This document shows positions 1-32,000 of a DNA stretch of 32,000 bases, piece by piece. The stretch's first letter is position 1; each line of letters opens with the position of its first letter. Position numbers and translations under genes: made by a program. The notes under the pieces are model-generated. The model worked only from the letters and a program-made list of their open reading frames with translations, had not been told where the DNA came from and ran no database searches. Source of the DNA: Longimicrobiales bacterium (GTDB lineage Bacteria > Gemmatimonadota > Gemmatimonadetes > Longimicrobiales > Gaopeijiaceae); contig CBDCSR010000003.1 of assembly GCA_965221785.1 (NCBI GenBank), positions 445,059-477,058 of the forward strand, given 5' to 3'.

Positions 1-22
1 CGAAAATGGAGGCTGGGGAACC

Positions 23-973
23 ATGCCCAACCTTACACGTCGCGAAGTCCTGAAAGCAACCGGCGCCGCCTCGCTGGGGCTGATGATTCCGGGGACCGAT
101 GGGCGCGTCCATGCGCAAGCGGAAGCGGGGGCAGGGAGCAGTGGCCCGGACAGCGATTCTCACGTCCCGCATCCCCGGGACGACGCAGGCACCGGCGCGG
201 CCGTCCAGACCGGCATCACGCAGTCCGTGGCCCGCTGGTGCTTCGAGGACATCCCCCTGCGCCCGTTCTGCGCCGCCGTCGCGGAGATGGGGCTTCCCGC
301 CATCGACCTCCTGCTGGTGGAGGAATGGGCGGTCGCGCACGATCACGGTCTGGTGGTTTCATGCGGCGACGTCGGCGCGGGCACGATAGAGGACGGGCTT
401 AACGAGCCCCGCAACCATGCCGGCATCATCCGCGCCTTCGAGGAGCACATCCCGCGGGCCGCGCGCGAGGGCGTGCCCAACGTGATCTGCTTCTTCGGCA
501 ACCGCCGCGGCATGCCGGACGCGCCGGCCGTCGACAACTCGATCCGGTGTCTGCGCGAATGCGCTCCGATTGCCGAGGCCGAGGACGTCACGATTCTCGT
601 GGAGGCGCTCAACTCCAAGCCCGGCGGACACGTCGACTACATCGGCGACCACATGTCCTACGCCCTCGAGATCATCCGTGCCGTCGACTCTCCCCGCGTG
701 CGCATCCTCTACGACATCTACCACATGCAGATCATGGAGGGCGACATCATCCGCACCCTGACGGATGCCCGCGACTGGATCGGCCACTACCACACCGGCG
801 GCGTCCCCGGGCGCGCGGAGATCGACGAGTCGCAGGAACTCAACTATCCGGCCATCGTGCGCGCGATCCGGGACACGGGCTTCACCGGCTACATGGCCCA
901 CGAGTTCATCCCTCGAAGCGGCGACCCCCTGCGTTCGCTGAGGGAGGCGGTGGAGATGTGCGCTCGGGCGTGA
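23..973 (+). CDS. Xylose-isomerase-like TIM-barrel protein (hydroxypyruvate isomerase family) with twin-arginine signal
   Basis: ATG at 23 preceded by GGAGG (9-13). The N-terminus TRREVLKATGAASLGL looks like a Tat signal. The body carries ILVEALN, DYIGDH, ILYDIYHMQIMEGD and GHYHTGG, which I recognise as Hyi/AP-endonuclease-2 TIM-barrel motifs. Ends TGA. Confidence 0.85.
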   Translation: MPNLTRREVLKATGAASLGLMIPGTDGRVHAQAEAGAGSSGPDSDSHVPHPRDDAGTGAAVQTGITQSVARWCFEDIPLRPFCAAVAEMGLPAIDLLLVEEWAVAHDHGLVVSCGDVGAGTIEDGLNEPRNHAGIIRAFEEHIPRAAREGVPNVICFFGNRRGMPDAPAVDNSIRCLRECAPIAEAEDVTILVEALNSKPGGHVDYIGDHMSYALEIIRAVDSPRVRILYDIYHMQIMEGDIIRTLTDARDWIGHYHTGGVPGRAEIDESQELNYPAIVRAIRDTGFTGYMAHEFIPRSGDPLRSLREAVEMCARA

Positions 974-1029
974 GGTGGCCGGAGACCGCAAGCTGGCGGA
1001 ACTCAAGGGCAGATAAGCGGTCACACAAG

Positions 1030-1112
1030 CTGTCAAATAACGTGTCATCTTGCGAGAACAACTTCCATATCCTGTTGTGATATCGTATCTTGATCTGTCA
1101 CGCAACGTGTCA
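1030..1112 (+). promoter_or_regulatory. Two 18-bp direct repeats, CTGTCA-NNN-AACGTGTCA, in the low-GC leader of the Fic gene (candidate operator sites)
   Basis: CTGTCAAATAACGTGTCA at 1030-1047 and CTGTCACGCAACGTGTCA at 1095-1112, 15/18 identical, 65 bp centre to centre. The second copy ends 17 nt before the ATG at 1129. A TATAAT hexamer is at 1125-1130. Confidence 0.35.
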
Positions 1113-1128
1113 GATAGGATGCAATATA

Positions 1129-2325
1129 ATGGACTGGTCACGTTTCAGCTTCGAGTACCGCCTCGGCTCGAAGGGCTTCATGCCATTGCTAATCCGGATC
1201 GAAGGGCGAAAGGAGGCGGCGATGAGCTTGCTCCTTCCTTCCGACTGGAAGGAAAGGCTCGACCTCCTTAACCGAATCAGGACGATCCATGGCTCGACCG
1301 CGCTTGAAGGCAACCCTCTTTCAGAAACCCAGATTGGCCAATTCCTAAGGGGCAAGACAGGGCTCGATCCCATGAGCAGGGCCATGCGGCAGATTCAGAA
1401 CGCGGACGCTGCACAGGAATGGGTCAGGTCCCGATTCGGGCCCGACAAAGCGCCAATCAGTCTCGAAGACATCCTGCAGATGCACGAACTCATGACGAGG
1501 CTGTCCGACGAAGCCAACAACCTTCCAGGTCGCCTTCGCTCCCACGAAGTTCAGGTCGGTACGCCAGAGTTGGGCGGCATCCATGTCGGCGCGCCTTATG
1601 AGGATCTTCCCAAGCTCATGGCCGACTTCGTCTGTTTCGTGAACGCGTCCCAGCTCAAGATCGAACATCCCGTGGTCAGGGCGCTGCTCGCCCATCTCTT
1701 TCTCGTCACGATCCATCCGTTCGGGGATGGGAATGGCCGTGTCTCGCGACTGGTGGAGGCGGCCATTCTCTATGAGGGTGGATACAACGTCCACGGATTC
1801 TACGGGCTGTCCAACTACTTCTACCGCCACGGAGATGAGTACAAGCTGCGGCTGCAGGAGTGTCGGCGCGTCCAGCCGTTCGACATGGCGCCCTTCGTGG
1901 CATTCGGGCTGCACGGCTTCGAGTCCGAACTGCGGGGGATCAACAACTTCATCAAGACGAAACTGAACCGCCTGGTGTACCGCGACACCATCACCAATGC
2001 GCTCGCTCATCGCGTAAGCAAACGCCGCCAACTGCTCAATGTCCGCGAGTATCAGCTTCTTCGCTTCCTTCTGGAGGAAACCGAGCCGGAAGATCCGTTC
2101 TCGGAAGTTCCGTCCGAGAAGATCCTGCTGAGCGACCTGGTGAACTCGCCTTATGTGACAAGCGCCTATCAGGATGTGACGTGGAGGACATTCCGGCGGG
2201 AACTAACGCGGTTGGCCGAGCTTGGGTTCATCGTCTTCGATCATCTGCCCGAGTCAGGCGACTACACCGTCGAGATCGATTTCGGGGTCATTGAGAGGGA
2301 CTTCGACGAAATCGGGAGCGGCTAG
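1129..2325 (+). CDS. Fic family protein (class II, N-terminal inhibitory helix; AMPylase-type) with C-terminal winged-helix-like region
   Basis: Fic motif HPFGDGNGRVSR. Inhibitory motif S-x-x-x-E-G (STALEGN). The N-terminus MDWSRFSFEY resembles the usual W..F.Y start of this family. Alternative starts are 1090 (ORF-track start) and ATG 1222 (AGGAGG 6 nt upstream). GC is about 57%, clearly below the flanks. Confidence 0.85.
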   Translation: MDWSRFSFEYRLGSKGFMPLLIRIEGRKEAAMSLLLPSDWKERLDLLNRIRTIHGSTALEGNPLSETQIGQFLRGKTGLDPMSRAMRQIQNADAAQEWVRSRFGPDKAPISLEDILQMHELMTRLSDEANNLPGRLRSHEVQVGTPELGGIHVGAPYEDLPKLMADFVCFVNASQLKIEHPVVRALLAHLFLVTIHPFGDGNGRVSRLVEAAILYEGGYNVHGFYGLSNYFYRHGDEYKLRLQECRRVQPFDMAPFVAFGLHGFESELRGINNFIKTKLNRLVYRDTITNALAHRVSKRRQLLNVREYQLLRFLLEETEPEDPFSEVPSEKILLSDLVNSPYVTSAYQDVTWRTFRRELTRLAELGFIVFDHLPESGDYTVEIDFGVIERDFDEIGSG

Positions 2326-2329
2326 TGGT

Positions 2330-2344
2330 GGAGACGTCGTCTCC
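2330..2344 (+). terminator. Short palindrome GGAGACGTCGTCTCC directly after the Fic stop (weak terminator candidate, no U-tract)
   Basis: Read directly: GGAGACG / CGTCTCC arms 5 nt after the TAG at 2323-2325. Confidence 0.25.
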
Positions 2345-2460
2345 GCGCGCCGCCCTCCATCGACCTCAAGACCTGTGGCACGCCGTTGCGGATGTGGGCT
2401 GCGCGGTGACTACATTGCGTCAGTGACAAACCGAACACCCCGGGCAGTGAGGAGGACAAC

Positions 2461-2781
2461 ATGGCCAAGTACATGTTTCGCACCAGCTACACGCAAACGG
2501 GCCTGAAGGGGCTGCTCGCCGAGGGCGGCACCGGCCGGGAGGCCGCCCTGCGCCAGACAATCGAGGCGGCGGGCGGAACTCTGGAGGGGTTCTACTACGC
2601 CTTTGGCGATTGCGACCTCTATCTGATCGCCGACCTTCCCGACGAGGCGACGGCGACGGCGCTCTCGCTCAACATTGCCGCCGCGGGTGCGCTCACGGTG
2701 TCGGTGACCGTTCTCCTCACCCCGGAGACGGTGGACGAAGCGGTTGGGAAGGCGGTGCCTTACCGGTTGCCCGGCGCCTGA
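2461..2781 (+). CDS. GYD domain-containing protein
   Basis: MAKYMFRTSYT...GLKGL...EAAGG.LEGFYYAFGDCDLYLIADLPD matches the GYD family pattern. GAGGAGG lies 6 nt upstream of the ATG. Confidence 0.85.
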   Translation: MAKYMFRTSYTQTGLKGLLAEGGTGREAALRQTIEAAGGTLEGFYYAFGDCDLYLIADLPDEATATALSLNIAAAGALTVSVTVLLTPETVDEAVGKAVPYRLPGA

Positions 2782-2821
2782 GGCCGGGCAGGGGCGGCCG
2801 GAAAGCCTGCCAATTGGCGCG

Positions 2822-3319
2822 TCACGACTGCGCCGACTCCGGTAACTGCGCGCGCCCCTCGTCCTCCGGCAACCGCGTCAGCGTGAGTGCCAGTTCGGCG
2901 GCAAACTCTTCCGCGATCAGCCGGTCGGTGCGCTTGATCCTCAGCACGAGCTTCGAGGGATGCTTGAGCTTGAGGCCCTGGGGTCCGGCGATCTTCTCGA
3001 AGGCGAGGAGGTCCGCAGCGGTGATGGTGAGCCTCGGGCCGACCAGCCTCCACCATTTCCGACGGGTCACGACGGCACCCGCGACCTTGGCGAGCGGGAT
3101 CACGATCTCGTTCACGGGCTCGATCGCTTCGCGGGTCTCGTAGCCGCTGCCTTCCATCGATTCGGTCACCACCGCAACGCGCCACTGGATTACCAGGCGG
3201 TCCGCCTCCAGCCGCACGAGGCCATGCGCCGTCTCGGTGGTGGATTCGTATCCTCCGCCGGATGTGTAGAGGTCGGAACTGCGTTTGAGGGTGAAGGGAA
3301 CGGCGCTCACGACGGGCAT
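2822..3319 (-). CDS. Hypothetical protein (165 aa), no family recognised
   Basis: Protein-like composition with no low-complexity Arg/Pro runs. The ATG is 4 nt downstream of the stop of the preceding same-strand dehydrogenase gene, so it is probably co-transcribed. Confidence 0.6.
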   Translation of the reverse strand: MPVVSAVPFTLKRSSDLYTSGGGYESTTETAHGLVRLEADRLVIQWRVAVVTESMEGSGYETREAIEPVNEIVIPLAKVAGAVVTRRKWWRLVGPRLTITAADLLAFEKIAGPQGLKLKHPSKLVLRIKRTDRLIAEEFAAELALTLTRLPEDEGRAQLPESAQS

Positions 3320-3323
3320 CGGT

Positions 3324-4382
3324 CTAATACATCCTCTTGCTCTGGAAGATGTTGCGCATGTCTTCCAGGCGCCCGTCCAGGTAGCAGCGCAGGTTGTGGC
3401 GGAAGATGTCGGTGATCTTCCGGTTCTCGCTCGCGGCGTTCGCCGAGGAGTGAGGGCTGACGATCACGTTGGGCATGTCCCAGAAGGGGCTGTCGGCCGG
3501 GAGCGGCTCGTCCGCGAACACGTCGAGGCCCGCGAGGGCGATGCGGTCGGCGCGCAGTGCCTCGACGAGGGCCGGCTCGTCCACGACCCCGCCCCGCGCC
3601 ACGTTGACCAGAATCGCGCCCGGCTTCAGGGCTCGCAACGCGGCGTCGTCGATGAGCCTGTCGGTCGCCGGCGTGTGGGGGACGCTGAGGACCAACGCGT
3701 CGGTTTCGGCGAGCATCTGGTGCATGGCGGCGTTGGCATATAGCGCGTCAACACCCAGCTCCTCGGCCGTGCGGCGCGACCCCGGGCTGGCCAGTGCAAC
3801 GACGCGCATCCCGAACGAGCGGCCCACCAGGGCGACCTTTTGCCCCACTTCTCCCGCCCCGATTATCGCCAGCGTCCTGCCTTCCAGCTCCTCTCCGCAG
3901 AAACGCTCCCACCGGCGCCGGCGCTGAAGATCGGCGAGATGCGCGAACCTGCGCACGTGCGCGAGCAGGATGAGGAAGACGAACTCGGCCAGCGGGCCGC
4001 CGTGCACGCCGCGCGCGGTCGTGATCAGCAGGTCCGAGTCGAGCAGCCCCAACGCCTCGACCGTCCGGCCCACTCCTGAACTCGTCCCCTGGATCCAGCG
4101 CACGTTGGGCGCGTATGCGAGCCCTCCGCTTCCGTCGGGGTTGCGCGGCGGGAAGTCCCAGAGGATGTCGGCGCGCCCGAGGTATGCCTTCCAGCGCGCC
4201 TGCTGCTCGGGCGTGCGGCGGAAGTCGGCGGGGCCGGTGTGGTCGGCTTCGTAGCGCTTCGGCGGAAGGACATCCGGATCGTAGACGACTTCGAGCCGCT
4301 CGCGGTCGACGGCCCGGATGCGCCCCACCTGTTCGGGCTCGAGTGGGCTGGCGATGAAGATGTTGAGGCGTTTCGGAGTCAT
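3324..4382 (-). CDS. D-isomer-specific 2-hydroxyacid dehydrogenase family protein (NAD-binding)
   Basis: LEGRTLAIIGAGEVGQKVA Rossmann motif. ILVNVARGGVVDE and SPHSS motifs are typical of the D-2-HADH family. I chose the start at MTPKRLNIFIAS (4382); the ORF-track start at 4430 is the alternative. Confidence 0.85.
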   Translation of the reverse strand: MTPKRLNIFIASPLEPEQVGRIRAVDRERLEVVYDPDVLPPKRYEADHTGPADFRRTPEQQARWKAYLGRADILWDFPPRNPDGSGGLAYAPNVRWIQGTSSGVGRTVEALGLLDSDLLITTARGVHGGPLAEFVFLILLAHVRRFAHLADLQRRRRWERFCGEELEGRTLAIIGAGEVGQKVALVGRSFGMRVVALASPGSRRTAEELGVDALYANAAMHQMLAETDALVLSVPHTPATDRLIDDAALRALKPGAILVNVARGGVVDEPALVEALRADRIALAGLDVFADEPLPADSPFWDMPNVIVSPHSSANAASENRKITDIFRHNLRCYLDGRLEDMRNIFQSKRMY

Positions 4383-4412
4383 GGGAGATGTTGGGAGATG
4401 TTGGGAGATGTG
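4383..4412. repeat. Perfect-to-near-perfect 10-bp tandem repeat x3 (GGGAGATGTT GGGAGATGTT GGGAGATGTG)
   Basis: Read directly from the sequence. It abuts the preferred start codon (4382) of the minus-strand dehydrogenase gene. Confidence 0.9.
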
Positions 4413-4689
4413 CGGATGGCGGGAATCCATGGAAATGTGGGGAGGCCGGAGCCCCTGCGTTCCCAGGCCGCTGGGGAACGGCCCTCGAACAACCTACACG
4501 CATGAGCCTCACGTGCAGATGGGCGGCATCGTGACGGATCCCCGAGTTGCCGCCACACGGCGGCGCACATTCCCCTCACTCGGGCTCGTGCATGTTCCGG
4601 TAACCCCGCCGCCTCCTTAGTATCATCCGGTTCCGGTCCACATCCTCCGGTGCTGAACGCCGTTCGTTCCCTCATCCCGCACGAGAATC

Positions 4690-7311
4690 ATGTTTGCCAC
4701 CATCGCTCTCGCCGCCCTGCTGCAGCTCCCCGGTCCCCAGGCGCCCGCCTCGCCGGGCGAGTTCGTTCCCGGTACGACGTACGATCCCGCCATCCCCACG
4801 ATACAGTCCGTGGTGGGGCACGAGGTCTGGGAGGTGGTCACGCCCCCCGACCAGGTCGTGCGCTACTTCGAGGCGCTGGCCGAGGCGGCTCCGGACCGGA
4901 CGCACCTGATCCACTACGCCGACAGCTGGGAGGGACGGCCGCTGGTGATCATGGTGATCGGGACGCCGGAGCGGATCGCGTCGCTGGATGAGATCAAGGC
5001 GGGGCTGGCGCGGCTGGCCAATCCGGAGGGACTGTCGGACGCCGAGGCGGAGGAACTCATCGCCGGGCTGCCGGTGGTCACCGCGCTCATGCACAGCATC
5101 CACGGCAACGAGATCAGTCCCTCCGGGGCGGCCATGATGGAGGCCTACCACCTGCTGGCCGCGGAGAACGACCCGAACGTCGACCTCATCTTCGCCGAGT
5201 CGCTGGTGCTCATCGATCCGGTGGAGAATCCGGACGGGCGCAACCGCTTCGTCCAGGAGAACACCATGGCGGCGGCGGCCACGCCCAACATCGAGACGTA
5301 TTCGGCGGAGCACGACGAGCGCTGGCCGGGCGGGCGCGTCAACCACTACCTGTTCGATCTGAACCGCGACCTCTTCATCCAGAGCCAGGTAGAGACGCGG
5401 GGCAAGGTGGAGATCTTCCTGGAGTACTGGCCGCACATCGTGGCCGACCTGCATGAGATGGGCGGCGACGCCACCTACTTCTTCCCGCCCACGGCCCCTC
5501 CCGAGAATCCCTGGTACGGTGAGCGCCAGATCGCGCTGATGGATGTTTTCGGGCGCGCCAACGCCGCCGCGTTCGACGCGCGGGGCTTCGCCTACTTCAA
5601 CCGCGAAGTCTTCGACCTCTTCTATCCGGGCTACGTGGACATGTGGCCGATGAATCACGGGGCGCTCGGCATGACCTACGAACAGGCGTCGGCGCGGGCG
5701 CTGGTGCTCGAGCAGTCCGACGGCGATGTGCTGACCTACGGGGACGGAGTCCTGCACCAGTTCACCGCCGCCATGGCCACGGCGCACACCTCCGCCGTCA
5801 ACCGCGAGCGCATCCTCACCGACTACCTGGCCTTCCGCCGGGAGGGGATCGAGCTGGGCGGCCAGGGCGTCGCCGAGTACGTCCTTCACTCCGCCCACGA
5901 CCCGGGGATGGCGGAGCGGCTGGCGCGCATGCTGGTGCGCAACGGCATCGAGGTGCGTGAGGCCAGCGGACCGGTCAGCGTCCAGGGCCGCCAACTCCCG
6001 GCCGAGGGGACCTTCATTGTCCCCATGGACCGGCCGACGCACCGGTTCGCGCGCAACCTGCTCGACGCGCATGTGCCCATGGCGGAGGACTTCGTCCAGG
6101 AGCAGATCGACCGGCGCGCCCGGCGGGAGCCCGACCAGATCTACGACATTACCGCGTGGAGCCAGTCGCTGCTGTGGGATGTGGAGGCCATCACCGTCGA
6201 CCGGCCGACCGGAGCGGCGGGCGCCCTGGTCGCCGCCAACCGCGAGCCGGAAGCTCTCGCGCTCCCGGAGGCAACCGTAGGCTACCTCCTCCCGTGGGGC
6301 ACCAACGCGGCCGGCGCGGTCGTGGAAGCCCTGCGCGAAGGCGTGCGCGTGCGTGCGGCCGGCGCCCGCTTCACGCTGGAGGGACGCGAATACCCGATGG
6401 GCACCGCCATCGTGCGCACCACGGAGAACGGACCCGACCTGCGCGCGACGCTGGGGCGCATCGCCGGCGCCCACGGAGCCGAAGTCGTTCCCATCGACGG
6501 CGCCTACGTGACCGAAGGGACGTCGCTGGGCAGCAACGCCACACGAGGGTTGCGCGAGCCGAGGGTGCTGCTGGTCTACGACGAGCCCGGCCAGACCTAC
6601 TCGGTGGGCTGGACCCGTTACGTCCTGGAGCGCCGCTACGCCCAGGCTACCACGGTCGTGCGCGCCTCCAGCCTGGGCCGCGCGGACCTGAACCGCTACG
6701 ACGTCATCGTCTTCCCCAGCGGCAGCTACTCCGGCGCCGTCGGCGGTGGCCTGCAGGACCGGCTGAGCGAGTGGATGCGCGGCGGCGGCACCCTGATCAC
6801 CATGGCCGAGTCGACCCGCTGGGCAGCTCGCGCAGGGCTGCTCGCCACCACCGCCGAGCGCCGCGGGGGCCGCGCCGACGCCGACGATCCCCCGGATCCC
6901 GGCACCCCGGACCAGCCCATCGACTACCTGGATGCCATCGTCCCGCCGGACGAAGCTCCCGCGTCCGTGCCCGGCGCCATCATCAGGGTGCTGCTCGACG
7001 ACGACCACTGGCTCACCTCCGGCACCGACGGGGAAATCGGGGTGCTGGTGGTGGGATCGCGGGTATTCCGGCCGGTAACCCTGGACGACGGCACCAACGT
7101 CGGACGCTATGCGGACGAGAGCGATCTCCTTCTGGGCGGGATCGTCTGGGAGGAATCCCGGCCGCAGCTGGCCAACAAGGCCTTCCTGATCCATCAGCCC
7201 GTCGGGTCCGGGCAGATCGTGGCCTTCGCGGAGGATCCCAACTACCGTGCCTACGCGGAAGCGACCCAGCTTCTGTTCATGAACGCCGTCCTGCTCGGAC
7301 CGGGACGCTGA
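4690..7311 (+). CDS. M14 family zinc carboxypeptidase, large secreted form (873 aa)
   Basis: HSIHGNEISPSG (the HxxE zinc site of M14) and DLHEMGG. Hydrophobic N-terminal signal MFATIALAALLQLPGPQAPA. Confidence 0.85.
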   Translation: MFATIALAALLQLPGPQAPASPGEFVPGTTYDPAIPTIQSVVGHEVWEVVTPPDQVVRYFEALAEAAPDRTHLIHYADSWEGRPLVIMVIGTPERIASLDEIKAGLARLANPEGLSDAEAEELIAGLPVVTALMHSIHGNEISPSGAAMMEAYHLLAAENDPNVDLIFAESLVLIDPVENPDGRNRFVQENTMAAAATPNIETYSAEHDERWPGGRVNHYLFDLNRDLFIQSQVETRGKVEIFLEYWPHIVADLHEMGGDATYFFPPTAPPENPWYGERQIALMDVFGRANAAAFDARGFAYFNREVFDLFYPGYVDMWPMNHGALGMTYEQASARALVLEQSDGDVLTYGDGVLHQFTAAMATAHTSAVNRERILTDYLAFRREGIELGGQGVAEYVLHSAHDPGMAERLARMLVRNGIEVREASGPVSVQGRQLPAEGTFIVPMDRPTHRFARNLLDAHVPMAEDFVQEQIDRRARREPDQIYDITAWSQSLLWDVEAITVDRPTGAAGALVAANREPEALALPEATVGYLLPWGTNAAGAVVEALREGVRVRAAGARFTLEGREYPMGTAIVRTTENGPDLRATLGRIAGAHGAEVVPIDGAYVTEGTSLGSNATRGLREPRVLLVYDEPGQTYSVGWTRYVLERRYAQATTVVRASSLGRADLNRYDVIVFPSGSYSGAVGGGLQDRLSEWMRGGGTLITMAESTRWAARAGLLATTAERRGGRADADDPPDPGTPDQPIDYLDAIVPPDEAPASVPGAIIRVLLDDDHWLTSGTDGEIGVLVVGSRVFRPVTLDDGTNVGRYADESDLLLGGIVWEESRPQLANKAFLIHQPVGSGQIVAFAEDPNYRAYAEATQLLFMNAVLLGPGR

Positions 7312-7381
7312 AGAAGGGCGAAGACTAGAGCGCGCGCTGGGAGAGCGCGTGCACGCTCAACCTCAACATGGAAACGACCGA

Positions 7382-8365
7382 ATGAAGATCTGCGTGGTGG
7401 GCGCGGGAGCCATCGGCGGACTGCTCGCCGTAAAGCTCGCGAATGCGGGAGAGGACGTGACGGTCATCGATCAGGGCCCGCACCTGGAGGCTATCCGGCA
7501 GGGCGGGCTCAAGCTGATCATGGCCGACGGGTCGGAGCATCATGCGGTGCTCGACGCCCGCGGCGACATGGAGGGCGTGGGCGAGCAGGACCTCGTCATC
7601 CTGGCGGTGAAGGCGCAGGTGCTGCCGGCGGTGGCTTCGGGGGTCCGCGGCATGCTCGGTCCCGGGACCATGGTCGTCCCGGTTCAGAACGGGCTTCCCT
7701 GGTGGTACTTCGAGAAGCATGGCGGCGAGTTCGCGGGGCACCGGCTGCAGACGCTGGACCCCGACGGCGTCCTCGCCGACAGCATCGACGTCGATCACAT
7801 CGTGGGTACGGTGACCTTCCCGGCGGGCGAGATCGCCGCGCCCGGGGTGGTGCGCCACACCGAGGGCAACCGCTTTCCCATCGGCGAGCTCGACGGCTCG
7901 CGCACGGACCGCGCCCAGCTGCTGGTGGACACGCTCACGCGGGCCGGCTTCAAGTCGTTCGTCATCGAGGACATCCGCGCCGAGATGTGGCTCAAGCTCT
8001 GGGGCAACCTCTCCTTCAACCCCATCAGCGCCCTCACCCGGGCCACGCTCGTGGACATCTGCCAATACCCGCTCACGCGGCAACTGGCGCGTACGCTGAT
8101 GGAGGAAGCCCAGGAGGTGGCGGGCAAGCTGGGGATCACCTTCCGGGTCGGGATCGACCGGCGCATCGCGGGCGCGGAGCGCGTGGGCGCGCACAAGACC
8201 TCGATGCTCCAGGACGTCGAGGCGGGGCGCTCGCTCGAGATCGACGCCATAATCGGCGTGGTCTCCGAGTTCGGGCAGCTGGTGGGGGTGCCCACCCCGA
8301 GCGTGGACGCCATCCAGGCCCTGGTGGCGCTGCTCGACAAGGGCGTGCGGGAGGGAACGGTCTAG
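7382..8365 (+). CDS. panE: 2-dehydropantoate 2-reductase (ketopantoate reductase, ApbA/PanE family)
   Basis: MKICVVGAGAIGG Rossmann start. C-terminal KTSMLQDVEAGRSLEIDAIIG motif is typical of PanE. The start is taken at ATG 7382, not the ORF-track 7349. Confidence 0.85.
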   Translation: MKICVVGAGAIGGLLAVKLANAGEDVTVIDQGPHLEAIRQGGLKLIMADGSEHHAVLDARGDMEGVGEQDLVILAVKAQVLPAVASGVRGMLGPGTMVVPVQNGLPWWYFEKHGGEFAGHRLQTLDPDGVLADSIDVDHIVGTVTFPAGEIAAPGVVRHTEGNRFPIGELDGSRTDRAQLLVDTLTRAGFKSFVIEDIRAEMWLKLWGNLSFNPISALTRATLVDICQYPLTRQLARTLMEEAQEVAGKLGITFRVGIDRRIAGAERVGAHKTSMLQDVEAGRSLEIDAIIGVVSEFGQLVGVPTPSVDAIQALVALLDKGVREGTV

Positions 8366-8371
8366 AACATA

Positions 8372-8394
8372 GACTTAGTCCACAGAACTAAGTC
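8372..8394. terminator. AT-rich hairpin between convergent genes (candidate bidirectional terminator)
   Basis: GACTTAGT (8372-8379), a 7-nt loop, then ACTAAGTC (8387-8394), a perfect 8-bp stem. It sits in the 35-nt gap between panE (+) and the DUF2723 gene (-). Confidence 0.5.
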
Positions 8395-8400
8395 CGCTCC

Positions 8401-10671
8401 TTAGAGCCCCAACTCGTTCCAGGCCTCCATCCGTTCCAGCATCCTGGCGGCGGTTACCGAGTCGCCGCGCAGACCGGCTTCGCGGTAGAGGGCGAAATAG
8501 GCGAGGGCGTAGTATGTGGGAATCCCCAGGCTGCTGGGGTCGCGCCAGTAGTCCCATCCGTCGGGAAGGCCGCTCCGGTGCACGTACACCTCGTCCACCA
8601 GCGTGCGCGTGCGCTCGGTATCGACCCAGACTCCGACCCCCGACAAGCGGTTCGGGTCGCCGACCTGGGCGATTCCCTGGGTCTGGAGCGGCGCCGGGTC
8701 TCCGGGCCAGAGGCGATAGGCCACCCCCTGCCGGACGATGTACCTGCGCAGCCCCATGTCCTCCGGGGCTCCGACGGCGGAGGCGAAGTAAATGGGCCGG
8801 TCCTCGATGGAGTTGGCGATGAAGGACAGCGCAAACTGCATCCACGGCTGCATCTGGCGTCCTTGCGCGACCGTGGCCGTGACCGGGCCAAGGCGAAAAC
8901 GGCGATCCTCCGCCAGCGGCGCGACGCCGGTCACGACGACCCGTTCGATCATGTCGTCGGTCAACTCGGTGCTGACCACCGCTCGCGCCGGGGGCGAAAT
9001 CGGCTCGCGCAGGACCAGCGGCACCAGTCCCGCAGCCTGCGCCGAGGCCGGGTTGTCGGTGTACAGCGCTCCCGTGCCCACCGGCGTGTAGGCACGCTGG
9101 CAGAGGATGCGGGTCGGGTCCGCGTCCGGATCCTCGCCGGGCCCGCAGGGTCGGCTCAGGCCCCTCAGCTGCTTCACGTACCAGTCGGTGTTGAGGTACG
9201 ACGTCACTGCCACGACGACATCGCGCCGGATGCCCTCCACCTCCTGCAGGTACCAGAGCGGGAAGGTGTCGTTGTCGCCGTTGGTGAAGATGAGCGCGTA
9301 GGGTTCCACGCTCATGAGCAGATTGTAGGCCCAGTCGCGCGCGGAATAGTCGTCCGTCCGGCTCGCGCGCTGGAAGTTGAGGACCAGCGGCACCAGCGCC
9401 AGCAGGAGCACGGGCGAGGCCATCTTCATCGACCCCAGGTTTCTCGACAGCGACTTCCACAGGCCCGCGAGCCCGATCCCCGAGATGAGGCCCCAGACCG
9501 AGAAGCCGACGACGAAGAAGTAGTCGCGCTCGCGCACTTCCTTCTCGATCCCCTGGTCGGGGAAGGAATAGCCGAGCTTGAAGTTCAGGTAGTAGACCAG
9601 CCCGACGGAGAGGATGCCGAAAAGCGAGGCCAGATAGAGCCAGCTGGCACGGTCTTTCCGACAGTGCTCGCGCAGGCCGAGTGCGCCCAGCGCCAGGAAC
9701 AACAGCGTGAAGAGGAGCCGGCTGGGAGGAAACCGGTTGTCCTCGAAGGCCACGCCGCGCGCCCACTGCCAGTCGAAATACTGCATCCAGTTCCCGTACT
9801 GGGCGAAGAGCGGCGCCTGCCGCGGAACGAGCGGCGGCTTGGCGTACTGCTCCCGCTTGAGCGCCGACGACAGCTCCTCGCATCCCGCGTTGCCGTAGGT
9901 GGCGATGCTCACCAGCGCGTCGGAGACCCCTTCGCAGGTGGGCTGCGCTTCGTTGATGACCGGATCCAGCCCCGAGCGGATCGGCAGGAAGAGGTGGATG
10001 CTCAGCCCCAGGAGGACCGCAACCAGCGAGGTCGCGTAGAGGCGCGGGTTGAGCAGCGTGCGCGCGCGCACCGCGAGGATGAACAGGAAGAGGGACGGCA
10101 GCACCAGCAGCGCCATCAGGTGGTTGCCCACGGAGAGCGCCATGATGAACGCCATCAATACCAGCAGGTTGTCTTCCCTTCCCTTTCCGAGGTTTTCCTG
10201 CCAGCGGAAGGTGAGCCAGGTCAGGAGGGCGATGGTAAGGAGGGAGACCGTGTAGACCTTCTCGTTCACGTTGGACTGGTTCCAGACCGTGAACGCCGTC
10301 GCGCTGATCAGGACCGCCGCGCAGGCCCCCACCAGCCGGAAGCGCCGGTCGCGGGAGAAGTAGCGCAGGATGTGATGGACGACGAGGAACCAGAACCCGT
10401 GTGCGGCCGCGCTGACCGCCGCCGAAAAGAGATTGATGCGGACGGCGGTCGAGATCCCCAGGGGAGCCAGCAGAATGTCCCAGGCGCGGGCGAGCACGAC
10501 GAAGAGCGGGTTCCCCGGGGGATGCGGGATGCCGAGCATGTGCCCGGTGGCGATGTATTCGCTCGTGTCCCAGAACGCCGTGGTGGGAGCCACGGTCGCC
10601 GCGTAGAGGAGGAACACGGCCCCCGCCACCCCGGCCGCCCAGCGGTAGGGGGGTGTGGTGTTGTCGGCCAC
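8401..10671 (-). CDS. DUF2723 / TMEM260-like polytopic GT-C-fold glycosyltransferase
   Basis: The N-terminal FWDTSEYIATGHMLGIPHPPGNPLF matches the DUF2723/TMEM260 signature (..D.GE.I......G..HPPG.PLF). Many hydrophobic segments are followed by a large soluble C-terminal part. The GTG start at 10671 directly abuts the upstream TGA (TGAGTG). Confidence 0.85.
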   Translation of the reverse strand: MADNTTPPYRWAAGVAGAVFLLYAATVAPTTAFWDTSEYIATGHMLGIPHPPGNPLFVVLARAWDILLAPLGISTAVRINLFSAAVSAAAHGFWFLVVHHILRYFSRDRRFRLVGACAAVLISATAFTVWNQSNVNEKVYTVSLLTIALLTWLTFRWQENLGKGREDNLLVLMAFIMALSVGNHLMALLVLPSLFLFILAVRARTLLNPRLYATSLVAVLLGLSIHLFLPIRSGLDPVINEAQPTCEGVSDALVSIATYGNAGCEELSSALKREQYAKPPLVPRQAPLFAQYGNWMQYFDWQWARGVAFEDNRFPPSRLLFTLLFLALGALGLREHCRKDRASWLYLASLFGILSVGLVYYLNFKLGYSFPDQGIEKEVRERDYFFVVGFSVWGLISGIGLAGLWKSLSRNLGSMKMASPVLLLALVPLVLNFQRASRTDDYSARDWAYNLLMSVEPYALIFTNGDNDTFPLWYLQEVEGIRRDVVVAVTSYLNTDWYVKQLRGLSRPCGPGEDPDADPTRILCQRAYTPVGTGALYTDNPASAQAAGLVPLVLREPISPPARAVVSTELTDDMIERVVVTGVAPLAEDRRFRLGPVTATVAQGRQMQPWMQFALSFIANSIEDRPIYFASAVGAPEDMGLRRYIVRQGVAYRLWPGDPAPLQTQGIAQVGDPNRLSGVGVWVDTERTRTLVDEVYVHRSGLPDGWDYWRDPSSLGIPTYYALAYFALYREAGLRGDSVTAARMLERMEAWNELGL

Positions 10672-11856
10672 TCAGCTGGCTCCGGGAACGAGGGTGATGC
10701 CTCCGGCCTGTTTGCCTGTCTCCGCCATCCCGACGCGCTCGTAGGTTGCGAGGTCGATGACCTCGACGATGCCCGGCTGCCCCCCGATTCCTTCGATGGT
10801 GACGAAGGCGAAGCGGTTGTCCGAGGTCACGGCGACCCCGTGGGTAACCTCCTGGATGCTCTTGATCTTCGCCAGCATCTCGGCGGTGTCGAGATCCCAT
10901 ACCGCCAGGTGGCCGCTGCCCTTGAGGGTTGCGAGCAGGCGGGATCCGTCGCGGGTGAGAGCCAGGTTGTAGGGCGCGCCCTCGGCGGGGATGCGCCGGG
11001 CCACGCTCCAGGACTCGAGGTCCACCTGGACGATCTCGTTACCACGGTTGCAGGCCACGTAGACGAAGCGCCCGTCGCCGGAGAGGGTGGTCCAGGTCGG
11101 GGAGCAGGCGGCCATGCCGGAGCCGCCCATCGCACCGGCCATGTCACCGGTGGTTCCGCCGGCCGTCCCGCCACCGCTCATCCCCGCGCCGTGGGCGACC
11201 GGTTCGCCGACCGGCTCTCCCGTCACCAGGTTCAGCCGCCGGGTCACCTCCAGCGAGAAGGTGGACATCTCCACCAGCTGGTCGTCCATCATGCACGCCG
11301 AGTAGTTGTGCATGCCGTCCGGTGACATGCGCGACCCGTGCGGCATGGTGCAGGTCGTCACCTGCTCGATCTCGTACATCTCCTCGGTGTCCACCACCGA
11401 CACCGTGCTCGGGACGTGGTCGCCGTAGAAGTTCGAGTTGACCGCGAATGCCAGCACCCCGTCGGGGGTGAGCGAGACGGTCGCGGGGAAGAAGCCGAGT
11501 TCGGTGGCGGCCACCACGGTGTCCGGGCCGGTCTCGTACTTGAGCAGGTAGCCGTTCGGGAAGCCGTGCCCGAGGGTCAGGTACCAGTATTCGCCCGACG
11601 GGTCGAAGAACATCCCGTGCGGGCCCTCGATCTCCGCCGGCCAGCGGCCCACCCGGATGACCTTCTCCACCGAGAGCCCGCCTTCGGGCGTGAACTCGAG
11701 CACCGCGACCTCGTCCTCCGACTCCGCGGCCACGTATGCCCGGTAGGACTGGGCATGGGCCGGTTCGGGCGCGAAGGCGAGCACGGCCAGCAGCGCGGCG
11801 GCTGCGAGCCGGTGTGACGTGGTGCGGCGATGGCGCCGCGACAGGTCCTTCGTCAC
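10672..11856 (-). CDS. Secreted YVTN/YncE-like beta-propeller protein with Met/His/Gly-rich insertions
   Basis: This is only the C-terminal 394 codons of the 741-aa track ORF. The GTG at 11856 overlaps the upstream stop (GTGA). Signal peptide RLAAAALLAVLAFAPEPAHAQ. Repeated blades of the type SPDG..L.V.N...V.V.D. Confidence 0.75.
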   Translation of the reverse strand: MTKDLSRRHRRTTSHRLAAAALLAVLAFAPEPAHAQSYRAYVAAESEDEVAVLEFTPEGGLSVEKVIRVGRWPAEIEGPHGMFFDPSGEYWYLTLGHGFPNGYLLKYETGPDTVVAATELGFFPATVSLTPDGVLAFAVNSNFYGDHVPSTVSVVDTEEMYEIEQVTTCTMPHGSRMSPDGMHNYSACMMDDQLVEMSTFSLEVTRRLNLVTGEPVGEPVAHGAGMSGGGTAGGTTGDMAGAMGGSGMAACSPTWTTLSGDGRFVYVACNRGNEIVQVDLESWSVARRIPAEGAPYNLALTRDGSRLLATLKGSGHLAVWDLDTAEMLAKIKSIQEVTHGVAVTSDNRFAFVTIEGIGGQPGIVEVIDLATYERVGMAETGKQAGGITLVPGAS

Positions 11857-13838
11857 GGAACCAGCGTCCTCCTCGGCTGCAGCCTCACCGACCAGAGCCC
11901 TGAGTGGTGCTCGGCGATGAACAGGTGGCCCTTGTGGATCTGCGGGCCCCAGCTGAAGGGTGCGTTGGGCACGAAGGCGTCGGGGTCGTTGGCGGCGTAG
12001 TGCGCGATCTCTCGGCCCTGCAGGCCCAGGTTGCCCTTGAGTTCGCCGGAGATGTCGATGACGCGGGTGCCGCCGTTGTAGTAGGCCGCGTAGAGGCGGT
12101 CTCCGTCGATCCACATGTTGTGCGACCCGGCCTCCGGGATCTCGTAGCGCGCGACCTCCTCGGGGTTGTTGGGGTCGGTGAAGTCGACGACGTGGATGTA
12201 GCCGGCCATGCGCGGGGGCGTGCGCTCGGCGTCCAGGTCGTTGAAGCCGGGGCGGCCGATCTCGTCGCCCATGAAGATGTAGAAGCGTCCGGCCGGGCTC
12301 CAGTACGGGAAGGCCGCGTGGGTCGCCCCGCCGATGTCGGCGAAACTGGTCATGAGCACCGGGTTGGAGGGGCTGCCGCCCCGGTCGCCGCCGCCCACGT
12401 CGATGACCGCCACCCCGTCTGCCCAGTTGGAGGTGTAGGCGATCCCGTCCACGATCCAGATGTCGTGAATGCCGTGGCCGGGGGTGTCCAGCTCGAAGCG
12501 GCCCACGCGGTGCGGGCTGGTCGGATCCTCGATGTTGATCACGTCGAAGCGGACCCCGTTGTTCACGGCGTACACGTGGTTGTCGTACACGAAGACATTG
12601 TGGACGCCGCCGGTCAGCTCGTCGTCGAAGGTGGAGAGGATCTCGACGTTGCGCGGGTCGGCGCAGTCCACGATGACGATGCCGTTGCGCCGGTTGGAGG
12701 CGCCCTCGCGCGAGATCACGCAGACGCGGCCGTCCTCGGACACCTTCACGTCGTTGGTGGTGCGAGCGTCCACCACCAGCGAGTCGGTCATGACCGGGGC
12801 GGCCGGGTCGGTCACGTCCCACCAGTAGGTCGCGCCGTAGGCGCCCCAGGTGCCGGTGATGGCGTAGTCGCGGCCGTCGATGCCCTCCCACACCCACAGG
12901 TCGGAGGTGGGAACATCGCGCACGGCGCCCTGGCCGATGAACTCCACGGTCTCGCTCACGTTGCGCGGCTCGATGCGGATGGTCTGGTTGGCCGAGTGGC
13001 CGGGCACGGTGGCCACGACCGTGTACACCCCCGGCCGGTATGCCACGAAGCGGCCCTGCTGGTCGATTTCGGCGGGCGCGAAGTCCGCCGTGGCCTCGAT
13101 GTCCGCGTAGGGCACGACCGAGAAGGTCACGGGAATGTCGCTGGCCTCGTCGCTCGCCATGGGCGCGGCTTCGAAGCGGATCACGTCGCCGGTGCGGCCC
13201 ACCTCCTGGCTCCCCGACAGCGCAATCGAGGTGACCGGGCTCGCGACCACGTCGTAGACGACCTCTCCCGCGACCTCCTCGGCGGCCGCGGTCAGAGTGA
13301 CCCGGCCGGGCGCGTGCGCGCTGAACACGCCGAAGCGGTCGACACTGGCCACCGATTCGTCGCTGGTGCTCCAGCCCAGCTCCACGTCGCCGCGGACGTC
13401 GTCGACCGCGTCGTACACGGTGGCCCGGTGGCGCATCACCGTGCCCACGTAGAAGCGCCCGTTCTCGCCCGGCGAGATCTCGACCCGGTCGAGGGCCGGA
13501 TACGGCACCGAGACGGTCATCTCCGCGCGGATGTTGCGGTCGGTGGCGACCATCAGGGTCACCAGGTAGTCACCCCCGTACACGGCCTCGACCGCGCCGG
13601 TGGTTCTGTTCACGTCCAGACGCCCGCGCGCACCCCGGGCCATGTACATGATCGGGGCATCGACGGCGTTCCCGTCGGCATCGACGACGCTGGCCGTGAT
13701 CTGTCCGCTCTCACCGGGCTGGAGGGTGAGCACCCCTTCCTCCACGACGATGCGCGCAGGTTCCTGGGCGGCGAGGGACGACGCGCCGAGCGCGAGCAGG
13801 GCGAGGACGCAAAGGACGCTGGCAGGACGGATCTTCAT
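11853..13838 (-). CDS. Secreted protein with N-terminal bacterial Ig-like (Big_2-type) domains and C-terminal LVIVD-repeat beta-propeller
   Basis: ATG at 13838 with GGAGG 7 nt upstream. Signal MKIRPASVLCVLALLALGASSLAAQ. Big_2-like segments include LQPGESGQITASVVDADGN and WSTSDESVASVDRFGVFSAHAPGRVTLTA. LVIVD-type repeats include GIVIVDCADPRNVE, FDVINIEDPTSP, GVAVIDVGG, YIHVVDFTDPNNPE and GTRVIDISG. Confidence 0.8.
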   Translation of the reverse strand: MKIRPASVLCVLALLALGASSLAAQEPARIVVEEGVLTLQPGESGQITASVVDADGNAVDAPIMYMARGARGRLDVNRTTGAVEAVYGGDYLVTLMVATDRNIRAEMTVSVPYPALDRVEISPGENGRFYVGTVMRHRATVYDAVDDVRGDVELGWSTSDESVASVDRFGVFSAHAPGRVTLTAAAEEVAGEVVYDVVASPVTSIALSGSQEVGRTGDVIRFEAAPMASDEASDIPVTFSVVPYADIEATADFAPAEIDQQGRFVAYRPGVYTVVATVPGHSANQTIRIEPRNVSETVEFIGQGAVRDVPTSDLWVWEGIDGRDYAITGTWGAYGATYWWDVTDPAAPVMTDSLVVDARTTNDVKVSEDGRVCVISREGASNRRNGIVIVDCADPRNVEILSTFDDELTGGVHNVFVYDNHVYAVNNGVRFDVINIEDPTSPHRVGRFELDTPGHGIHDIWIVDGIAYTSNWADGVAVIDVGGGDRGGSPSNPVLMTSFADIGGATHAAFPYWSPAGRFYIFMGDEIGRPGFNDLDAERTPPRMAGYIHVVDFTDPNNPEEVARYEIPEAGSHNMWIDGDRLYAAYYNGGTRVIDISGELKGNLGLQGREIAHYAANDPDAFVPNAPFSWGPQIHKGHLFIAEHHSGLWSVRLQPRRTLVP

Positions 13839-13887
13839 CTCGGTTCCTCCATGCAACGGATCGATTGTCGGGCCTGAAAAAGTCGAA

Positions 13888-13901
13888 AAACCCGCGGGTT
13901 T
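13888..13901. promoter_or_regulatory. Perfect 14-bp palindrome AAACCCGCGGGTTT about 50 nt upstream of the LVIVD operon start
   Basis: Read directly. It lies in the 375-nt divergent intergenic region between 13838 (-) and 14214 (+). Confidence 0.25.
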
Positions 13902-14115
13902 GCGCAAATGGGACGATCGGGATCCGGCCCCTCATGGAATCAGCGGGCAAGCCTGCGGGCGGAAGATCCACGCTCGTGAAACGGTCGCCATCGACGAAGC
14001 CGGGGACCGGCTGTGTTGGATCCGCCTGACCCGGTTCGGCGACGATTGGCTCCTGATTCGCTCCGATGGCCGCGACGTGTCGCCCCCCTTGCACGCTGTG
14101 CGACAGATGCAATAA
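13900..14115 (+). CDS. Speculative small ORF (71 aa, TTG start) upstream of the methyltransferase gene
   Basis: The frame of track ORF 13600..14115 reads protein-like here (ETVAIDEAGDRLCWIRLTRFGDDWLLIRSDGRDVS). My hand count gives GC3 of about 78% against about 62% local GC. There is no ATG/GTG and no clear RBS. Confidence 0.2.
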   Translation: MRKWDDRDPAPHGISGQACGRKIHARETVAIDEAGDRLCWIRLTRFGDDWLLIRSDGRDVSPPLHAVRQMQ

Positions 14116-14213
14116 CGTCATGCACACAAGCCATTTGATCGCGATATAGTCTCGATACTGAATGAGTTGTGTTTTTGGCGCGTTCCATCGTGCAAACGCG
14201 ACCACATGATGCG

Positions 14214-15248
14214 ATGACTGATACGCCCGCCGCAAAACAATCGAACCCCCGTTCCCTCGCGGATCTTGCGGCGGATGAAGTGAAATCAGTGGTCGATCGG
14301 TACACCGGGATCCACAATGCCGGTTCGGAGCGCAGAAAAGAGCACTATCGGTCGTTCGTCAAACACTACTACGACCTGGTGACCGATTTCTACGAGTTCG
14401 GCTGGGGGCGGTCCTTTCACTTTGCCCCCCGGCGCCGGGGCGAGAGCTTCAAGGCGTCGCTGCTGAGGCACCAGCGTTTTCTCGCCGACCGGTTGGCCCT
14501 GAAGCCGGGCATGCGGGTGCTCGATGTAGGATGCGGTGTGGGGGGACCGATGGCCGCGCTTGCCCGCTACGCCGGGGCCAGCTTCGTCGGGCTCAACAAC
14601 AACGCCTACCAGATCGAGCGCGCGAAAGCGCACACCCGGGACGTACAGTCCCTGTGCCGTTTCATACACGGCGACTTCATGCAGATCCCCGACGGTGACG
14701 ACCGCTACGATGCCGCGATCGCGATCGAGTCCATGCCGCACGCACCCGACAAGACGGCGGCGTTCCGGGAACTCTTCCGCGTCTTGCGGCCGGGAGCCTG
14801 CCTGGCGGGCTACGACTGGTGCCTCACCGGGGATTTCGATCCCCGGAACGCAGAGCACATGCGGATCAAGGAAGCAATCGTGAAGGGCAATGCGCTTCCG
14901 TATATCGTCTGCACGCCGGAGATCGCCGCCGCGCTGCGCACGGCGGGGTTCGAACTCGTCGAATCCGGGGACCGAGCCTCCGCATCGGACCCGACAACGC
15001 CCTGGTACCGTGCTCTGCAGGGTCGCGACCTCAGCCTCAGGAGCATCCCGCGCACACCCATTGGACGCGCCCTGACGAATCGGGTGTTGAAGGTCGGCGA
15101 GAAGTTGCGGATTTTCCCTGAAGGGACCGCCGCGGTCAGCTCCCTGTTGAACAGGACGGCGGACGCGCTGGTCGCGAGTGGCAAGGCCGGAATCTTCACC
15201 CCGATGCTCTACTTTCTGGCCCGCAAGCCCGGGCGGTCGGGAGACTGA
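14214..15248 (+). CDS. Sterol 24-C-methyltransferase (Erg6/SMT)-like SAM-dependent methyltransferase
   Basis: YYDLVTDFYEFGWGRSFHF (SMT region I), LDVGCGVGGP (SAM motif I), IESMPHAP, YDWCLT, and C-terminal GIFTPMLYFLARKP (compare yeast Erg6 ..LFTPMMLFVARKP, recalled from memory). Start taken at ATG 14214; the ORF-track start is GTG 14169. Confidence 0.85.
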   Translation: MTDTPAAKQSNPRSLADLAADEVKSVVDRYTGIHNAGSERRKEHYRSFVKHYYDLVTDFYEFGWGRSFHFAPRRRGESFKASLLRHQRFLADRLALKPGMRVLDVGCGVGGPMAALARYAGASFVGLNNNAYQIERAKAHTRDVQSLCRFIHGDFMQIPDGDDRYDAAIAIESMPHAPDKTAAFRELFRVLRPGACLAGYDWCLTGDFDPRNAEHMRIKEAIVKGNALPYIVCTPEIAAALRTAGFELVESGDRASASDPTTPWYRALQGRDLSLRSIPRTPIGRALTNRVLKVGEKLRIFPEGTAAVSSLLNRTADALVASGKAGIFTPMLYFLARKPGRSGD

Positions 15249-15258
15249 ATCCCGAAAC

Positions 15259-16173
15259 CTAGAAATTCACCACCAGCGCCATGGTCAGCACCCGGTCCGA
15301 CTTGTCCAGCGGGATGGGCACCTTGCCCGTGGACTCACCCTGCAGGCTCGTCAGCGGGACGTCGACCAGCGACGGGCGGTTGTCGAACAGGTACTGGAAC
15401 TTGGCCTGCAGCCCGAAGTGCTCGCTCATCGAGACGCCCAGCGAGGTCACCCAGTCCGCGCGCAGGTCCGCCGGGTTGAAGCCGTTCTCGTCCACCACCA
15501 GGGTGCTCTTCAACTCAGTGTTGTCGGTCAGCTGGATCTCGTATTCGCCGGAGACCTGGAGTCCGATGAAGGTGTTGGCGGCGTCGGGGTCGGGGACCAC
15601 ATCGTCCTGCACGGTAAGGGTGAGCCCGTACGAGCTGCGCAGCTGGTGCACGTCGTCCTCCATCCACCGCGTCGACATGCCGGCGACCAGCACGTAGCGG
15701 CCATCGATGCCGGTGAAGGTGTTGCGGGCCCATCCCAACTGGCCGAACACCGACGACCGCTCGGAGAACTCGCGGTCGCCGCGAAAGCGGATGAGGTAGT
15801 TCTCGGCGGAAACCCGGGTCTCGCTCTCCTCTTCGACCCGATAGTCGTCGGAGGTGCCGATGGCCGAGCGCTTGAAGCGGGTGGTGTTCGTGCGCAGCGC
15901 TCCGAACTCCAGTTTGGTCTCGGTCCGCTCCCACTCCGTGATCAGCTCGTTGGCGAGCCCGAACGTGGTCGATTCCGTGTTGCCACGGGTCTGGATGAAG
16001 CTGAACTCGCTGGAGTTGGACCACTCCGGGGGGAGGGGGATCTGCGGGAGCTGCGCGCTCGCCTCGACGCCGGTGCCCAGGAGAAGCGCGAAGGCCAGGG
16101 AGAAAGAAGCGACGGCGCCCGAGGCGCGCGCCTCCGACGGGTGCCTGGCAGCCAGGCGCTCTCGTGCTACCAA
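15259..16173 (-). CDS. DUF481 (YdiY-like) outer-membrane beta-barrel protein
   Basis: RGNTESTT, LTDNTELKS, MSEHFGLQAKFQYLFDNRPS and a terminal Phe (..VVNF) resemble E. coli YdiY. Signal AVASFSLAFALLLGTGVEASAQ. The start is uncertain: TTG 16173 is chosen because the track start 16278 would overlap the rhodanese gene by 112 nt. Confidence 0.7.
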   Translation of the reverse strand: MVARERLAARHPSEARASGAVASFSLAFALLLGTGVEASAQLPQIPLPPEWSNSSEFSFIQTRGNTESTTFGLANELITEWERTETKLEFGALRTNTTRFKRSAIGTSDDYRVEEESETRVSAENYLIRFRGDREFSERSSVFGQLGWARNTFTGIDGRYVLVAGMSTRWMEDDVHQLRSSYGLTLTVQDDVVPDPDAANTFIGLQVSGEYEIQLTDNTELKSTLVVDENGFNPADLRADWVTSLGVSMSEHFGLQAKFQYLFDNRPSLVDVPLTSLQGESTGKVPIPLDKSDRVLTMALVVNF

Positions 16174-16613
16174 ACGCCCTCGTATCCGTCCGCAGCCAGA
16201 TTCCACCTGGGCCCGAAGACGTGGACCCGCTTCGTCGGCGACGGGCCATCGGTGAGCTCGCCGCCCTCGTGTGTCCACGCAAGCAGGCTTCCCTTCAGGT
16301 TCAGCACCGGAACGCCCCTCTTTCCCATCCGGCGGGCGTACCTTGAACTGCGCGCTCCCAGAGTGCAGTAGGCGACCACGGTACAGTCCCCCAGATCGTC
16401 GAGCCGGTTCTCGAATTCCTCAGGGGTGATGGCGCCGGGCAGCGTGGACACCGCCCGCTCGGCGGGAGAGCGGACATCGACGAGAATGGTGTCGTCGGCG
16501 GTCAGGCGCTCGCGCAGCGCCGCCGGACTGATGGTCCTCACATCCGGAAAGCGGCGGCCAACCCGCGAAACCATCCCCTCCAGCGTGCGCCGCCGTTCGT
16601 CCTGCGATGCCAT
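16167..16613 (-). CDS. Rhodanese-like domain protein (sulfurtransferase)
   Basis: LVDVRSPAE..G.LPGA and the active-site loop YCTLGARSS (C-x-x-G-x-R-S). ATG at 16613 with GGGGGAA upstream; the track start 16631 is TTG. Confidence 0.8.
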   Translation of the reverse strand: MASQDERRRTLEGMVSRVGRRFPDVRTISPAALRERLTADDTILVDVRSPAERAVSTLPGAITPEEFENRLDDLGDCTVVAYCTLGARSSRYARRMGKRGVPVLNLKGSLLAWTHEGGELTDGPSPTKRVHVFGPRWNLAADGYEGVW

Positions 16614-16623
16614 CCTGTTCCCC

Positions 16624-17538
16624 CTAAACAAGGAACACGCCCTTCTTCAGCCCGACCGACTCCGCCCACTCGCTCGCAGCCATCTTCTTGCCGCCTTCGG
16701 GCCGCACCTTGGCGACCCGCAACTGGCCATCCGGGGCGGAGATGCGAATTCCGTCCGCGCCGACGCCCGTCACCTGCCCCGGGCGAATCGAGAGCGCCTC
16801 ATCGATCCGCGAAGCGCCGTAGAGCTTGACCCAGGCGCCGTTGAACGTACTCCAGGCCCCCGGCTGCGGGTCCGCCCCGCGCACGAGGTTCCACGTCTGT
16901 CGCAGCGGCTGGTTCCAGCCCACCCGCACGTGCTCGTGCCTGCACCAGCCCTCGTAGGTGGCCGCGGAATGGTCCTGCGGGACCTTCGGGGCCTGGCCCG
17001 CGCGCACCAGGTCCACGCCCTCGAGCATGGCGTCGACCCCCATCGGGAAGAGATGGTTGAAGTAGAGGCTGCCCAGGGTGTGATCGCCGATTTCGACCTC
17101 CTTCTGAAGGAGAATCGGACCCTCGTCCAGGCCGTCGTCAGGCCAGAAGATCGAGAGCCCCGTCTTCTCCCTCCCCCAGATGATGGGCCAGTTGATGGAA
17201 CTGGGCCCGCGGTGGAGCGGGAGCAGCGAGGGATGATACTGGATGGTCCCGTGGGTCGGGATGTTGAGCGCCTGCTCGGGCACGAAGAGAGTGACGTAGG
17301 CCATCACGCCGAGATCGGGACGGAGCGACTTCATCTGCGCCCAGGTGTCCTCGCTCTTGAAGGAGGAGGGTTGGAAGAGGGGCAGGCCGTGTTCGCGGGC
17401 CGCGTCCGCGAGCGGATCGGGGCGCTGACCGGGCTTTTCGGGACGGGTGTAGACGCCGACGATGTCCTCGCCGCGCTCAACCAGCGCGTTGAGCACGCTC
17501 GCTCCGAAGGCCTGCTGGCCGTTGACGATGATTCTCAT
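16624..17538 (-). CDS. Formyltransferase family protein resembling the N-terminal hydrolase domain of 10-formyl-THF dehydrogenase
   Basis: HPSLLPLHRGPSSINWPIIWG..GLSIFWPDDGLDEGPILLQKE and ATYEGW closely mirror my recollection of the FDH/ALDH1L1 N-domain (HPSLLPRHRGASAINW...FWADDGLDTGDLLLQK...ATYEG). It lacks the MRIVFMGTP-type start of housekeeping Fmt. Confidence 0.85.
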   Translation of the reverse strand: MRIIVNGQQAFGASVLNALVERGEDIVGVYTRPEKPGQRPDPLADAAREHGLPLFQPSSFKSEDTWAQMKSLRPDLGVMAYVTLFVPEQALNIPTHGTIQYHPSLLPLHRGPSSINWPIIWGREKTGLSIFWPDDGLDEGPILLQKEVEIGDHTLGSLYFNHLFPMGVDAMLEGVDLVRAGQAPKVPQDHSAATYEGWCRHEHVRVGWNQPLRQTWNLVRGADPQPGAWSTFNGAWVKLYGASRIDEALSIRPGQVTGVGADGIRISAPDGQLRVAKVRPEGGKKMAASEWAESVGLKKGVFLV

Positions 17539-17568
17539 GTAGGGTTCTCGGTGAAGGACAGCGAGCGA

Positions 17569-19608
17569 TCAGCTCACGGGGCGGTCGGCGTTCATGACCC
17601 AGCGGTCGTACCAGGCCAGGTAGCGCTCGTAGCGGTCCTTCTGGTAGCTGGGGATGCGCAGGCCGTGGCTCTGGCCCGGGTAGACCACGAGCTGGGTGGG
17701 CACGCCCCGCCGCCGCAGCGCCTGGTAGAGCTGCTCGGAGTTGAGGATGGGCACGTTCCAGTCGTCCTCGCCGCCCATGATGAGGGTCGGGGTGGTGACT
17801 TCGTGCACCTTGTTGAAGGGGCTGATGCGCTCCCAGTTGTCGCGGTTGTCGCCCTCCCACGGAAGCCCCAGCTCGGCCTCCCACTGCCGCTGGTAGTGGT
17901 CGTGGCCGTAGTTGGCGATGTAAAGCACTTCGCTCGCCCCGGTGATGGCGCCCTCGAAGCGGTCGGTCTGGGTGATGACGTAATTGGTGAGGATGCCGCC
18001 GTAGGACCAGCCGCCCACGCCAAGGCGGTCGGGGTCGGTCCAGCCCTGCTCGATGGCGTAGTCGATACCCGCCATGACGTCCTTGAAGTCGGGGTTGCCC
18101 CAGTCCGCCCAAAGCGCCGCGGAGAAGTCCTGTCCGTAGCCCGACGAGCCGCGCGGGTTGGTGCGCACGACCACGTAGCCGCGGGCCGCGAAGAGCTGCG
18201 ACTCGAACTGGAAGGAGTGGCTGTATTGGGAGACCGGGCCCCCGTGGATGCGCAGGATCGTTGGATAGGCCCGGCCTTCCTCGTAGTCGGGCGGGAAGGT
18301 GACAAACCCCTCGACTTCGATTCCGCCTTCGGAGGGGAACTGGATGTTGCGGGTCTCGGCGATGTTGACGGTGGCGAGGAAGTCGTCGTTGTGGCCCGTG
18401 ATGCGGCGGAGCGAGGCTTCGCCGCCCGCGTAGTCCTCCACGGTGTAGACCTCGCCTGGGCGGTCGAGGTAGTTGACGCGGGCCGCAAAGGTGTCGCCGT
18501 TCCAGTCGAAGCCCGACGCGGAAAGCCCCCCGGACACCGGCCGCTCCAGCTCCGATCCGTCCGGACGAACTCGGGCGATGTGGTTCTCGGACGAATCCTC
18601 GAGCCCGAACCAGATCCATTCGCCGTCCGGGGAGAAGCGGGGCGAGCGCACATTGCGGTCCAGGTCGGTGGTGAGCAGCCGGGGCTCGCCGCCATCCGCG
18701 GAGACCACGGCGAGGTGCGTGGTGGCATACCAGATCAGGTCGGGGCGGATGCCGGTCGTGTAGGTGATCCGGCGTCCGTCCGGGCTCCACTGCGGCGAGC
18801 CGTCGGAGCCGGGGTTGGTGGTGACCTGCCGAGGGGAGTCGGTGGGTTCCTCCAGCTCCGCGGAGACCACCCAGATGTCGCTGTTCGCGTTCAGGTCCGG
18901 GTCTTCCGTGCGGTTGGAGACGAAGGCGATCTGCGTTCCGTCGGGGCTCCAGACGCCCAGCGATTCGTTCCAGCGCCCCGTGGTGAGCTGCCGTAACTCT
19001 CTGGCATCGATCTTGTAGACATACAGGTGCGTCATGCGTGAGCCGGTCAGGTAGCCGGCTCCGTCCCGCTTGAACTGGATGCGGTCGATGACCCAGGGAT
19101 CCTGCGGAGCGTTGGGCTTCGCATCCTCGTCCTCTTCCTCGGCATCGCGGATGGTGAGGAGGAGACGGGTGCCGTCGGGGGACCAGCGGTATCCGCCGAC
19201 GCCCTGCTCGACGTCCGTAAGGGGAAAGGCTTCGCCGCCGCGCCGGTCCAGCGCCCACACCTGGGTCGCGTCTCCGTCGCGAGCCGCGGTGAAGGTGAGG
19301 TACCGGCCGTCCGGACTCCAGGCCGGAGAGCCGGCCGACTGGTTGTCGCGCGTAAGCGGGACCGGGTCGCCGCCCGCGACCGGCGCCATGTAGACGCGGG
19401 TATAGGAGCGTTCATCCTCCAGGGAGGTGCGAGAAACCGTGTACGCGACCCAGTCGCCCTCCGGGCTGACCACGGGGGAGCCGACGTTCTCCAGTTCGAA
19501 GAGATCGTCGACCGTGATGTTGCGCCGCTCCTGCGCGAGGGCTGCCGGGGGCGCGAGCGCCGCCGCGGACAGCGCGAAGCCGAGGGCCGTCGTTACGAGA
19601 GCCTTCAT
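17569..19608 (-). CDS. S9 family serine peptidase (prolyl oligopeptidase / acylaminoacyl-peptidase type) with N-terminal beta-propeller
   Basis: Nucleophile elbow GGWSYGG, GEDDWNVP and GQSHGL (Ser/Asp/His). WD40-like PD40 repeats (SPDG..IAF). ATG at 19608 with AGGAG upstream. Signal MKALVTTALGFALSAAALAPPAALAQ. Confidence 0.85.
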   Translation of the reverse strand: MKALVTTALGFALSAAALAPPAALAQERRNITVDDLFELENVGSPVVSPEGDWVAYTVSRTSLEDERSYTRVYMAPVAGGDPVPLTRDNQSAGSPAWSPDGRYLTFTAARDGDATQVWALDRRGGEAFPLTDVEQGVGGYRWSPDGTRLLLTIRDAEEEDEDAKPNAPQDPWVIDRIQFKRDGAGYLTGSRMTHLYVYKIDARELRQLTTGRWNESLGVWSPDGTQIAFVSNRTEDPDLNANSDIWVVSAELEEPTDSPRQVTTNPGSDGSPQWSPDGRRITYTTGIRPDLIWYATTHLAVVSADGGEPRLLTTDLDRNVRSPRFSPDGEWIWFGLEDSSENHIARVRPDGSELERPVSGGLSASGFDWNGDTFAARVNYLDRPGEVYTVEDYAGGEASLRRITGHNDDFLATVNIAETRNIQFPSEGGIEVEGFVTFPPDYEEGRAYPTILRIHGGPVSQYSHSFQFESQLFAARGYVVVRTNPRGSSGYGQDFSAALWADWGNPDFKDVMAGIDYAIEQGWTDPDRLGVGGWSYGGILTNYVITQTDRFEGAITGASEVLYIANYGHDHYQRQWEAELGLPWEGDNRDNWERISPFNKVHEVTTPTLIMGGEDDWNVPILNSEQLYQALRRRGVPTQLVVYPGQSHGLRIPSYQKDRYERYLAWYDRWVMNADRPVS

Positions 19609-19785
19609 GATGAACTCCTGAACCGATGAGAAATGATCCTGACTGAGAGGGGGCGAAGATGAGTGATGGAACCGAGGAAATCCGGGCGCACGCAAGAATA
19701 ACAGCGAGGGAACGGGGGGCGCGACCCGAATCGGCCGCGCGCCCGCGGCGCGTGGAGCTAGCGATGATGACGGGGAGATCGGGAG

Positions 19786-19803
19786 TGTCCACCATGGTGG
19801 ACA
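19786..19803. promoter_or_regulatory. Perfect 18-bp palindrome TGTCCACCATGGTGGACA (candidate dimeric-regulator operator)
   Basis: Read directly. It lies 42 nt upstream of the lipoprotein start at 19845, in the divergent region shared with the S9 peptidase gene. Confidence 0.4.
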
Positions 19804-19844
19804 GTGCCGCACTCGGGGGTGCGCGCCGGGTGACGTTGCTGTTC

Positions 19845-20237
19845 ATGCGGGTCATGCTGGTAGCTGCGGTGACCGCGCTCGCCACAGCCTGCGCCGCGCG
19901 CGCCGGGGAGGGGAACCCGGCCATCACGCCCGGCCTCGAGGATCAGATCGAGATCCGCATCATCAACAACAACTTCAGCGACGCCCGCATGTACGCGGTG
20001 CACCCCCGTGGACGGGAGTACATCGGCGTGCTCACTGGCAAGACCGAAGCCAACTACACCCTCGACTGGGACATCTCGCAGACACTGTCGATCGAGATTT
20101 CGCTGCTCGCGGGCGGGACCTGCACGACGGAAGAACTGATCGTCGATCCCGGCGAGGCGCTCTTCCTCAGCATCGATTCCACGCTGGCCACGATGGCGAA
20201 CTGCCGGTCGAGGGCGACGGGGATCGGCGGGCGCTAG
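19845..20237 (+). CDS. Small putative lipoprotein (130 aa), no family recognised
   Basis: MRVMLVAAVTALATAC is a lipobox-type signal. The remainder is protein-like (IEIRIINNNFSDARMYAV...). The upstream part of the track ORF (19659-19844) is Arg/Ala-rich and unlikely to be coding. Confidence 0.6.
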   Translation: MRVMLVAAVTALATACAARAGEGNPAITPGLEDQIEIRIINNNFSDARMYAVHPRGREYIGVLTGKTEANYTLDWDISQTLSIEISLLAGGTCTTEELIVDPGEALFLSIDSTLATMANCRSRATGIGGR

Positions 20238-20250
20238 CTGCTGGCTGGCT

Positions 20251-21120
20251 TCAGGCCGAGTTCCTCGAGGAGGACTCGACGAGGGAAAGGTTGTACTGCG
20301 TCGGTGACGTCGGTGCCGAGGGCGAATCGGGTGGGAGATCATCTCGGAGAATCCCCAACAATGCGTTCGGCGTCTTCGGTTCCGGCCATGGCTTGGCACC
20401 ACGGTCAAGCAGGCCCTCGAGGCCCTTGGAGCGCTTGCCGTTGGCGCGAACGTAGACCGACACGAATCTCAGCTTGGCCAGTTGCTCGGTTGCACCCGTC
20501 CAAGTGCCCCCATGCCCATGGTCCGAGTTGACCACAAGGGCGGTGTCCGACAGCGCGTAGATGAGCTTGTTACGCTGCATGGCATGGCCCACCAGGAAGC
20601 GGGCCGTGGGATCGTAAGGGCAGACCAGAACGAGCTGTCCGTCGAGCAGAGCATTCCGGTTACGCCTGTTCAGGACGGCGCGTTCGAGACCGTGCGCCAG
20701 GATGCCGACGGACCGGCCTCCCGCCTCCAACGCGCCACTCATTGCGGCTTGATCGATTCCGCGCGCTCCCCCGGATATGATCGCCTTCCTGGCTTCAGCG
20801 CTGAGGCGACCCACGTCTTCCGTGTACTCGATGAGGTCTTCTTCGACCTTCCTGGAACCGACCACCGCCAGCCCTCCCTCGTCCAGCATCGTGCGATCCC
20901 CGCACCCGTAGAGGACCGGCGGGGCGTTTCCTCGCATCCGGGCCTTCAGTCTCCGGGGATAGTCTGGATCGGCCCGGGTAACCACCCACAGGGCGCGGGC
21001 CCGCCATCGTTCGATCGCCTGCGCCAAGAGAAATCCGCGGCCAAGAAGCCGGTGAATTCGCTCGGCCTCCAGGCCAGCGAGGGATTCCCGCACCGTTTCC
21101 CGAGCGTCATTTCCGAGCAA
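20251..21120 (-). CDS. DprA/Smf-like DNA-processing protein (Rossmann-like domain), apparently missing its N-terminus through a frameshift
   Basis: [31 protein letters not shown] and [10 protein letters not shown] are DprA motifs. The track start 21120 is TTG. The same frame is open and homologous-looking up to 21273 ([16 protein letters not shown]) but has no start codon. Confidence 0.75.
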
Positions 21121-21211
21121 ATCGGCCGGCTCGCGGCGGATAGCCCTGAGCCGCCTGGCGAAATCGCGATACTCGGCGGTGCTCAGTGGACGCAGGCTCG
21201 CCGACCGCGTG

Positions 21212-21319
21212 CTACCTCTGCCGGTCCGTGGCTTCGGAGGCCGCCTGCGCCGGCCCGCTAAACAGCGGCGCGGTCAACAGCAGAATCGCCTTTGCGTTCG
21301 GGCTCAGGTCGGCGTTCAT
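21212..21319 (-). pseudogene. Out-of-frame N-terminal fragment of the DprA-like gene
   Basis: From ATG 21319 the reading is [22 protein letters not shown]..., the N-terminal pattern I associate with island-borne DprA-like proteins. This frame stops at 21212, whereas the main body is in another frame. Confidence 0.4.
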
Positions 21320-21374
21320 CAGGTTTCCCACCCCGTGCTCTGCACGACGAGAAGTCGGCCATCGCCTCCGGTCG

Positions 21375-22991
21375 CTAGTCCAGCGGCGGCGCGCTTTCGG
21401 GCGGCCGTCGGTGCCCGGTAGCCTGCTCAAAAGCATAACCGAAGCGAATCAGCATCCCTTCAGTAAAAGGGCGGCCCAGGAACTCGATGCCGATGGGCAG
21501 GCCGTCCGGGGTGAAGCCGGCGGGCACCGTGAGCGCGGGCCAGCCCGTCACCGGGCTGATGAGGCGGTTGTCGCCGAGGCCATAGTCGTCGGCCGGGGAG
21601 GGATTGGTCTCGACGTCCGGGGCGATGAGGGAGGGCGGGTGGTCGAAGGTGGTGTGCACCAGCGCGTCCAGGTCGTGGTCGGCCATGGCCTGGTAGACGT
21701 CCTGCCGGAGCTGGTCGCGGGCCAGCAGGTAGTCCAGGTATCCCGGGTCGCTGGTGGTCTTTCCGAGTGAGCCCGCCAGCCCGGTCGCCCGCCAGGGCGT
21801 CACCCGGCCGCTCAGCAGGATGGAGCGCAGGGTCGTGTAGGGCGGGTCGTCGAGCTCCGCCAGATAGGCGTTGGTGGCCGCCTCGGTTTCATGGGAGTTC
21901 ATGGAGTAGATGGCGTTGATCCCGTCTACTCCCGGGATGGCGACGTTGTCCACAACCTCGGCTCCCAGCGCACGCAACTGCTCGACGGCCGCGTCGACGA
22001 TGGCGCGTGCCTGCCGGTATCCCTCCAAATCCGTGTCCAGCGCCTGGTCCATGGGATCGCGGATGATGCCGATGCGGGCCCCGTCGAGCCCGTCCTCGGA
22101 GAGCCCGTCGCTGTAGGAGTCGGGGATCTGGCCGAAGGAATGGGCGGTCACCGGGTCGTTGGGGTCGTACCCGGCGATGGCGTCCAGAAGGATGGCCGCG
22201 TCCATGACCGTGCGCGTCATCGGCCCCATGGTGTCGGTGGTGGGGTTGGCGGGCATCATGCCGTAGCGGCTGACCAGCGGCAGGGTGGGCCTGAGCCCCA
22301 CCAGAGAATGCACCGCCGAAGGCCCGCGGATGGAGCCGCCGGTATCCTCACCGATGCCGATCATTCCCAGGTTCGCGGCCACGCCCGCGCCCGTCCCCCC
22401 GGAAGAGCCGCTCGGGTTGCGCCGCGGGTCGTACGGGTTGCGGATGAAGCCGAAGCCGGAGCCCACGTAGCGTGATGCGAACTCGCCCATGTTGGTCTTG
22501 GCGATGATGAGCGCGCCCGCGTCCTTCATGCGTGTGACGATGGTGGCGTCCCGGGAGGACACGAAGTCGGCAAAGAGCGCCGATCCGTAGGTGGTGGGCA
22601 GGTCGCGGGTCTCGACCTGATCCTTGAGCAGAACCGGGATGCAGTGCAGCGGCCCGCTGAGTCCGCCGGAGGCGAGGGCCTCATCGAGGCGGGCGGCCTC
22701 GTCGAGGGCGGCGGGGTTCAGGTTGGCGATGGTGTTGAGCAGCGGTCCCTGCTGGTCGTAGGCCTCGATGCGGTCGAGGTAGCCCTGCACCAGGTCGACG
22801 CAGGTCAGCTGCCCGGAGAGAAAGGCGGCGTGGACCTCCGCGATGGTGGCCTCCTCGAGTTCGAAGTCCTGGGCGGACGCAACGGCCGGGGTGGCCAGGA
22901 GCAGGCTGGCACCCGCCAGGAGCCTCAACACGCGCGGGATGCGGGAGCGGGAGCGTGTGGTCCTTGTCGAGGGAAGCCATTCGGGATTCAT
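21375..22991 (-). CDS. Amidase (amidase-signature family), secreted
   Basis: GSSGGTGAGVAANLGMIGIGEDTGGSIRGPSA is the AS signature. ATG at 22991, then a signal RVLRLLAGASLLLATPAVASAQ. Confidence 0.85.
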   Translation of the reverse strand: MNPEWLPSTRTTRSRSRIPRVLRLLAGASLLLATPAVASAQDFELEEATIAEVHAAFLSGQLTCVDLVQGYLDRIEAYDQQGPLLNTIANLNPAALDEAARLDEALASGGLSGPLHCIPVLLKDQVETRDLPTTYGSALFADFVSSRDATIVTRMKDAGALIIAKTNMGEFASRYVGSGFGFIRNPYDPRRNPSGSSGGTGAGVAANLGMIGIGEDTGGSIRGPSAVHSLVGLRPTLPLVSRYGMMPANPTTDTMGPMTRTVMDAAILLDAIAGYDPNDPVTAHSFGQIPDSYSDGLSEDGLDGARIGIIRDPMDQALDTDLEGYRQARAIVDAAVEQLRALGAEVVDNVAIPGVDGINAIYSMNSHETEAATNAYLAELDDPPYTTLRSILLSGRVTPWRATGLAGSLGKTTSDPGYLDYLLARDQLRQDVYQAMADHDLDALVHTTFDHPPSLIAPDVETNPSPADDYGLGDNRLISPVTGWPALTVPAGFTPDGLPIGIEFLGRPFTEGMLIRFGYAFEQATGHRRPPESAPPLD

Positions 22992-23143
22992 CGGCGTTCT
23001 CCGGCGGGGTCGCGGCGGTGAAAGGAGGGTGATGGCAGCGGAGGCCGTCGGCGTTGTGAGGCGAGGTGATTGCCCCGGGCACCCGGCTCCAACACTATCG
23101 TGTCCATCACGCATCCTCCACAACATGACAGAAACCGGCAAAC

Positions 23144-24070
<927 letters not shown>

Positions 24071-24452
24071 GAGCTTCGAGAAACAGCGCCGGAGAAAGGT
24101 CGGCCGTCGCTGCGGGCGGCTCCAGGAACTTGCGGCAGTCCTCGACCCTCTTGGCCCCGACGATGCCGGACGAAAACAGAGCGACCGTCGCGGCGACCGA
24201 GAACGCTTTCTCGCCGTAACCGAACACGCTCTTTCCGCCCCATTTGCGCTCGGTAAACACGTTTTCGGTGACGATAGCCATGATGCCGCCGAGCACCAGG
24301 TCCAACGCCGGCGCCCCATAGTTCGTCGTACAGTTCACCTCGGCTGGGCGCGGAGCACCGGGTTGCGGCGCGGGAGGGCCGTCCACCTCCGCGAACGAAC
24401 AGCCCGCCACAACGCCGGTCAGAGTTCCAAGGGCCAGCAGGCGGTTGGGCAT

Positions 24453-26768
24453 TCAGCCTCCCGGCGCCAGCACCAGCCGGTTCTCCGCGCGCGCCTCCAC
24501 CGCCTCCCGCGAGAAGAGCATCGGGAAGTACTCCCGGTTGGCCCAGTCCTCGGTGAGGTTGCCGTAGTAGGGGCTTCCGGGCCGGCCCGACTGCCCCGGC
24601 GCGTTGGTGAACAGCGACCCGTCCAGGTCGGCGAAGTCGACGATGTGACGGTAGGTGGCCCCCGTCGCCGCCACCGTGCCCGCACCTCCCGAGCGCTCCG
24701 CCGAAGGCAGGTCGTAGGCGGTCACGAGCGCGTGCGGGAACTCGTTGCGGTGGTCGCGTCCCCAGCGCCACTCGGCGGGATCGTCGCCCTGGTCGCGCGC
24801 GATCTGGCCCAGGGCGGCCGCGAGAGCCGCTTCCAGCGCGGCTGCGGCATCCGCGCCCCCTTCGCCCGCCACCTGGTCCAGCACGTCCCCATCAAGACGG
24901 CGGTAGATCGCCGCCGCCCGGCTGTCGCGGTCGAACACCCCGTTCCAGGCGGCCAGCTCGGCCCGGTACGCCTCCACGTCGGCGTCACTCGCTGTCCATC
25001 CGCCGAAGAGCGCCGCGTGGGCCGCGCCCGACGCCGAATACGCGTCCTGCTGGAGCACCCGCGAGTCCTCGGGCGTGAAGTCGCTTCCCGCGTTCAGCAC
25101 CTCCTGCACGCGCGCGAAGCGGGCGAACGGGCCCGCGGTCTTGAAGAAGAGCGGCGGATCGTATCCGGGCGGATGAATGTCGTGGTTGGCCGTCCCCACC
25201 CAGCCGCGCTCCGGGTTGTACTCGGTGGGCAGGTCATCGCGGAAGCCATCCCATTCGAATTCCCCGGTCCCGGGCACCGGCAGCCGCCCGTGCCAGTTGG
25301 GACGGCTGGGCGAGAGCGCGGCGGCCTGCCAGGCGATGTTCCCGTCCGCGTCCCCGCAGATCATGTTCTCGGTCGGAGCCAGCCAGTAGCGCATCTCCTC
25401 CAGGAAGCCGCTGCAGTCGGAGACCACGTTGAGCCGCAGACCGGCCAGGTATCCCGTGGTTCCGGGTTCGTGCATGGTCGAGCGCATGGCGTAGGCGAGG
25501 TTGTTTTCGGGATCCCGGTGGAAGATCGGGCCATGCCGGGAGAACTCCAGCTCCAGGGTCACGGGGTCACCGTCCCTGACCTGGACGGTTTCCGTGATGG
25601 TCCGCACTTCCTCCCAGCCGTCGCCCCAGCGCACCTGCTTCGGGTTGTCCGGGTTCACCTGCTCGACGTACACGTCCGACTGGTCGGTGCCGACGATGGT
25701 CAGCCCCCAGGCGATGCGCCCGTTGTGCCCTATGGCCACCCCGGGAAGCACCGGCTCGGTCGAACCGATGGTGGTCCAGCCGGGCGCGTCCAGGTGCACA
25801 ACGTAGCGGAGCGACGGGTTGGTCACCCCGCGGTGCGGATCGTTGGCCACGATCGCTTGACCGCTCGCGGTGCGGCTCCCGTGGATCGCCCAGTTGTTGC
25901 TCCCCGGGGAGGTTTCGCGCGCGCCGAGGTTGAGCGCCATCTCCGACCCGGACCAGCCTTCGTAGGGCGCGACCAGGGGCGGACTGCTCATCGCGTTGCG
26001 GAACCCCGTCACGCCGGCCAGCACGTCGCCCGGGATCAGCCTCATGTCGACGCCCGCGGGCACTTCGAGCTCGCGCCACGGGGTCGGATTCGCCTGGCGG
26101 TTGGCTTCCTCCGGGCCCAGCTCGGCCACCCGCAGCGCCAGCTGCAGCTCGCGCCGCACATCCGCCACCGGCATCGCCGTCTGCATGCGCAGCAGAGGCG
26201 TCTCGGCGCTCCAGTATTCGGGCTCGAGACCTGTGAGCAGGAACTCCACAGGCAACTCCCCGGCCGCCGTCGCGTGATCGATGTAGGCGTTGATGCCCGA
26301 CGCGAACGCCTCCAGGATGCGCCGGCCCTCGGGGTGGTAGGTGGTGAACTCGGCGTCGTCGAACGGGCCGCGGAACATGAGCAGGCGCGCGACGCGGTCG
26401 TGCTGCAGTGCCTCCGCTCCCAGCACCTCGCTCAGCCGCCCCTCGCCGGCCCTCCGGTACATCTCCATCTGCCAGAGACGGTCCTGGGCCTGAACGAAGC
26501 CTTGCGCGAAGAAGAGGTCGTCGAGGCCCGAGGCATAGATGTGGGGGATGCCCCAGGGGTCGCGCAGCACTTCGACTTCGCCCGCGAGCCCCGGAACTTC
26601 GATGCGGCCATCGATTTGGGGCAGCTGCGCCTGTGCCAGCTCTTCGAAGCTTGCGTTGGGCCCTTCAGCGCACGCGCAGATGAACGCGAGAAAGCCGAGT
26701 GTGGCGGTGGCGGTGCGGGGGTGCCGGGGGAATCCGGAGACGGGGGTGAGGCGCATGGGCTTCTCCAT
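24453..26768 (-). CDS. Penicillin acylase family protein (S45 Ntn hydrolase; possibly an acyl-homoserine-lactone or beta-lactam acylase)
   Basis: GSNNWAIHGSRTASGQAIVANDPH contains the beta-subunit N-terminal Ser nucleophile motif (SNxW). Signal/lipobox-like N-terminus LGFLAFICAC. Confidence 0.85.
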   Translation of the reverse strand: MEKPMRLTPVSGFPRHPRTATATLGFLAFICACAEGPNASFEELAQAQLPQIDGRIEVPGLAGEVEVLRDPWGIPHIYASGLDDLFFAQGFVQAQDRLWQMEMYRRAGEGRLSEVLGAEALQHDRVARLLMFRGPFDDAEFTTYHPEGRRILEAFASGINAYIDHATAAGELPVEFLLTGLEPEYWSAETPLLRMQTAMPVADVRRELQLALRVAELGPEEANRQANPTPWRELEVPAGVDMRLIPGDVLAGVTGFRNAMSSPPLVAPYEGWSGSEMALNLGARETSPGSNNWAIHGSRTASGQAIVANDPHRGVTNPSLRYVVHLDAPGWTTIGSTEPVLPGVAIGHNGRIAWGLTIVGTDQSDVYVEQVNPDNPKQVRWGDGWEEVRTITETVQVRDGDPVTLELEFSRHGPIFHRDPENNLAYAMRSTMHEPGTTGYLAGLRLNVVSDCSGFLEEMRYWLAPTENMICGDADGNIAWQAAALSPSRPNWHGRLPVPGTGEFEWDGFRDDLPTEYNPERGWVGTANHDIHPPGYDPPLFFKTAGPFARFARVQEVLNAGSDFTPEDSRVLQQDAYSASGAAHAALFGGWTASDADVEAYRAELAAWNGVFDRDSRAAAIYRRLDGDVLDQVAGEGGADAAAALEAALAAALGQIARDQGDDPAEWRWGRDHRNEFPHALVTAYDLPSAERSGGAGTVAATGATYRHIVDFADLDGSLFTNAPGQSGRPGSPYYGNLTEDWANREYFPMLFSREAVEARAENRLVLAPGG

Positions 26769-26857
26769 GGGAAGTGTTGCTGCTGGACGCGGTGCCGGAA
26801 CGCGCGCAGGCTACTAGCTTCGGGATGCAGCCGGGTCCACGCAAACGGGAACAATCG

Positions 26858-27499
26858 ATGAACGACGATTCCAGGTCGATGACGTGCACTTCGTCGGCGC
26901 TCGCCCTCGCTTCAGGGTTCCTCTTCGTGTGTGGGTTCGCCTTCTCCGCGCCGAGTGTCGTGCACGCCCAGGAGCCGGCGATGGGCTTCGAGCATCTGGC
27001 GGGCATCGATGTCGTCCTCGCTTTCGACGACCCCACCGCCAATCGCGTGCTGGAAGCGGCGTTTCAGGAGTCGCTCGGACGGCGGATGGGCATCAACCTG
27101 CTCGCCACGGCGCAGCCGGATGCGCTGTCGGTGGTGGCGGTGGCGACCTGCGTGCCGCGGGACTGCGCGAGCGCCGAGTTCTACTCCGTGGCGCTGCTGC
27201 TGTCGAATCACTACGACGCCACCTGGGCCATCGAGTTGCTCTCGCACGAGTCCCAGGAGCTCGCGGACCTCTATGCCCCGAGGGTAGCCGAGCTCATGGA
27301 GCCGCTCGGGATCTGGGCGGAGGCCTGGCGCCCCGGCGAATACCGGGCGCAGGTGGACGCCTTCGTGGATCAGCTGGAGGCCCGATGTTTCGGGCCGGCC
27401 CTGGCCCGGCGAGGGATCATCGCGGCTCTGGCGCTCGGGGACAGCGCGCGCGCCCAGCGGCTGGATCAGGTGGCCAGCGACGAGCGAGCGCTCTGCTAG
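26858..27499 (+). CDS. Hypothetical secreted protein (213 aa)
   Basis: MNDDSRSMTCTSSALALASGFLFVCGFAFSAPSVVHAQ is signal-like. The rest has a balanced composition. No family recognised. Confidence 0.55.
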   Translation: MNDDSRSMTCTSSALALASGFLFVCGFAFSAPSVVHAQEPAMGFEHLAGIDVVLAFDDPTANRVLEAAFQESLGRRMGINLLATAQPDALSVVAVATCVPRDCASAEFYSVALLLSNHYDATWAIELLSHESQELADLYAPRVAELMEPLGIWAEAWRPGEYRAQVDAFVDQLEARCFGPALARRGIIAALALGDSARAQRLDQVASDERALC

Positions 27500-27508
27500 G
27501 GGCCCCGC

Positions 27509-28693
27509 CTACGCGCCCGCCGCTCTCCAGGCATCCAGAACCTCGCGCTCCCGAGCCCGGCTTATCCCGGCGCGCCGGTTGTTGCGCTCCTCCTCGGGCC
27601 GGGTCCCGTCCCAGTCCACGGTGTCGCGGCTGGTCACGGCCAGCGGGCGGAAGCTAAGGCCGGCCGCGAGCGCGCGGTCGATGTCCACGTACATCAGGTC
27701 GGCTCCGGGAGCCCACGCCGGCAGGTCGCCGAAGGGCCTCACCCCCTGCCCCTCCAGGAAGTCCTCGGGGACCCAGGTGAACTCGACCGGGGTCGAGGTG
27801 GCCGCGCGAATGCCGTAGAGCATCTCGGCCATCGACATGCGGGCGGCCGGGCCGGTCGCGTTGAAATCGCCGGCGACGCCGTCCTCGGCCAGGCGCACGA
27901 TCCATTCGGTGATGTCGCGCTGGTCAATGATCTGGTTGGCGTGCTCCGGGTTGCCGGGGGCCAGCACCTCGCCGCCCTCGAAGATGCGCAGCGGCCAGTA
28001 GGTGAAGCGGTCCGTCCGGTCGCCCGGTCCCACGATCAGGCCCGGACGCACGATGGTCGCGCGCCCCGGGAAGGCGGCGTGGGCGATGTCCTCGCTCAAC
28101 GCCTTCATGAGCCCGTAGTGGGCTTCGTCCCCGTCCTGCCAGCCGTCGGGAGGCGAGAAGCGCTCCGAGTCCTCGTCGATGAGATGCTCGTAGAGGACGC
28201 GGTCCTTGTGCTCGTACGCGAGCCCGGGGCTGATATAGGCCGAAATCGAGGAGACGAAGATGTACTGTTCGGCGGCGTCCCGCAGCAGCTCCGTGCTGAG
28301 CTGCGCCCAGCGATAGTTCTGCGTGTTGTTGTCGAGGACGACGTCCCAGCTGCGGCCCTCAAGGGCGCCCAGGTCGCCGTCGCGGTCGCCGATGAGGTGT
28401 TCCACGTCCGGAAGGTCGGCCTGCGTGCGGCCGCGCGTGAAGATGGTCACCTCGTGTCCGCGCTCCACCGCGTAGCGAACCATGTGCGGGCCGATGAAGC
28501 CGGTGCCGCCCAGCATGAGCAGCCGCTTGGGGGTGGGCGTCAGCTGGGGGCCTGGGCCGGAGTCGTTGTCGACTCGACGCCTGCGGGTGCCGTTGGGGGA
28601 GGCGAGGCCGATGCGGGGAGCGCCGAGACCGAGTCCCAGTCCGGCTGCGGTGATTCCGGTCGTGCGCAGAAAGTCTCGGCGCGTCGGTTTCAT
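27509..28693 (-). CDS. Tat-signal NAD(P)-binding epimerase/dehydratase (extended SDR) family protein
   Basis: MKPTRRDFLRTTGITAAGLGLGLG is a twin-arginine signal. LLMLGGTGFIGPHMV is the Rossmann GxxGxxG. ATG at 28693 with GGGAGAA upstream. Confidence 0.8.
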   Translation of the reverse strand: MKPTRRDFLRTTGITAAGLGLGLGAPRIGLASPNGTRRRRVDNDSGPGPQLTPTPKRLLMLGGTGFIGPHMVRYAVERGHEVTIFTRGRTQADLPDVEHLIGDRDGDLGALEGRSWDVVLDNNTQNYRWAQLSTELLRDAAEQYIFVSSISAYISPGLAYEHKDRVLYEHLIDEDSERFSPPDGWQDGDEAHYGLMKALSEDIAHAAFPGRATIVRPGLIVGPGDRTDRFTYWPLRIFEGGEVLAPGNPEHANQIIDQRDITEWIVRLAEDGVAGDFNATGPAARMSMAEMLYGIRAATSTPVEFTWVPEDFLEGQGVRPFGDLPAWAPGADLMYVDIDRALAAGLSFRPLAVTSRDTVDWDGTRPEEERNNRRAGISRAREREVLDAWRAAGA

Positions 28694-28709
28694 GATCGAT
28701 TCTCCCTGG

Positions 28710-29165
28710 TTACTGACGCGCCAGCGAGCCCGAGAGGATGACGCGTCCGCAGAAATCGGTGTCGGCATGCTCGGAGACCTCCGCGCTTCTGCCGAAAAAC
28801 CTCACTGTGGAGCTGAGCGTTCTGGTGGGGCCGCAGAACTCCTCGTTGACCGAGGCGGAGAAGCCGCCACCCGTCAACTCGAGGAATCCGGTGGCGTCCA
28901 GTGTTCCTGTGACGGAGGGAATCTCGGCCGTGCCGCCGGAAGCCTGGATCTCGCCGGTAATCGTCACGCTTGCCCCGGCCTGTTCGACGAAGACCTGCAT
29001 CGACCCCTGTATCCCCTGCTGGTTCAGCAGGAACTGGACGATGAACGATCCGTGGTAGGTGCCCGCGACATCGGGAATCGGTCCGGTCGGCTCATCGTCG
29101 CCGCATGCGGCGACGGACAGCATGAGTACAGCTGCCGCAAGGCATCGTCGCCATGGCTGCGTCAT
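28710..29165 (-). CDS. Small lipoprotein (151 aa), no family recognised
   Basis: Only the C-terminal part of the 445-aa track ORF. MTQPWRRCLAAAVLMLSVAAC is a lipobox. AGGAGG lies 13 nt upstream. The gene ends 16 nt before the SDR gene start. Confidence 0.65.
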   Translation of the reverse strand: MTQPWRRCLAAAVLMLSVAACGDDEPTGPIPDVAGTYHGSFIVQFLLNQQGIQGSMQVFVEQAGASVTITGEIQASGGTAEIPSVTGTLDATGFLELTGGGFSASVNEEFCGPTRTLSSTVRFFGRSAEVSEHADTDFCGRVILSGSLARQ

Positions 29166-29237
29166 GATCGTGTCCGACCTCCTCTCGCGTCCACCGTTTA
29201 AACGCCAGTTGCCTGCTCGGAACAGCCTAGCCGCAGG

Positions 29238-29804
29238 ATGGGCGGGCTGCAACGGGTTCGAGCGGGGCTGGACGTTCCACCCGCGGCTCGCCATGGTGCC
29301 GGGGTGCAGCGCCGGGTGTTGGCTGGCATCTTGAAGGGGTGGAACGTGGAGAAAGGCCGGGATGGTGCACTCGCGTGGCGGTTGCGCGGCCATCTGTATC
29401 GGCGTATCGGCGAAGCGGGGTTTGTCCCCAGCCGTGCCGAACTCGGCGAGGGACTGGGCGCGGGAGCTGGCGAAGTGGACCGGGCGCTGGCGCTGCTCGC
29501 AGAGGCTCACGTCCTGGTTCTGGATGAGACCGGCGAAATCCGGATGGCCCATCCCTTTTCCGCCGTGGAGACGCCCTTCCGCGTGCGTACCCCAGGGACC
29601 GACTACTGGGCCAACTGCGCCTGGGACGCGCTCGCGATCCCGTTGCTCCTCGATGTCGACGGACGGACGCGAGCCGCGTGTCCCCGGTCGGGTGCCGCGA
29701 TCGACCTGACGGTGACCAACGGGCGAGTCGAACCCGCCGATGGCGCCGTGGTCCGCTTCCCCGTGCCGGCCCGGCGCTTCTGGGACGACATCGGCTTCAC
29801 CTGA
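29238..29804 (+). CDS. MerB (alkylmercury/organomercurial lyase)-like protein, conventional ORF terminated by an in-frame TGA at the second catalytic-Cys position
   Basis: YWANCAWDALAIPLLL..GRTRAACPRSGAAIDLTV parallels MerB [36 protein letters not shown] (recalled from memory), including the C-x-x-D catalytic pair. The likely real start is GTG 29346 (AAGGGG upstream), which gives a MerB-like length if readthrough is assumed. Confidence 0.7.
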   Translation: MGGLQRVRAGLDVPPAARHGAGVQRRVLAGILKGWNVEKGRDGALAWRLRGHLYRRIGEAGFVPSRAELGEGLGAGAGEVDRALALLAEAHVLVLDETGEIRMAHPFSAVETPFRVRTPGTDYWANCAWDALAIPLLLDVDGRTRAACPRSGAAIDLTVTNGRVEPADGAVVRFPVPARRFWDDIGFT

Positions 29805-30032
29805 CGCAACCTCCTGGCCTTCCGGTCGGAGGCGGATGCGGCCCGGTGGGCGGCTGCACGGGGCGTCGACCTCGGCGCGACGGTGCCCGTCGAGACGCTG
29901 GGAGAGTTGAGCCGCGGGTGGTATGCCGGCAGGCTCAGCGACCGTTGGCGTCCGTCTTCGGCGGAGTCGAAGCAGGCCCTCCTGCGAGAGGCGGGTCTCG
30001 AAGGCCCCTTCTGGCAGGTTCATCCGTCGTGA
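29805..30032 (+). other. In-frame continuation of the MerB-like gene beyond TGA 29802-29804 (76 codons incl. stop)
   Basis: Translates as RNLLAFRSEADAARWAAARGVDLGATVPVETLGELSRGWY..., paralleling the MerB C-terminus ([39 protein letters not shown]). Ends with a TGA that overlaps the GTG of the next gene (GTGA). Confidence 0.5.
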
Positions 30033-31081
30033 GAATCGCGACGGCACTCGGCAGCCTGGCGCCGATGCTGGCCCTGGCAGCGTGCGCCGAGTCCGGCCCG
30101 ACCACCTCGCTGGAAGGTCCGCTGGAAGGCTGCCCCGACCCCGGCGTGGGCACCACCATCGGAGGGCGTCGTGGAGCCGGGAGTGACGCCACCCCGTCTC
30201 CCGTCCGCCGGCTGGTGCTCATGGGAGGAGGCCCGGAGGAGGACGGCGCCGCCCGCCGTTTCGCCGGAGCGGCCGCCGGAGGCGATATCGTGGTGTTGCG
30301 CGCGACCGGGTCGCTGACCAGCTACCCGGATTACTTCTCGGTGGAACTGGCCCCAAGTCCGGCGCCGGCCTCGGTGGTCACGATTCGCACCGACACGCCT
30401 CCGCTGGCCGACCACCCGAGTGTCCTCTGCCGCCTCGGGAGAGCGGAAGCGGTATGGCTCGCGGGCGGAAGCCAGTGGAATTACCTGGGACGGTGGCCGA
30501 ATTCGGTCCACGTCGCGGTGGGGGAAGCAACGCGGCGCGGGGCGGCCCTGGGCGGGACCAGCGCCGGAGCGGTGTCGCTCGGCGAAGCCGCATTCGATGC
30601 CCGGCACGGCACCATAACGTCGAGCGAAGCTCTTTCGGATCCCGCCGATGCATCGGTCAGCGTGGGACCATCGAACCTGCCTCAGCCCGAACTCGCGAAC
30701 ACGATCGTGGACTCCCACTTCACGGAGCGGTCCCGTGAGGGGCGGCTGCTCACGTTCCTCGGCCGTCTGCTGGCTCAGCACCGCTCGGGTTCCTTCATCG
30801 GGATCGGGATCGACGAAGGGGTCGCGCTGGAAATCGAGGACGGAAGCTACCGCGTGTCTTCGTCGCGGGGCGGCGCGGTGTGGATGTACGAGGCCACGGG
30901 TCCGGCCGTCGTTCAACCGGGCAGGCCGCTCTCGCTGGACGGCATTCGCCGCGTGCGGCTGGCCGACGGAGCGTCGGGCCGCTGGCCCTTCCTGTTCGAT
31001 GACGCACAGCGCGTCCGGGAGCTCGTGGTGGAGGAGGGGGTGGTGCGGGTCAGGAGCGCGAGCGCTGCGCGCGACCGATGA
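30029..31081 (+). CDS. Peptidase S51 / cyanophycinase-like lipoprotein
   Basis: GTG 30029, then RIATALGSLAPMLALAAC (lipobox). LVLMGGGPE, VWLAGGSQWNY and GGTSAGAVSLGE (Ser nucleophile motif GxSAGA). Only the C-terminal 350 codons of the 467-aa track ORF are used. Confidence 0.75.
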   Translation: MRIATALGSLAPMLALAACAESGPTTSLEGPLEGCPDPGVGTTIGGRRGAGSDATPSPVRRLVLMGGGPEEDGAARRFAGAAAGGDIVVLRATGSLTSYPDYFSVELAPSPAPASVVTIRTDTPPLADHPSVLCRLGRAEAVWLAGGSQWNYLGRWPNSVHVAVGEATRRGAALGGTSAGAVSLGEAAFDARHGTITSSEALSDPADASVSVGPSNLPQPELANTIVDSHFTERSREGRLLTFLGRLLAQHRSGSFIGIGIDEGVALEIEDGSYRVSSSRGGAVWMYEATGPAVVQPGRPLSLDGIRRVRLADGASGRWPFLFDDAQRVRELVVEEGVVRVRSASAARDR

Positions 31082-31111
31082 CGGGAACTCCGGCAGGGCG
31101 AGAGCCCCGGT

Positions 31112-32000
31112 CTACCTCCCCGCTTCCACCCGCGCGCAGGCCCGTCGCAGCCGCTCCACCCCCTCGGCGACCTCGTCCCGGGTGATCAGCATGGAGGGGC
31201 CGATGCGGATCACGTGGCCGCCCATGCCGCCGAGGCCGATGAGCACGCCTTCCTGGCGCGCGGCCTCCAGGAGCGCCTTGCCAAGCCCCGCGCCGGGCTC
31301 CTTGGTGACGGGGTCCTCCACCAGCTCCAGGGCGATCATCAGCCCCATTCCGCGCACGTCGCCGATCCACGGGTAGTCGCGCTGGAGTGCTTCCAGGCCT
31401 TCGCGCATCTGGCGTCCGCGCTCGGCGGACCGGGCGGGCGTGTTCTCTTCGACCATCACGTCCATCGTCGCGCGCGCGGCCACCATGGACACCGGGCTGC
31501 CCCCGTAGGTGGAGAACGTGAGCCCCGTCCAGGCGGCGGCGATCTCCGTGCGGGCCAGGGTGCCACCGACCGGGAAGCCGTTCGCCACCCCCTTGGCGAC
31601 CACCATGATGTCGGGCTCGACCTCCCAGTGCTCGATGCCGAACCAGCGGTCGCCGGTGCGTCCCAACCCGGCCTGCACTTCATCGCAGATGAACACGCCC
31701 CCGTAGGCGCGGATCACCTCGGCCGCGCGCGTGTGGTATCCCGGCGGCGGAACGATGTAGCCACCCACCCCCTGGATCGTCTCGGCAAGTAGTGCGGCGG
31801 GGCGCCCCGTGGTCGTGGTCTCGATCACCTCGACCAGCTCGTCGATGTAGCGGTCGACGTTGTCGCCGTCGGCGTGCCGGTACGGATACGGCGCGATGGC
31901 GTGCCGGATCGGTGCCATCGCCGGGAGCGGCTTCCACTGGGCCTGCCCTGTCAGGCCCGTAGCCAGCGTGCTGCGCCCGGAGTAGCCGAGCCGCAGGCCG
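31112..32000 (-). CDS. Class-III PLP-dependent aminotransferase, 5' end beyond the window (partial)
   Basis: FICDEVQAGLGRTGDRWFGIEHWEVEPDIMVVAKGVANGFP carries the Schiff-base Lys. The frame stays open upstream of the track Met at 31918 to the window edge (..GYSGRSTLATGLTGQAQWKP), as expected for the family. Confidence 0.85.
   Translation of the reverse strand, partial: GLRLGYSGRSTLATGLTGQAQWKPLPAMAPIRHAIAPYPYRHADGDNVDRYIDELVEVIETTTTGRPAALLAETIQGVGGYIVPPPGYHTRAAEVIRAYGGVFICDEVQAGLGRTGDRWFGIEHWEVEPDIMVVAKGVANGFPVGGTLARTEIAAAWTGLTFSTYGGSPVSMVAARATMDVMVEENTPARSAERGRQMREGLEALQRDYPWIGDVRGMGLMIALELVEDPVTKEPGAGLGKALLEAARQEGVLIGLGGMGGHVIRIGPSMLITRDEVAEGVERLRRACARVEAGR

Follow-up and report, generated by a model that had tools for sequence, protein, structure and literature searches.

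A solitary gene predicted to encode a sterol C-24 methyltransferase in a putative sponge-associated symbiont of the Gemmatimonadota

The window, by which we mean the whole 32-kb stretch of DNA that was analyzed, contains a gene of the sterol C-24 methyltransferase (SMT, or Erg6) type, the location of which is given in Table 1 together with those of its motifs and neighbors. A single open reading frame is listed for this position; it runs from 14169 to 15248 on the forward strand and begins with GTG, giving a product of 359 aa. Translation from the first in-frame ATG, at 14214, yields 344 aa and ends at a TGA stop (15246-15248). Homologs are 343-344 aa long with the N-terminal consensus MxRTPAKRS..SRSLADL, and because the 344-aa version fits both this length and this N terminus, 14214-15248 is the right gene model. 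A homolog search found one database protein, P0001, that is 100% identical to the product.

The gene is monocistronic, being divergent with respect to its upstream neighbor and convergent with the gene downstream. The intergenic region on its 5' side (13908-14213) comprises 306 bp with a GC content of 59.8% and includes a weak promoter match 64 bp 5' of the ATG, one such site being found where 0.2 would be expected. The GC content of the gene is ~3 points lower than that of its flanks. An earlier note on this DNA had named a DUF481 protein and a group of surface proteins as the neighbors and had reported no other sterol gene nearby, and both statements were borne out. Pfam scans of the likely genes and tblastn with six cluster proteins found no further sterol gene in the 32-kb window, which reaches 14 kb to the 5' side and 17 kb to the 3' side of the SMT gene, and SMO/OSC, CYP51, ERG24, SdmA, and SdmB show no linkage to it in this interval. 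Pfam scans also found no glycosyltransferase or other natural-product genes near the SMT gene in the window, and no tRNA or Rfam features were found there. The DUF481 gene was considered as a functional partner and rejected, as it adjoins the SMT gene only here and in two other genomes (L001 and L002) and is transcribed convergently with it. A 390-aa gene that abuts the SMT gene at other loci of the Gemmatimonadota was likewise rejected as a partner, being an AAA_14/DUF4143 ATPase (L003, L005, and L007); the corresponding open reading frame of L004 encodes a different protein.

Table 1. Positions of the predicted SMT gene, its motifs and domains, and the neighboring features in the window
Feature	Position	Strand	Details and basis
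LVIVD/Big_2 and YNCE-propeller surface protein genes	10672-13907	-	5' neighbors of the SMT gene; Pfam
Weak sigma-70-like promoter match, TGCACA-18-TATAGT	14121..14150	+	Tentative; consensus match only
Predicted sterol C-24 methyltransferase (SMT/Erg6-type) CDS	14214..15248	+	344 aa and TGA stop; ORF translation, Pfam, homologs
Sterol-binding Region I, YEFGWGRSFHF	14391..14423	+	Residues 60-70; Y81, F83, and G84-F91 in yeast numbering
Class-I SAM methyltransferase domain (Methyltransf_11)	14520..14801	+	Residues 103-196
Region II, LDVGCGVGGP	14520-14549	+	Residues 103-112; fits the DxGxGxxGP pattern
Region III, IESMPHAP	14724-14747	+	Residues 171-178; holds the equivalent of invariant E195
YDWCLT motif	14811-14828	+	Residues 200-205
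Codon for Asn226, yeast position 249	14889..14891	+	Alignment to Erg6 ruler
Sterol_MT_C domain (PF08498)	15051..15230	+	Residues 280-339; ends in GIFTPMLYFLARKP
C-terminal motif GIFTPMLYFLARKP	15189-15230	+	Residues 326-339
DUF481 gene	15259-16278	-	3' neighbor of the SMT gene; Pfam

The earlier note had recognized the product as a bacterial homolog of Erg6 with an intact sterol methyltransferase C terminus, and this assignment to the family holds. The Sterol_MT_C domain scores 74.3 bits against a gathering cutoff of 21.7 (E = 8.6e-21), the methyltransferase domain is matched by Methyltransf_11 (E = 4.5e-18) and also by Methyltransf_25, and all five of the motifs that had been quoted are present in the 344-aa translation. 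Weak Pfam matches to CMAS and UbiE span the methyltransferase core. NCBIfam, which has no SMT equivalog, returned only generic methyltransferase matches far below their cutoffs, with CFA-synthase and related equivalogs at 42-60 bits against cutoffs of 155-650. An AlphaFold2 model built on a deeper alignment predicts a class-I methyltransferase fold with confidence (pLDDT 92.7, pTM 0.90), where a shallow alignment, all rows of which were at least 72% identical, gave a pLDDT of 40. The folds in the PDB that lie nearest to this model are small-molecule and terpenoid methyltransferases (SpnF, MitM, TleD, GPP C-methyltransferase, and CFA synthase; TM ~0.53-0.65), which match it over the generic core only, at 15-26% identity; that these are not SMTs is explained by the PDB holding no true SMT structure with which to compare it.

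Residues were placed by alignment to the sequence of Saccharomyces cerevisiae Erg6, which agrees with a recent preprint at 29 of 29 numbered positions (25 conserved residues together with positions 81, 83, 204, and 249). Over its whole length, the window SMT is ~40-41% identical to yeast Erg6 and has the same two-domain architecture, Regions I-IV, and C-terminal motif; it differs from Erg6 in having Phe rather than Tyr at position 83, Asn rather than Asp at 249, and an N terminus shorter by ~20 residues. The numbering of the region motifs and the set of 25 residues that all functional SMTs share were taken from the preprint (10.64898/2025.12.19.695621), and all 25 are present in the window SMT, which also has Y81/F83/N249. 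Among the 81 members of its clade that were examined, position 249 is Asp in 50, Asn in 28, Thr in 2, and Ser in 1; none of the 81 has Gly. The last point bears on product length, as the preprint reports Gly249 to be necessary, if not sufficient, for the formation of 24-isopropyl (C30) sterols, a G249N mutant having lost its C30 products while keeping C28 and C29 sterols, and phenylalanine at position 83, in Region I, to favor repeated methylation (10.64898/2025.12.19.695621). The propylating enzymes Chl_SMT (Chlamydiae) and Ap_sym_SMT (Aplysina aerophoba) belong to the same family and have F83 in common with the window SMT, which lacks their Gly249. Because Asn and not Gly occupies this position, C30 24-isopropyl sterols are not expected from the window SMT; Y81/F83/N249 predicts C28 and perhaps C29 products.

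The SMT homolog search returned 3,129 matches at E <= 1e-10, the best 120 of the 3,129 all being at least 72% identical. The window SMT falls inside a tight clade, with identities of at least 70%, drawn from MAGs of at least eight bacterial phyla, which are sponge- or coral-associated in every case with checkable provenance; the next full-length relatives outside it are at most 59% identical. The view of the earlier note that bacterial SMTs have rarely been reported is thus out of date: 7,966 homologs were found in JGI metagenomes by Brown et al. (2023, PMC10070321), who detected activity in 20 of the 24 bacterial SMTs they tested, and Kelly et al. (2022, PMC9531527) describe steroid gene clusters, with enrichment of ERG6, in 115 of 537 MAGs of Ircinia sponges that span 10 phyla, Gemmatimonadota among them. 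A neighbor-joining tree of 81 SMTs and Erg6 places the window SMT within the clade associated with sterol clusters, separate from Erg6, and makes the Gemmatimonadota SMTs monophyletic except for that of L043. A full sterol cluster, consisting of an SMO/OSC fusion, CYP51, C14-reductase, SdmA, and SdmB, adjoins the SMT gene at 52 of the 81 loci examined, and an intact OSC is present at a further 6, the cluster domains being confirmed by Pfam; within 10 kb around the gene, SMT stands alone at 15. The whole cluster is retained in Ca. Palauibacter (L006), also of the Gemmatimonadota. The window SMT belongs to this "type 1" clade, which travels with a horizontally transferred sterol cluster of sponge and coral symbionts.

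Earlier publications have described the sterol system of this clade (Kelly 2022, Brown 2023, and a 2020 report on the Melophlus msb cluster). The Ircinia clusters (CSGs; PMC9531527) and the msb cluster (PMC7074536) represent the same gene system as the clade of the window SMT, and the study of Kelly et al., centered on an ERG24-CYP51-LSS core, had already described transfer across phyla, purifying selection, and genes that are sometimes scattered (PMC9531527). The solitary SMT locus of the Gemmatimonadota, a prediction of product from individual residues, and the truncated cyclase call considered below are absent from the descriptions of the CSGs and msb.

Two enzymes of the clade can be equated with tested proteins on the basis of gene order and identities to Erg6. 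The SMT of L025 (L025:10001-11035), from a Nitrospirales coral symbiont, is 75% identical to the window SMT over its full length and shares with it Y81/F83/N249 and all 25 functional residues. [quoted passage not shown] (IMG gene 2682229274), and the second SMT on the same contig has 35.63% identity to Erg6, exactly the value they give. This enzyme converted desmosterol to (epi)codisterol (Brown et al. 2023, PMC10070321). Its gene adjoins sdmB, sdmA, C14-reductase, CYP51, and an SMO/OSC fusion, whereas that of the window is solitary and of the Gemmatimonadota. The second, from the gammaproteobacterium Ca. Porisulfidus TsSOB (L076), is 70% identical, also has N249, and adjoins an SMO/OSC fusion and DHCR24-like and desaturase-like genes. 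It corresponds to "Theonella swinhoei-associated Chromatiales sp. 1 of 2" (IMG 2690455922), and the SMT of that cluster is reported to be functional (Brown et al. 2023, PMC10070321). The nearest tested ortholog of the window SMT is only 75% identical to it. The earlier note had left the substrate open. With the full pathway adjoining 52 of 81 loci and orthologs at 75 and 70% identity methylating desmosterol, the substrate is less open than that, and the question for this genome narrows to whether the sterol is self-made or scavenged.

Synteny is conserved between the window and its nearest relatives, the MAGs L001 and L002, which both come from the Ircinia study of Kelly et al. (PMC9531527) and in which the SMT gene is solitary too, with no sterol cluster genes adjoining. 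Neighboring genes are 93-98% identical to their counterparts in these MAGs, rhodanese is 85% identical to that of L002, and the SMT is 90% identical. This is strong, if indirect, evidence that the DNA derives from a sponge-associated symbiont of the Gemmatimonadota very close to the two MAGs. The SMT gene is under purifying selection, with dN/dS of 0.17-0.22 against L001 and L002, compared with 0.04-0.14 for most syntenic neighbors and up to 0.21 for rhodanese. At 90% amino acid identity and a ratio of ~0.2, it is more diverged than most of its neighbors, and constraint on it is therefore somewhat relaxed. Recent acquisition at this locus was considered and rejected, since dS for the gene is similar to that of the syntenic neighbors. 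Orphan SMT genes are also under purifying selection (omega 0.12-0.33).

We consider it likely, judging from the sequence, that the product of the window gene is a functional S-adenosylmethionine-dependent sterol C-24 methyltransferase. Some caution comes from the bacterial SMTs found to be inactive in vitro, 4 of 24 in the work of Brown et al. (PMC10070321) and 11 in total when the preprint (10.64898/2025.12.19.695621) is included, some with no obvious sequence defect. In the ancestral state, the SMT gene would have been part of the horizontally transferred SMO/OSC-CYP51-C14-reductase-SdmA-SdmB cluster of sponge and coral symbionts. In the sublineage of the Gemmatimonadota that includes the window, L001, and L002, the cluster would have been broken up, leaving the SMT gene to be transcribed by itself, flanked by an LVIVD/Big_2 surface protein gene and the DUF481 gene. 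The enzyme would transfer the methyl group of SAM to C-24 of the side chain of a delta-24 sterol, such as desmosterol or zymosterol-like intermediates, to give 24-methyl or 24-methylene (C28) sterols, and a second methylation may lead to C29. The mechanism of methyl transfer is drawn from knowledge of the family and from the tested orthologs, and we infer from the evidence above the activity, the chain length of the product, and the source of the substrate; what the analysis demonstrates directly is the family and clade of the enzyme, its genomic context, the conservation of its residues, and purifying selection on its gene. The sterol may be a product of pathway genes scattered over other parts of the chromosome, or it may be taken up from the sponge host or neighboring symbionts.

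The gene call P0307, an SMO/OSC fragment, seems to come from another part of the chromosome that carries the window SMT gene. Situated on a contig of 2,545,104 bp, a length that matches exactly that of the contig with the identical SMT P0001, it covers 508 of ~1125 aa, is identical to the intact P0129 at 500 of its 508 residues, and is an N-terminal fragment that ends just inside the cyclase domain; no C-terminal fragment is present in its protein cluster, where other split genes show both halves. Among the ten closest CYP51 clusters opened, no member lies on this contig. In the close relative L081, the intact SMO/OSC ortholog is also solitary.

It is possible, if doubtful, that a working oxidosqualene cyclase has been lost and that the SMT methylates sterols obtained from the sponge host or neighboring symbionts. 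P0307 is the only SMO/OSC trace seen on what appears to be the same chromosome; independent decay of the cyclase alongside a retained SMT is seen in L065 (a 170-aa remnant, the other genes being intact), L030, and L041; and the SMT genes that stand alone are still maintained by selection. Brown et al. put forward the same idea for an SMT of Chlamydiae without other sterol genes (PMC10070321). However, the truncation of P0307 may be an artefact of assembly or gene calling, or a frameshift with the remainder still encoded, and no sterol uptake system was identified. Furthermore, as dispersal of sterol genes is documented for such genomes (Kelly 2022, PMC9531527; L081), an SMT that is alone within 10 kb says little about the genome as a whole. 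That the cyclase was lost or truncated here and independently in the Alphaproteobacteria L030, L041, and L065, the SMT being kept to methylate sterols made by the host or neighbors, we regard as unlikely.

Methylation of sterols at C-24 is also to be weighed against a role in tailoring a specialized triterpenoid, such as a sarasinoside-like norlanostane saponin aglycone, rather than membrane sterols, which appears improbable. Of public sequences, the Melophlus msb cluster (MT026193.1) matched the Ircinia steroid clusters best; its authors tie it to the sarasinoside aglycone and propose that its SMT, MsbF, could aid the formation of methoxylated congeners (PMC7074536), but that assignment is itself hypothetical. 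Orthologs in the clade C-methylate desmosterol at C-24 in vitro, the residues of Regions I-IV typical of C-24 SMTs are all present, and the neighborhood has no glycosyltransferase or other natural-product genes.

It is highly improbable that the gene is a decaying relic of a fragmented cluster, its expression or function gone. Its separation from the cluster, its lower GC content, its lesser conservation relative to most neighbors, and the truncated cyclase call would fit such a relic, but the gene has an uninterrupted reading frame of canonical length with every functional residue in place, dN/dS is far below neutrality, the position of the gene is conserved in three genomes, and the fold is predicted with confidence. 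The least probable reading, that of a methyltransferase acting on a non-sterol isoprenoid or lipid (of the squalene/botryococcene or GPP type, or a fatty-acyl modifier) and merely resembling SMTs, is suggested by the nearest solved structures, the CMAS and UbiE matches, and the lack of sterol genes in the window, but is countered by structural similarity confined to the generic core, the intact Sterol_MT_C domain and Regions I-IV, the absence of any NCBIfam equivalog near its cutoff, and a clade that is physically linked, in the majority of genomes, to OSC, CYP51, and ERG24 and includes enzymes shown by assay to act on sterols.

The 24-alkyl steranes serve as biomarkers of eukaryotes and sponges, and their interpretation is affected by any bacterial pathway that leads to 24-alkyl sterols. 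The probable sterol methyltransferase described here is one more example from the Gemmatimonadota of a documented and partly tested symbiont clade, and alone it changes little. What could matter is that an SMT has been kept under selection after its separation from, and perhaps the loss of, a cyclase. If this is true, then some symbionts modify sterols that are made by others, the side-chain chemistry of sponges would be harder to assign to host, symbiont, or both, and genome surveys that require an OSC would undercount bacterial sterol alkylation. There would then be a division of labor within the holobiont that contributes to the pool of 24-alkyl sterols attributed to sponges and, hence, to the sterane biomarkers.

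The SMT gene lies within a single open reading frame; translated from the first in-frame ATG (14214), its product agrees with its homologs in length (343-344 residues) and in N terminus (consensus MxRTPAKRS..SRSLADL). That agreement marks 14214 as the right start, and the coordinates assigned in the earlier note, 14214-15248, stand. All five motifs that it had picked out are present, and its reading of the C terminus is borne out by the Pfam model Sterol_MT_C (74.3 bits against a cutoff of 21.7, E = 8.6e-21); Methyltransf_11/25 also matched, and no NCBIfam equivalog came near its cutoff. An AlphaFold2 model built on a deeper alignment is a confident class-I methyltransferase (pLDDT 92.7). Neither sequence nor fold searches found a true SMT among solved structures, the closest being only generic small-molecule/terpenoid methyltransferases (TM 0.53-0.65, identity 15-26%). 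The identification as a real sterol C-24 methyltransferase gene is correct.

Features of the window and of loci from related metagenome-assembled genomes (MAGs; L numbers)
Feature	Position	Strand	Detail
ORF spanning SMT	14169..15248	+
SMT	14214-15248	+	344 aa; TGA stop 15246-15248
Five SMT motifs	14391-14423, 14520-14549, 14724-14747, 14811-14828, 15189-15230	+
Sigma-70-like match	14121-14150		weak; in spacer 5' of SMT
Fic/DOC-domain protein	1090-2325	+	GC 0.57 vs ~0.68; GC3 0.74
TMEM260-like glycosyltransferase, YNCE-type propeller, LVIVD/Big_2 protein	8401-13907	-	Pfam; upstream of SMT
DUF481, rhodanese, formyltransferase (all minus strand)	downstream of SMT		Pfam
S9 prolyl-oligopeptidase	17569-19812	-	Pfam; downstream of SMT
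DprA/SLOG-like gene	20251-21120	-
SMO remnant	L065:11117-11620		170 aa
OSC and CYP51 fragments	L030:11111-11828		OSC remnant 69 aa
OSC remnant	L041:11136-11276		47 aa
Divergent ERG4/ERG24-family reductases	L003:18924-20126; L008:15455-16834		~32% identical to cluster C14-reductase
KshA-like Rieske oxygenase	L025:5763-6788	-
Amine-oxidase-type flavoprotein	L025:8239-10089	-

A protein search with the window SMT returned 3,129 matches at E <= 1e-10, the best 120 of which are all at least 72% identical; one of them (P0001), from a 2,545,104-bp contig, is 100% identical. A scan of GTDB species genomes gave 269 relatives, and the best 80 of these, all from MAGs and 70-90% identical, span Gemmatimonadota (including Ca. 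Palauibacter), Nitrospirales, Alpha- and Gammaproteobacteria (including Ca. Porisulfidus), Binatia, Acidobacteriota, Thermodesulfobacteriota, Nitrospinaceae and Opitutales. Every MAG with checkable provenance came from a sponge or coral: the jk18x series is the Ircinia set of Kelly et al., Plut_88904 is the coral-reef Nitrospira of Brown et al., and TsSOB is a Theonella symbiont. We infer the same origin for the remainder. When the library is clustered at 50% identity, the clade as a whole falls into about one cluster, and the next full-length relatives outside it are at most 59% identical; in that library 384 representatives reach E <= 1e-30.

The window SMT belongs to a published and partly characterised symbiont sterol system. 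"Clusters of steroid genes" have been reported across 10 phyla, Gemmatimonadota among them, in 115 of 537 Ircinia MAGs, along with purifying selection, HGT and ERG6 enrichment (Kelly et al. 2022, PMC9531527), and the msb cluster of Melophlus (2020, PMC7074536), in which msbF is the SMT, is the same system. Symbiont clusters in the supplementary data of Brown et al. (2023, PMC10070321) comprise SMT, a squalene monooxygenase/oxidosqualene cyclase (SMO/OSC) fusion, CYP51, C14-reductase, sdmA and sdmB; 20 of the 24 bacterial SMTs tested there were active. The same gene order, each domain backed by Pfam, is seen in L025 and L076. Identities to yeast Erg6 match the published table exactly for the second SMT of L025 (35.63%) and closely for its SMT1 (39.5% versus 38.81%) and the L076 SMT (41.9% versus 41.57%). 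Together, gene order and identities equate the L025 SMT with "Nitrospira coral reef 1 of 2", a tested enzyme that converts desmosterol to (epi)codisterol (PMC10070321); the L076 SMT is the one reported to be functional from the cluster of the Theonella Chromatiales MAG. The window SMT shares 75% identity with the former and 70% with the latter. In the coral Nitrospirales cluster (L025), the two SMT genes flank a Rieske oxygenase and a flavoprotein, possible extra sterol-tailoring enzymes. The Palauibacterales ecogenomics paper makes no mention of sterols.

Residues that control product length have been mapped in a preprint (Brown et al. 2025, 10.64898/2025.12.19.695621). Positions were numbered on a yeast Erg6 sequence that agreed with the preprint at 29 of 29 positions compared (the 25 conserved residues it lists plus 81, 83, 204 and 249). 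The window SMT retains 25/25 residues conserved in functional SMTs and carries Y81, F83 and N249. Throughout the clade (n = 81) position 81 is always Y and 83 always F, and position 249 is D in 50 members, N in 28, T in 2, S in 1 and G in none. F83 promotes repeated methylation, G249 is needed for 24-isopropyl products, and a G249N mutant kept C28 and C29 (10.64898/2025.12.19.695621). From these residues, the window enzyme is predicted to methylate C-24 to give C28 and possibly C29 products, with no C30.

Within the window, real frames were picked by GC3 and then scanned with Pfam. The earlier note saw no other sterol gene here, and neither Pfam nor tblastn with six cluster proteins found one in the 32 kb; no tRNA or Rfam feature was found either. 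The SMT is divergent to its upstream gene, across a 306-bp spacer of 59.8% GC, and convergent with DUF481, and thus forms its own transcription unit. The TMEM260-like protein O-mannosyltransferase homolog, directly downstream of two beta-propeller surface-protein genes, is with them 94-98% conserved in L001 and L002, the closest loci, from Ircinia sponge MAGs; the three could make up a symbiont module for glycosylating surface proteins. Composition suggests that the low-GC Fic/DOC patch, short of which the L001 and L002 loci end, is a recently acquired island. Tblastn found neither the S9 peptidase gene nor the DprA/SLOG-like gene in L001 or L002, which are syntenic otherwise; where the peptidase would lie, L001 has a different ORF of 785 aa. 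This suggests that genes were replaced or inserted locally.

A Palauibacter SMO/OSC probe gave 743 matches, whose cluster memberships were then opened. One member of the cluster of P0129 (1125 aa) is P0307, a 508-aa protein identical to P0129 at 500 of 508 residues; its contig measures 2,545,104 bp, exactly as long as that bearing the window-identical SMT. From this equality we infer that the window chromosome carries an SMO/OSC locus elsewhere, with a truncated gene call. P0307 ends just inside the cyclase domain (508 of ~1125 aa), and no C-terminal fragment from this contig appears in the cluster, where other split genes show both halves; the truncation may reflect a pseudogene, a frameshift or an error of assembly. 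In a close relative (L081) the intact SMO/OSC gene is also solitary. A CYP51 probe found no member on the 2,545,104-bp contig within the ten closest clusters. Steroid genes are "often scattered around the bacterial chromosomes" (PMC9531527). The OSC probe also turned up P0130 (1509 aa) and P0167 (1461 aa), from outside the window, single ORFs joining squalene monooxygenase, oxidosqualene cyclase and a C-terminal SMT domain. The 11 proteins of the 90% cluster, five of them 1509 aa long, come from gammaproteobacterial MAGs (NCBI, ENA and JGI assemblies). In the fused SMT domain position 81 is N (FYNFGWG) and Q replaces the otherwise invariant E195 (IQAMCHAP), so the domain may be inactive or functionally changed.

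Among 81 loci, the window included, a full cluster adjoins the SMT in 52; the OSC is intact with the cluster incomplete in the fetched locus in six and partial or a remnant in five (one merely a contig end); three have other sterol genes only, and in 15, including the window, the SMT stands alone within ~10 kb. Among Gemmatimonadota loci, L006 has an intact cluster, and parts of the cluster lie nearby in L003 (CYP51 and an ERG4/ERG24 paralog), L007 (C14-reductase), L008 (ERG4/ERG24 paralog) and L068 (~44% of OSC matched); the remaining loci have no cluster genes within 10 kb of the SMT. The divergent ERG4/ERG24 reductase, which two Gemmatimonadota chromosomes (L003, L008) carry at 5-9 kb from the SMT, may reduce the side chain at C24(28) or be some other sterol reductase. 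An AAA_14/DUF4143 ATPase (L003, L005, L007) or an ImmA/IrrE-type gene (L004) adjoins the SMT in several Gemmatimonadota loci; such genes are typical of variable or mobile regions.

In a neighbor-joining tree, Gemmatimonadota SMTs form one clade except L043, the window, L001 and L002 form a tight subclade, and other classes are mostly coherent with few members misplaced. Cross-phylum SMT dS is just 0.64-0.80, not saturated, which fits recent HGT. SMT GC follows flank GC (r = 0.80, slope 0.6), lying ~3 points under the flanks in Gemmatimonadota (0.645 versus 0.678 in the window, with a visible local dip). The window shares synteny with L001 and L002, and SMT dS against them (0.22-0.30) resembles that of neighbors (0.12-0.26, one outlier 0.36); within this subclade, therefore, the solitary SMT has been passed down vertically. 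The gene is under constraint, somewhat less than typical neighbors: identity is 90% with omega 0.17-0.22, against 93-98% and 0.04-0.14 for neighbor proteins, 85-93% and 0.21 for the rhodanese, and 86-88% and 0.26 for DUF481.

The modestly new elements are the conserved solitary SMT locus of this Gemmatimonadota sublineage, the residue-based product prediction and the apparent cyclase truncation on the same chromosome. Elsewhere, SMO/OSC has decayed independently beside an intact SMT in L065 (where CYP51, C14-reductase, SdmA and SdmB are also intact), L030 and L041, and all three SMTs keep the 25 key residues. Omega is 0.12-0.33 for SMTs in orphan or decayed contexts versus 0.06-0.28 for intact-cluster pairs. 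The decay loci and these omega values support, without proving, the notion that the SMT has a value independent of de novo sterol synthesis.

What the first reader, a model, noticed from the sequence alone, without database searches (positions are those of the whole stretch)
29238..30032. MerB-like gene with an in-frame TGA at the second catalytic cysteine position: candidate selenocysteine organomercurial-lyase homolog
The ORF carries the MerB Cys-x-x-Asp catalytic pair (NCAWD, compare MerB WCALD). It reaches TGA at 29802-29804 in the context FWDDIGFT-TGA-RNLLAFRSEADAARW. By eye this aligns with the MerB segment [18 protein letters not shown], which holds Cys159/160, the second catalytic thiol.

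After the TGA the same frame continues for 75 sense codons. The sequence still parallels the MerB C-terminus and ends in a 4-nt GTGA overlap with the downstream gene. That overlap is the normal arrangement for a translated upstream gene. A UGA replacing a catalytic Cys codon, with homology conserved on both sides, is the classical signature used to find new selenoproteins.

TGA is an ordinary stop in this contig (for example at 973, 7311 and 11853), so global recoding is excluded. I do not recall a Sec-containing MerB-family protein being described. A selenol at the Hg-binding site would be chemically interesting.
Basis: partly seen in the sequence, partly recalled or inferred. Interest (0 to 1): 0.8.

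Follow-up and report, generated by a model that had tools for sequence, protein, structure and literature searches.

The report
Unannotated selenocysteine MerB-like lyase family
The in-frame TGA in this MerB-like gene is almost certainly read as selenocysteine. It marks a large family in Gemmatimonadota and Chloroflexota that databases cut short at this codon. It is a second selenocysteine branch of the MerB superfamily, after the known SaoL.

Summary
A MerB-like ORF (probable start GTG 29346) reaches TGA at 29802-29804. The same frame continues for 75 codons to TGA 30030-30032.

The TGA aligns with MerB Cys159, and NCAWD aligns with Cys96/Asp99.

- **Conservation of the TGA.** All 90 related loci examined (37-89% identical; Gemmatimonadota, Chloroflexota and unclassified MAGs) have TGA at this column, never TAA or TAG. 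Their true terminators are mixed.
- **The tail is coding.** In 87 of the 88 loci whose contig reaches a terminator it is 65-90 codons long. It is under purifying selection (dN/dS 0.08-0.47).
- **Recoding signal.** Downstream lies a conserved hairpin with a GGUC tetraloop at +23 from the U of UGA. In E. coli fdhF the GGUC loop is at +22. Synonymous sites there are frozen.
- **Cys counterparts.** Among 150 family representatives, 77 have Cys at the column and 61 stop exactly before it.

Nonsense decay, split genes and global recoding are therefore excluded.

I could not test for selA/B/C/D in the source genome.

This family fails the SaoL tests (39 bits against a cutoff of 140, no CU motif, no SAO locus). 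I found no description of it.

Its function as a carbon-metal lyase is inferred, not shown.

The parts
29346..29801 (+). First part of the coding sequence (152 codons; GTG start). It holds the N-terminal helical domain and the MerB core. The catalytic Cys91 (TGC 29616-29618) and Asp94 (GAC 29625-29627) sit in NCAWD and correspond to MerB Cys96/Asp99.
   Evidence: Identical to database protein P0001, 152 aa. Pfam MerB 60.5 bits alone. Aligned to MerB PDB chains. An alternative start at ATG 29238 is possible.
29802..29804 (+). In-frame TGA, proposed selenocysteine codon (residue 153). It aligns with MerB Cys159.
   Evidence: TGA is at this column in 90 of 90 related loci. Cys (TGC) is here in non-Sec homologs.
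29815..29836 (+). SECIS-like hairpin. The core stem is 29819-29823 paired with 29828-29832 (CUUCC/GGAGG). The GGUC tetraloop is at 29824-29827, +23 to +26 from the U of UGA. The outer pairs are formed in many relatives but mismatched in the window copy.
   Evidence: Core pairs are 90-100% paired in 71 distinct sequences, with covariation in outer pairs. Synonymous sites are frozen: Arg CGG 67 and AGG 5, never CGC; Ser TCG 69 of 69; Glu GAA 70% against a background of 28%. E. coli fdhF has its GGUC loop at +22. The local minimum-free-energy fold forms this hairpin in 60 of 71 sequences.
29805..30029 (+). Second part of the coding sequence (75 codons after the Sec codon). It holds the rest of the MerB domain plus a conserved C-terminal extension (W..L...WY..R...FW).
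   Evidence: Pfam MerB continues to residue 229 of the 264-residue ORF from ATG 29238. The tail is conserved in all relatives. dN/dS is 0.21-0.47 in pairs that include the window. GC3 is 0.83 in this frame.
30030..30032 (+). True terminator (TGA). It overlaps the GTG start (30029) of the downstream gene.
   Evidence: Terminal stops in relatives are TGA 54, TAG 22 and TAA 12.
30029..31081 (+). Downstream neighbour, probably co-transcribed: a lipoprotein-like protein with a weak peptidase S51 match. It is conserved next to the gene only in the window's close relatives (L002, L003).
   Evidence: Pfam S51 scores 23.3 bits, just under the cutoff of 23.9. tblastn finds it only in L002 and L003.

Best explanation
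The gene at 29346-30032 encodes one 228-residue protein of the MerB (organomercurial lyase) fold. UGA 29802-29804 is decoded co-translationally as selenocysteine.

**How recoding works (inferred).** A short hairpin with a GGUC tetraloop starts about 10-17 nt after the UGA. It would recruit SelB carrying Sec-tRNA(Sec), as the E. coli fdhF SECIS does.

**What the Sec does (inferred).** The selenol takes the place of MerB Cys159. Together with Cys91 and Asp94 (MerB Cys96/Asp99) it forms a Cys/Sec/Asp site. That site binds a soft metal and protonolyses a carbon-metal bond.

**Shown here:**
- conservation of the TGA;
- translation-level selection on the tail;
- the conserved hairpin;
- Cys/Sec alternation in the family;
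- the MerB fold of the family.

**Not shown:** SelB dependence, actual selenium incorporation, and the substrate. The substrate may be an organomercurial or another organometal. There is no mer operon around the gene.
For: **Position.** The TGA aligns with MerB Cys159 and NCAWD with Cys96/Asp99. Pfam MerB spans the TGA at 94.5 bits.

**Truncation in databases.** The roughly 100 closest database proteins (47-100% identical) all stop at ...GFT, covering about 65% of the query.

**Conservation of the codon.** The window plus loci L001-L089 are 37-89% identical and come from several phyla. All 90 have TGA at the column, never TAA or TAG. Of the 88 loci whose contig reaches a terminator, 87 have a 65-90-codon in-frame tail; L051 is the exception, and two contigs end first. 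Their real terminators are TGA 54, TAG 22 and TAA 12.

**Selection on the tail.** dN/dS after the TGA is 0.08-0.47, about the same as before it.

**Hairpin.** The GGUC loop is present in 62 of 71 distinct sequences. Core pairs are 90-100% formed. There is covariation at 25-36, 23-38 and 21-40. Synonymous sites are constrained. The loop sequence and spacing match E. coli fdhF, +22 against +23.

**Cys forms.** In the wider family, 77 of 150 representatives have Cys at the column and 61 end exactly before it. Two Cys forms use TGC. Their Arg is coded CGC, which destroys the GGUC loop.

**No global recoding.** TGA is a normal stop in the window, terminating 9 of 19 genes.

**Fold.** An AlphaFold2 model of the Cys-form homolog P0165 (38% identical, pLDDT 96.5) matches only MerB2 and MerB in the PDB.

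**Precedent.** SaoL has Sec at the MerB Cys159 position.
Against: **Sec machinery not found in what I could search.** I saw no selA, selB, selD or tRNA-Sec in the window or in about 690 kb of related loci. That sample is under 1% of each genome, so the result is uninformative.

**Weak hairpin in the window copy.** It has only 5 bp (-5.0 kcal/mol). The window's minimum-free-energy fold is a different hairpin with a UUCC loop.

**Folding energy is not exceptional** compared with shuffled sequence.

**No Rfam SECIS match**.

**Little compensatory evidence.** The core stem hardly varies, so support rests on frozen synonymous sites rather than compensatory changes.

**Function unsupported by context.** There is no mer operon and no conserved neighbourhood. 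NCBIfam MerB equivalog scores are far below cutoff.
Confidence: 0.85

Rival explanations
1. Simple nonsense pseudogene: a Cys codon (TGC/TGT) mutated to TGA and the gene is dead.
For: A single-base change gives TGA from TGC. Databases annotate a 152-aa truncated product. Isolated decayed copies do exist, such as L051 with an extra TAG.
Against: The TGA is conserved in 90 of 90 loci down to 37% identity and across phyla. The tail is intact in 87 of the 88 loci that reach a terminator, with dN/dS 0.08-0.47. A pseudogene would accumulate frameshifts and a mix of stop codons.
Confidence: 0.01
2. Two separate polypeptides. The gene ends at TGA and gives a 152-aa protein. The conserved tail is translated on its own as a roughly 75-aa protein, or is reinitiated, and the two associate.
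For: Gene callers sometimes call the tail as a separate 61-78-aa ORF.
Against: Conservation starts at the very first codon after the TGA. No start codon is conserved there: codons +1 to +4 are mostly GCG/ACG/ATC/CTC. The stop is always TGA, whereas ordinary terminators of the same genes are 39% TAG or TAA. Cys forms are single chains with Cys at the junction. The junction residue is the catalytic position.
Confidence: 0.03
3. Read-through without selenium. UGA would be decoded by a near-cognate or suppressor tRNA (Trp, Cys, Gly or Arg), stimulated by the downstream hairpin, or by a lineage-specific UGA reassignment.
For: The Sec machinery is not demonstrated. Some database entries show W or G at the site. 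One real lineage has GGA (Gly).
Against: The 'W' entry is a TGA translated with code 4 by a gene caller. TGA terminates 9 of 19 genes in the window and 54 of 88 family genes, so there is no reassignment. The homologous residue is Cys in about 87% of the 89 full-length representatives, which is the Sec/Cys signature. The hairpin has the SelB-type GGUC loop at the fdhF spacing.
Confidence: 0.06
4. The family is a selenoprotein family, but this particular genome has lost Sec decoding. Here only the truncated protein would be made.
For: The genome was not checked for sel genes. The window copy has the shortest version of the stem, with a C-C mismatch at the sixth pair.
Against: The tail of the window copy is intact and evolves under constraint against its closest relatives. 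dN/dS is 0.24 against L002 and 0.21 against L003. The GGUC loop and core stem are intact.
Confidence: 0.05

Closest known systems
SaoL, the MerB-like organometallic lyase selenoprotein (NCBIfam NF040728; Haft & Gwadz 2022 bioRxiv 10.1101/2022.07.06.499078, J Bacteriol 2023)
   Same: Both have the MerB fold (PF03243). In both, Sec aligns with MerB Cys159, opposite the Cys96/Asp99 equivalents. Both are routinely truncated at the UGA in databases, with about 50-75 residues missing.
   Different: The window protein scores 39 bits against the SaoL cutoff of 140, and only over residues 76-166. Its motif is T-U-[A/R/S], not C-U. It has a longer conserved C-terminal extension. There is no nine-gene SAO neighbourhood and no conserved neighbourhood at all. 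Hosts are Gemmatimonadota and Chloroflexota MAGs from soils, sponges and sediments, not the strict anaerobes that carry SaoL.
MerB organomercurial lyase (plasmid R831b; PDB 3F0P, 1S6L) and MerB2 (PDB 5C17)
   Same: The Pfam domain and the fold are shared. The catalytic Cys-x-x-Asp and the second thiol position are conserved, with Sec in place of Cys159.
   Different: Identity is about 20%. NCBIfam MerB models score 51 and 43 bits against cutoffs of 193 and 200. There is no Cys160. There are no merR/T/P/A neighbours. The tail is about 35 residues longer. Substrate is unknown.
E. coli fdhF SECIS (bacterial selenocysteine insertion sequence)
   Same: Both are hairpins immediately 3' of the UGA inside the coding region. 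Both have a GGUC apical tetraloop, at +22 in fdhF and +23 here. The loop G and U are conserved.
   Different: The stem sequence differs (CUUCC/GGAGG against GGU-U-GCA/UGCACC). No bulged U is evident in the window copy. SelB binding has not been tested. No Rfam model matches.

Membership tests
Bacterial selenoprotein gene (UGA decoded as Sec) | In-frame UGA conserved among orthologs, with homology continuing downstream | tested here: met
   90 of 90 loci have TGA. 87 of the 88 loci that reach a terminator have a 65-90-codon conserved tail, with dN/dS 0.08-0.47.
Bacterial selenoprotein gene (UGA decoded as Sec) | Homologs with Cys at the same column | tested here: met
   77 of 150 representatives at 50% identity have Cys at the column, and 61 end just before it. 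The codon is TGC in L102 and L104.
Bacterial selenoprotein gene (UGA decoded as Sec) | SECIS hairpin shortly 3' of the UGA with a conserved G(U) in the apical loop | tested here: met
   GGUC loop at +23. Core stem 90-100% paired. Synonymous sites frozen. Same loop and spacing as E. coli fdhF. This is structure prediction and conservation only, not a binding test.
Bacterial selenoprotein gene (UGA decoded as Sec) | selA, selB, selC (tRNA-Sec) and selD present in the same genome | not testable with these tools
   None found in the window or in about 690 kb of related loci. The rest of the genomes could not be read.
Bacterial selenoprotein gene (UGA decoded as Sec) | Selenium demonstrated in the protein (75Se labelling or mass spectrometry) | not testable with these tools
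   Requires an experiment.
MerB organomercurial lyase (EC 4.99.1.2) | PF03243 domain above the gathering score, and the MerB fold | tested here: met
   94.5 bits against 27. The model of the Cys-form homolog matches only MerB and MerB2, with TM 0.55-0.71.
MerB organomercurial lyase (EC 4.99.1.2) | Catalytic Cys96, Asp99 and Cys159 | tested here: met
   Cys91 and Asp94 are aligned, with Sec153 at the Cys159 column. NCAWD is conserved in the Sec-form loci examined (NCVWD in L008).
MerB organomercurial lyase (EC 4.99.1.2) | NCBIfam equivalog/exception model cutoffs (NF009710, NF033555) | tested here: not met
   51.2 against 193 and 43.3 against 200 bits.
MerB organomercurial lyase (EC 4.99.1.2) | mer operon context (merR, merT/P, merA) | tested here: not met
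   No mer genes among the 20 annotated window genes. No conserved neighbourhood across loci.
MerB organomercurial lyase (EC 4.99.1.2) | C-Hg protonolysis activity | not testable with these tools
   Requires an enzyme assay.
SaoL (NF040728) | HMM score at or above 140 bits | tested here: not met
   39 bits, partial match over residues 76-166.
SaoL (NF040728) | C-U dipeptide at the active site | tested here: not met
   T-U in 74 of 75 distinct sequences.
SaoL (NF040728) | Nine-gene SAO neighbourhood (SaoB/P/C/T/E and others) | tested here: not met
   Neighbours vary by clade. They are a lipoprotein and an S51-like protein in the window, and MauE-like plus CarboxypepD_reg-like proteins in another clade. 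I did not search with Sao profiles specifically.

The most novel reading that the evidence does not exclude
This would be a large, so far unrecognised family of stand-alone selenoenzymes. It occurs in mostly aerobic soil, sediment and sponge bacteria (Gemmatimonadota, Chloroflexota). It would cleave carbon-metal bonds using a Cys/Sec/Asp site, on methylmercury or another organometal, independently of mer operons.

If so, these abundant phyla would be hidden demethylators, and current merB-based surveys, which see only truncated ORFs, would miss them. It would also contradict the view that aerobes rarely keep selenoproteins.
Probability: 0.3. Interest if true: 0.75.

Novelty: new member of a known kind. 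Interest (0 to 1): 0.55.

Why it matters
**Annotation.** Hundreds of database entries for this family are truncated at the UGA. They appear as 'organomercurial lyase' of about 150 aa, lacking the catalytic Sec and a third of the protein. NCBI nr entries MCY3705668.1, MXW08731.1 and MYC52582.1 are examples. A family model with the Sec position would correct this.

**Selenium biology.** The family adds a widespread selenoprotein to Gemmatimonadota and Chloroflexota. The 2026 review of prokaryotic selenoproteomes (PMC13188914) lists only SaoL as a MerB-like selenoprotein. It also states that aerobic bacteria rarely retain selenoproteins.

**Metal biochemistry.** A second, independent MerB branch with Sec at the Cys159 position suggests that a selenol at this metal-binding site has a recurrent advantage. 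That makes a Sec-against-Cys comparison in C-Hg or other C-metal bond cleavage directly testable.

Tried and rejected
- **Rfam, whole window and local permissive scan.** No SECIS or other RNA family.
- **Single-sequence folding of the window.** The minimum-free-energy fold is a UUCC-loop hairpin, no better than shuffles. Across 71 sequences that fold is only 66% paired and shows no covariation, so I rejected it in favour of the GGUC-loop hairpin.
- **tRNA-Sec and Sel proteins.** I ran ARAGORN on the window and all loci, and tblastn with E. coli SelA, SelB and SelD against about 690 kb of loci. Nothing was found, which is uninformative given the sampling.
- **Other selenoprotein genes.** A scan for TGA plus hairpin plus coding signal on both sides, in the window and loci, found none convincing.
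- **Conserved gene neighbourhood.** There is none family-wide, only clade-level synteny.
- **Literature on Sec use in Gemmatimonadota.** Nothing usable. Haft & Tolstoy 2025 (mSystems) is not held, so I did not check it.
- **First AlphaFold2 run (P0102, shallow C-terminal alignment).** pLDDT was below 50 after residue 127, so I discarded it.
- **Exact look-ups of window proteins to identify the source record.** These failed.
- **Genome-contig scan.** The single-protein query returned only 8 loci.
- **'W' and 'G' full-length homologs as natural variants.** W was a code-4 gene-calling artefact. G (GGA) is real in one lineage.

Full report
**1. The observation**

The sequence is as described. The + strand ORF reaches TGA at 29802-29804 in the context FWDDIGFT-TGA-RNLLAFRSEADAARW. 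The same frame then runs for 75 sense codons to TGA 30030-30032. The GTG of the next ORF (30029) overlaps that stop as GTGA.

The mechanical ORF starts at ATG 29238. The database protein identical to this gene (P0001, 152 aa) starts at GTG 29346, and I take that as the likely start.

Pfam MerB (PF03243) matches the conceptual read-through product across the TGA. Residues 107-229 cover profile positions 1-125 of 126, at 94.5 bits against a cutoff of 27. The part before the TGA alone scores 60.5 bits.

Against solved structures, the TGA column falls on MerB Cys159 and on the equivalent Cys of MerB2. The Cys and Asp of NCAWD fall on Cys96 and Asp99.

Third-position GC is high in the same frame on both sides of the TGA, 0.79 and 0.83.

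TGA is an ordinary terminator here. It ends 9 of 19 confident genes in the window. This is the only TGA in the window with same-frame coding signal on both sides that is not a junction between two genes.

**2. Related sequences**

A search of about 5.8 billion proteins returned 576 relatives. The roughly 100 closest (47-100% identical) are almost all 145-190 aa long and cover about 65% of the query. Every one I read ends in ...WDDIGFT or ...WDDIHFT, exactly before the TGA column.

I fetched DNA for 89 related loci. One came from an exact look-up, eight from species-representative genomes and eighty from JGI metagenomes, where 514 relatives were found. The named genomes are Gemmatimonadetes MAGs, a sponge MAG labelled Gammaproteobacteria, Thermomicrobiaceae, Anaerolineales, Chloroflexia and Promineifilum.

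All 90 sequences, the window included (75 distinct), are 37-89% identical to the window protein. All have TGA at this column and never TAA or TAG. In 87 of the 88 loci whose contig reaches a terminator, 65-90 sense codons follow in frame, with a conserved protein pattern (L.FRSE...W......G......W.L...WY..R.......FW). L051 is the exception and two contigs end first. The real terminators of the same genes are TGA 54, TAG 22 and TAA 12.

In 20 pairwise comparisons, dN/dS of the post-TGA segment is 0.08-0.47. That is the same range as the segment before the TGA. So the tail is translated and selected as protein, in phase with the upstream part. This excludes a nonsense pseudogene.

No start codon is conserved at the beginning of the tail, which argues against a separately translated ORF.

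**3. The recoding signal**

Nucleotides after the TGA are more conserved than the amino acids require. The block CTTCCGGTCGGA is nearly invariant. Compared with the codon usage of these same genes:

| Codon after TGA | Observed | Background |
|---|---|---|
| +7 Arg | CGG 67, AGG 5, CGC 0 | CGC 41% |
| +8 Ser | TCG 69 of 69 | TCG 36% |
| +9 Glu | GAA 70% | GAA 28% |
| +5, third base | C in 73 of 75 | n/a |

These positions form a hairpin. In the window it is C29819-U-U-C-C, then G-G-U-C, then G-G-A-G-G29832.

On 71 distinct sequences the five core pairs are 90-100% formed. Pair 25-36 occurs as U-A 49, U-G 19 and C-G 2. Outer pairs covary: 23-38 as U-A 40, C-G 5, G-C 2; 21-40 as G-C 20, C-G 11. 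Overall pairing is 81%, against 48-59% when the 3' partners are slid by 1-3 columns.

The hairpin that single-sequence folding prefers in the window has a UUCC loop. It is only 66% paired across the family and shows no covariation, so I reject it.

The loop is GGUC in 62 of 71 sequences. The local minimum-free-energy fold forms this hairpin in 60 of 71.

I extracted the E. coli K-12 fdhF gene for comparison. Its Sec codon (codon 140) is followed by a hairpin whose GGUC tetraloop starts at +22 from the U of UGA. Here it starts at +23. From my own knowledge, the loop G and U of the fdhF element are the SelB contacts.

Rfam has no matching model.

Two Cys-form homologs with DNA available have TGC at the column. 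They code the following Arg as CGC, which abolishes the GGUC loop. With only two examples this is weak, but it fits the constraint being tied to the TGA.

**4. Cys counterparts and fold**

I built a profile from full-length family members and searched 1.84 billion representatives at 50% identity. It found 3588 relatives. Among the best 150:

- 77 have Cys at the column;
- 61 end exactly one residue before it;
- a handful have other residues (A, W, Y, H, R, Q).

One 'W' entry that I could check is a TGA translated with genetic code 4 by the gene caller. One lineage really has GGA (Gly), with the hairpin block still intact.

An AlphaFold2 model of the Cys-form homolog P0165 is 38% identical to the window protein over its full length and has pLDDT 96.5. 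Its only significant PDB matches are MerB2 (5C17) and MerB (3F2G, 3F0O and others), with TM 0.55-0.71.

**5. What it most likely is and does**

*Shown:* a MerB-fold protein family in which a conserved UGA occupies the position of the second catalytic thiol. The codon is followed by a SelB-type hairpin and by a tail that is selected as protein. Cys sits at the same position in sister lineages. This is the standard computational signature of a bacterial selenoprotein.

*Inferred:* SelB-dependent insertion of Sec. Also inferred is a Cys91/Sec153/Asp94 site that binds a soft metal and protonolyses a carbon-metal bond, as MerB does with Cys96/Cys159/Asp99.

The substrate is open. The window contains no mer genes and no sel genes. 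There is no family-wide conserved neighbourhood. The window's clade has a small lipoprotein upstream and an S51-like lipoprotein downstream. Another Gemmatimonadota clade has a MauE/DoxX-like membrane protein and CarboxypepD_reg-like proteins upstream.

**6. What I could not do**

I could not test for selA/B/C/D in the source genome. None lies in the window or in about 690 kb of fetched flanks. That is under 1% of each genome. Exact look-ups of window proteins failed. This is the main remaining gap and is listed as the first next step.

**7. Comparison with what is known**

SaoL is a MerB-like organometallic lyase of strict anaerobes. It has a C-U motif whose Sec superposes on MerB Cys159, and it sits in the nine-gene SAO locus. 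Reviews from 2022 and 2026 list it as the only MerB-like selenoprotein.

The window protein is not SaoL. It scores 39 bits against a cutoff of 140, has T-U instead of C-U, has no SAO locus and occurs in different phyla and habitats.

It is also not a canonical MerB by the NCBIfam models, at 51 and 43 bits against cutoffs of 193 and 200.

I found no description of this branch in the literature I could search. NCBI entries for it are truncated 'organomercurial lyase' proteins. One recent paper on new selenoprotein neighbourhoods (Haft & Tolstoy 2025) was not available to check.

**8. Verdict**

- The interpretation that the UGA at the second catalytic Cys position is read as Sec is supported, with confidence of about 0.85.
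- The kind of thing, a MerB-like selenoprotein, is already known. This is a new and large member family.
- Interest is moderate to high for selenoproteome and mercury-cycling specialists.
- There is an immediate practical consequence for annotation.

Noticed in passing
L093:10001-10708 (JGI Ga0502304_2737481, 62-kb contig; proteins P0163/P0100): One lineage has GGA (Gly) instead of TGA at the Sec column, while the SECIS-like block CTCTTCCGGTCGGAGGAG is still intact. This could be a recent Sec-to-Gly replacement. It is seen in three cluster members from different sources.
   Followed up: partly
L092:43-732 (protein P0095): A 'full-length' database homolog with Trp at the Sec column is really a TGA translated with genetic code 4 by the gene caller. 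W or G at such sites in protein databases can be calling artefacts.
   Followed up: yes
L051:984-1039: This copy has a second in-frame stop (TAG) 14 codons after the TGA, replacing the conserved Trp. It is probably a decayed copy or a sequencing error.
   Followed up: no
L001:9603-10043; L094:6859-9992; L098:8463-9994 (also L010-L014, L095-L097, L099, L100): In one Gemmatimonadota clade (13 loci), a MauE/DoxX-like membrane protein gene lies on the same strand just upstream of the Sec-MerB-like gene. In eight of these loci, one or two CarboxypepD_reg-like genes lie there too. This is absent from the window's clade.
   Followed up: partly
window:14169-15248 (+): A SAM-dependent methyltransferase with a sterol methyltransferase C-terminal domain (PF08498, 74 bits). 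That is unusual for bacteria. The window's closest relatives are sponge-associated MAGs, where bacterial sterol methyltransferases bear on the sponge-biomarker debate.
   Followed up: no
window:28710-29165 (-) within the mechanical ORF 28710-30047: The 445-aa minus-strand ORF that overlaps the whole MerB-like gene is spurious beyond ATG 29165. The real gene is a 151-aa lipoprotein (signal peptide plus Cys), conserved in L002 and L003.
   Followed up: partly
alignment of family representatives (P0183, P0184, P0187 and others): In many Cys-form members, the Asp of the Cys-x-x-Asp motif is replaced by Cys (C-x-x-C plus the distal Cys). This suggests a three-thiol metal site in a sister subfamily.
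   Followed up: no
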